Assembly (NCBI GenBank): GCA_951406725.2
Contig: OX597826.1
Coordinates: 19,282,001 to 19,346,000, forward strand
DNA length: 64,000 nt
Reading direction: 5' to 3'
Origin: Octopus vulgaris
Taxonomy: Eukaryota
Shown here: positions 1 through 64,000 of the stretch, piece after piece
Layout of the letters: each line of letters begins with the position of its first letter
Numbering within the stretch: position 1 is the stretch's first letter
Notes under the pieces: model-generated
Database searches by the model: none
What the model saw: the letters and a program-made list of their open reading frames with translations, nothing else
Told to the model about the DNA's origin: nothing
Program-made: the position numbers and the translations under genes

Positions 1-700
1 ATATGTCAAATCCTACCCAGACCGATGGGTATTTACTTTCATCCCTCCAGCATCAATGATAGCAACAATACACTGAATATACTGACGTCGATTCGATATA
101 GAACACATCTTTGTCGCTCTAGCTGTGTGAAGGGAGCAAATGTAGAAATCTGAATTACCACCTTTCAAGTTAAAGCTAAGCAACTGAACACTTAGTGCTT
201 TTATCTGTGACAAAGTAATAGCTTATCGCTCTGTCACATAGGGAAGTGTACCATCTGCTTGAAGGAAACTGGAGGTGAGATCAGCTCTGTAGAGCCTTCT
301 TATGGAGAAAAAGATTAAAATTTTACCGATGAGTGCAGTAGTAGCACTGTATATTCGATTTGTGTGTAGCTTGGTACACAGGTTCAACATTTTAAGTTCA
401 ATGGAAAATTAAAATCTTTAAGCTCTTCTCAGAAGAATTAAAATTGTACGAAGGAAATTAACTGGTATAAATGGAGAATCGAACCAGAGTATAGTTATCC
501 AGCATTTCGTTAACGTTTAGCAGTAGCTCATGTCTGAACACCTTGCAATCAGCTCTCTTCCGTTACACAATATGGAAACAAAATTTTCAATGGAGGTTAA
601 ATGCATTTGATGTGTTGTGAGTTCGTCCATAGCTTTCTAACGAAGTAAAGGAGGGCGTTCCAATTAGGCAAGTAAATATCTTATGATTTTTCTTTTTACA
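1..700 (-). mobile_element. Possible heavily decayed Helitron Rep/helicase remnant
   Basis: Broken minus-strand translations ('HLTSIENF', 'FRHELLLNVNEMLDNYTL', 'RRQYIQCIVAIIDAGG') loosely resemble, in the right order, Helitron RepHel motifs leading to the Walker A region (GPTSFEDL / GLLEDDNEW / IDAPGGTGKT); weak similarity. Confidence 0.3.
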
Positions 701-1197
701 TGTGATGGTCCAGAAACTCTAAAATCTGAGAGAAACAATAAGTTGTGACGTTCATGCATTTTCTGAGCGATTAAGCTGAAATAAACCTCCAACCCTAGAT
801 CAGGGTTTCGTTTGTACGCGCTCAGGTATCTATGAAATGACATACTCACAAAAATTGCAATTTCCCCACTAAGTCGAAACTTTTGAACAAATTGAAGGTG
901 ACTAAAACGATTATGAAAGTGGATAATGACATTTAAGCTATATGAAAAGGTTTGATAATGTAAAGGAAAGAGGTTTCCACCTAGAAAAGCAGTTGCCAAG
1001 TTCGATTCTCTGAGATGTTTAAGCAGACATTGTTTAAGCAACAATGTTACAAAAACAAATTGGTTTCGCTTTGGAAAATATTGACGAAGCGAATTCAGAA
1101 AAAGACTAATTACTTAATACCTGTACAAACATAATGATTATTTTTTTTGCTCAGAAAACGATATTAACGAAAATATTATTTATTCCGCGCACATCAA

Positions 1198-1390
1198 AGA
1201 GGCAAGTTGGTAGAATCGTTGGCACGTTGGACAAAATGCAAATGGGTATTTCTACCGATTCTAAGTAAGTGAGTTCAAGTCCTGCTGAAGTCAACTTTAC
1301 CTTTCACCGTTTCGGGGTAGATAAAACAAGGTACCAGTCTTGCCCCCTCCCTCAAAATTTCTAGCCTTGTGCCAATATTAAAAAGAATTA
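1198..1390 (+). mobile_element. tRNA-derived SINE, family B (Deu/Nin-domain-like), diverged
   Basis: GAGTTCAAGTCC B-box followed by 'ctttacctttcaccgtttcggggtagataaaa..gtaccagt'; homologous to 46701-46917. Confidence 0.75.
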
Positions 1391-3759
1391 TTTATTCTAC
1401 GCACAGCCAAGTATATTGTAGCAATGTCCAATGGTGAGTGATTAACAGAAAAATTGATTTTATGATATTAAAGCATTAGTAAAACATAATCATCCCCAAC
1501 ATCTCTATTACCCGTTTAAAATGACATATTCCAGTGGCGAGCGCCGTCTGGTTTAGATCATAATATGATGAATTTTGCAGTTGGGTTTCAATTCTCAGAA
1601 AGCAATATTTACCTACATACACTTCGCATTGCTAACATTATTGAAAATTGTAGGAATATGACAAATTCATTTATATTCTTTCTACCAAGAGGATCAATAA
1701 CCAATTGAAAGATAATAAGTGTTATGAAAAATCAATATTAAAATAAATGCAGATATACTTTGTTTATTTCATCACAATTTGAAGTGTGTGTGTGTGTGTG
1801 TATTCGTTTATCTTTAACAAGGTTTCATAGTCATGAGAGGAGCTCTGTTCAAGGATTTTGTCGATCAGAGCAACCCTAATATTTATACAAACTGATTATA
1901 TTACAGGACATAAAGTGACACAGTATAAAGCACACATACACACACACATATGTATATGACGTATTTCTGCGCATCTTCTCGCCACAAAATTCTATACAAG
2001 CTAGTGACCAAGCCGCACGCAGGGAGATCGAACCCAGGATCACCAGATGAACTTCTTAACTACACAATTACGATTACACCTCTGCGTGTGTGAGTATACA
2101 AGAAATATATTTACACGAAAACTTTATACCCAATATTTTGATTTAATTTAATATTTATCAACTCTGCATAACCATAGCATTTGCCTCTTTTGCGCCGTTT
2201 GATGGAAACGTCAATAACAAAGACCTGCATCCGATTATGTCGACGTATGATGTGGCGTTAACCTAATTCCTCATACGTCTGTTAAATACGTTCTACACAT
2301 GTCATATTGCCATCATTGTTCAGGACGGCTCAAAAGACGGGAAAAAAGATGATGAAAAGGTTCTGTCAACAAAGCAGAGTTGTTTGATTATTGTTGTTGT
2401 TTCTCGTTGTTTCTCGTTGTTTATTGTTGTTCTTGTTTACATTGTTGTAATTCTAGCTGATGTTGGACAGGAGCTGTTGTTGTCACCCTATATGAGCAAA
2501 CCTGTGATCAAAATTATTCTCTTGATGAAAGCCCCTTTAAAAACAATGAAACTCATCCTGCATTGTAACGTTGTTGTTGTCGTTGTCGTTGTTGTTGTTG
2601 TTGTCATGATGGTCTCGCTTCTGTATTTTTTACTGTCATTTATTTGTTTAATATGAAGAGATATACAAGTCAATTCATATGCGTGTGCGCGCGTCTGTTT
2701 ATGTATGTATGTATGTATGTGTGTGTGTGTGGGGGGGGGGTTGTACACACACAACAAGGAAAAAAGTGACAACAAAAGAATGGACCTCGGTATTAGGGAA
2801 ATAGAGGATATTTATACATGTATAGTTTAGGACAATCAGTAACCTCTTGGTTCCGGCATTTGAAACTCCGAATACTATTATGACAATTTACTGATTGTCT
2901 TCAACTATGCATATATAAATATCCTCTATTTACCTAATATCGAGGTCTCATTCTTTTGCTGTCACTTTTTTATTATTATTATTATCGAATTACCTCCCGT
3001 ACACCGCAGCATTGTCTCTAAGAGGCCAATACAGCTAGTATTGAATAGTTGCTAGTAATCGGTTGAGGACATTCTCCCACAGAAGAATCTAATACGGATC
3101 CTTAGAGTATCGATTATTCTATGAAAAACATACCTATACCATCCAGGGAACTATACTCTAAGAAACTATTGGAAAAAATTACGAATCTTATTAAGTGAAT
3201 GAGATAGAAGGCCTTCCATTACAGCAATGAAAAGTCTATCACAAAGAACAAATATTCTACGAAATAAAATAAAATAAATTCCTTCCTAAAATCAAGGACT
3301 TAGAAGATTTCGAAACAGATCTAATGAAGCTTATAAACAAAACCAAATTTCCTAAGTCCTTTAACACTTTTCCACAGAAACTGAAAAAAACATTAAAAAC
3401 ATAAAAAGTTCCCACAAAACGGCCCTTTTTCTAATAAAACCAAGACAACTCCTACATAACAATGTTATTAATAATTACACTAAAGCTAAACCACAAGTTT
3501 ATAACGACATTAATAAAGAAGCTAGTATCATCGCCGCTAGGTTTAAATTCGATAAAAATAACAGAAAGCCCCCCCCCCAAAAAAAAAGAGGCCTTTAAAT
3601 ATTTCTTCTTACTTATAGATAGACACGTTCCAATAAATCATAAATATAGGAAACTTTTTAAAAGGCATAACCTAAAAATTGGTTTTAGTTCAACCACAAA
3701 TTTTAAAAACAATTGCACTCAACGCAAAAAAAAAAAAATCAGCAACACGAAGCCGGCTA

Positions 3760-4183
3760 TTCCTGCAGGGATAAAGACTTGTACCCACTAAATGGAGCCT
3801 GTATGACCGAGCCATTATTTATGAAGCCACCGTAAATTCTACGAATGCTAATAACAGTTTTGTCAAAGAGATATGTGGGTCTCACGGAGGGAAATCTTAA
3901 AAGACATTGGGATAAACGAAAAGCTACCAAATTATCCAGTCATATACGGTTCTTAAAAGAACAAGGTGTCAGCTATAGGATTTACTGGAAGATCTTGGCC
4001 AAGTGTAAACCTTATACCAACGGTAGTAGCAAATGCGGGCTTTGTGATAAAGAAAGATGGCTCATCTGGAAAAGTTCCTTGGACCCCGCTACATGTCTGA
4101 ATTCAAGAACTGAACTTTTTGGATCATGTCCATATATGACAAAATATCTGTTACGGTTTTGGGGTCCCCAAGATCACGGATAG
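3760..4183 (+). pseudogene. PLE GIY-YIG endonuclease remnant (frameshifted)
   Basis: 'PLNGACM..IIYEATVN..KRYVGLTEG..TKLSSHI..WKILAKCKPY..KCGLCDKE..LNSRTEL..C' is typical of the PLE C-terminus. Confidence 0.85.
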
Positions 4184-4488
4184 AATCTGAATTTTTACTA
4201 TGTTCATGCACAAGCTTTCCATATATCTTAATATTTTTTATTGTTTTATATATATTTCATTTTTTCCTTTTTAATTGTGTGATTGTGTACGTGTGTGAGT
4301 AGATGTACATGCATGTATATATTAAATGTGCATATGTGTGCGTTTGTATATATTTGTACGCGTGTATGTATGTGTATGAGTGTAGGACTTGTCTGGTGTA
4401 TAAGTGAGACTTTCATGTACACGTCCCTTTCTTTTATACGGATATGCATATACTTGTATTTCTGAAGTTGTAGGTGTGTGATAGGAGG

Positions 4489-4562
<74 letters not shown>

Positions 4563-4646
4563 GTATATTTATATGTTTAAATTTCTAAATATATATGTAT
4601 GTAAGCATACACCTATATGTATTGAAGATGAAGTTGCGCGCACCAT

Positions 4647-4677
<31 letters not shown>

Positions 4678-4940
4678 GATATATATATACACGTGTGTGT
4701 GTGTGTGTGTGGATATGTGTATGAGTACGTACATGCATATATATATTTGTGTGAGCATGGGCATGTACATATACATGTTTGTGTGAATGTGTACGTATGT
4801 AGACCTTTATGAACACAGGAGGTTTTATGTCTATGTTTTGTGAGAATATAGTTGCGTGTATTTTTTATCTTTTATATTTTCCCCTCCCTGTTACAGTATC
4901 TTCCCATTTATTCAACGGTTTTTTTTATAGCGTCTATTGC

Positions 4941-5008
4941 CATTAAGAGCCGATGAGAATGCATCGCAGCTCTTAGCTCCTGCATTTGAAACTCTGAGTA
5001 CTATTATG
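4941..5008 (+). ncRNA. Type I hammerhead ribozyme motif, CCGAUGA core
   Basis: CCGATGA (4950-4956), stem II gaatgca/tgcattt, GAAA (4988-4991), ctctgag, TA, imperfect stem I. Confidence 0.7.
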
Positions 5009-5060
5009 ACAACTTACTGATTGTCCTAAACTATACATACATACATACATACATACATAT

Positions 5061-5800
5061 ACTAGCTGGTGGACCCGGTAATTCCCGGAAGTAAAGATCT
5101 TCTATTGAAACGCCTTAATACTCTGATATAAGAAAGCAATTTCGTTATAACTGCCATAAAAGGTGTGTTTTCCGTCGCGAAAAAGTACAAAAAACTGCCA
5201 GCTGGAAGAGGGTGAGATTGTTGGAGGTTGGCAAGAGAGGTTTTCGGAGGATGGTGAAAAAGTACTCTGACTCGTCGTGGCATTTTAAAGGCTAATTTAT
5301 TAAAGGTAATATATAAATGTAGTATATATGTATATACATATATGAATGAAGTGTTTAATGTTTAAGAATGAAATGAAGAAAGTGTAATAATAATAATAAC
5401 GTTCACACTCGCTGATGGTCGCTCCCAGTAACTGCCTTTGGCTTATGAAGTTCTTGTTTTTATAACTATCGAAAAGTAGCCAGAAGGATAGACATATTGT
5501 TGAGAACAAATGATTTCGTTGGTGGTCTGTTATCTCCATTCCAGCCCCTGGTGCCCTAGAAGGCCTCTGGGAAATGTATAAATGCTGTCATTCTCAGAAA
5601 AACAATTGTTTTACCGTGAGAAAAGCGCTGTTGAAGTGTTAAGTGAAATTTGGCAATCAAGGATCGAATCCATGCTATGCTTGCATGAAGCCACTACAAA
5701 TACGTTGAGGAATAAAAATTCATAGAAAAAGTGTAACTGTAAAAATGCAGAATTATTGGAGTAATGGGCATTCAAAAATGTATGTATGTATAAAAATGTA
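5061..5800 (-). mobile_element. Non-autonomous Helitron-like element (3' end at 5061)
   Basis: Begins actag (CTAGT on minus strand) followed by hairpin 'ccggtaattcccgg'; same end as 33552 and similar to 26231; far boundary uncertain. Confidence 0.55.
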
Positions 5801-5895
5801 TGTATGAAGTCTTTAAGGTTTAAGATTCAAATCAAAGAAATGCAATAATAATGTTCAGCAGTTCAAAACTCAGTAATTGTTTCACTTTCAACATT

Positions 5896-5981
<86 letters not shown>

Positions 5982-6017
5982 CTCGCTCTCTCTTTCTTTT
6001 CTCTCTTTTTATATACA

Positions 6018-6072
<55 letters not shown>

Positions 6073-6203
6073 ATATATATATATATAATATATATATATA
6101 TATATTATAAGTATAATTATATATTTAAAAATTAATTTTACCGACATGGTCATTTTTTATACGCTAGCCACTGATATAATCATTTTAATGATTATATCCT
6201 CAA

Positions 6204-6277
<74 letters not shown>

Positions 6278-6316
6278 TGTATGTATGTATGTATGTATGT
6301 ATGTATGTATGTATGT

Positions 6317-7010
6317 ATTGGGTTGGCAACTAAGTTCCCGCTGTTTTTAATTTTGGAATTTATTGTTTTTTTTAATTTTGCAACCTATTTTTTTCGAGAA
6401 TTCTATTTTTGAATTATTTTTGAATCTTTTTTTTTCTAGTTAATTTTAGTTATTTTTTGTTTATTTTCAGATCATTAAAATGGGATGTCAAGTTAAGAAA
6501 AACGAGCATTTTCGACACCTCCTTCTTTTTGCTTTTAATCAAGGTTCTAACGCCGCAAAAGCTGTTCGCGATATTTGTGCTGTATATGGAGAGGGTGCTA
6601 TAGCTGAGAGAACCGCTGGGGTTTGCTATGCCAAGTTCAAAAATGGAAATTTTGACCTCAAAGACGCACCGCATTCTGGCCGTCCAGTTGTGTTCGATGA
6701 AGCGCGATAAAACCAACTTTTGCACGAAAATTCTCGTCACACGACAAGTGACGAGTGAACTGGCAGAGGAAATGGAAAGCTCCCACACTGCTATAGAGAA
6801 GCATCTTCACTCGATGGGAAAGGTTCAGAAGTATGGAGTATGGGTTCCGCATGCTTTAAGTGACAACAACAAAAATCAACGAGCCACAATCTCCGCTGGC
6901 TTGCGTGCTCGTCACCGCTCAACTCATGGACACAAGCAACGATTTCTTTACTGAATCGTTACTGGCAACGAAAAATGGTGCCTGTACATCAATATGAAGC
7001 AGCGTGGGGA
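6317..7010 (+). mobile_element. mariner (DD34D) element, 5' TIR plus truncated transposase pseudogene
   Basis: TA-ttgggttggcaactaagttc TIR; ORF from 6480 with HTH 'KFKNGNFDLKDAPHSGRP', WVPHAL motif, 'IVTGNEKW' (first D mutated to N); stops, frameshift, 3' truncated. Confidence 0.9.
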
Positions 7011-7019
7011 ATGGCTTAT

Positions 7020-7310
7020 CCATCTATGAATATATATATACATACAAAAACATACATACACATACATATACATATGAACACATTTCGACATTTCCACCTA
7101 TATTTACTAAATTACAAAATATATGTCTGCCCATCAAAGGACGTATACATACACAATAAGCAAACAGAAATTACTATTAATTAAGATATAAGTAAATTAA
7201 TTATAAATTAAATTAATTATAAATTAATAAGTGCCCAAAAATAAATAAATGAATAAAAATACAAATAAAAATGAATATATAAATCAATCAATAAATAGAT
7301 AAGTAAATAG

Positions 7311-7352
<42 letters not shown>

Positions 7353-8135
7353 ATGTATAGATAAATAGATAAATAAAATAAAATACAAATTTAGATGGGT
7401 ACAAAGATAAACTTAATATATAACAAATACACGCGAAAAAAACCCGTATATGCTCATCGAAATAAACAACGTATACTACTTATAGACTCACATTTGTTAC
7501 ATATTGGTATAGCAAAAACCTAAACCAGTGCCCTAAGATATGATGCGCATATACACCCTACACACATAAAAGACTCTGTGGAGATCAGAATATCATGCAT
7601 ATATCATAATAACTATATATTTCAGTATATTTTTCAAGCGGGGACAAAAACAATCAATATAGAACATATATATGGAGATACAAAATTATAAATTATAAAT
7701 TATAAGGACCAATAGTACAGTCCTATACAGAGGAATGTTAAAAGATTACTGGTAGAAAAATTAGGTGTTATTTAAATCTAGAGAAAGTATACGCTAATTT
7801 GTGAAGGCAAAAAAATTTCTCTCGTTAATGTTATTAATAATGGGTAGGCCAGCCTTGATGATGAAGAATATTTCATTGATACATAAAGAGCATTTTTTAT
7901 TTCTACTATTGTATACAGGTGCAGAAGTTAGTATTTCCCAATCTAATTTAAAATCTATGTTCTTACTCTTGAGTTCCCAGATATACGTACTTAACCCCGT
8001 AGAGTTCATCCTATTTTTATTTTTAAAAGTATATCTATGATAGTTTAGCCGTTGTTTTATACTATTTTTAGTCGCACCAATGTACACCCTGCTATTATGC
8101 TGTGTATTTACAGTGCATTGGTAAATAATAATATG
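7020..8135 (-). mobile_element. Penelope-like element 3' part with GIY-YIG endonuclease remnant (7794-8135)
   Basis: 'IIYQCTV..VYIGATKNSIKQRLNYHRYTFK..STGLSTYIWELK..KKCSLCINE'. Confidence 0.85.
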
Positions 8136-8496
8136 AAGCATGATATTGATAGCATTAGTGGTAATGACAAAGATAATGATGCTAACATTAATGACATTTT
8201 GGAAATTAATAAGAATTAATATTATGTACTCTTGACTCTGTATATCTGCATTTAGGTATTAATATGTGTATGTTTTTCTACATTGTAATTATCACAATAT
8301 TAAGTTGAAAAACTGTAACATTGAATGTGGAACATATGTATGTTTATTAATTTATATTATTTATATCATTATGTATATGTATATTTATATGTATAGGAGT
8401 ATGAGTATATGCACTCATATGTATATGTATATGTTTTATTATGGGTATGTACCCGCACCTGTATAAGTATGTATGTAATCTGATTTGTATCACATA

Positions 8497-8624
8497 ATCT
8501 CCGAAGAGGCCTTAGGATATTTTTTGTAAATGTCTCATTTATAACTACATATTGACCTACCATAAATGGCTAATATAAGTAAAATGAGACATACTTATCT
8601 ACATGGCCGAAACAGCTGTAAGAT
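8497..8624 (+). ncRNA. Type I hammerhead ribozyme motif, CCGAAGA core, long stem II
   Basis: atct / CCGAAGA (8501-8507) / ggcc...ggcc with inner helix atgtctcattt:aaatgagacat / GAAA (8609-8612) / palindromic cagctg / TA / agat. Confidence 0.8.
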
Positions 8625-9021
8625 GTAGTCTATATTTATATTTATATGTACTTATATTTGCATTCTCTTATACATATTCTACTTATTGTATAACATTACT
8701 CTTTTAGGTACACTCCTTTATGTACACTGTTTTGTTCTACATTATTATGTTTAACCTTATAGTTTCTTATGTGGTGGTTTAATAAAGTATGTGATTGAGT
8801 ATTATCTGGTAACTGATATTTGATTTCCATGTATTTCTCCATTTTCTTATTTTGTATTATGAATTTGTGGTAAATCACTTTACCTTTGCCCATATAATAC
8901 AGTAAATGAAATAATTGCATCGCAATTCTTAACATTTATGTATTAACTTTGTTGGGTACTTCACTGGCAGTATATTGGATATATGTTATCCCATGGAGGG
9001 TTGCATTTACAACCCCTATCT

Positions 9022-9113
<92 letters not shown>

Positions 9114-9117
9114 TCTT

Positions 9118-9472
9118 TTATTCTTTTGCTCTTTTGTTTCAGTCATTTGACTGTGGCAACGCTGGAGCACCACCTCTAGTCGAGCAACTCGACCCCAGGA
9201 CTTATTCTTTGTAAGCCTAGTACTTATTCTATCGAACCTTTTGCCGAACCGCTAAGTTACGGGGACCAGCATCGGTTGTTAAGCGATTGTGGTGGGACAA
9301 ACACAGACACAAATACATATATATTTCAGTTTCCGTCGACCAAATCCACTTACAAACCATTGGTCGGCCCAGGCTACAATGGAAGACACTTGCTCAAGGT
9401 GTTACGCAGTGGGATTGAACCCGGAACCATGTGGTTGGGCAGCAAGCTACTTACCATACAGCTACTCCTGTG

Positions 9473-9473
<1 letters not shown>
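9118..9473 (-). mobile_element. tRNA-derived SINE, family A (CORE-like)
   Basis: Reverse complement of the 9589-10000 element. Confidence 0.9.
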
Positions 9474-9506
<33 letters not shown>

Positions 9507-9530
9507 TTACCACACTGCCACTCCTGCGCC

Positions 9531-9588
<58 letters not shown>

Positions 9589-9589
<1 letters not shown>

Positions 9590-10003
9590 GGCGCAGGAGT
9601 AGCTGTATGGTAAGTAGCTTGCTAACCAACTACATGGTTCCGGGTTCAGTCCACTGCGTGGCATCTTGGGCAAGTGTCTTCTGCAATAGCCCCGGGCCGA
9701 CCAATGCCTTGTGAGTGGATTTGGTAGACAGAAACTGAAAGAAGCCTGTCGTATATATCTGTATATATATATATGTGTATGTGTGTGTGTGTTTGTGTGT
9801 CTGTGTTTGTCCCCCTAGCATTGAATTACAACCGATGCTGGTGTGTTTACGTCCCCGTCACTTAGCGGTTCGGCAAAAGAGACCGATAGAATAAGTACTG
9901 GGCTTACAAAGAATAAGTCCCGGGATCGAGTTGCTAGACTAAAGGCGGTGCTCCAGCATGGCCGCAGTCAAATGACTGAAACAAGTAAAAGAGTAAAGAG
10001 TAA
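9589..10003 (+). mobile_element. tRNA-derived SINE, family A (CORE-like), full length
   Basis: A-box-like 'agctgtatggtaag', B-box 'gggttcagtccc', 'cttgggcaagt' CORE-like motif, internal microsatellite, 'aagtaaaagagtaaagag' tail; about 10 homologues in the window. Confidence 0.9.
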
Positions 10004-10041
<38 letters not shown>

Positions 10042-10047
10042 ACACAG

Positions 10048-10083
<36 letters not shown>

Positions 10084-10317
10084 AGTTATGTGTATATATT
10101 ACGTAGATAGGTTGGATAAAGAATGGTTATTCCATTTGTTGACAACCGTTTCGAAATCTCTTACATATATTATTCGCAAATCCTCGATAGCTGCGTAGTT
10201 GGCGGAGAGTTTGCAGTAAATTCTTTTTGATTCTTCGTACCCCTAATCCTTTTTATATATACATACATTCATATATAGAGGGGTTAAGAGTCCATAGAAA
10301 TTAAAAGTTATGGCTTA

Positions 10318-10756
10318 GAAAATAAATAAAGTTGGAAAAGATATAAAAGTATATTTTAGAGAACGTTTAATATTTTCGTCAGAGTGAATAATTTGGAATA
10401 TAACTGGTTCCGATGTATCCATCTTATCAAATATAAAAATTAATTCTTTTGATAGTCAAAGAGAAAAAAAATAGGAGTTAAGAGTTCGTACCCATGTTTT
10501 AGTGCATAGTGAAATTTTGTTTTAGTGTCAATACTTATATATGGTTTGCCAATGTAGGTTTCGGGTGGGCTTCAAGAGTTCAAGTTGCAGGAATTCTATT
10601 GAAAAGAAGTCCTCGACTTCAAAAAAAAATTCTTTTAAATATTTGATAAGTTGGATACATCAAACCCGATTATATTTCAAATCACTCACTGAAACAAAAA
10701 TATCTAATATTCTCTAAAATATAATTTTCTACCTTTTCCAACTTTATTTACTTTTT
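10318..10756. mobile_element. MITE with long (~135 bp) imperfect terminal inverted repeats
   Basis: 'aaataaagttggaaaag..tattttagagaa..gatgtatcca.cttatcaaatat' mirrored by 'atatttgataagttggatacatc..ttctctaaaata..cttttccaactttattt'. Confidence 0.75.
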
Positions 10757-10823
10757 TAACTACACACACACACACAAACACATAGACACTCACACACTTA
10801 CACACACACACACACAGACACAT

Positions 10824-10856
<33 letters not shown>

Positions 10857-10953
10857 TAAGCACATAAACTCCAAAAAAGTATGGAAAAAATAGTACTTGA
10901 ATAACAAAGGCAGAGTAATATGCTTTTATTAAAGCTGCAAAATGTTCACAGAA

Positions 10954-11056
10954 TTATTCCTCAGAGTTTCATGTTCCCGTTCGTCGAACAGTTGTGATGA
11001 ATACAATATTCATTACAAATGTCCGACGAACGGGAATGTGAAACCTTGCGCAACAA
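10954..11056. ncRNA. Head-to-head pair of degenerate mini-hammerhead motifs (same family as 37600 and 59675)
   Basis: Minus strand: ctgt-TCGACGA-acgggaacat-GAAA-ctctgag; plus strand: atgt-CCGACGA-acgggaatgt-GAAA-ccttgcg. Confidence 0.6.
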
Positions 11057-11939
11057 GCATGAATCAGAAATAGTGAAATAAACAAATAATTAGAAAGCAA
11101 TTAGCTGTGATAAAGAACTATATAACAAGATTAGCGCATTCGTTTTATGTTTTAAACGCGCGGATAATGAATATGTGGGAGTCGTTTCCTAACGAACCGT
11201 TTCGTGATTTGTTAAACGTTCGGCAGAGGAGACCTACCCAGTCATTTTCCTCAATCGAAGGAACAGGATGCTTAGCTAACTCTTTGGTGGATTGCTGAAT
11301 TCACATATTATCACTTTAGATAGCTCATCTTGAAATGGATAATATATATATATTTTACACGACACAACACTTTGTACTGTAGTAACGAAGTAAATATAAA
11401 TTTAGAAAACAACAAACATACGTTTATACACACATATATACATACAACGCGGTGCTCCAGCATAGCCGCAGTCAAATGACTGAAACAAGTAAAAGAGAAT
11501 ATATATATTGATACACACACGCGCGCGCACACACACACGCACAGACGCACACACACACACACACACACAAAACATTGATTAGAGAACAAACATCAAATTT
11601 GTGTCAACGTCTTTATATAACACCACGCATTCATACATTTGATCATATGTAAATATTACCATGGCCTTTAACATAACAAGAATATATATATAAAAACACA
11701 GAAGGTAAAAAATATATATACAAATAAAAATACAAATATATAGGACGGCCTATCAAGAAGGTACGTAAAATGGACTAAAACTTCTAAAGCGTGTCATGCG
11801 ATTAAAAATCTAAATAAAATAAAATATCAACCGACTACAATAATTTCTTACTCCTCTCAAATAAAAATATGTGAAAAAGTTCATTTCATAAAAACCAAGG
11901 TAGGTTGGAGTCCAGGAGTTGGCAAAATCAAGCCAAATA

Positions 11940-12023
11940 CATCTATGACCATTTCAGGAGTTCAATGCCACGGTTCCATCACAAGTTAAGGTGCAATCTC
12001 GGCAATGACCCCTCATGAGGATG
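11940..12023 (-). ncRNA. Type I hammerhead motif with mutated core (CUCAUGA)
   Basis: Minus strand: catc-CTCATGA-ggggtcattgcc...ggcattgaactcct-GAAA-tggtca-TA-gatg. Confidence 0.65.
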
Positions 12024-12216
12024 AACAAAAATCTCAACAAAATTGTATGTATGTATGTATGTATGTATGTATGTATGTATGTATGTATGTATGTATGTAT
12101 CTATCTATCTATTATATCTCTCTCTCTCTCTATATATATATATATACATATATAAATATAAACATATATGTGTGTGTGTGACTGTCTGTGTATATATATA
12201 TGTGTGTGTGTGTATG

Positions 12217-12283
<67 letters not shown>

Positions 12284-12626
12284 TCTAGCTATATATATAT
12301 ATATATTATATATTGATTATTCATTTTTATACTTTTTGTGATCTAGTTATATGTTTTATAAAATATATATTGTATTTGTTATGTATGATATGGTTTATGT
12401 CTATCATTGTTTGAATTACATAATAGTGGTTTTTCTCTAATTATGAAAAATATATAAAAATTTATAAATATAAATTAATAATTTTAATTTTAAATTTAAA
12501 TAATCTAAATTTTTTAATTCTATATTTTATATATTTTGTATATTATATTAATTATTTTTATTTTTATATTTTGGTTTATGTTATTCACTGTTTGATTTGC
12601 CTAATAGTGGTTTTATCTCTAATTTA

Positions 12627-12672
<46 letters not shown>

Positions 12673-12719
12673 TGCTCTTTCATTTCGACCAGTTGGACTA
12701 GTGCGTGAGTGTGTGCACG

Positions 12720-12758
<39 letters not shown>

Positions 12759-13543
12759 CTTCATTTACATGCCAGAAAGATACAAAAATCACTTAAGTGC
12801 TGAGAATTCCGTGTAGGACAATTATTAGTATGTTAAGTTCCACGCACGGAATTCACCTTTCCCGAGTCACTTTCGAAATTTTGTACCTATTGAAGATACT
12901 ATATATTTATATGTATGTGTACACTCACACATACACATACACACACGCACACACACGCACACACACGCACACACACATACAAGTCTTTCTATGTTGTATT
13001 TGGATGGGTATTATAGCCTATCGGGTGTTCTGTGTGGTGACGTTGCTAGCCCCTCACTCAACTTTTGTATATTTCTATCACCACCCGTTTTATACCAGAG
13101 TGAGAGAGAGAGAGAGAGACAGAAAGAAGCGAAGAGGGAGAGAAAGTAAGAAGAGGGAAAGGAATTAACACCAATATTTGACTGGTACTTATGTATGTAT
13201 GTAAGTATGTATGTATGTATACACACACACACACATGCTTGTGCTTACATACCAGTACACAACCCTACAAATCAAAGAAGGAGCCCGCACTTTCCAAGGT
13301 GGTAGGAATAGAAGTGAAATAACACCCACTGCCTTTTAAAAAGATGAAAAATAAAGAAAACATGCAAAAAATAAAATTTTAAATTTCTGTTATTTCATGC
13401 CTTTTATCTACTATGTCAAGACTGATTTTGGTGTTAAACAAACCCCAAAAAAAAAACAATAATTTTTCATATATAAGCACAATCCTCCATACGTATATAC
13501 ACCCAAACGTAAATTAACACACAATCACACACCTCATGCATAT

Positions 13544-13581
<38 letters not shown>

Positions 13582-13988
13582 ACACACACAGAATACATAC
13601 ATACATACAAACATACATACATACATACATACATACATACATACATACATACATACATACACACATACATACATACACACATACATACATATTTAAAAGT
13701 GACAGTGAAATCAAATTCAAGCAATATATAAAAATAATAGTTCATGCATGAACATTTATGGATACTGAAAGAGGAAAAAATTTCTTGCTATCGATGGGTG
13801 AGAATTATCCATGAAGCATACCTATGGAAAACTAATAGGATCAGAATGTGTGTGTGTATAGAGAGAGAGAGGCGTCCTCTTTCTGAGAGGTGTCTGCTGT
13901 TCTCTTTCACCACAACTTCCTCTCACTCTTTCCTCCTGTTTCTGTTGTACCTGTATTTGAAAGGGTCAGCCATGTCACATTCTGTGTC

Positions 13989-14074
<86 letters not shown>

Positions 14075-14152
14075 TACAAAGATATATACACACATACATA
14101 TTATTTGGAGCGAAAAAGTATTTGAACATTTTTCAAATAAAATTCGGCACTA

Positions 14153-14580
14153 AATATTGGTTTCAAATTCTGGCACAAGGCAAGCAATTTCGGGGAAGAA
14201 GTAAATCGATTACATCGACCGCAGGGCTTAACCGGTACTTATTTTATCGATCCCGAAAATATGAAAGATAAAGTCGACGTCGGCGGAATTTGAAATTAGA
14301 ACATAAAGACGGACGAAATGCCGTTGAGCATTTTGTCCGGAGTGTTAACGATTCTGCCAGCTCACCTTACACACCCACTAAATATTGGTTTTAAATTTTA
14401 GCACAAGGCCAGCAATTTCAAGGGAGGAAGTAAGTCGATTATATCGATCCCAGTATTCAAATGATACTTATTTTATCGACCCCGAAAGGATGAAAGGCAA
14501 AGTCGACCTCGGTAGTATTTGAACTCAGAACGTAAAGTCGAACGAAATTCCGCGTGCTATTGATTCAGTTGGCTTAACAC
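14153..14580 (-). mobile_element. Two tandem SINE family B copies (~14153-14365 and ~14381-14580)
   Basis: Both contain the reverse complement of 'gtcgactttgcctttcatcctttcggggtcgataaa' and the B-box region. Confidence 0.85.
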
Positions 14581-15322
14581 CTCATATCCACTAGGCAAAA
14601 AATTATGATGGATTTACAAGTTATACGGTTAATTGATATAAATTAAATACATCTTATTTTTTAGCATATAAATCGACCAGATGTCCCATGTTTTCAGCCT
14701 AATAAAACTTTGAACATATACGAATTTCTAGTTACAGCGAATAACATTTAGCTAAATGAATCTCTTTAAAATCTCATTTCTAAAACAAAACGTCCTTTAT
14801 ACTAATTTTTCACATTTTTGCCTCAATATAACAGTTACAAAAGAAAACTTTCATTTTCAAATTTATTAACTGTACACTTTCATAAACTTGCAATCACCTG
14901 TATAATTAAACTTCCACCATGCGCACAGACAATTGTCACTGAACTTTGAGTCAACCATCGATCATATCTTATTTCTCCATTAATTATTGAACACTATTGT
15001 ACTTAAGCTATTTCTATTGGTTCCTCACTATTTTTATCGATAATTCTACTCCCCCCATCACATCAATTTCTCCCGTTTTCAATATCTGAGCACGGCTATA
15101 TATATCAAATGCCTAGATTCTTAATCCCACTGAAAAATGTTCCTATGGCGAAATATTCAAATTCATATTTAATTCTATTTCGCATTAGAGTTATTTATTT
15201 AATGATACATACATACATACATACGTACATACATACATACATACATACATACATACATACATGCATACATACATACATACATACATACATACATACATAC
15301 ATACATGCATACATATGTACGT

Positions 15323-15360
<38 letters not shown>

Positions 15361-15502
15361 GATCACGAGTAGCGATAACTTATAGAACTCAATACGTAAT
15401 GATAGAGTATTCTTTAATACTTTATTACTGAAAGGTCATAATTTTCAGTTATCCGAGTTTCACGTTTCCACTCTTTTAACTTGTTAAATAAGCATGTTTC
15501 TC

Positions 15503-15912
15503 ATGTATGCATGATGCATGTATGTATGTATGTATGTATGTATGTATGTATGTATGTATGCATGCATGCATGCATGCATGCATGCATGCATGCATGTATG
15601 TATGTATGTATGTATGTATGCATGCATGTATGTATGTATGTATGTATGTATGCATGCATGCATGCATGCATGCATGTATGTATGTATGTATGTATGTATG
15701 TATGTATGTATGCATGTATGTATGTATGTATGTATGTATGTATGCATGTATGCATGTATGCATGTATGTATGTATGTATGCATGTATGTATGTATGTATG
15801 TATGCATGTATGTATGTATGTATGTATGTATGCATGTATGTATGTATGTATGTATGCATGTATGCATGTATGTATGTATGTATGTATGCATGCATGTGTG
15901 TATGTATGTATG
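15503..15912. repeat. Long compound (ATGT)n/(ATGC)n microsatellite
   Basis: Directly visible; source of the MYVC/HTYI ORF artefacts. Confidence 0.97.
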
Positions 15913-18079
15913 TCATTTCTCAGTTTTATTTCAAGATTTACTAATAAAGTGCCGGTTTCTAACCTACATCCCAGGCTCCTTCATTAGAATTGCAACATCA
16001 ACAACAGGTATGTATGTACGTATGTATGTATGTATGTATGTATATGTGTAGATTTGTATATTTTGCTTTATGCATGTATTCTCATGCATATAATTGCATA
16101 TCTAGACACGCTCATATATATTAAAATGATAAACTTCTGGAATGTTTTACAGAATTTTACAGTTCCAGTAATAGATTGGATCTGTCGTCCTCGAATTAGC
16201 TCACTAATATGTAAGTGTGTGTATGTGTGTATGTGTGCGTGCGCGGGTGTAAATATATGTATACATGCATAGCAGATGTATTTATAAACCGGATCGCATT
16301 TTCCATGCAGTCCATAATATTGACCACGCTCTACTTATCGGACCGTGACTACCGTGCTGTTTTGTTTTGTAGATTATATTTTGCTCTGTATCACCCCTCC
16401 TCCTCCATAATCTTCTTCTTCATCTTCTTCTCCACTCTATACTCTATTTTAAGAAAGTCTTGGTTATGTATGTGTCTGCACATACACACATGCATGTGCA
16501 TATATGCACATGCATGCACATATATCGCATATTCACATGTTTATAAGCGTTGTGCACTTGAGTATATCGGCGTGTATTCTATGCATGCACAGGTCTACAT
16601 CTGCATGAATGTATCTATGCATTAGTCTCTATCTGCATGGATACACTGCATGCATTAGTCTATATGTGCGTGCATGTATGCATATGCATGCATTTGTGGA
16701 TGCGTATATGGAGATGTGCACATGTACGCATTTTGCAAGTAGTATATATATATCTATGAGCGTATGTATGTACAAGTGTGGCTGTGTGTATGTTTATATT
16801 GGTGCGCTTACGTATGCAAATAATCCGTTAACTAAAATAGGACTGCTTCCAGTTTGAAACGGAGTTGCGACTTTTATGGGATGAGAAGGGGATTATGACG
16901 TTGTGGGTAGCTCTGCCTGGGGTGGATTTCGGCTTGGGTAGGGCTGCAATAAATTGCAAGTAGGGGTTGGATGAATGTTGTTAATAGTAATGAATTTGAA
17001 GGGGTTTGATGAGGTGTTGTTAGAATGTTATAGGTAGAGGGTGGGGTAGCGGATTCCCTGTTGCTGTGAGGGGTGGCTAAGATGTTGCAGACGAAGTATC
17101 GGTGTAGTATTATTAGGCGTATTGCTGGGGATATTATTAGGGCTGTTAGTGGAATAATGATCTCGTATTTAGCTTCGATCTAGATTTCAAGAGAGGAGGA
17201 GATAGTGAGAAAAGAGAGGGAGTGATATAAGGGAGACAGAGAATCAGGATAGCAGAGAGATAGATAAAAGTACGAATAGAGAGAGAAAATGAGTGAGAGA
17301 GCGAAGAAATAATTGAAAGAAAGAGTAGTACAGAGAAGGAAGAGAGAGAGAGAGAGAGAGAGGAGGGAGAAAGGGAAGGAAGGGAGAGGGGGAGAAAGGG
17401 GAGGGAGAGAGAGGGGGACAGTGAAGGAAAAACAGAAAACTTAAGGAATGAGTGGTTGCGTGAGAGAGAAAGAGCCAGTTAAGTATAACCCCACAACCCG
17501 ACACAGAATAAGAGAGGAGGAATCAAGTGAGTGAGAGAGGAGAAGGGAGAGAGGGAGAGAGAGTGTGGAGGGGGAAGGATGGGTGCAGTATGGGGGTGTG
17601 GTGCTAAGAGACAGTGATAGATTGACAGAGATAAATAAAATAAAATATATCCTTGTCTCCTTCAAAAGTATGATGAAACACGTGGATTCCATATGCTACC
17701 ATGAAGAATGGGACAACTCCTTCTACAGACCGATTCTTCTTTACCGCCTCTAACAATACCCTTTACTATCCGTATTATAGTAGGATATATATTAGTATAC
17801 ATTACTACTATTTATTATCCAATCAATAATAACTGTTATTAACACAATTAGCAAAACTGTTCTCTGTGTTATCAATCAAACACTACAAATTCTATCTGTC
17901 TGCCTGTCTGCCTGTCATTCTGCTTAACTCGATGTATTTGTCTCTTTCTCAGTATTTCTTCCACTCTTAGCTCCCCTCTTCTATCCTCTGTCGCTCTATA
18001 GTCTTGTCATGGTAATATGATTGTGCTAAATCTGTCTTTGTACTCTGACATTGTAGCCTATAATTCACTACCTTTCTTA

Positions 18080-18366
18080 TTGTAATGTTATCATCAGTCC
18101 GAATATGCTTGATGCACGTCCGAACCGTGGAACAAACACCTCGCTTGTCCGAACTGTGCAACAAACCACTCGCTTGTTGACATGTTTTATGCACGTTCGA
18201 ACTGGGGAACAAGTTATTCACTGCTACTCACAATTCACTACGGAGAATACATCTCGCTTGTTGATTCAACAAGCGAGATATATTCTCCGTGACAAAGTGC
18301 AATGAGTAGCTTTTACCCCAGTGCGAACGTGCATCAAGCATATTTGGACGGATAATAACATTGCAA
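18080..18366. mobile_element. Fold-back palindromic MITE-like element
   Basis: Ends 'aatgttatcatcagtccgaatatgcttgatgcacgt' / 'acgtgcatcaagcatatttggacggataataacatt'; centre 'cggagaatacatctcgcttgttga-t-tcaacaagcgagatatattctccg'. Confidence 0.8.
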
Positions 18367-18589
18367 TTTCACTTATCAAAGTTTATCGCTCCCCCTCCGT
18401 AATTTTCTTATTGTATCCTGTAATTGTACTATCTCTTTATTACAGAAGTGCTGCCGCTGCTGCTGCTGCTGGTGATAATGATGATGATGATGTTGATGAT
18501 GATGATGATGATGATGATGAAAATGTGTTGGCACTTTTATATTGATTTTGTTATATTCTGTTCTGTTGATTCTGTTGTATTGATCTGTT

Positions 18590-18960
18590 AACACTTGGTA
18601 TGAAATTGCTAACGCTCCTACTTATAGATACGCTGTCTTCACTGATTTTTCTACTGTTACCACTGTCGCTCCTGCTTCCCCGAGCTGGCTTAACTCATAC
18701 CACCCCCGCTCAAGCATTCCTTCACACTCGTCTCCAATTCTTCCTCCTCTTCCCCTCACTCATAGTTTGTCCATTCATCTCGAACCCTCACTAATCAACA
18801 CGTTCAACGTCTTCCTCCTCAGGACGTTAGCCTTCTGGAATTCTGTCTATGTTCATGTTTTTCCCGCAGTCCAACATTCAGAGCATCGATTTTACCAGTT
18901 TCAGAGGGCCAGCGCTGGCCATTGTCATAGTCCCTTCCCACACTCTCTAAACCAAACAAA
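18590..18960 (+). mobile_element. Decayed LINE (CR1/L2-like) ORF2 3' end
   Basis: Remnants 'SSLIF..YCRSCFPELA..LIPP..RTLAFWNS' resemble LINE ORF2 C-termini (RT..LWNSLP). Confidence 0.45.
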
Positions 18961-20184
18961 AGAAAGAAAAAAATAGACAGAAAGAAAAGTTGAAACGTAC
19001 AGCTGTAGGGTGTTTCAAACTTCACTGGGATAAGGTCATTGTAGCTCTCAATGCAGTTATTTAGCTCCAGGTCAACTCTGATCAAGCGGACCTTTGTTTG
19101 AAGACATACCAGCTGTGTCTGCGTTGAACAGACTAAGCTTCGCATATCCAAACATGTCCGAAGTTATCAACATAGCCACTAAAGATGAAGCTCACACACC
19201 CAGCATATCTCCATTTAATTTCTAGTCAACTGAAACTTAGAGTTCTCTCCCCAGCCTCTTTTGAGAGTAATATTCATTAGCATTGATACTTACCCGTTTG
19301 AATACGGTTTTAATTATGATTAAAATTTATTTACAGCTTGAACTTAACTGATAAAAACATATACATGCTTATATGTGTACATGTGTGAATGAGTATGTGA
19401 GTGCGCATTATATATAAATATATGACATCAGAGGAAGCGAATGGGATTTAGAATTATTATGTATTTCACATATATTATGGTATGGATAACATAAAATTGC
19501 ATGAATTGCATAATATTGTATGTTTATGGAAACAGTAGTAACATCAATTTGATTTCTCTTTCATTCATTATAATTATTACTTTATAGTGTTACACCGCTA
19601 AGTTCAGTGGCTAGTTAAGCAATGAATAGGTGGATAGTTAGTAGATTGGATGGGGTGCTGAAGAAGGAGCAATAATTCCTGAAATGTGCATATACACCCA
19701 TTACCTATTTTTCTATCTTCGATTGCATTGTTTACATAGACATATGTGTATAAGAAACGTCGTAACTGTCAGTACTGGCTCTAAATACTATACAAAATCT
19801 GAAGAGATACAGTTAAAAAATGGAAATAACGCACTTCTAAACAAAGTAGGACACAGTTTTGATTTGGTTTGCAAAATGAAATTTATATTTATTGCCTTCT
19901 GTGAGGTTGATGCAGTAAAACTCAACTACCATTCCTGGACATTCTAATCATCAAAACAAACACATTGTAACAGATACAAACCAACAGATTCTAAATAATA
20001 CCTGCTGTTCTCCACATGCCACCCAAACATACTAAGACCAATATTGCTTTTAATCTAGCAAGAAAAAATTTGCACAGTTGTTTCAAACGTTAAAACTCGT
20101 TCTATATTTAAGAGATGAGGAATTATGTACATTATTTACATTATTTACATTTGGCAGATATTTGTCCCCTTCTTGTTTGTTGTT

Positions 20185-20230
20185 AACACAACATTTCGGC
20201 TGATATACCCTCCAACCTTCATCAGGTGTC
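20185..20230 (-). ncRNA. Minimal type I hammerhead motif, canonical CUGAUGA core
   Basis: Minus strand: gacac-CTGATGA-a-ggttg..cagcc-GAAA-tg-TT-gtgtt; stem III likely decayed from the ACGT palindrome. Confidence 0.75.
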
Positions 20231-20277
20231 TTGGGGAAATTTCGAAATTGAGTTCTCATTCCTAAAGTATTTTTCGA

Positions 20278-20336
<59 letters not shown>

Positions 20337-20389
20337 GAACTCGGAATCTTGGGGTTAGTGGCCATTTGCCAGGTTCGAAATTTCCCCAA

Positions 20390-20435
20390 AGCACCTGATC
20401 AAGGCTGAAGGGCATATCAGCCGAAATGTTGTGTT
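20390..20435 (+). ncRNA. Inverted partner hammerhead motif with G8C mutation (CUGAUCA)
   Basis: gcac-CTGATCA-a-ggctg..cagcc-GAAA-tg-TT-gtgtt. Confidence 0.65.
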
Positions 20436-20866
20436 AACAACAAACAAGATGAGGACAAGTATCCGTCAAATGTAAATAATGTAAATAATGATAAAACGCG
20501 TAATAAAAGACTCTAGGAATTAAAACAAATACTATTGGAGAGTCAATGTTAACAGACAACGGACTGGAGCGTGCCAAAGCAATCGATATTCTTGAGAATT
20601 GCGAAAAATAAAACACACACTTCAGATACACCAAATACTCAACCCTTTATTACAACACACAACCCCCAGAACACAGAGGTTTACAACATAATCTACCAGA
20701 ATATACCACAACTGAGACAAGACCCAAGAACGAAAGAAGCGCTCGAAATACACAAAATAATTAAAAGCAAAAGACAATCAAAATCCATCAAGAAACTCTC
20801 ACCAATGCAAAATTACTCTCCACAAACCTAACACCAACAGTCAAAAACTGTGGCCGCCCTAATTTA

Positions 20867-20924
<58 letters not shown>

Positions 20925-21375
20925 CTATATATAATATATATATATATATGTATGTATGTTGTTTATATATATACGCATGCGCATCTGTATATGGTGGTAT
21001 ATGTTTATATATATATATATGTATATATATATGTATGTGCGTGTATCTATATATATGTTTGTGCGAATATGTGTGTATATGTGTGTGTGTGTGTGTACTA
21101 TGTACGAGCAAGACTGGGTGAGGTTGTGAGTTGTCCATATGTCTATAGCTGCACGCATGTACATGTAGATGCATGTCGAAATATAAGAGTACAGATATAC
21201 TTTTATACATGTTTGTCTTTATATGAGCATACATGTGTTCGTGAACATATCTCTTCGCCCCTCACCTCCTTTATACGTTTGCATGTTCGTGCGAGTATGT
21301 ATGCATATATATCTGTGTATCATCGTGTGTACATGTATGTGTGTCTGTATGCATCTATATATGTATGACTGTAGA

Positions 21376-21412
<37 letters not shown>

Positions 21413-21521
21413 ATGTATGTATACATGCATGTACGTGTGTATGTAGATATTTCTATTCTCATGCAGCTGTCCATATACATATATTTCGGTTTATTTCTGT
21501 GTTTCTTTTTGTGTGCCTATG

Positions 21522-21974
<453 letters not shown>

Positions 21975-22539
21975 TCTTTTATTGGCCACAAAGGTTAATA
22001 TAAATCAAAATATTAAAATGGTTTTGCAAAAAAAAAAAAAAAACCATTCGAGTAAACATTTTATAACAATAAAACAATGTAACAAGTTAAAAAAAAGGCC
22101 TCCCAATAGCGGGAGGCGCTTTAAAGGTTACTCGTGGGAAAATGCATAAAAACCACGGGTACCTAATCAACAGGGCAAGAGCTCTCCTTTTATACTTTTT
22201 TTTTTACAATTCGTCTTCTCCGAATTGGTCCATCCATAATGGCCCTTTTCCCGCCATCCACCCACCTTTCGATAAATTTGCTAGAAGACAACACTTCCCT
22301 CTCTACCCTCACTTTCCTTTTCAAACGGAACTTGAAAAAGTTGATGTGGCCTTGACCAAAGAGGAAAGTGTCTGACTTTAGCCCTTTCAAACGGGTCCAC
22401 CATACTACTTCTTTTGCTACACCCACCAGACAAATGAAAATTGCATTGCTCTTCCCGGTTAAATGAGGTCGGTGGGGCAATCTTCATTATGGATTCAGCT
22501 GATAGCCGGATCCGTCCTACACGCGAAAGCAGCTGTTCG

Positions 22540-22540
<1 letters not shown>
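21975..22540 (-). mobile_element. Tx1/L1-like LINE 3' end
   Basis: 'VGVAKEVVWWTRLK..FFKFRLKRKVRVERE..FIERW' resembles a Tx1-type ORF2 C-terminus, followed by a 3' UTR; UTR fragment repeated in opposite orientation at ~24225-24335. Confidence 0.6.
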
Positions 22541-22593
<53 letters not shown>

Positions 22594-22598
22594 GTAAT

Positions 22599-23149
22599 GA
22601 TGCAGTACCAGGCAATAATAATAATAATGGCCCTGATCTTAACTGATTGGAAGTGTTATCATGTACATTGTTTTGTCTTGGTATAAAAGATGGGCTACAG
22701 CAAATATTCTGCTCAATACCATAGATTTGCTTGTCAGTTGTTTGACCTTAACCAGTTGAGCATGTCCCTTAGTGGCTGACGATATGTGCATCTCTGATCA
22801 CGAGCAGAAGTAGTGGGGGAGCATCATAGCCATGTGTTGAGAGGGATTCTTTGGGGTTTGAATAATTCACCTCTGGAAACATGGGTGGTTCTTTCAACAT
22901 CCTTAAACAACCCTTATTCAGGGACCGTTTGAGCGGGATGGGCTACTCAACCTGAAGAAAATTCTAACTGGGCCCCACCTGCAAGGTCATGTGCTGTTTT
23001 TCTTGATATGAGATCACCATGTCGCGCACATATGGTTGTGATGCATGTGCCTGGTGTGCCCTTATCAGACGGTTAGTCATGATGGGTATATTGGGCTTCG
23101 TATATTTTACCCCAGTGTCACTTTGATGGCATGAACTGCTCTCTCACTC

Positions 23150-23195
<46 letters not shown>

Positions 23196-23598
23196 CAGTA
23201 CCAGGCTTTCATGGTTTCTCATCTTAGTGTTATCATGTACATTGTTTGTCTTGGTATAAAAGATGGGCTACAGCAAATATTCTGCTCAATACCACAGATT
23301 TGCTTGTCAGTTGTTTGACCGTAACTAGTTGAGCATGTCCTTTAGTGGCTGACGATATGTGCATCTCTGATCACAAGCAGATGTGGTGGGGGAGCATCAT
23401 AGCCATGTGTTGAGAGGAATTCTTTGGGGTTTGGATAATTCATCTCTGGAAACACGGGTCATTCATCATCCTTAAACAAACCTTATTCAGGAACCTTTTG
23501 AGTGGGATGGCCCATCTCACTCAAAAGGTTCCTGAAAACAAATCCTAACTGGACGTCACCGGCAAAGTCATGAGCTGTTTATCTTGATATGAGGTAAA
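22599..23598. repeat. Two tandem copies (22599-23150 and 23193-23598) of an unclassified interspersed repeat bounded by (AAT)n
   Basis: Long shared blocks such as 'gtcttggtataaaagatgggctacagcaaatattctgctcaatacc'. Confidence 0.85.
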
Positions 23599-23617
23599 CA
23601 TGAATTAGTCCTGCGGT

Positions 23618-23697
23618 CGATTATTTCGACTAAAAGGCGGTTCTCTAGCTTAACCGCAGTCAAATGACTGAACGAATAAAAGAAACATAAAAGGTGT

Positions 23698-23745
<48 letters not shown>

Positions 23746-23996
23746 CTGCGTGTGCGTGTGTGTGTGTATGTGTGTGTGTGTATGTCTGTGTTTGTCCTCC
23801 CAACATCGCTTGACAACCGATGCTGGTGTGTTTACGTCCCCGTAACTTAGCAGTTCGGCAAAAGAGACTGACAGAATAAGTACTAGGCTTACAAAGAATA
23901 AGTCCTGGGGTCGATTTACTCGACTGAAGGTGGGGCTCCAGCATGACCGCAGTCAAATGACTGAAACAAGTAAAAAAGTAAAGAGTAAAAAAGAGT
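23618..23996 (+). mobile_element. SINE family A 3' fragments (two)
   Basis: 'ccgcagtcaaatgactgaa' tails at ~23655 and ~23948. Confidence 0.85.
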
Positions 23997-24337
23997 ATAT
24001 ATATTAATTATTAATTGATAATTCATACCGTTACAGGTATTTTTACGCGTGCTAAACCACCGACATCATCATCATCATCATCATCATCATTATTATTATT
24101 ATTATAAATAATAATAATAACAACAACAACAACACCAACAACCACAACAACAACAACAATAATAATAATGATAATAATAATAATAATATATATATATATA
24201 CACACACACACATATATACATTTATATGGGTTTTTCCACGAGTAACCTTTAAGGTTCCTCTCCCTATTGGAATTATTTTTTTACTTGTTACATTGTTTTA
24301 TTGTTATGAAATGCTTACTCGAATGTTTTTTTTTTTG

Positions 24338-24385
<48 letters not shown>

Positions 24386-25898
24386 CTTTCACTTTTCCTT
24401 AGATACCCATCCCCTCTCCAACTAACCGCCGTTACCACAAACGCAGCCACCATTATTTCCCCCTTCTTCCTTGTCATCGTTAGCATCGTCATCATGTCCA
24501 TTTTCTTCTTCTTCTTCACAGTTATTGCCACCTTGATCATCGGTGTTGTCATCGTCACATTCAACATCCTTATCCTCATTCCCCGACCGTCTCACCATCA
24601 TCATCATTATCGTCGTCGTCATCATTTCTCATCATCCTAATAACGACGACGACGACAACGACGACGACGACGACCACCACCACCACCACCACCGCCGCCG
24701 CCACCGCCACCACCACCACCACCACCACCACCACCACCACCACGGTTATCAACGTTGTCTCTTCACTTTTATTACTTCAACAGTCATTGACTGTTATACT
24801 AGCGACTGCTACAGACAATAGTTATCGTCTGGTGACGTCAAATGAGTGTAAAACTAGGTCCCTGATGTAATTGGATATTTCTCCTCCCCTTCCTTAACCT
24901 GCCTCCCTCCATAGCAGCGTCGGCCTGCTGCCACAGGCTACAGTGCAGTAACATACTTTATATATTGGTGCAATGTCTCACTGCACTCCACAACTCAACC
25001 CCTACACATATGAATTATCAGACAAGCCAATCGAACAGCTAGAAATAGCAGTCACATCTACTCCACTATCTTGAAAAAAAAATGTTCGTGTGACGGGGTG
25101 ATACAGTTCTAAATAAGCAAAATCAAGATTGAAATGCTTTTGATCATAGGTACGTTCAGTCAAGGCTAACCTGGTGTTAAAAAATACAACAACAACTTTG
25201 TAATTTCGCTCGAGCACTTCTATATTCTGCTCTCGCATGCACATGCACGTATGCGCACAGGTGTGTATTCACGTTCTCAAACACATCAATAACGACCAAT
25301 CGTGCGGACATCAAACACACATCCGAACAAACTATGGTATACACAAACGCACTCACGTTCCTATCCACATACATATACACTCACGTCTCCACAGACACAT
25401 CGACACGCACATCCATTTACACGCAGATATAGTTATGCCCATCATTATCCATAATAACAGAGATTTATAAATAAACATTCTTTATTCTAATAATAGCAGA
25501 TGGTCAAAGGTTTTGTACTTAGTGCGTATGTAAAACAAAAGCGATCCTGCCGGGATTTCAACTCAGGACTTAAAGAGAATTCATTATATTGTCCGTCTAC
25601 ACCCTTTATATTAAAGTATTTGCCATAATTCCTATATATTGCTATATTTACAATTGCTATATAGGGCAAGAGACGTTTAATGAAATAAAGAAGGTCGATA
25701 GTGAAACGGTAAACAGTTTTCGGTGTATGAGGTTCACTTCTTGCATGGTAGGCCGCAACTGACAATCAGCTTTATTTTTCCAGATCATAGTACCAACATA
25801 AGTACCTTCGATGACCCAGAGTTAGCATAATCTGCCAAGGCTCGTTTTCCGTTAACACTAACACTGAGACTCAGACTATACATACATACATACATACA

Positions 25899-25934
<36 letters not shown>

Positions 25935-25987
25935 TATATATGCATATATACGTACATATATACGTACATAAATATGCATATATACGT

Positions 25988-26041
<54 letters not shown>

Positions 26042-26230
26042 TATATTAGCTGCATATATATACATATAAAAATATATAATAGGAAGAAACTTAACACCAG
26101 GTAATTTAATCCGTAAACGTGAACCCGATCTCAGATGAACTTTAAGAACAAGTATATACATGATACATTACAAATAGGTAAATACATAATTTATTTTTTT
26201 AAAATCTATAAATAAATAACTATATTAAAA

Positions 26231-26630
26231 ACTAGCAGTATCGCCCGGCGTTGCTCGGGTTTGTAAGGGAAATAACTATATAAGCATTTTTAGAGAGTTA
26301 TAGCCAAAAAATAGCAAAAAATGCATTAAAAAATGGAAAAAAAATTATGGTAAATTTTTTTTAAAATCGTTGACTCATTGTAGACATTTTTAGAGAGTTA
26401 CTTCCCTTATATAATAGCGAAAAAATGCATTAAAATGGAAAAAAATAATGGTAAATTTTTTTTTAAATCGTAGACTCATCGTAGACGCGCGCTAATACCC
26501 AGAAGGGCTTGATATGAATCACGACTATAAGATACCCGGTTTTGGTTAAACTGCACCGCAAAATGTGGGAGTAGTTAGGAATCTAAATCGTAGGAGACAG
26601 ACAGCACAACTTGACTTTTATATATAAAGA
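26231..26630 (-). mobile_element. Non-autonomous Helitron-like element
   Basis: actag terminus plus hairpin 'cccggcgttgctcggg'; other end 'ttttatatataaaga' (TC start on minus strand); internal ~110 bp direct repeat. Confidence 0.75.
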
Positions 26631-26689
26631 TATATATGTAAAGTAATAGATTTTAAAACATTTTTTAGATGTAAACATATATTTATTTC

Positions 26690-26890
26690 TTTATTGCTCA
26701 CAGGGGCCTAAACATAGAGGGGACAAACAAGGACAAAGGGATTAAGTTGATTACATGGACCCCAGTAAATAACTGGTACTTATTTAATCGACCCCGAAAA
26801 TATGAAAGGCTAAGTCAACCCCGGCGGAATTTCAACTCAGAACGTAACGGCAGACGAAATACCGCCCAACGATTCTGCCAGCTTGCTGCC
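26690..26890 (-). mobile_element. SINE family B, diverged
   Basis: 'ctggtacttatttaatcgaccccgaaa..actcagaacgtaa'. Confidence 0.8.
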
Positions 26891-27350
26891 CTGTAAACAT
26901 AAATATATTAAAACATACATGAATACGTAAATATACTGAAGAAGGCCCGAAGTAGTGATGATAGCGAAATATGTTAAAATGAAAATTGTTAAAATAGGGT
27001 ACCAGCGGCCGTTTATGGAGGGTAATTCCCTGAAGGAGGAAATGCTAAATAATAGGTACAATATCCCCTTATTTTTACCGGTAATTGGCTTCTAGAAACG
27101 GCCGTTCTCATTAGTGAGAATTACTGCCGAAGGCTAAAGGTACTCATGTCACCACGTGTGCATTGACCATTATCACAGGGTCCGAAATCACGTGATATGA
27201 GTACGTCTGCAAATTATTTACGATTTTCATTCGCTATTGGTAAGTTGGCTTTTATATTTACTCGTTTCCTCGAATTCACCAGAATGTAGAAGTGATAACT
27301 GTGGTTTTCGGTCGTTCATGCTGTGTACTATCTTGTACCCTTGATTATAA

Positions 27351-27379
<29 letters not shown>

Positions 27380-27381
<2 letters not shown>

Positions 27382-27890
27382 GTTGAAATTTACAGAAAAA
27401 CAAAAGACGAAGACAGGTGTATGAACAACAAGCAGGTGTATTAGTTTGACGCTCGGGAAAGTGAGAAAAGTATTTTGCGTTTCGAGCCTACGCTCTTCAG
27501 CAGAGAGCAACGAGAGAAAATAAACAGAGAGAGAGAGAGAGAGAGGGAGAGGGGAGAGGGAGAGAGAGAATTTTAAAAAAACTTGTAGATTTAGCGGTCA
27601 AGCATGGTGACTAGTTAGAAAAAAAAGTTTGACAGAATTTGAAAGTATTGGTGATCCCAAAACGAAGTTGAGCGTGCGTATGTGTATATGTGAGAATGTG
27701 TGTGGGTGTGGGGGGAGGAGCTAGTGACTTTGATGAGTGTAAATGTGTGTGTGTGCGTCTGTGACGTGTGGATGATGGTGTGTGGTGTGGGTGTTGGGAA
27801 GTGGTCAGTGCTGGTGTGTGTGGAGTGATGTGGGGTGGTGTGATGTGGTGGGGTGTGGGGATGTGGGGTTAGGGTGTGGATGGGGGTAGC
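27380..27890 (-). mobile_element. PLE terminal repeat / 3' UTR with variant hammerhead at 27473-27506
   Basis: Homologous to 57000-57485; minus strand: CTGCTGA-a-gagc-gtag-gctc-GAAA-cg-ca. Confidence 0.7.
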
Positions 27891-27929
27891 TGATACGTTG
27901 CATTGAGACGATTTTCTTTGTGTAGCGTC

Positions 27930-28830
27930 GAATTCCGCCGTTAATTTTATACTCTGTGGCGATCATAGCTTGGAGCTGTAGTCCAGGTGGCTGAAGACAT
28001 ATGTCCTCCAAAACACCATGATAGTTTCCGTTCTTCTCCTTCTGGAAGTTCGGAGGATCCATCCAGCTAACTGTCTGCATTTTATTACCGAATTAGTAAT
28101 ATGCACATAGAAAGATGCATCATGACCCACGTCAATGCTCAGGTCACGCACTGATTTTGATTCAGGTACTACAATTCCTTCTGGGCCAGTGTATACCGTC
28201 TGCATGTCGTTCAGCTTTGTGTGCTGTTAGCGCAGGGCTTGGAGTTTTCCAGCATTAAATTGCATGATATTGTCCTCAGCCTACCTGTATATTGCGTCCA
28301 ACACCCATTGCAGATGCACAATATTTCCAGGGTTCTCAATCGTCTGAGAGACTATTGTGTCATCTGCACAGCTAGCGGGGGTGACAATCTGAGCAGATGC
28401 GAGCCCGTCTGAGAGGGCCACTATGAATAGCAGTGGCCCTAAGACAGTGCCCCGTGGAACACCACTTACTATTTGTTTCCTTTGTAATAGCTTTCATTGG
28501 TAACCACTGCCTCACGTCTATCTTTTAGAAAGTCGTGTAGCTACTCACCAAGTCGAGATTACGCAGTTTGTGATTATATCATACCATGGTCCACTTTATC
28601 AAAGGCTTTTGCGAAGTCGAGATATGTTACATCCCCACGCGAGTCGTTTAGCAGCTGTTTTAACAACCAGCCGTAATGCTGCAAAATCTGTATCTTACAG
28701 CTTCTACTCGGTTGAAATCCATGCCGGGTGTCAGTCAGCAAGTCGTTCTCTTCAAGGAACGCAATTACATTCTTGCGGACCATTCGCACCATGACTTTGC
28801 TGATGTGTGAGGTCAGAGAGATAGGCTTAA
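27930..28830 (-). pseudogene. CR1/L2-like LINE reverse transcriptase remnant
   Basis: 'HGFQPSRSC..YLDFAKAFDKVDH', 'GVPRGTVLGPLLFIV', 'ADDT', 'RQLAGWILRT..SHLDYSS'. Confidence 0.9.
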
Positions 28831-28899
28831 GGGTTCGACATAATATTTTTTATAACCCAGGCCCCGCTGTCTGCTCTCTCTTTTTCGTGAGATTGATGG

Positions 28900-28948
<49 letters not shown>

Positions 28949-29261
28949 TGTATATATGTATTGAGCCATCCCACAAATAATGCGGTTTTTATACTTTTAT
29001 TAAGACAAAAACAAATTTTCATTACGTCTTGCAACCTTTGCAATAGGTGTTGACTCTGTCCGTTATCCGAGCTGCGTTCTTTTTGTTTGTTTGTGCGCAT
29101 GTGTGAGGGTCAGTGTGTGTGCGCATACACATGTATGTATGTATGTATGTATGTATGTATGTATGTATGTATGTATGTATGTATGCATGTATGTATGTAT
29201 GTTTGTATGTATGTATGTATGTTTGAAAGTATGTATGTATGTTTGAAAGTATGTATGTATG

Positions 29262-29294
<33 letters not shown>

Positions 29295-29879
29295 TTGTAT
29301 GTATGTATGTATGTATATATGTATGTATGTATGTATTATGTATGTATGTATGTATACATGCATGCATGTAAATGTGTGTATGCAGGTATGGGTGTTTGTG
29401 TGTGTGCGTATGTATATATGTATGCATGTGTGTACGTTTGTATGTGTGTATTCTGCATATTCATATGTGTTCATGTTTGTGTGTTTTTATGTGTGTGTGT
29501 GTTTGCATGTGTGTGTGTGTGTGTACATCTATCTCCTTGTGTGTACATGTCTGAGTGTGTCTGTGTATGGGTTTTGTGACTATGTACTGTATCTGTATGT
29601 CTCTATTTGTGTCCTTGTGCAAGTGAATTGTGAGTGTGTGTATGGTCACGTGTCTCTGTCTTCATTTGCGCATGTGTGTGTATGTGTACTTGTTTGTTCA
29701 TATTACCTATGCACCTATCCATCTGTATATCTATTTACATTAATATCTATTTACCTACATACATATGCATATACATACATATACGTATACCTATACATAT
29801 ATAGACACACATACACACATACATCTACATAACAGCCTACTTACTATTCTACTTATATATATATATAAACTATGGATAT

Positions 29880-30225
29880 GGGGCTATGATTACCTTCTAC
29901 GTATATTTCCTCTTTAGTACTGGGGATGTTTCATTTATGAGGACGTACTTCTGTATTTGTCTGAGTGTTGGGTCCTTTGGATACTTGGATAAAAGGCGGA
30001 TGTCAAGTTGACCCAGGTTGCCTCAATGTTGGTCCTTGGTATGTTGGTAGAGTATGGAGGACTGTTTTTGTCGCCACATTGTCTCAAATGTCCATTTAGT
30101 CTTTCCGCAATGTTCCTAGATGACTCTCCCAAGTATGTTATGTTCTTGTCTTTACAAGCACTTTCTATGCGTACGCTCCTTTATTTTCTACAATACTCTC
30201 CAATCTATCTGGTAGATCTGCAAGG
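29880..30225 (-). mobile_element. PLE GIY-YIG endonuclease fragment
   Basis: 'CKDKNITYLGESSRNIAERLNGHL'. Confidence 0.7.
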
Positions 30226-31340
30226 TCCGTGACGAAAAATACTCTTCCAGTACTGTTCTGACCGCGTCTAGAGAATTCGTATTTTTACCATCGAAATGAT
30301 TTTGAAAACTACGAAATAAATGATAATCAGATGGGGAAATGTCCGGCGAATATGATGAGTGGGGCATCGTTTCCCATTCAAACTGCTCCAGCCTTGCGAA
30401 TGTCATCCTCGCTGGATGTGGCCGAGCATTATCCTGATGGAAGAACACCTTTCCTCTTGAAACCAAAGAGGGTCGTTTTTCTTCTAGCGCTGACATAAGC
30501 CGCTCAAGCTGCACGCAGCAGATCTCCTTTGTTATCGTTTGCTTTGTGCTTAAAAGTTCACAGTGGATTAAACCTTTCATATCCCTCTGAACAGATAACA
30601 ATACCTTACGTGGAGTAAGACCTTCTTTAGCCTGGGGTACCGGTGTTTCTCCTTTCCTTACCCACTGTCGTCGGCGCTTGACATTTTTATAGAGAACCCA
30701 TTCCTCATTACCAGTCACTATTCGATCAAAAAAAAGGCTCATTTGTGGGACGTGACAGCGAAGAAGAGCACACATTAACTCTCTGCGCACGATTAGACTC
30801 GGAGAGTTTGTAAGGAACCCATCGACCCAATTTGCTGACTTTTCTGATGGCACGCAAGTGTCGATGAATTGTTGAATGATGAAATCCAAGCTTCTCCCCT
30901 AGTTCCTCGACAGTTACGGTGAGATTTTCTTTTAGGAGGGTTTGCAAGACACCCTTATCGAGCCCTACAGATCTTCCAGGATGAGGCTTGTCTTCTAGGC
31001 TGTAGTTTCCGGCTCCGAATTTCTGGAACCACCGTTAACACTGGCTTAGGCTTATTGCCTGATCCCCATATAATGAATTAATATTCCTCGCACTTTCCGT
31101 TGTGTTGTTGCCTTTATTGAACTCACAAAGCCGAATATGCTCCGTTGTCATTTCCATTATAACTTTGAAAAAGTAACTGTTAAAATCGAACTGCACTCTT
31201 CAAAACTTGCACTATGAATAAGGACAATGTAAAATTACTACCTTCTTTTATAGTAAGTTGATGTAGGTAGTTTACCCCGTCCCCCTCCGACTTTTAGTTC
31301 ACGCAATTGAAAAGACCGCAATATATATGGGATGACCCAA
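30226..31340 (-). mobile_element. mariner (DD34D) element with near-complete transposase pseudogene, 3' end truncated
   Basis: TIR ttgggtcatccca; ATG near 31157; WVPYKL, 'DRIVTGNEEW', 'FHQDNARPH', 'YSPDISPSDYHLF'; frameshifts; first catalytic D mutated to N. Confidence 0.93.
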
Positions 31341-31403
31341 CACACACACACACGCACACGCGCGCGCGCACACACACACACACACGCACGCGCACACAAA
31401 CAC

Positions 31404-31452
<49 letters not shown>

Positions 31453-31612
31453 TTTCAAACATTTCCTACTTTCCGTTTGTATTATTTGACCCATGCACGT
31501 AAACCCACACGCACATATACATATACGCACCTGTACACTACTTTCGAACTGCATTACTTATACATAAGTACATGCGGTGTTACGAACACACACACACACA
31601 CACAGACACGCA

Positions 31613-31653
<41 letters not shown>

Positions 31654-32116
31654 ACGCATATATAATTAAATATTCTTAAAAGTTCATATTTGTATTTACT
31701 GATGCAAATACATGCGCATTTATAAGCACCCGTTGTGTATATATACACATGCATGTGTGTGCGCACGCATTCAGACACACGCATATATCATAAACCATGA
31801 ACATACACACCCACACATAGTCACACTTATTCGAAAGCAAACACACTGACATACGCAAAATATTTGCGAGTGTTAACTTACATCTGCTCTTATCAAATTA
31901 CCGAACACTATGTCATGTGAAGATCCTCGCCTGTCCCGTTTCCCTTCGTCTTCTCTTACCACTTTCCCCAAACCCTTACAATCGTCCTTCTAATGTCTTA
32001 TGTGTTATTTAATCCCTCTAGGAATTTCTTCAGATGTCTACACACGCACGCATGCTCACCACACACACACTCTCTCACGCATCATACATACATACATACA
32101 TACATACATACATACA

Positions 32117-32148
<32 letters not shown>

Positions 32149-32581
32149 CAAGGATGTGTGCACACAAATCCACTTACATCATTATAAGTGTAGTGTGTGT
32201 ATGCAACAAATATATTTTTTATGGCAATTACGATGGAAATGATATGTATTACAAGAAGATTACTGATGACGACAATATCATTTCATAGTTAACACAGTGA
32301 GTGTGTATGTGTGTGTGTGTGTGCATGTGTGCGTGTGTGTATTAAATCAAGAATATTATGTAGAATATGAATGTGTATTATAATATATAGGAGTAAATGT
32401 AAGAACAAGCAAGCTCGGCAATTCGATATACAAATATTAAATATATATTTTAATATGTTTACATATGTATATTTTTTGTGTTGCCTAACTTGCTTGTCTT
32501 TACATTTACTCCTCTACTTGCTCAAGTTCAAATCTCTTGAGCACTCCGAAGTGTATCCTATACTGAGAGTACCTGTCTCTA

Positions 32582-32692
<111 letters not shown>

Positions 32693-32792
32693 TAGAAATG
32701 GCAAGACAACAAAAGAATGAAAGATACCTCGATATTATGTAAATAGAGGAATTTATCTGTAAATATAATATGTGACAATTATTCGGTAGCCA

Positions 32793-32855
32793 TGATAAAA
32801 CTCCGAGTTTCAGATGTCGGGGCAGAAACCCACGCCAGCATCTCTTCAGTTATCA
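32793..32855 (-). ncRNA. Type I hammerhead ribozyme, canonical CUGAAGA core
   Basis: Minus strand: tgataa-CTGAAGA-gatg...catc-t-GAAA-ctcggag-TT-ttatca. Confidence 0.85.
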
Positions 32856-33411
32856 AGCCATCGAAAAAATGCTCTGAAAATGACCGTTAAATCAAAGGGA
32901 ACTTTTTTTGTGCGCGTGTGTTTGTGTGCGTATATAGACGTATGCGGGTATGTGCGTATATTAGTCGTGTGTGTGCGTGCATGCGTATATAGACGTGTCT
33001 TACTCCTATTGCTTATTTTTTAAATTTTTTCTTTCACAGATTTTTCTGTATTTTGCCTTTAGCCCTGTTTTTTCTTGTGCATGTGCGTGTGCATATGTAT
33101 GAACCATTTCTGTGCGCGCGTGTATGTGGGTAGGTATATATTTTTTGGCGAATGTGTGGGTGAGCATGTGTGTGTCTCAAGTGAAGGTGGATAAGTATAT
33201 ACATAGAGGCGCATGTACGTGGGTGTGCAGGCGCGCATGTGTATGTATGGATATGCGCGATTACGCGATTACTATGAACATTTTTACTCCCTTACCTTTA
33301 CTTCCTCTCCTTAGCGGTCATTGTAATAGCTCTTTTGTCTTAATAACGGTCAATCACACAGTAATTTCCCTTTGTTTTAACGGTCATTTTCCTAGCATAT
33401 TTTCGATGGCC

Positions 33412-33474
33412 TGATAACTGAAGAGACGCTGGCGTGGGTTTCCGCCCCGACAACCGAAACTCGGAGTTTTATCA
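33412..33474 (+). ncRNA. Type I hammerhead ribozyme, canonical CUGAAGA core (stem II eroded)
   Basis: tgataa-CTGAAGA-gacg...caacc-GAAA-ctcggag-TT-ttatca. Confidence 0.8.
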
Positions 33475-33505
33475 TGGCTACCGAATAATTGTCACATATC
33501 ATATT

Positions 33506-33551
<46 letters not shown>

Positions 33552-33554
<3 letters not shown>

Positions 33555-34363
33555 TAGCTGACGTACTCGGTAATTCCTGGGAAAGCGGGGCTAATCCCTT
33601 GGTTCCGTTCTCATAATAGTTTGGCTAATCATCCAATAACAACAATACAAAGTATATAGCCTTAAAACGGTTTTTGTGCATTTACAGAGAATACCGAACT
33701 GTCTTACACAGGATCTTGTTTTTAGGAATTCCCAATAAGTTATGAATATCCAAATTGGGAAGTCAGTTATGTAACACCAAAAAATTGTTATCCGATAGTA
33801 AGAATTCAAATAAAGTAGCCTCGAAAAGGGCTTTAATGCGTTCCCAGAGTATATAGAACTTCGGAGGAAATACTAATAAGGTATGTATACTAAAATCGTG
33901 AAGCATATGTTTCTTAATAACAGGTCAATCAGATATGAGATAATAACAATTCAAAGTAAATAACTGAAAAGTTATTGAGAATATTACCCTCAACGGCGCT
34001 AGTGTTGGTATATTCGTGATTAAGTCTCTAACCGAAATAAGTAGATTTATTGTTTAGGAAAATATTATTTATTTGTTTAAGGGTTGTAGTGGATAAATTA
34101 CGAAAATAATTCTAACAATTCAAATACTAAGAAATAAACATATTCAATTTGATTTATACCAAATAATTTAGGAAAATAATAGGATTATTTCCCTTGATTA
34201 TATATAAGGATCCCTTCCAGGGCCCCGTTATCGATTTTCAAATATCTGATTATGCCATGAGGTTTCCGTTTGTCAAGCTTCATCAAAATCGATAAAACGA
34301 TGTAGGAGGAGTTAGCCAACAATTCCACAAACACACCCACACACAGAATTTCCCACATATGTA

Positions 34364-34368
<5 letters not shown>
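33552..34368 (-). mobile_element. Non-autonomous Helitron-like element
   Basis: ctag terminus plus 'ctcggtaattcctggg' hairpin as at 5061; 'aagcttcatcaaaatcg' subterminal motif near the other end. Confidence 0.65.
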
Positions 34369-34412
<44 letters not shown>

Positions 34413-34665
34413 CGCACATCACTCACACACGTTATTAAATATGTAGATATTACAGAGTGCTAGTGGTATTACAGGTCATATTTGGTAATTTGATAAAACA
34501 ACTCTAATCTAGCAAAGACTTAATGAATTTTTATTTTAAAAATTGTGCTCAGGCACATCTGTGACTGCTTGGGAAGAAGTTTGCTTCCCAAGCATCCACC
34601 CAAAGCTATGTAAGCGGAGTTGGTAGAACTGAAAGAAGTCTGTCGTCTACGTATACATACATACA

Positions 34666-34746
<81 letters not shown>

Positions 34747-34902
34747 TTCAAATTTACAGAAAATAAAAGACGGAGACAGGTGTAGGAACAACATGCTAGT
34801 CTATTAGTTTGACACTCGCGAAAAATGCCTTTGATGTTTCGAGACTACTCCCTCTCTCTTTCTCACTTTCTCTCACTATATATATATAAAGAGTGAGTGA
34901 GT

Positions 34903-34940
<38 letters not shown>

Positions 34941-35139
34941 CAGACAGACAGAAGTGTGTGTGTGTGTGTGTGTGCGTATCCTTGTGTCTGTGTTTATTCC
35001 CCACCACCGCTTGACAACTGGTTTTGCTGTGTTTACGTTCCTGTAGTTTAGCGGTTCGGTAAAAGACACCGATAGAATAAGTACCAGGCTTAAAAAGAAT
35101 AAGTACTGGGGTTGATTAATCCGACTAAAAATTCTTCAA

Positions 35140-36870
35140 GGTGCACTAAATGGTCCTTATTTGTTTCCAGCATCACTTGAACAATGGCAGCTTTCAGTTC
35201 AGTGAAGGTGTTGTAAGGATATCAGTTTGTCTACCTTTTAACAACGCTCCATCCGTTGTAATTCATGGGGTTTTAATCTTGTGAGTTTGGAGGTCAAAAG
35301 TTTGGTGTCACGTGTTGGTAATGGTTATCTGGCATCTGTTTTGGGGTTATATGAGCCTTGTGAGAAACTGGTGTGTCCTCTTGAAACGCGTAGTACCTTC
35401 CACTGCATATTTCACCCATCCAGGGTTTAACAAAAGTCTCCAGCACCTCCAGGTATTCAGCAACTTTAATTCTATGACCTTGTAGAAAGATGTGAGGTAG
35501 TATGACATGACATCCTAAAACCATCATAGTTGCTGAAAACTTATTGTACATCACTCTGAGTATATCAAAAGGATATGCACTTAAACTTTTCCTGTTAGTC
35601 TGTCTCATCAGAACAAGTCATGTTCATGAAATCTTTTAACTTTGTTAACCGACCGCTTAGCATGAATAAGACGGGTTTTTCGCGTCTTTGCTACATACGA
35701 CTCGTATCCAATATTTCCATGCACTAATTCTGATTGTCCACTCCGACACCCCAATTTCTTTGGTGATCGGCCTCGTTGGTTTTTCGGAATCATCATCGAT
35801 AATCTTTTGACTTCACTAAATGAATTGCGGTGTTCTTATAGAGTCCAAACCAAAGTTAAAATATTTCCTACAGAAGCTTGTTTCCATCCGAACTACAAGG
35901 TCTGATCAGTAAGTATCCGGACTGTTGCTATAGTAACGAAGCTAAAATACACAGATTGAAACCGCTGGGCAAAAGTTGACCTTGAACTCTGCTGTGCATG
36001 CGTACTACGTTTTAATGTTTTAGCTCACTTCCGCTGTTTACAGCAGTGCTTGGAAGGAAGGTGTGTAGCGTGCGATCGTGACAGGGAGAGCTGTCATGAC
36101 GATACATGTTCAGAGTGTATGAGTGGTTGAGACGTTTCCAGCATGGCCGAAAAATGTCGATATTGACGAACGTTCTGGGATACCCGCAACCAGCAGAACT
36201 GAGAAAAACATCGCAGATGGACGTGCAGCTGTGAGGGGAAATCGTCGAATCACTATCCGTGAGTAATCAGAGGATGTGCATATTAGTTACGGTTCAGTTC
36301 ATTATCACTGAAGATTTGGGCATGAAATGCGTGACCGCCAAGTTTATGCTAAAACTGCTTTCAGCTGATCAAAAAGACACTCGGGTTTCAGTTGCACAAG
36401 ATCTTGATTGTGTCGAGAACGATGAAAACTTTTTGAAAACTTTGTGTAGGTCTCTGAGGAGGTATCGCCAAGCTCACGGCAAAATTTGATGCAGATTCTC
36501 TGCTCCCCTTTCTCTGACATAGTCAATGCGACGATCACACACTACACAGCCTCCTTCCAAGCACTGCTATAACTAGCAAAAGTGAGTTAGAATGCTAAGA
36601 CTTAGTGCGCATGCAAGGTCAATCTGTGCCAAGCGGCTTCATTCTGCATACTTTAGCATCATTACTATGGCAACAGTCCGGATACTTATTGATCAGACCA
36701 CGTATGAAAAGACCGTGCTAGATTTAGAAAGTTGATGATTACTAAATCCCTGGTGATAATGACTGCAAGTCTTTTAACTTCTTGTGTTAGCATTTCATCT
36801 GCCATGGGGAAATAAAACCTTTTAATTGATTTGAAAAGAGAAAAATATACTGACAGTTAGGTGTCCTCTT
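35140..36870 (-). mobile_element. maT/DD37D-type Tc1-mariner transposase pseudogene, split by a nested insertion
   Basis: N-terminus 'MADEMLTQEVKRLAVII..ARSF' (ATG at 36805) resumes left of 35895; 'EYLEVLETFVKPWM..YAFQEDTPVSHKA..PPNSQD..PMNY'. Confidence 0.85.
35896..36702. mobile_element. Non-autonomous mariner derivative with ~180 bp inverted ends and TA target duplication
   Basis: TA|caaggtctgatcagtaagtatccggactgttgc ... gcaacagtccggatacttattgatcagaccacg|TA; transposase N-terminal remnants on both strands. Confidence 0.9.
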
Positions 36871-36877
36871 ACATCTC

Positions 36878-36927
<50 letters not shown>

Positions 36928-36964
36928 GTGTGTGTGTGTACGTGTATTCGTGCGTGCGTAAGTG

Positions 36965-37452
36965 CAGGGTGTTCAGGCTAATTTTGATGATTTTTTTACG
37001 TCATTTTTTTTTATCAGGAACAGCTTAAAGTATTGGAAGGGAATATATGTGTGACAGCAAGATTTGAATCCTTGTCATACGTTTGGAAAGAATTAGAAAT
37101 GGTAGTCGGGGAATCTCTACGACTTCACCAAACCGAGTTTCCCCGATTGTAATCCCATGGATTACCGTATGCGGCGAGTACAGTTGAGGAAGACACCAAC
37201 CGCACTGCCTGCGACACCAACGGTGAACTGGTGGCCAAGATCAAGGAGGTCTTTGATGATCTCCCCAGGGACACAGTGAGGAACGCATGCGTCAGGTTCC
37301 GGGGCGACCTTAGGGCCGTGATGGGAACTGAAAGTGGCAACTTCGAATAAAGTTTTATCTCCCAGCCATAATATAGTTGATATTTTTTGATTTAAAATAT
37401 TTTAAATTACTTTTATTTTGCGTTTTTGTGCAAGCTGTTAAATTCAACCCGT
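36965..37452 (+). mobile_element. Internally deleted maT/DD37D-type element
   Basis: Starts cagggtg; C-terminal remnant 'PDCNPMDY..ELVAKIKEVFDDLPRDTVRNACVRFRGDLRAVMGTESGNFE*'. Confidence 0.8.
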
Positions 37453-37599
37453 ACGGGTTGCGCGCACGCGTGCGTGTGGTGTGCGTGTGTGTGCGTACCA
37501 GAGTAAGCATTTAAATGCGAAACAAGGGGGTAAATAGTACTCGAATACCAGAGGTAGAGTAATATGCTTTATTAAGACGCAGCAAAGATATCAAAAAAA

Positions 37600-37637
37600 C
37601 TGTTACTCAGAGTTTCACGTTCTCGTTCGTCGGACAG
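37600..37637 (-). ncRNA. 38-nt minimal type I hammerhead motif, CCGACGA core
   Basis: Minus strand: ctgt-CCGACGA-acg(agaa)cgt-GAAA-ctc(t)gag-TA-acag; all three helices pair perfectly. Confidence 0.85.
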
Positions 37638-38084
37638 TTTTGTTTAGAATGGAACAAAAATAAGCAAATACATATAATTAGTTTAATGGATGCACATTTG
37701 AAAATGGTTTTCTTTCATTGGTCCTTTCAAATAATGGTCTTTAAAATGACCAGTTGCATGCAATGAATAAAATTCGGTATAAAATCATCTTACTATAAAA
37801 TCGTAGAAAACCTCAAATCAAAAATAGCTTAAAAAGGACAGAGCCTAAATTAATTAATACATTAAAAGTTATATCCGTTTAAAATAGTTTTCACGTTGGA
37901 TTACATATACATTCAGCAGTATATGCACGTACGAAACCATCTATAATATACATATATACACTAAAACATATAGGCGCATGTACATAGTTATATACATACA
38001 TATACAAACATATACAGGCAAGACATAAATATATATACGAATGCACATATATATATATGTATATGTATGTATGCATATCTATCT

Positions 38085-38571
38085 ATGTATATAAAACTGA
38101 GAATGTGTGTCTGTCTGTCCGTGTGAATCCCTAAAACTTGAGAACTACACAACCGGTTTCATTCACATTTTACACATGCCTTAATTAGGGTCCATGGAGT
38201 GCCATGGGCAAAAAAAATAATAACTTCTTGACTAGGGCGAGCCCACAGCAATATCATATCTTCTTCACTATTTCTGTATTACGTGTTAAAAGTGAAACAA
38301 AAACATCTCTCTATTGTAATGTCAGACTTTAATACTTTCACTTTAATACTGAAACTATTAAAGTGAAACTATTATATAAGAGGGATGACCTGTAAATGGA
38401 CATCCATTATACTAGAAGAATATCCGCTATGGTCTTACCAACAACAAAGGAATGGTAAGGCCATAGTGGATCTTCTTCTGGCATAATGACCATAGAGAGT
38501 GCGAGCCCTCTAACTGAAAGACTGGACTTGTATAAAGGACACGCACAGACATTTTGCCTTTTTATATATAG

Positions 38572-38572
<1 letters not shown>
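38085..38572. mobile_element. Helitron/HINE-like non-autonomous fragments (two, opposite orientation)
   Basis: 'tatataaaactgagaatgtgtgtctgtctgtcc' start at ~38088; 'actag...ttttatatataga' unit at 38411-38572. Confidence 0.5.
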
Positions 38573-38649
<77 letters not shown>

Positions 38650-38677
38650 GGTATGTGTATATATATGTATGTTTATG

Positions 38678-38882
<205 letters not shown>

Positions 38883-38933
38883 ATATATGAATAAATAAAT
38901 GGAGTTTAATGCAGGTATACATCAAATGTTTTT

Positions 38934-39019
38934 ACTTTCGACACATGTTTCGAAAATTCCACTGATATTATTCAAAAGAATAAATGGTATAAACAATGCA
39001 ATCTTCTCTTCAGGAAAGT
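38934..39019 (-). ncRNA. Intact-looking type I hammerhead ribozyme with GUC cleavage triplet
   Basis: Minus strand: actttc-CTGAAGA-gaagatt...aattttc-GAAA-catgtg-TC-gaaagt. Confidence 0.88.
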
Positions 39020-39643
39020 TAAAAAAGGCAAGAAATTCTGTCTTTTCTGTAATTCTGAGCTATTTTTCATTATTTTTTCTAAAAATCCCCTAGTAAACAC
39101 GGTTATAGAGCGAGCATACAGATGTAAACATTGGCAAAAACACACCTTTAGTGCATATAAGTATTCTCTATCATTATATATAATTTAAACCTTAATTTCC
39201 TTTATATTTAACATTCACTATTAATATCCCTATTCTTTCTGTAAGCTACTTATGACGTTATATCGTATAACATTTCTTTAAACAATATTAATAACGTTCA
39301 GTTAATCGCTATACAAATCCATCATTTTTTTGCTAAAATGTCTTATTGACGAGTTTCGTTTTTTATATATATATATAGGGATTTCGTAGACAGAAACTTA
39401 AAGAAATCTATCGTATATATATGTATGTATGTATATATGTAAGTGTATGTGTGTGACTTTGTTTCTGTGTTTCGCCTTCATCACTGCTTCACAACTGCTG
39501 TTCATTTATTTACATCCCCATAACTTACTGGTTTCACAAGAAGAAACTAATAGAATAAGTACCAGGCTTATCAACATAAAAAAGCACTAGGCTGTGTCTC
39601 ATACTTTTCTTTGCCAACTCAGTTGTATCTATCAATTTATCTT

Positions 39644-39684
<41 letters not shown>

Positions 39685-39780
39685 CACATTCACACACTCA
39701 AACACACACACACACACACGCACACATACACATACACATACACATATATATATATACATGCATGTATATGTGCACATTCA

Positions 39781-41465
39781 TATCTATTATATCAAAGTCA
39801 ATGTCTTTATGTGTTCATGTGTTACTTATACATTCGAAAACTGCTGCACCGATCATAATGAAATTTGGAACACAAAATCCAAGCCTAGGGAGAAGGGTAA
39901 TGCTGTGTGTTTCATACAATTTCATGAACCAAAATTACTGAATGGATCTTTATGATATTTGAAACTTAGATTCAATGCATAAGGGCGGGTATAATGCAAT
40001 ATGTTTGGTTTGAATTTCAGATGGCTTAAAGGGGCAGAACCCCCATGAAAATTCATAAATTTTCGATGTTGATGAAATTTCAACCATGGGTAATTGACAC
40101 ACATCAGAAGTATTCTCAAAGTTTCCACTTCACATGAGGATTCTAAGACACCCTAATGGGGGCCTTAACTCCCAAATTTTAGTCATTTCTTTTATGAACC
40201 AAAACTAGGTCAAAAGTACAGAATGGATCTTTAGGAAATTTGGAAATTATATTCTATGCATAAGGGCCTTAATCCCCATGACAATTCATATATTTTTGCT
40301 GTTGATGACATTTTAACCATACATATTAGATACAAATGAAGTAATATTTATAAAATTTCATCTTCTTACAAGTTAGAAAGACCCGTTCATGGGGACTTAA
40401 CACCCACAATTTAGTCATTTTATCTAAGCAAAGATGAATACAGTTGTACTCTTGGAAGCTGTAGGGTCACCTGAGCATAGAAGATGAGCATTATTTGTAA
40501 TTCAATGGTACAACAGTGTAAGAGTTTACTTTGACATATACTTAGATTGTGATTTCTCCAATGTGCTGTATAAATTGTCAAGTAAATGAGAGGAATCTTT
40601 GCTTCCACTGATTCAGTTGCAAAGTGTTGAGTAAAGTTATTTCATTGCAGACCTCCTTCCAGTCTTTTTATTATCACTGGGTCACACATAGTCTCCAGAT
40701 GGTAACATTGATTTCAAGGCCTTCCCAGATGAGTGACTGGTTATTCAAAGACATTTATAAATTGTAAATTTATTTTGTCCAATTACGTATCAGTATAGTG
40801 GTCATTTGCAAACTCCAGACGTGACACTTTCATTTCTCCTTAGCCTTCACGTCACACAGTTGTTAATGTTTATTTCAGTTGGGTCACGCCCTTCCAATTG
40901 CTATAGATTCATAATGCATCTTACGGCTGTGCCAGTCACCTGGACGGTGAGGAATACTACTTTGGGAGTGGTAACGACTAGGGTAGGATAGCTGACTACT
41001 TATTGTGATCATTCGTCTTTTGGTTTCCGGTAGCTTTGCTCTCTTTTACAAATCCAGTGAACATATATTTCCTATTTCAAAAAAATTCAAACATTAGATA
41101 TAGGACCCAAGGTAAAATGATTCTCAACAATTCAACTTCTCTGCTTGACATTAAGACGCCCACCACCAACAGAGTCCTAAACTCTCACATTTTAGAGCTT
41201 CATGACCTCCATTTTTCAGGAGCAAAATCCTTTTAACAGATTCTATAAGACTGGAATTTTGGAATATGCGCATAAAAATCAGTAGTATGGGATACATGTG
41301 GCACGATTACAATCTTTTTGGGGGTGTGTAAAGAGGGAAATAACCGTTATCTGCAATTTTGATGAAATTCGAAACATAGGTATTCCAGTTCATTACAGAA
41401 AATATGACAGAAAAGTCTAATTTTTCAATTGCATGTAACACGGGCAACGTCGGGTAACTCTGTTA

Positions 41466-41467
<2 letters not shown>
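39781..41467 (+). mobile_element. Helitron-like element with internal subrepeats and a decayed Rep-like segment
   Basis: Starts 'atctattatat', contains 'gcaccgatcataatgaaatttgg', ends in hairpin 'cgggcaacgtcggg' then 'gttagt'; ~250 bp internal duplication (39920-40420); weak Rep-like remnants on minus strand 40420-41030 ('TIELQ', 'NAHLL'). Confidence 0.6.
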
Positions 41468-41507
<40 letters not shown>

Positions 41508-41820
41508 ACATACATGCACACGCATAAAATCTCCTGGCGTATGCATATACAAGTTAGTTGTTACACGCGAAAGAAAGAGAAGGAAAAAATCAGAAAATAT
41601 TAAGTGTGGGGAGAAGGAAGAAAATAGTGGAGAAGAAGAAAAAGAAAATAAAAGAAAAAGAAACAGAGAACTAGCGAGGGAAAGTGGGGAAATAGATAGG
41701 TATATATATATATATTTCGTTTTGGGATTTGGTCTGCAAGATTCTTTATATGAGTTATAAGGCACATTATAAGGCACAAAAAGAAAATGACTCTACCCAG
41801 ACACAACACTATATATATAT

Positions 41821-42238
41821 AATCAAAATAAGCAACAAGGATATCCAGATGTAATGCAGTACGATCGTTTGGATATCCTTGTTGCTTATGTTGATTGTAA
41901 TCATTCCATTTTGATTATTATGGATAATACCATACTAAATTCTGGTGCCTTTAACTTAACCCCTCACCCAACAATTATTTTGAAAATAAATGTATTTTTT
42001 CAGACATATTTTTTTATTGTTTTATTTTACTATGTTTTGAATGGTGATTTCGAGGTATATTTCAAACCTTATTTATTATGAATTTTAATTCAATAATATT
42101 GATTTTAAATTACTCGTTTGCTGTCGATTTTGGCGAGTCAATCTTTTGACGAGTTAACTCGCCAGAGATAGAAAAAAACGATTTCGGTCAAAACGCATAT
42201 ATTCGTTTCTGCCGGGTAAGGGGTTAAGTACCATATTC
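41821..42238. mobile_element. PLE terminal-repeat fold-back fragment (family of 60575-60930) with half hammerhead
   Basis: 'aataagcaacaaggatatcca' / 'tggatatccttgttgcttat' inverted; minus-strand 'AAA-cgatcg-TA-ctgca'. Confidence 0.65.
41960..42223. mobile_element. piggyBac-type MITE (264 bp) with TTAA target-site duplication
   Basis: TTAA|cccctcacccaaca ... tgccgggtaagggg|TTAA; empty paralogous site at 60913-60916. Confidence 0.88.
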
Positions 42239-42277
42239 AACTGAATTAAAATTTTACTGATATATATATCATTCTAT

Positions 42278-42671
42278 TACATTCTTTCACTTGTTTCAGT
42301 CATTTGACTGCGGTCATGCTGAGGCACTAACTTTAGTCGAAGAAATCGACCTCAGGATTTATTCTTTGTAAGCCTAGTACTTATGTTATCGGTGTCTTTT
42401 GCCGAACCACTAAGTTTCGTGAACGTAAACGCACCAGCATCTGTTGTCAAGCGACATCGGGGTGACGAATACAGACACGCACACATAAATATATACATAT
42501 ATATATACGATGGGCTTCTTTGAGTTTCCGTCTACCAAATCCTCTCACACGGTTTTAGTTTGCCCGAGGCTATAGTAGAAGACACTTGCCCAAGGTGCGA
42601 CGCAGTGGGACCGAACCCGGAACCATATGGTTGAGAAGCAAGCTTCTCATCACACAGCCACGCCTGCGCCT
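42278..42671 (-). mobile_element. SINE family A
   Basis: Homology to 9589-10003. Confidence 0.9.
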
Positions 42672-43013
42672 ATACACACACACAAACACACACACACATA
42701 CACACACATACACACGCGCGCACACACACATGCATATTTAAATACATACACACACATATGCATATTTATATACATATATGTATATATACACACACACACA
42801 TATGGGTATTGTTTTCTGAGACGGAAAAAATAGTAGGAGGAAAGGAAATTTTATTTGATTCACTTGAAGTTGTATTGTTCAGCTTGTCCTACTGATGCTA
42901 ACAGAAACCACTCATACACTGGATGTTGTGACCCTTTGGCCTACATTGATATTACATAATCATGCATCATATCATTAAATCTTATTTCCTTCCTATTTGC
43001 CAGACCTTCACGT

Positions 43014-43064
<51 letters not shown>

Positions 43065-43879
43065 CATAATCATTTTCATTTGTCTCAACTGACACAACGC
43101 TTCTTGCAGTCATGTCCGCCTCTTCTTCCTTATTCTTTTTTGAAGGAGCAATTTTGCGATTCTCCAAGTGACGTAAAAAGAGAAACACCTGAACTATGAC
43201 TGCATAATATTTACACCAGCGACATCATTGACGTTTCCTACTGATGATATTCTTAATAGTCAGACACATGACAAATCTTGGCTCAGAAGACGTAGAAACA
43301 AAAAAACATTCCAGGAATACATTATCTCTCCTTTACTTATTCAAGTTGTAGAGTGTGAGTTGAGAGAAATGGCTACTATTTCTAGCAGGTAGAGCAAACA
43401 GTTAGAGTATCATGTGTAGGTTGTTATCGATGTTTTTAGTGTTGTATTGTTGTTTGTCTCAAATGTACTGGAAACAAAAACAAAAACAAAAACAACATAA
43501 AATATAGAAACGTATGAAACGGTGGATAATCATGGACACAGTTTTGTGTACGAAGGCTGTGAAATTTTTTAAATAATGGTATGTGAGATTGTTTTTCATC
43601 AAAACATATTCGATACAGTTCCTTATTACTTGTTGATTGAAGCAAGGTTGTAGTTCTGTACCTATATTCTTCTCCTTATAGTTGGCTATGACAACCTTAG
43701 AACCTTCCTCCGTGCAATTCAGTTGTTGACATCAGATATTGTTTTGAAGGTAAACTATTTAATAAATTCAGATTTCACTCCCATCAACTTATCAACATCC
43801 AACACATCTTAGAGTTTCAATATATCGATGGAAATTCTATTCTATTTCCAGAAACCAGTCTACAATTTCAACAGTACTT

Positions 43880-44440
43880 ATGATTTTTAGGCCTCAGTGA
43901 ATATCAAGAAGACGGAAGTTCCCAGGCAACATTCTCCAAAACCTCCATAATTTCAAAATCACCATCCCTGATATATCTGTTGAAAATGTTGATAACTTCC
44001 CCTTTCTTGGATGGATTCTTTCTAACAAATGTGCTTCCGAAAAGAATGAAGAACACATTTATTGGATCAACCTATCCAACATGATGAAAATTGGCAAAAC
44101 AAGTCTTTAAGAACGTATATCTATCCCCAACCAACCATCAATAAAAAAAAAAGGAAAAGAAAAAGCTGATGCTCTATCAAGCTGTCATCGTCTCATCTTT
44201 TTTATACGGTTGTGAAACATGGCCACTTTGACGCTTGGACACCAAAAAGCCAAGACTTTTCCATCAGCTATCTTAAACAACAAATGGGGGAGGGGGGCTA
44301 CGTTACCGGTAATATTTTCCAAGAAAAAGCGAGCAGTTTAGCATAGAATCAACAATGACGGAACATGAGCTACGATGCAGTCAGAATGAAAGAAAAAGGA
44401 TTTTCTAGTCAGCGGGAAAAGATCTCGAAGGTGTTTTTTC
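43880..44440 (+). pseudogene. RTE-like LINE RT remnant
   Basis: 'GLSVNIKKTEV', 'LLKMLIT/ENVDNFPFLG', 'KLMLYQAVIVSSFLYGCETWPL', 'FHQ'. Confidence 0.75.
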
Positions 44441-44763
44441 TGGCGTTACAAAAACCAACTAATATCAACCATCATAATGATTGGGATTTGAAACAGATAC
44501 ATGCGAAACTGGGCGTCCAATTTCTAAGGGCCAAGAACCCACTGATGAATGATATAGGAATCAAGGGTCCACTTGATCTAAATTTACTTGAGTTCTACTG
44601 ATAGCCATTAAGGAGGGAAAGTGATTCAAGGTGTTTTTAATAAGGTTTTTAATAATGGCTGTCTCCACCACCTTTGGAGGAAGCCAGTGAGATAGGGTGA
44701 TGGGGAAGTTGCTGCTTTGGGATAGGGCGCATTCTAACTTGTTTACAAAGATGTAGATATATC

Positions 44764-44806
<43 letters not shown>

Positions 44807-45026
44807 AGGGAGAAAGAAGGATGGAGAGAGACGCACACAATGTGAGAGAGAGTGAAAGAAAGAAAGAAAGAGCAACACGTTGGTGACGCTAGATACTGTT
44901 TTGGGGGTGGGAGCACTAAGTAGTGATGCGTCAGTGAAAACACTGCTTTAGGGATATGGAGCTGTGATGCATATATATGCGAGGTGGGAAGACTTGTAGA
45001 GAAGAAAGGATAGATAAGGATAACAT

Positions 45027-45960
45027 TAGGTTGTCCGGAAAGTTCTAAGCGTTTTTAAGTTAAATCTTTTAATGCTTCACTGAACACACCTGAAACGTAA
45101 CACAATTAAATATTTTGGCGTCCTTGAAGTGGTAGTACATCTCTTCTTTGTTCTTGACTAAATATATATTTATCTTTCATTCTGGTTACTTTTTATTGAC
45201 ATTTGAAATGGAGAACCAAAAATTTCATATTCGCTTTAAAAAAATGAAATGCTGCAAAGACTTTCAAAATATTTGTGAAGTTTATGATGATGATGATGCT
45301 GTCGGTGAATCAACTGTTCGAAAGTGGTCTGCAAAATGTAAAGCTGGCGAGTTTAGCTTGGAAGATGACAGTCGCAATAGAAGACCTTCAAAATTGGATG
45401 AAGATGTTTTGAAGGAAAAATCGAAGGTAACTTAAATATCACGACTAGAGAACTTGCAGAGGAGTTGGAAGATTCTAAAAGTACGGTTTATGAACACCAA
45501 GTAAAGCTAGGGTACATTTCTTGCTGCAAATTATGGATCCCTCACAAATTCTCAGAAAAGAATTGTTTGGACCGGTATTCTGTTTGTGATATGCTTTGAA
45601 ACGGAATGAAAGCATACACGGTGATGAAAAATGGACGTAAACGTAGTGCAAAATAATCCTGGAGTTTGTGTAAGGATCCCACAAGACAGCAACCAAAGAC
45701 GAATATCTTGTGTTTGGTGAGATCAGAAAGGCATTATTTATTATGAGCTTCTCATACAAAACCAGACCATTAATTGTGATGTGTACTGTCGTCAGTTGGT
45801 TAATTTAAACCAAAAATCAAAGACTTAATATTTCATGTATGTCTGAAGCAAAGCGGTAAAAAAATACGGAGGTTTATCCGCTGAAGTACTATACACAAAA
45901 CCCTCAATATGTAGCACTGAAGGAAAAAGTGATACCGCAAAAATTGGTACAGAAAATTTT
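45027..45960 (+). mobile_element. Decayed mariner element
   Basis: TIR 'ttaggttgtccggaaagtt'; 'ICEVYDDDDAVGESTVRKWSAKCKAGEFSLEDDSRNRRPSKLDED', 'WIPHKF', 'TGDEKW', 'YYELL'. Confidence 0.85.
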
Positions 45961-46199
45961 GGAATGGAAGGGTAGTGAATTTGGGAGTGGGTGAGAGAGC
46001 TTGTGAGTTGTGTGATATATGAAGGCATTCCTCGTGGTTTGAATGATGATTTGCATGTTGTACAGTGTAGCGTTAGTGTAGTTCAAAGTTGTGTGTATCC
46101 TACGGCAGTAGAGTGTAAAAGAGTATACTGCTGTGGCATGTTATATAGTGAGTGTAATATTGGGAACAAGAATGTAGTTGATTGCAGTGTATTATATTC

Positions 46200-46429
46200 T
46201 TTTATTCTTTTACTTGTTTCAGTCATTTGACTGGGGCCATGCTGGAGCACCACCTTTAGTCGACCAAATCGACCCCAGGACTTATTCTTTGTAAGCCTAG
46301 TACTTATTCTACCGGTCTCTTTTACCGAACCGCTAAGTTACGGGGACGTAAACACACCACCATCGGTTGTCAAGTGATGTTGGGGGGACAAACACAAACA
46401 CACAAACATATACACACACATACATACAT

Positions 46430-46474
<45 letters not shown>

Positions 46475-46631
46475 TATGACGGGCTTCTTTCAGTTTCCGT
46501 CTATCAAATCCACTCACAAGGCCTTGGTCGGCCCGAGAAGACACTTGCCCAAGGTGCCACGCAGTGGAAATAAACCCGGAACCATGTGGTTGGTAAGCAA
46601 GCTGCTAACCACACAGCCACTCCTGCGCCTG
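46200..46631 (-). mobile_element. SINE family A
   Basis: Homology to 9589-10003. Confidence 0.9.
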
Positions 46632-46700
46632 TAATAAATATAGTGTAATGAATTAGTTAATGTAGTTTAATCTACGGTTACGTAATATTGTGTAATGAAT

Positions 46701-46917
46701 AAGGCGGCGATCTGGCAGAAACGTTAGCACGCCGGGCGAAATGCTTAGTGGTATTTCGTCTGTCTGTACGTTCTGAGTTCAAATTCCGCCGAGGTCGACT
46801 TTGCCTTTCATCCTTTCGGGGTCAATAAATTAAGTACCAGTTGCTTACAGGGGTCGATCTAATCGACTGGCCCGCTCACCAAAAATTTCGGGCCTTGTGC
46901 CTAGAGTAAAAAAGAAT
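46701..46917 (+). mobile_element. SINE family B (Deu/Nin-domain-like), full length
   Basis: A-box 'tggcagaaacgttagc', B-box 'gagttcaaattcc', central 'gcctttcatcctttcggggtcaataaattaagtaccagt'. Confidence 0.9.
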
Positions 46918-46929
46918 ATCGTGCAATGA

Positions 46930-48370
46930 ATATAGTGTAGTTAGGTTTAAGTGTAATAAATTGCGGTGCAATGTAGGTTAGTAAAGCGCAGTTAAGTGTA
47001 ATGGAATAGAGAGTAGTTTTAGCGTACCGCAATATGGAGTAGTTTCAAGTAATGTAATATAGGATATTTTAGTGATATTTTAGATATTTTAGCAATACAG
47101 AGTAGATTAATGTTGTCTAATATAGAGTAGTTTAGTGTCGTGTAATATAGAGTAGGAGTAGTCTAATGTAATATAGAGTAGTTTATTGTAGTGTAATATA
47201 GTGTAATCAAGTGTACTGTAACATAGAGCAGATTAGTGTAATATTGAGTAGTTTAGTTTAGTGTAATATAGAAGAGTTTAGTGTAATTTCATATACGCTA
47301 GTTTATAGAGGTGTAATATGGCATAGTTTAGAGTACTGGCATTTTAATGTCCAGTTAGCGGGACCCGTGAACATTTCACCGAATTAATGGAAAACTTTGT
47401 GGATTATTTCTGAAAACTTTATCCAAAAAATCTGAAAGCATAGCCTGTGTTGTGTCTGTATCAAAAGATAGTCGTTCATCTGCTAATCATTGAAAAGTGA
47501 AGGAAATTGAAATACGATGTTTACTTAATGCACTTTACATATACACTTTGTATAGTTTATTCTCAATTTTATAAACTTAATATACAACATTTCCCTCTTT
47601 CTCTCTTACTCTTCGCTATATCCTCTTTTATCTCTCTCTTCGCTTTATCTTCTTTTTCTCTCTCCTTTTTTTTTTTTTTTTGCTTTTGCTCTTCACCTTT
47701 CGCTTCAACTAAATCACATGAAAGCGTTACAGACGAGCTAAATAACGGAGAAAAACAAAACTTAGTTCAAAAAGAAAATTACACATTTCACTCACAACCA
47801 TCTCCTACCTCCCCCTTCCCCTTCCTCGTCTCCCTCGTCCTCTTCCAACCCCTCCCATCCTCCCTCTCTCCCCCTTCAACTAATCACGTGGAAGTGTTAC
47901 GGACCGGTTAAGTAACGGAGGAACAAACAGAATTATTATTAGATACTATAATATAGTTTAGTTTAGTAATATATATATGGTAGTTTTCTCTTGTGTACGT
48001 TTGTGAAGTTTCGAATAACTTCGAATAGTATAGTTTAATGTACTAAAATAGAGTGTAGCTTATTGTATTGCATTGTGGGTAGAGTAACTAAATGTGATAT
48101 ACATTGGAAGTGTGTTTTAGTGTCTTGCAGCAATAGTGTTTTATGTATTTCAATGGAATATAACTGAGCTTAGTTTAATGTAACTTGGTGTAATTTTTGG
48201 CTGTATATCATTATGCTGTTTAACGCTGATAGAATGTAGTTTAAAGAAATGTAACATTGTGTAGTTGACTTCAGTGTAAGGCAGAGCATTTTAGTGCATT
48301 GAAATATATTGTAACTGGCTGTAATGTAATAAAGGGTTTTAGTGTAGCAGTGCAGTTTAGTGCTGTGTAG
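46930..48370. repeat. Degenerate (TAGTG)-derived satellite with ~20-bp higher-order unit (gtgtaatatagagtagttta); two blocks
   Basis: Recurrent 'gtaatatagagtag' at 47080-47330; more eroded block at 47940-48370. Confidence 0.65.
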
Positions 48371-48787
48371 TACGATTTGTATCAGTGTTGCTCAATTTAT
48401 CTCACGCTCTGCAATTATTGTTCCGAAGTTTGAACGAGTTCATGGTAATCATTTACCATCGCCATCTTTCATTATCGAATATGTTCTGTCCTTTTGAATG
48501 ACAGCAGATTGTTATTTGGGGGAATTTTGAGAGGCCTTTTTAGAGTGTCGAGCGACCACTGAGAGCGTATTTATCTTTACTGTTGTTCGTGGCGTAGCGT
48601 GGTGTTGTTGTTGAATATAATAATGCTAGGTTGTATAGGTGCAGCTAAGCGTTCACTCATCGACCACAGGGAGATGTGTTCAAGGATGTAATGAACAGGA
48701 GCTAAACGACGATGGCAACAACTATCGCTGCTTCTTCTTCTTCTTCTTCTTCTTCTTCTTCTTCTTCTTCATTTCCTCCTCCTCCTT

Positions 48788-48839
<52 letters not shown>

Positions 48840-48898
48840 GGTTTTATTTCAGTATCAAAAACAATAAGAACATTATTAACAAGTTTTGAAAAATACAC

Positions 48899-49235
48899 AG
48901 GCACAGGCGTGGCTATGTTGTAAGAAGTTTGCTGCTTGACTACATGGCTCCGAGTTCAGTCCCACTGCGTAGCACCTCAAGCAAATGTCTTCTACCATAG
49001 CACCTGTCTCACCAAAGTCTTTAGTTGACGGAAACTGAAAGAAGCCCGTTGTGTGTGTGTGAGTCTAAGTACTTTGCTGTGTTTACATCCCCTCTCTGTA
49101 ACTTAACAGTTCGGCTCAAAGAGATCAAAAGAATATGTACAAAGCAAAAAAATAAGTAGTGGGGTCGATTTTCTTCGACTAAAACCCTTCAAGGCCATGC
49201 CCCAGCACGGCCACAGTCCAATGACTGAAACAAAT
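48899..49235 (+). mobile_element. SINE family A, diverged
   Basis: Homology to 9589-10003. Confidence 0.85.
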
Positions 49236-49401
49236 GGAGGATAACGATATGGCTGATAAACATGTCTCCTGTAAACGTGAGAGGATAATTTGGTGGCTAA
49301 TTGTTGTGCTAGTGCTCGTTGTGTCAATTTAGCTCCCCCAGTACAAGATACCAAATGTTTCACACATTACACAATTGAAATGAGCTTATATATATTCTCA
49401 A

Positions 49402-49758
49402 CAGGTTGATGCACTTCTGCAACTGTGTAATTGAGGTTTACAGTTCAAATTTATCAAGAAATACCTGCAGTGGGGGCTACAACAACGATAAGATTATTAA
49501 CTCTTGTATAAAATTTGCCGCTTTAAAACAACTGTTACTAAAAAAACTTGCTGCTCTCTACACTATGGACTATTGTGTCATTGAATGGGTCTTGACTTTC
49601 AGCATTGGTATCATTTCTGGGTAATTTCTGGGTGGGTGTTGGTTTTAATAAACACTAAATTGGTCTTTTAAATAAAGCTTCCATTATCTCCGAGAGAAGC
49701 TGGCTTACAGGAGGCAATTGATTTATATCCGTACACCAAGTTTGCGCTGGCGGCAAGA

Positions 49759-49761
<3 letters not shown>
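49402..49761 (+). repeat. 360-bp segment duplicated at 56012-56372
   Basis: Near-identical direct copy. Confidence 0.95.
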
Positions 49762-49797
<36 letters not shown>

Positions 49798-50279
49798 TTC
49801 TTTGAATATGAGTATATGTGTTCATGTTGGTGTGTTCGAAGATAACAAAACATACTTAAAATATCTGTCTAAAAATGCTCCTTCCTATCAATGCACACAC
49901 ACTCAAACATACACAGATACACGCACACACACACACACACACACACGAACACACACACATTAAGGGAAAGAGGGGACGGAAAGAGAGAGAGGAAGATAAT
50001 TTCGTTTTAGCTGTTTTCTGGAGGACGGAGTAGTGTTCATGATGTTTGTAGCTCTCCGAGACCGGCGAGTTTGATGCCATTACTGTTCCTGGTGCAGTAT
50101 GTAGGCTGAACGCAACTAATGGGACGAAAGATGGAGGGACGAATGCGTTGCAGGTGTATGGGTGGAAGGGGTGCGAGAAAAGTCACCTCAAACAAACATA
50201 GACCATTATAAAAGCGATCGAAAAGAGATAAAGAAGAGAGGGGTCGCCTGTGGGCCAAAGGTTGGATCGTCTGTCAGTG

Positions 50280-50800
50280 ATTTAATGCAATCAGTCGAGT
50301 AGCTTTTTATTTGATGTAGGCTATGATGTTGCATCACCGTTAAATATGTAAGAGCAGAACTCCATTGAGGTCCCTATTTGCTGCATGTAGAGTGTCACCA
50401 ACAGGTAGGGATTGAAATGTTTTCTGGCCTTGAAGAGATGGTCCAGTGTTTGAGATGGCATCTTTCTATGCTAAAATTGTACTTTTTCCCTAAAGAATTC
50501 TTCGATGGTAGTGAGAACCAGCATTTGAGGCGCTTATGAAGGCTCTATTTATGTTCTTCTAATGTTTAGGTGCAGCTTAATGCAGCAGTGTTTTCTAGAT
50601 ATGAGGAGTAATTGAGATTTTTTGTTTACTGTTGAAAGAGATAAGACTGACTACACTGAAGGATGCTTTCAAGTTTTCCGTTCATTGCATCTATGCAAAT
50701 TTAGCGTATTGTGTCTAGGTTGTGCGTGGATGATGCATGGTTGAGAAAGGTGAGGAAGGAAACAAGGCTCATGTCATCTGCCAAAGAAAAGCTAATTAAC
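50280..50800 (-). pseudogene. Decayed LINE RT remnant
   Basis: 'SFSLADDMSL' (YADD-like), 'LDHLFKARKHF', 'TLY..QIGTSMEFCSYI'. Confidence 0.65.
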
Positions 50801-51214
50801 AGGTGGCTACTTTAATTTAATACTGCTTCTATTCCATATAGCGAATTTTCATTCAACCCGACGGCTATCTGCAATACCAGTGAATTATTAATTATCCAAG
50901 TATTCTATACTTATCTGAATTTTGTTTTCGACGTCGTACTTAATCCGCTCACGCTTGTGCTCATTTATGTTGGTTCTTCTTATCCATTGGTTTCCTGTTA
51001 AACTTTCACTTATCCTCTCTTCTTCTTTTAGCTGTATCAATTTATTTATTTATTGTTTTTCGATACTTCAAGTCTTTCATTTCGTGTTATTGTGCCAAAA
51101 AAAGAATTAAATTTGCGTTGCAAAAACATTGCAGAAGTTTAAAAAAAAAAAGTTCTTTATTATAAGCGGAAAAAGGCCTGCATTTTCGAGTGCTAAAAGT
51201 AAATCTAAGTTGTC

Positions 51215-52120
51215 GAGATAAAACATCATACCGGATGTGAAACTGCAAATGTTGAAGTGAATGAAATCTGGCGAACAACAGACGTATCTAGTTAAGTCTT
51301 TATACTTAACGACATCGATGGCTAGAACCAATATAAAAAATGCCGACGAAACGCAACGTAATATGCCTTACTTAGCGAAATAGCAGTAAGCGAGGGTTTT
51401 TCTGTATCTCAGCGCGCGCATATACACACATTCACACATATAATATATACATACACGCATCATAATGAAAACAGCAAAGATCATCTTCATATCAAAGACA
51501 AGGAGAATATAGTTCAGAAAAATTTATAGCAAGTAGAATTTGGTGTGATAGATGTAACTGGCACCATAATCTATAGAGCATACACTTCTTAAGAGTAGCA
51601 TCAAATATGGCAACTATTCTCTCCAGCTTTGAGCTACAAAGATAAGATATAGCAGGTTCATCTTTGAGAAAAGAATACCAACCCACACATTCATTTCCTG
51701 TGAAGAAAAACCTTTCTGAGTTCAAGAAAAGAAAAGATTGTGTAATATTATTGCTTAAGGACAATGCTTCAGATGAGTCCAATATTATCAAAACCAATAG
51801 CCGTCAATGGGTTGGCTAATAAAGGAAGAATACAAAATGTCAATGCGCAAGACTTGGAGAAGTTAGCTCAGATACTTGGTAAAGATTTATCGATTGGAGA
51901 TCTGGAGAAGCTTTTACTGCAAAAGACCCAAAATGAACTTAAAACCCATCTGTAGAGCTGGCAACACATGAAAGAATTTTTACAACTGAATTCTTCAATA
52001 GCATCACCACGATTAGGAAAATCATTGACCGGTTTACTGAAAAGGAATCGTATTGGAAGCGTAGCAGCTAGACAGATAAAAAAACAACAACTTTGTGAAG
52101 AAAAGATTAAATTCAAATGA
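51215..52120 (+). pseudogene. Tigger/pogo-like transposase remnant
   Basis: CENP-B-type HTH 'DVKLQMLK*MKSGEQQTYLVKSLYLTTSMARTNIKNADE', 'FIASRIWCDR..HNL' (cf. FTASxGWFxRF), 'ILLLKDNAS' (cf. LLLDNAPGH). Confidence 0.8.
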
Positions 52121-52558
52121 CATTAAATGTATTCATCGAAAAGTAACCAATATGTGGAGAAGTATCGCATTCTTGAGCTTAATACCAGATAAAGCCTCTT
52201 GTCTTATTGTCCTATTTCGCGCTGCTGCTTTTCAACTGAATTAGTAGAGAGCGAGTTTGTGTACTCGTGATTAAAACTAATTTATTTAACCTATGACTCT
52301 ATAGCATTACATCTGCTTAAACTTGTAGTCTAAATTCAAATCATTGTGCGAAGTTATCTGAAATTATAAAGTATTTGAAGATGCAAATAAAGTATATGGA
52401 TTGTTTATCACTTTCATTTGTGTTCGTATTAATGTTAAAAATAACCTAGCATACTTGTATTTTTTAATTATGCCGTTATAATGATCTTGATTAGTGCTGT
52501 TTTGTTTATCTTTACATTAAAAATGTAACTGCAGTTACACAGTAGTATTACTCTGCAT

Positions 52559-52590
<32 letters not shown>

Positions 52591-52713
52591 TAATCAATAT
52601 AAGGGTAGCAAAAAATTCAATAGAAATTTTTTTTCGCCACCAGCGGTCTAGTGAGAAAGAAAAAATAGTCAAGAGACTATTTAATATACATTCAACAATG
52701 ATATGTATATATA

Positions 52714-52797
<84 letters not shown>

Positions 52798-54029
52798 TTG
52801 AATTGTAATAATATTTATATTTTCATATACAACTTTTTCACTGATCTCGGTTCTGCTTATGGCTGGGGATATTGGCCGAGTAATACAGGCATTGATGTAG
52901 CGGATATTTTAAATTTAGTCTCTTCGGTAGATCTACTTGACGAGGACCAATCAGTTTTTCTATAACGAATACTCGAGTTCTAGGTTGTCCATTTCTCTGG
53001 CGTTCTTCCAAGAGACAAGACGAAATTTTATTTATATTCGCCGCTCGCACACATCTTTGCCTCTATGCATTCAGTAAAGCTTTATCTACCGTCGAACGAT
53101 TATCGACTGCTATTTCCAGTAAAAATTTGTACCTTGTGGCGCCACTATTTCCTGTATATGTGTGTGTGTGTGTGTGTGAAGAGAGAGAGAGGGAGAGAGA
53201 GAGAGAGAGTGGAGTGAGTGGAGTGAGTGAGTGGAAGAGAGAGACAAACAGACACATATAGATTTTGGTAGGGTTACCATACATCCCAAGTTGACAGAAT
53301 TGACCCAGTTCCGCAAAACTGTCCCACCATTCCGTCCGGTTTCAAATTGCATTTTTCTTTTTGATAACACAAGAAAGAAGACCTATTTGGAAATTTCTAC
53401 TTTTTCTAAACTCTAAACCTCATGCACGCGGGCAATTACAAGCATTTTGCATTCATTCTAAAAAAAATTCAATTTATCTTTTTATTTATTTTTGCATTGC
53501 AAAAAATGGTGAGGACAATTATCAAAGAACTCTAAAATGGATTTCTTAAAAGAAAAAAAGAAAAGATGAAAATCAATTACTGCTTTGCAGAATTCATAAA
53601 TAAAAGAAATGATGCGGCTTGTTGCCACCAAGAGAGCCACATTGACTTCAGTTTCAAAACATTTTACCTTACTTCAGCCAATGTTTTGTCTAAACACGTT
53701 TAGAGCCCTAAGTTTTATCTAATGCGAACAAAACACGAAGCTATTATTTTGAACGTCATTATCACTAATGTCTAAATCTGAATGCGTTAAAAACTTGGAA
53801 GAAGCAAACTTTGTGACACAAAATATTCAACAGTGCAGTCACAGACATACAAAAAAAGTAGGAAGAATGTGGTAGGAACAAGTGGTAGCTCTAGCATTCT
53901 GCATCAGCCAGTGAAAGTTTCAGCCAGAAAATTGTTAGAATGCGTAATGCTTTTTTCATCATATACATAATGATATAGTTTTTATATAATAAATTTAATT
54001 TACAGCTACTTCTCAATGTAATAACAAAG

Positions 54030-54930
54030 TTACAATAATCTAAAAAATGAGACATGTCCATGCGAACGTCAATACATGCTGCACAAGCTACACACCAGTA
54101 CTTCTCCTGTCTAGACGTTCAACCACGAAAGGAAGAGCAACGTCTTCAAGACTGATGTTTAAGCATGTCGCCAATTCATGGCAATTTTGCTAAATTGTCC
54201 AGTCTATTGTCCATCATGAAATTCACAGATACATCCTGATTATATCTACAACTTAGGAAACCTATGCTCGCAGCCCATGCTACTTGCAAAAAGCGATGCA
54301 CCAAGTTGAAGCAGTTTGAAAAGTTAGTTTAAAGTTATCCCCGCAGAGATTCAAAAACTCGAGTAAGTCGATGGATGAGTTTAAGATATGTCTTCCGCTC
54401 GATCAGACGTTTTCATTGTGGCACTCTCTCAGCCGATACTTTTGCTATGAAACTACCTTTGGAATTAAGATGGGAAAGGCCCTTCATAAAATAACAGTTT
54501 ACTGCCAAATGTGGTGTCGGCGCTCAAAGCCAAGTCAATCAAAACTGAGAATGGCGGTCTCCCGTTGAGAGTATCTTCAGTAATCGAGTACTCCAAATTC
54601 TGTGACAATTTGCATCGTCATTTTGACTTCTCCTAAATCAGGAGTTTGTCTTTATCACGCTGAATGAGTTGTGCTTTATCGCTTAACGTATACTCTTGCC
54701 CTCTACCTTATTTCGATCGACATCAAGATTTTCAATAAAACTGGTTCATTTGGTGCATTCATATCCGTTGAAGATGGCAGCATCTTCACCAGAGAATTCA
54801 TAGAACATTCGAAACCATGGCTTTAACAAGGCATTTCACTTTCTGTACTTTCAGCCCCTCTGAATGCAATATTTCGTGCTTTATCTTTTAGCACTACTTT
54901 CGCTCTAATTTTCTTCCATTTTCCCCCCTC
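54030..54930 (-). pseudogene. Possible piggyBac (PGBD-like) transposase remnant
   Basis: Minus-strand 'KLLFY', 'AKYRLREC', 'IDLLEF', and Cys-rich tail 'RRCSSF..SRQEKYWCVAC' in expected order; very decayed. Confidence 0.4.
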
Positions 54931-56011
54931 AATCATCCATTGCTTTCTCCTTTACTACTTTCCGTCTACGCATGTGCTCTGACGTTGTTTCTTTTCAATA
55001 GATTCTAGTCACACGGTCTTCTATTTTCCCCCTTTTATCTCAAGCTTGTTAAAGGGATTTGTCCAAAAGGTCGGAAATGTAAGAAATGATTGCAAACTTT
55101 CATGTGGGAGATAGAGATGTTTCCTTCTGGCCAATACCATCATGGGTGCATATAAACTTTTGATTTATGATCTCCACTATTTCAATCTAAAAATGAAGCA
55201 AGCAACACACAAAATTTAGCTTATGTCTAGTACAAGATAACTAAATATAAGTTCGAGGAAAACTAAAAATATATGTACTATAATTTATTGAATTTAAGTA
55301 TTACAACAAACAAACATACAAACAGCTTTTCTTAGACGAATATAGTATGACGTTGAGAATATGTATTATCAGTGATATTATTGTTACGTTTCTCTCAATC
55401 CTCATCTCTATATTAATTCCCCCACCCCCCGCCTTTATCAACAATTTCTATAGAAGTAAACTGCTGTGGCTATTATCTGGAACTGACGTTCATAGGTATT
55501 TACTGCCTGAATAGTTAAAATCTCATTCATTATTACAAATAGTAATTCATTTCTTATTGTTAATTGCAGGTAGTAAGCTAATCAATTATTGTATGAATTC
55601 ACGTGATTTATATGTATAAACTGACGTACATATTGGTCAAATAGGTCCACTAGTTATTGAAACGAGCGTAACCTTAATAAAGTTATATAATACCAGATTC
55701 TTCATTCCTTAACCTGTTTACTATGTGCATGTGTATGCGCGCGCGCATGTGTATTATATGGACATAAACTAGACCATTCTTATCTTAGTGTGAACAGATA
55801 TTTATGCCATACCTTGATTGAATATTCTAATTACTTTAATCACATTATACTCACATGGCCGTCAGAACTTGTTTTTATGGACATGTTTTCTCAAGCGAAC
55901 GCTAATTTGCATGCTTACATCAGCATGTTATCATAAATGTGTGTATGCTTGTATAAGTATGCACCGAATATGAATGCACATCTCTGAATTTGTGTGTTAT
56001 TCGGTCCTGGT

Positions 56012-56372
56012 CAGGTTGATGCGCTTCTGCAACTGCATAATTGAGGCTTACAGTTCAAATTTATCAAGAAATACCTGCAGTGGGGGCTAACAACAACGAT
56101 AAGATTATTAACTCTTGTATAAAATTTGCCGCTTTAAAACAACTGTTACTAAAAAAACTTGCTGCTCTCTACACTATGGACTATTGTGTCATTGAATGGG
56201 TCTTGACTTTCAGCATTGGTATCATTTCTGGGTAATTTCTGGGTGGGTGTTGGTTTTAATAAACACTAAATTGGTCTTTTAAATAAAGCTTCCATTATCT
56301 CCGAGAGAAGCTGGCTTACAGGAGGCAATTGATTTATATCCGTACACCAAGTTTGCGCTGGCGGCAAGATGC
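56012..56372 (+). repeat. Second copy of the 360-bp segment at 49402-49761
   Basis: Near-identical direct copy. Confidence 0.95.
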
Positions 56373-56386
56373 ACACTTTCTCTCCC

Positions 56387-56431
<45 letters not shown>

Positions 56432-56433
56432 TT

Positions 56434-56470
<37 letters not shown>

Positions 56471-56756
56471 CACACACACATACATACGCCCCTTGGCACA
56501 CGCACACACACGCACACACACACCCACAAAGAAACACACAGGAGAGAAAGGGTGATAGATTGATAGATATATGTATTCATACATGCACATATATACTTAA
56601 GTGTATATACATGTGTGTGTGTGTGTGTGTGTGCGCGTGTGCATATGTGTGTGTGTCTATCAGACATTCACAAACAAACTCACAGGAGAGAGAGGGTGAT
56701 AGATTGATAGATATATGTATTCATACATGCACATCTATACTTAGGGTTATGTGTGT

Positions 56757-56796
<40 letters not shown>

Positions 56797-56799
<3 letters not shown>

Positions 56800-57485
56800 T
56801 ATAGAGTCATTTCCGCTCTATCGGTCATTCACTATAACACCTGTGTTCGGACTATCTTTTCACAGGGGCCATCCGCATCTCCGCCTTTGCCGTGATCAGA
56901 AATTAATCTTATCTCTTTGCTCTTTTGCGCCATATGGGTTCAACTCCCCTTTTCACTTCATTTGACTCCCCTCTTCTCATTTCATCTGACACCTACTTCC
57001 TCTCTACCCTCCTATAACCTTCTCTCTTCGTTGATACCACCGCCACCCGAACCCCACACACTAGCACTGACCATTTCCCAGCGCCCACACCACACACCAT
57101 CACCCGCACACCCACACACTATCATCCACACACCCCCACACAATCTTCTAAAGCGTCACCATACACCATTATATGAGCTGCCACACGTTACAGACGCACA
57201 CACCCGCCCACGTCAAAGTCACTAGCTCCTATCCGCTCACACACACATTCTCAAATGCACACACACGCACCTTAGTTTTAGGGTCACGAATACTTTATTT
57301 TCTCCCCTTCTTTCAACCTCTTCTTTCAAACTTTGACCGCTAAATCCACAAGTTTTTTTTATTCTCTCTCTGTTTATTTTCTCTTATTCCTTTCTGTTGA
57401 AGAGCGTAGGCTCAAAACGTAAAAAGCTTTTTCACTTTTCTGAGCGTCAGACTAACACACCTACTTTTTATTCATACACCTATCT
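56797..57485 (+). mobile_element. PLE 3' end: GIY-YIG C-terminus, UTR and variant hammerhead at 57391-57424
   Basis: 'HFRSIGHSL..RLCRDQKLILSLCSFAPYGFN'; ttt-CTGTTGA-a-gagc-gtag-gctc-AAAA-cg-TA-aaa. Confidence 0.75.
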
Positions 57486-57699
57486 TGAATGCATGCAAAC
57501 AAACGCACACACATGCGCACAAACAGGCAAAAGGAACGCAGCTCCAATAATGGACAGAGTCAACATCCATTGACAGGGTTGCAAAAGAAACGAAAATTTT
57601 GGAAGAAAAATTATAAATAATAAATGAATGGAATCGAACCGGTGCGTGTGTTAGATAATAAGGTATTAAGACAATATGACTCTCCCCAGACACAACAAT

Positions 57700-59545
57700 A
57701 TATATATAATTACATCAAGGATAGTAAATCCTCTTAAAGGGATGTTACCATTCAAGTTCCACGGTTATATGTTAAAAATTAGAACAAACAGTAAAAGGTT
57801 GTCAATAGAGTACTCAGAAAGAGCTACGATATATTTCGTCGGCGATTAATGGCAACAGACGCTACGAAAAATCACTAGATAAAAGGGAAGTAACTCTAAT
57901 AGGTGGAAAAAGAAAAAGATTAAAATATAAAAATATATATGAATAAGCACACAACCATATCCTCACAATACATAGACAGAAACTTCCCGCGTTCACAATG
58001 TCTACATACGTACGCACTTACACAAACATGTATACGTACATGCACACACACACACACATACAAACATATATGTATGTACGTACTCATACATACACACATA
58101 TCCACACACACACGCACACGTGTATATATATATATGTATATAGGTACGCAACCTCATCCTCATATACACATAGGTGTTTACATGCATACACATAATATAA
58201 TACATATACCTTTACACAAATATCAGTATATATATACACACACATACACCCTCCCACCACACACCTACATCCGCACATATACAAACCTATGCATATCCAT
58301 ATAAGTGCCTGAAAATCGCACATATGCACCAGACACAGTCTTACACTCATATAATACATATATGGGCATACACACGCACCCACACAATATAATATAAATA
58401 CACACATATACACACACACACACGTACGCACTTCGACAATTAAAAAGGAAAAAGGAAAAAAGGAAAAAATATAAATTAAAAATTAATGGGAGTTAAAACA
58501 TATGGGAAAGTTTGTGCAGGAACATAGTAGAAAATTGGATTCTAGCCGTGATCCTGGGGGACCCAAAACAGTAGCAGGTATTTTGTGATATATGGACATG
58601 AACCAAAGAGTTCAGTTCTTGAATTTAAACATGTAGCAGGGTCTAAAGAACTTTTCCAGATGAGCCATCTTTCCATATTACAACGATTGTACTTGCCACT
58701 ACCGTTTACATTTGGCTAAGATCTTCCAGTAAATCCTGTAGTTCTTTTAAGAACCGTATATAACTGGATAATTTGGTAGTCTTTCGTTTATTCTAGTGCC
58801 TGGAGCTTAATGTGTGATTGTTGAATCTTGCTTTGAAATTTCCCGATGTGAGACCCATTATTATTAGCATTCGTAAAATTTACAGTGGCTTCATACATAA
58901 TCGCCTCGGTCATACAGGCCCCATTTAGTGGGCACAGGTCTTTATCCCTGCAGGAACAGCCGGTTTCGTGGTGTGTTGTATTGTGCGTAATTATGCCTTT
59001 AAAGTTTGGGGTGGAACTCAAACTAATTTTTAGGTTATGCCTAATAGTTGGGGTGTAACCTATTTCCTCTTTAAATTCACTAGCTTTAAGGGCATTGTTA
59101 TATAGTGGGGCAGCATCATTAAATATGTTTATATTGGAGGAGAGGCTAGAAATTCTTCTTAACTAAATTCTTTAAAATTATGGTGGGTGGGGTGGCAGGA
59201 ATCTACATTGGTATAACAAAATCTATCGTTGGGCATTCTATAGGGTTTGTAAATATTCTTTTGCAAATCTAGAGATACGTCAAGGAAATTGACAACAGTC
59301 AGGTTGGTATCTATTGGTATTCTTAGTTAAAGCTAAAGCATCGTTCCTATAAATAGCTGGTGTATATTTCGCGATTTATTGGGACGTTGCTCTAGACCAG
59401 AAATAAAGAAAAGGAAACGTAGACACAGGAAAATTATTCTGGTTCACAGCGCCTTACTCTCCTGAAGTAAATATTTCTTGTCACTCATAGATAGACGTCT
59501 TCCAATATATCACAAATATAGAAAACTCTTTAATAGGCATATATA
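57700..59545 (-). mobile_element. Penelope-like element, same family as 2761-5035, with inverted 5' fragment
   Basis: 'CSCRDKDLCPLNGACMTEAIMYEATVN' endonuclease; RT remnant 'NLTVVNFLDVSLDL..YKPYRMPND'; deleted hammerhead at 57800-57865; plus-strand piece 59400-59542 'WFTAPYS..LIDR..HKYRKLFNR'. Confidence 0.85.
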
Positions 59546-59573
59546 CTCACACACAGGTCCACCACGCACACGT

Positions 59574-59647
<74 letters not shown>

Positions 59648-59674
59648 GCACATATACACACTTTGCTAACAAAA

Positions 59675-59712
59675 CTGTCCGACGAGTGGGAACGTGAAAC
59701 TCTGAGTAACAG
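59675..59712 (+). ncRNA. Minimal type I hammerhead motif, CCGACGA core
   Basis: ctgt-CCGACGA-gtg(ggaa)cgt-GAAA-ctctgag-TA-acag; downstream 59713-59825 matches 37497-37600 and 10860-10950 in reverse. Confidence 0.8.
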
Positions 59713-59824
59713 CTTTTGTTATTTTTCTGCTGCTTTTAAATTTTTAAATAAAGCATATTACTCTACCTCTGTTATTTGAGTACTCTTATTTCCACCTTGT
59801 TTCATATTTATGTGCTTACTCCGC

Positions 59825-59875
<51 letters not shown>

Positions 59876-60051
59876 CAAGTTTCTGTTTACTTCTAATTTG
59901 ATTCCTGATAAATTCATGTTTATCCTTGTCATTGCTTGTGACCTATGAGTATAATATACTTGCATATATATGTCCGGGGTTAACATGAGTAAAACGAATT
60001 TTGTTACCCCTTAGACGGTTATTCCAACCTCTAACTCTGCTAACCTATATA

Positions 60052-60463
60052 CTCTTTTTTACTCTTTTTACTTGTTTCAGTCATTTGACTGCGGCCATGC
60101 TGGAGCACCGCCTTTAGTCGAGCAACTCGACCCCGGGACTTATTCTTTGTAAGCCCAGTACTTATTCTATCGGTCTCTTTTGCCGAACCGCTAAGTGACG
60201 GGGACGTAAACACACCAGCATCGGTTGTCAAGCAATGCTAGGGGAACAAACACAGACACACAAACATATTCACACACACTTATATATATATATACATATA
60301 TACGACAGGCTTCTTTCAGTTTCCGTCTACCAAATCCACTCACAAGGCATTGGTCGGCCCGGGGCTATAGCAGAAGACACTTGCCCAAGATGCCACGCAG
60401 TGGGACTGAACCCGGAACCATGTGGTTGGTTAGCAAGCTACTTACCAAACAGCCACTCCTGCG

Positions 60464-60466
<3 letters not shown>
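60052..60466 (-). mobile_element. SINE family A, full length and young
   Basis: Very close reverse complement of 9589-10003. Confidence 0.92.
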
Positions 60467-60559
<93 letters not shown>

Positions 60560-60605
60560 CGCGTGTGTGTGTATCAAAATAAGCAAGAAGGATATCCAGA
60601 GGTAA

Positions 60606-60692
60606 TGCAGTATGATCATTTCATGCAACTCCATTTAATTTAACAATGCTATCATTACATCAATTTAAAATGCAGAACAATCCTCAGTTACA
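60606..60692 (-). ncRNA. Type I hammerhead motif, CUGAGGA core, eroded helices
   Basis: Minus strand: tgtaa-CTGAGGA-ttgttctgcattt...aaatggagttgcat-GAAA-tgatca-TA-ctgca; within inverted repeat 60575-60600 / 60828-60853. Confidence 0.7.
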
Positions 60693-60933
60693 CAAAGCCA
60701 TAGAATTTAATTAAATTAGAACAGATGGACACATAAGTATAATTATACCTAAAATCCCCAAGAAGTTAAGGAGATAGACAAAGAACATACAGGCTTCACT
60801 CCAGCATAGAAGTGTGACATTACCTTTGGATATCCTTGTTGCTTATTTTGATTTTAATCACCTTACTTTGAAATTGTATGGATAATACCGTACTAAATCC
60901 TGGTGCCTCAACTTAAGTACCATATTCGTCTGA

Positions 60934-60983
<50 letters not shown>

Positions 60984-61013
60984 TTATCTACCTATTTATC
61001 TCTCTCTCTCTCA

Positions 61014-61066
<53 letters not shown>

Positions 61067-61924
61067 TATATACATACATATATGTACATACCTACATATA
61101 TTTGTATATATTCATGCATATATGGGTACAGAACATCAAAAAAACTTAGACACAGCGAAAAATGAAAACATAAAAACAAAAACATAGAAAACGAACTTTT
61201 TTCGAACAACGAAAAATAACCCAAAAAACAGAAAACCGAGACATGCAACATAAAGAACATTCCCTTCATCAGTTGTCCTTGTTTCATCGAAGTTATAATA
61301 CAAGAACTGTTTATTTAATACCCAACATTTAACCGATATTGCTGTAGTGAGTGACTTTGAAATTTGAAGTTTTTAAACTCCTGAAGATCAATTTAATTTG
61401 TTGCTGAACATTACCAATATGTGCTGCGCTAGCAGAATAAGTAAAATTCAAATTCTAACCAAACCATGAGGTTTTGATAGCTGAAGTGGCACACCAACTA
61501 GTGAACATTGGGTCACATCAATAATGCTTATCTCTAAAATTTCAATGAGAAATTTAGGACTGTAGGTTAATCGATTCACTAGAACATCAGGAAAATGGCC
61601 TTCCCGTATTTGTTTCAACCTTTACGTTTTCAGTTCAAATTCTGTCGATATCAACTCTCATCGTCTTTGTGTTGAGAAAAATATGTACGAGTTCAGTTTT
61701 GGAGATGATATATCGACAATTCTCTATCTCCGAATGTCTGATCTTTTGCCTATACAAGAAATCAAATATTCTATAATACATCCAACAAGAACAAACACTT
61801 ATCTATTATTCAGATGTACTAGTTTAAAGATATAAGAAAAACCAAGCTTTAATATCTTGAATTAATCTGTGCTGATGGGGCTTGACAAAGCATAAATAGG
61901 ACCATACACGGATAAAAATAATAA

Positions 61925-62118
61925 GCAGGACAAGAACTTTCCGTGGATGGGACGCCGGTTCGTCGCAGAATTACTTATTTTTGACAGTTGAGTGGACAGG
62001 AGCAACGTCAAATGAAGTGTCTTGCTTAAGAACACAACGCCTTGTCCGGTCCAGTAATCAAAACCAGCCTTACGATCATGTGTCCAATGCCCTAACCACT
62101 AAATGACGCGTCTCCACA
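61925..62118 (-). mobile_element. Third SINE family, diverged
   Basis: 'atgaagtgtcttgcttaagaacacaacgc' central motif and tRNA-like head on minus strand ('tttagtggttagggcattgg'). Confidence 0.6.
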
Positions 62119-62340
62119 TACACGGATGTTCTGGTAAAAATAAAGATTCTTATGATGAAATATGCATGCTCTTCTCTTTCCTTTCTTTCTTCCGAGGGTA
62201 AAAATAAGTAAATAAATAAAGAAAGAAAGAAACTTTCGGACTTAAAAACTAGAAAAAAAGTAATTCATCTTAAAACTAGAAAAGAAAAGTGATTCATCTA
62301 TTTGTATGCCGATCTCTCTCACTTTCTCCCTCTCTTTCTA

Positions 62341-62380
<40 letters not shown>

Positions 62381-63357
62381 CCATAATAACGCATCCAGCA
62401 AGCAACAAACACACAGATATCATTCATACACTTTCTCCCAGACAATGGTCCACATTAAAAGGAATAACGCCAAAGACAAAGGTTTCTGCAAAACTTTTCC
62501 TGCTCGCTGTAATTCAATGTCAAAAATATCCAGTTGGTTGGGATTCGGTGTCAAGCATCAACAAACTAACTCTTTATATGCTTTACCGAAACAAAGCAAA
62601 TTTCTAGTGAATAAATTTTCCCTTTGTGAAATTACGCTAAAATCACGTTGCTAGTTGATGTAGACATTTCACCATCTGTTTGCTTTCGTCTACGAAAGAG
62701 AGCAAAGAGGAAAACTGGTTGCAAATGCAACAAATATGACGGTCAAAGAGAGATAATTAAATAAATATATAAAAAATAAATAAAATTGGGTTGCTGCATC
62801 CAGCTGCTTGGGAAACATAAAACCGTTCGCCATGAAGCGTGAATAAAGTCTCAAGGCCAACCTGATGAAATAAAAGCTGGCTGGCTCCTTACTAGAAAAC
62901 AACTGTTAAACAGCAGCTTTAGGTGATAGGGAAGAGAAGATTGAAAGAGACGGTGAAAGAGATAAAGAGGGAAAGAGGAAGAGGGGGAAAGAGGAAGAGA
63001 GGGAAAGAGGAAGAGAGGGAAAGGGGAGAGAGAACGAGAAATAGAAAGAGACACAGAGAGGCAAAGAGAGAAAGAGGTAGAGTTGTATAAGCAATATAAA
63101 CACACAGTGCATTCCATGTTCTGTCACATGCTCTCCAGTCTTTCATTAGAGTAACAGATTTCTGCAAAATGTTACTATATTGCAAATCTATCTCCCTTGT
63201 GTATAAACAAGGCCTTTCGGATTTATTGCGTGCCACACACACACGCACGCACACGCAGACGCACACACACACACACACATATACTTAAATACGCACTCAT
63301 ATTCATGTATGTATGTATATGTTTGTGCATCTCTGTGTGGGTATGTATGTATATATA

Positions 63358-63712
63358 GCTGTCTGGTAAGAAGCTTGCTTCCCAACCACATGGTTCCAGA
63401 TTCAGTTCCACTGCGACGCACCTTGGGCAAAACCCTTCTACTATAGCCTCGGGCCGACCAAAGCCTTGTGAATGGATTTCGTAGACGGAAATTGAAAGAA
63501 GCCCATCGTATATATATGTATATATACATGTGTGTCTATGTCTGATGCTGGTGTGTTTACGCCTAAGTAGTTCAGCCAATGAGACCGATAGAATAAGTAC
63601 TAGGTTTACAAAGAATAAGTCCTGGGGTTGATTTCTTCGACTAAAACCTTTTAAGGCGGTGTTCAGGCATGACCGCAGTCAAATGACTAAAACACGTAAA
63701 TCAATAAAAGAA
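63358..63712 (+). mobile_element. SINE family A
   Basis: Homology to 9589-10003. Confidence 0.88.
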
Positions 63713-63762
63713 TGTATGTATGTATGTATGTATGTATGTATGTATGTATGTATGTATGTATG

Positions 63763-63796
<34 letters not shown>

Positions 63797-63802
63797 TGTA
63801 TG

Positions 63803-63836
<34 letters not shown>

Positions 63837-63856
63837 TGTATGTATGTATGTGTGTG

Positions 63857-63913
<57 letters not shown>

Positions 63914-64000
63914 TTATATAAATCAAAAGTGGAACAGAAAGAGCACAACATTGAGAAAAAAGCCAGCGGAAATCCAACAAAAGACATAGGGAAAGTTACA

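Follow-up and report, generated by a model that had tools for sequence, protein, structure and literature searches.

The 64-kb window studied here, a stretch of 64,000 nucleotides from the 2.8-Gb genome of Octopus vulgaris in 227 contigs, holds hammerhead-like motifs in which the core CUGANGA reads CCGANGA, with C instead of U at position 4 (U4C). This raises the question whether C4 belongs to decayed copies or to the elements that produced them, and whether a ribozyme with such a core might still cut.

Hammerhead motifs in the window

CCGANGA heptamers had been reported at six positions in a preliminary description of the window, and all six were located there. The bare heptamer occurs at chance level (11 in the window vs 8.7 expected), so only the full fold was counted as evidence. 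A strict type I descriptor recovered the family hammerheads from 895,505 bases of real loci, and gave 3 matches in three shuffles of these bases, i.e. about one false match per shuffle. Fold scans found the three helices in type I order around the core. C3, G5, A6, G8, A9, GAAA, the A15.1-U16.1 pair and an NUH site were present at 37596, 59675, 8497 and 4944, and also in the BLAST-selected alignments of families 1 and 2. The U4 of the uridine turn is the exception in this type I set, as C4 is the majority state. The features are as follows:

37596-37641 (-): family 1 type I hammerhead from the fold scan, 46 nt in total
37641-37634/37603-37596 (-): its helix I, 8 bp
37633-37627 (-): its core, with C4 at 37632
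37626-37617 (-): its helix II, 3 bp and a 4-nt loop
37616-37613 (-): its GAAA
37613-37605 (-): its palindromic helix III
between 37604 and 37603 (-): its predicted cut, at a GUA site
37495-38060 (-): 5'-truncated family 1 copy of about 570 bp (upstream end approximate), 3' UTR and terminal repeat of a Hydra-clade Penelope-like element
59675-59712 (+): complete family 1 hammerhead with C4; two of three helix II pairs are G-U wobbles
11017-11055 (+): family 1 hammerhead remnant with C4; helix III and cleavage triplet scrambled
about 10955-10996 (-): inverted partner copy of the 11017-11055 remnant
4944-5007 (+): family 2 hammerhead with C4, core at 4950-4956; helix I broken after 2 bp
3761-4153 (+): decayed Hydra-type GIY-YIG endonuclease end of a family 2 copy
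57800-57850 (-): family 2 hammerhead remnant with C4, core at 57836-57842; GAAA deleted
58572-58958 (-): decayed endonuclease end of the second family 2 copy
8497-8624 (+): family 3 hammerhead, complete once a long helix II insert is allowed
8497-8500/8621-8624 (+): its helix I
8501-8507 (+): its core, with C4 at 8502
within 8497-8624 (+): its helix II, GGCC/GGCC enclosing a 93-nt insert
within 8497-8624 (+): its palindromic helix III, with the predicted cut after 8620
8124-8857 (+): 3' part of a young family 3 copy; over the 161 bp used as query, it shares 96-99% identity with its best matches
7797-8123 (-): inverted 5' segment of the family 3 copy, with a GIY-YIG endonuclease (Pfam PF01541)
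38934-39019 (-): canonical U4 hammerhead (internal control), adjoining an inverted Hydra-type endonuclease end at 39021-39161 (+)
19653-19699 (+): canonical U4 type I hammerhead of another family (internal control)

By sequence, each of the six sites is a type I hammerhead or a decayed copy of one, situated in the terminal repeat of a Penelope-like retroelement. The helices described earlier as intact at 8497, 37600 and 59675 indeed belong to full folds, with the 93-nt insert at the first and the wobbles at the last; the copies at 11023, 4950 and 57836-57842, which had not been called intact, are damaged. The 37600 copy had been given as only 38 nt long and this needs correction, as the hammerhead measures 46 nt with its full helix I and lies inside the copy of about 570 bp. 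The endonuclease at 7797-8123 matched PF01541 with E 1.6e-4 and 22.3 bits, slightly below the cut-off of 22.6.

An Rfam search of 37500-37720, up to E 10, gave no hammerhead family. Of 215 Rfam matches in the window, the 150 listed included none either, and the U4 controls of the window were likewise absent from them; the Rfam matches proved to be repeat-driven microRNA noise. The window is rich in microsatellites. Folding of monomers did not recover the hammerhead fold (z-scores 0.33 to -1.75), a measure that is uninformative for dimer-type motifs.

Some further observations concern the same stretch. The insert in helix II of family 3 (8512-8604, +) forms a long hairpin whose base is 11 bp and differs from one subfamily to another, and the U4 relatives at 38934-39019 and in locus L167 likewise carry long inserts. 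A possible decayed C4 remnant lies at 326-365 (+), where CCGATGA is followed by a 4-bp stem without GAAA, and another possible remnant at about 7390-7460 (-), a T3-C4 heptamer in the inverted family 3 segment. One chance CCGACGA match is held by an open frame of 236 residues at 30191-30898 (-), which we take to be a fragment of a mariner-type transposase by its resemblance.

The elements carrying the hammerheads

Families 1, 2 and 3 each sit behind a C-terminal GIY-YIG endonuclease, which is colinear with the hammerhead in locus L159 for family 3 and was seen in loci L039/L157 and L017 for family 1. Translations of families 1, 2, 3 and 5, read by eye, showed a C-terminal GIY-YIG domain in which CxxC and CxH flank conserved E and N and an internal CCHH is absent. 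As in the Hydra clade, copies are 5'-truncated, end in (TA)n and often have an inverted partner. The reverse transcriptase motifs RWK and DKT, which are marks of this clade (PMC8557442), are present in a 711-residue ORF of a U4 sister of family 1, of which the family 1 copy in L157 is a broken close relative; RW and DKT were seen in family 5. The shared Hydra-clade type of GIY-YIG endonuclease places families 1, 2 and 3 in one clade, so that the former description of three unrelated families does not hold, though their endonucleases are mutually only about 28-30% identical.

In an endonuclease tree of 6 local and 45 homologous rows, which is short and provides no test of clade membership, family 1 grouped with its U4 sister at 69% identity, families 2 and 5 joined at 64%, and family 3 fell beside a U4 family at 38%, on a long branch; identity between these groups was 28-36%. 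Families 1, 2 and 3 are accordingly read as three Hydra-clade sub-lineages, each with U4 relatives. The endonuclease in L105/L167 beside a family 3 copy was considered as family 3's own and rejected, as it belongs to a separate U4 family. L167:4842-7333 (-) holds a Hydra-type ORF whose reverse transcriptase and endonuclease are separated by a long insert rich in asparagine and serine; a stop and a frameshift break this ORF, and a U4 hammerhead comes after it.

The U4 sister of family 1 gave 86 scored protein matches, most with open frames near 727 aa and mostly with 97-99% identity. All 28 of 28 copies had U4, and helix II has an A-A mismatch at its base. This is a very young Hydra-clade family, whose open ORFs (L166:3991-5481 on the minus strand, L168-L197) number dozens and are nearly identical.

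Helix III is a short palindrome in all three families, of 9 nt with an odd centre in families 1 and 2 and a perfect one of 8 nt in family 3. The published hammerheads of Hydra-clade elements (Craig et al. 2021, PMC8557442) are described with the same type I fold, short palindromic helix III and C-terminal GIY-YIG ORF upstream, and the elements with the same (TA)n insertion and inverted 5'-truncated copies. In the supplement of that paper, the arms of family 1 match by eye the row of coral Hydra-2_aMil and those of family 3 the rows of sea-anemone Penelope-1_NV and 1A_NV, whereas the 93-nt insert in helix II of family 3 sets it apart from the published hammerheads. The protein of one family found here resembles the published Hydra-1_oBim by eye.

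Position 4 in families 1, 2 and 3

When position 4 was left free in the search pattern, family 1 had 808 genome matches and 0 control matches. T4 was found in 171 of the 808, leaving at most 637 with C4; one G4 occurred among the first 100 matches listed. The product of CpG mutation on the opposite strand, C4-A5, was present in 137 matches. Eight of the first 100 T4 matches listed belong to the sister U4 family, which corrects T4 to about 157. Against the 137 A5 copies this fits the symmetric decay predicted for a C4-G5 master (p 0.27; 171 vs 137 uncorrected, p 0.06), and most T4 copies of family 1 would have arisen by CpG decay from such a master.

Among 30 BLAST-selected loci of family 2, position 4 was C in 26 and T in 4, and position 5 was G in 22 and A in 8. 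The youngest subfamily of family 3 had C4 in 46/46 matches. For the wider family 583 matches were obtained, and a by-eye count of the first 100 gave 89 C4 and 11 T4, six of the latter from a distinct U4 subfamily. Family 3 is covered by contigs of four sequencing runs labelled as four organisms, and no RNA run was listed among those carrying it. Among the 40 of 75 matches listed for these contigs, which cannot reveal RNA ends, no difference was found at 8502, a result that does not bear on editing, expression or cleavage.

These majorities place C4 in the replicating master elements of families 1, 2 and 3, as the preliminary description had proposed from the shared CpG: C4 creates a CpG and runs against methylation-driven decay. 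It had also named U4 in genome-wide consensuses, with the window copies as outliers, as an outcome that would speak against its view, and the tabulation gave the reverse. The chance level of the bare heptamer and the damage to three of the six sites might have raised the suspicion that U4 families account for the C4 copies, as decayed outliers or by chance matching. This is now practically refuted by C4 majorities in position-4-free genome counts with 0 control matches.

Further C4-majority families

Flank scans and a loose C4 pattern led to two more families; the pattern served as a source of leads only, as its 723 matches stood against 1,072 in the control. Family 5 is of Hydra type, and in a by-eye count of 90 copies it had 64 CCGA, 24 CTGA and 2 CCAA, its search pattern matching only a length variant of helix III. 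Family 7 had 12,340 matches, and the first 100 comprised 74 CCGA, 21 CTGA, 3 CCAA and 2 CAGA. T4 lies far above A5 in both (p 1e-5 in family 5 and 3e-4 in family 7), which indicates true U4 subfamilies inside each. C4 thereby appears as the majority state in five families, namely 1, 2, 3, 5 and 7.

The family 7 element is about 210 bp long, with a minimal hammerhead, no ORF match and insertion in (TA)n (loci L218-L237, around 1430-1640), and it looks like a short non-autonomous Penelope-like derivative. One U4 relative, in locus L200, lies about 600 bp behind an endonuclease that we assume from its motifs to be of Neptune type. The C4 subfamilies of family 7 share 30/31 hammerhead positions and their flanks are 62-72% identical. 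This contrast (binomial 7e-6 and 5e-4), exposed as it is to seeding and ascertainment bias, suggests continued selection on the hammerhead block. The hammerhead fits the minimal Penelope-like consensus described in PMC4209133 (extra base after A9, G10.1-C11.1, no loop III).

Overall the strict descriptor found 173 hammerheads, most of them from selected loci, including 1 A4 and 0 G4. Twenty-one matches at first fell outside the named families and three of these turned out to be family 2 or 7 copies. The 18 incidental hammerheads of other families that remained were 14 U4 and 4 C4, the latter from three families, with two of the four in one duplicated segment. Three more families with a C4 copy and intact helices are represented by L002:1293 (+), L003, L006 and L057, and the family of L057 also has a U4 copy in L233. 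A helix III shorter by 2 nt recurs in families 1 and 5 (including L198-L217). At the middle of the helix III palindrome, a direct copy often differs from its inverted partner.

Exchange of U and C at position 4

A tree of family 3 was made from 25 chosen copies with position 4 masked; L238, which has lost its 3' part, was dropped, and three listed loci fell outside the extraction pattern. The tree requires 2 changes at position 4, so that U and C have changed between sister subfamilies. Rooted on the most divergent copy, which has U4 and is about 75-77% identical to the rest, it nests a U4 subfamily among C4 subfamilies, and would fit one gain and one reversion, or two gains.

Over 376 columns, 65 subfamily-level changes were counted: T>C 15, A>G 14, T>A 10, C>T 6, A>T 6, G>A 5 and 9 others. 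The corresponding per-site rates were 0.088 for T>C, 0.133 for C>T, 0.058 for T>A, 0.133 for A>G and 0.091 for G>A. From these rates a site free for U and C would be C in about 40% of cases, near what is observed. A fully free site should also yield A4 families, and no A4 or G4 family was seen among the families examined. Ambros and Flores reportedly found in 1998 that at position 4 of a viroid hammerhead only C works, not A or G.

One way to account for the many C4 copies is that C4 was favoured and spread, slower cleavage leaving more uncut tandem transcript as insertion template. The C4 majority in five families, including family 7 with its 12,340 matches, and the persistence of C4 through several family 3 subfamilies although it is part of a CpG would agree with this, as would the report that insertion in vitro mainly uses uncut RNA (PMC11167929). 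We regard it as unlikely, given that a U4 subfamily is nested in the C4 part of the tree as rooted above, that the youngest full-length family is U4, and that, from the T>C and C>T rates measured here, a mixed state is expected even if selection is absent.

Coleoid cephalopods show heavy A-to-I RNA editing. In double-stranded RNA from inverted repeats, editing of the antisense arm would read as T>C in the sense strand, and a tolerated C4 might accumulate by this supply. Inverted partner copies that include the hammerhead are common, T>C and A>G are the commonest of the family 3 changes, and such a supply would explain the contrast with the U4 state of 25/25 families elsewhere. Per site, however, A>G and T>C are no higher than C>T and G>A, and the spectrum is that of one small family, without control retroelements or taxa; we therefore think this origin quite unlikely.

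C4 had also been suggested to be possibly attenuated or compensated. N7, N17 and helix II vary freely among C4 families, and their comparison among these families revealed no compensating change. An inactive alternative fold stabilised by C4 was considered and rejected: the cost of unpairing the core is lower for C4 than for T4 in families 1, 3, 5 and 7 and slightly higher in family 2 only, so that C4 copies carry no extra misfolding penalty.

Probable cleavage by C4 hammerheads

U4 contacts the backbone between A6 and N7 (PMC3088659). When a type III hammerhead was scanned by mutation, activity was low for every single mutant of the CUGA turn (PMC9901934). C4 might abolish cleavage and the motif be kept as a protein-bound structure or by hitch-hiking. 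Other Penelope-like elements lend this some plausibility, as a lizard hammerhead cuts only with protein and its catalysis is dispensable for insertion in vitro (PMC11167929), and as Naiad elements proliferate without canonical hammerheads (PMC8557442). Yet only U and C were seen as family states, and G5, A6, G8, A9, GAAA, the GUH site and the palindromic helix III persist across families with differing helix sequences. The patterns themselves fixed most other core bases and are unable to show core conservation, and of the 35 arm positions of family 3 copies, none of which varied, 26 were fixed by the pattern. Natural U4C variants of viroid-type RNAs self-cleave: in peach latent mosaic viroid U4C lowers activity in vitro and the viroid is still infective (PMC3088659), and CCGA in four variants of a citrus viroid-like RNA left self-cleaving capability unaffected (PMC9608096). 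With the same core change thus reported as self-cleaving and compatible with infectivity, loss of cleavage is distinctly unlikely.

We rather consider it probable that the C4-majority hammerheads in Hydra-clade terminal repeats still cut as protein-assisted dimers, likely more slowly, with U and C nearly interchangeable. The fold would cut the element RNA after the GUH site, as is expected from established hammerhead chemistry, and the palindromic helix III points to cleavage as dimers. Selection would keep the fold and the other core bases and barely separate U4 from C4, because slow or occasional cleavage would suffice for the elements. Replicating lineages would then let position 4 drift between U and C, and CpG mutation would return their old copies to T4, or lead them to A5. 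Minimal Penelope-like hammerheads are described as slow even as dimers (PMC4209133).

Several findings stand against a weakened but working ribozyme with near-neutral U4 and C4. Of the 27 Hydra families that the metadata of PMC8557442 name, 25 come with a hammerhead, and all of their 26 rows in file S2 show U4, whereas C4 is the majority in families 1, 2, 3 and 5 here. C4 therefore looks enriched in this genome, and simple neutrality gives no reason for this. The one family in which many intact ORFs were shown, the sister of family 1, has U4; among the ORFs that came up incidentally, none was an intact one of a C4 family. The incidental hammerheads are mostly U4 (14/18), and the low activity of CUGA-turn mutants weighs here as well.

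Consequences for hammerhead searches

The variant had been described as lineage-specific, which stands as an enrichment only: viroid-type RNAs are known to have U4C too, and this genome also contains active U4 families. In viroid-type RNAs it is a rare variant of an RNA population, whereas here it is fixed in several high-copy families of animal DNA with dimer-type hammerheads. What is new is accordingly the fixation in high-copy animal retroelements. Lunse et al. are said to have surveyed many Penelope-associated hammerhead variants in 2017. In the literature and in the supplements of PMC8557442 and PMC4209133 we did not find C4 as a family state of Penelope-like elements, which Lunse et al. 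2017 could already list. The natural core variant described in PMC4209133 (Cervera and de la Pena 2014) is U3-A8, and its searchable supplement holds 2 CCGA strings, both outside the core, and CUGA 58 times.

A CUGANGA core was part of the descriptors with which Penelope-like hammerheads have been searched for in the literature (PMC8557442; PMC4209133), so that published counts can miss whole families. That such searches would overlook the C4 families had been foreseen and proved correct. A broader proposal would be that the core is effectively CYGANGA in this lineage, that U4C was gained at least three times as a tuned, slow-cleaving state through selection for uncut templates or RNA editing, and that a large share of the hammerheads, thousands of them, is invisible to standard descriptors; taken as a whole we hold this to be doubtful. 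The C4 motifs of several large families, with thousands of copies, likely still cut, if more slowly. Sister subfamilies that differ at position 4 (in family 3, in family 7, and family 1 with its sister) are natural test pairs, which bear on whether Penelope-like ribozymes must cut, and how fast. Family 7 alone implies about 9,000 C4 copies if the ratio of 74/100 holds over its 12,340 matches.
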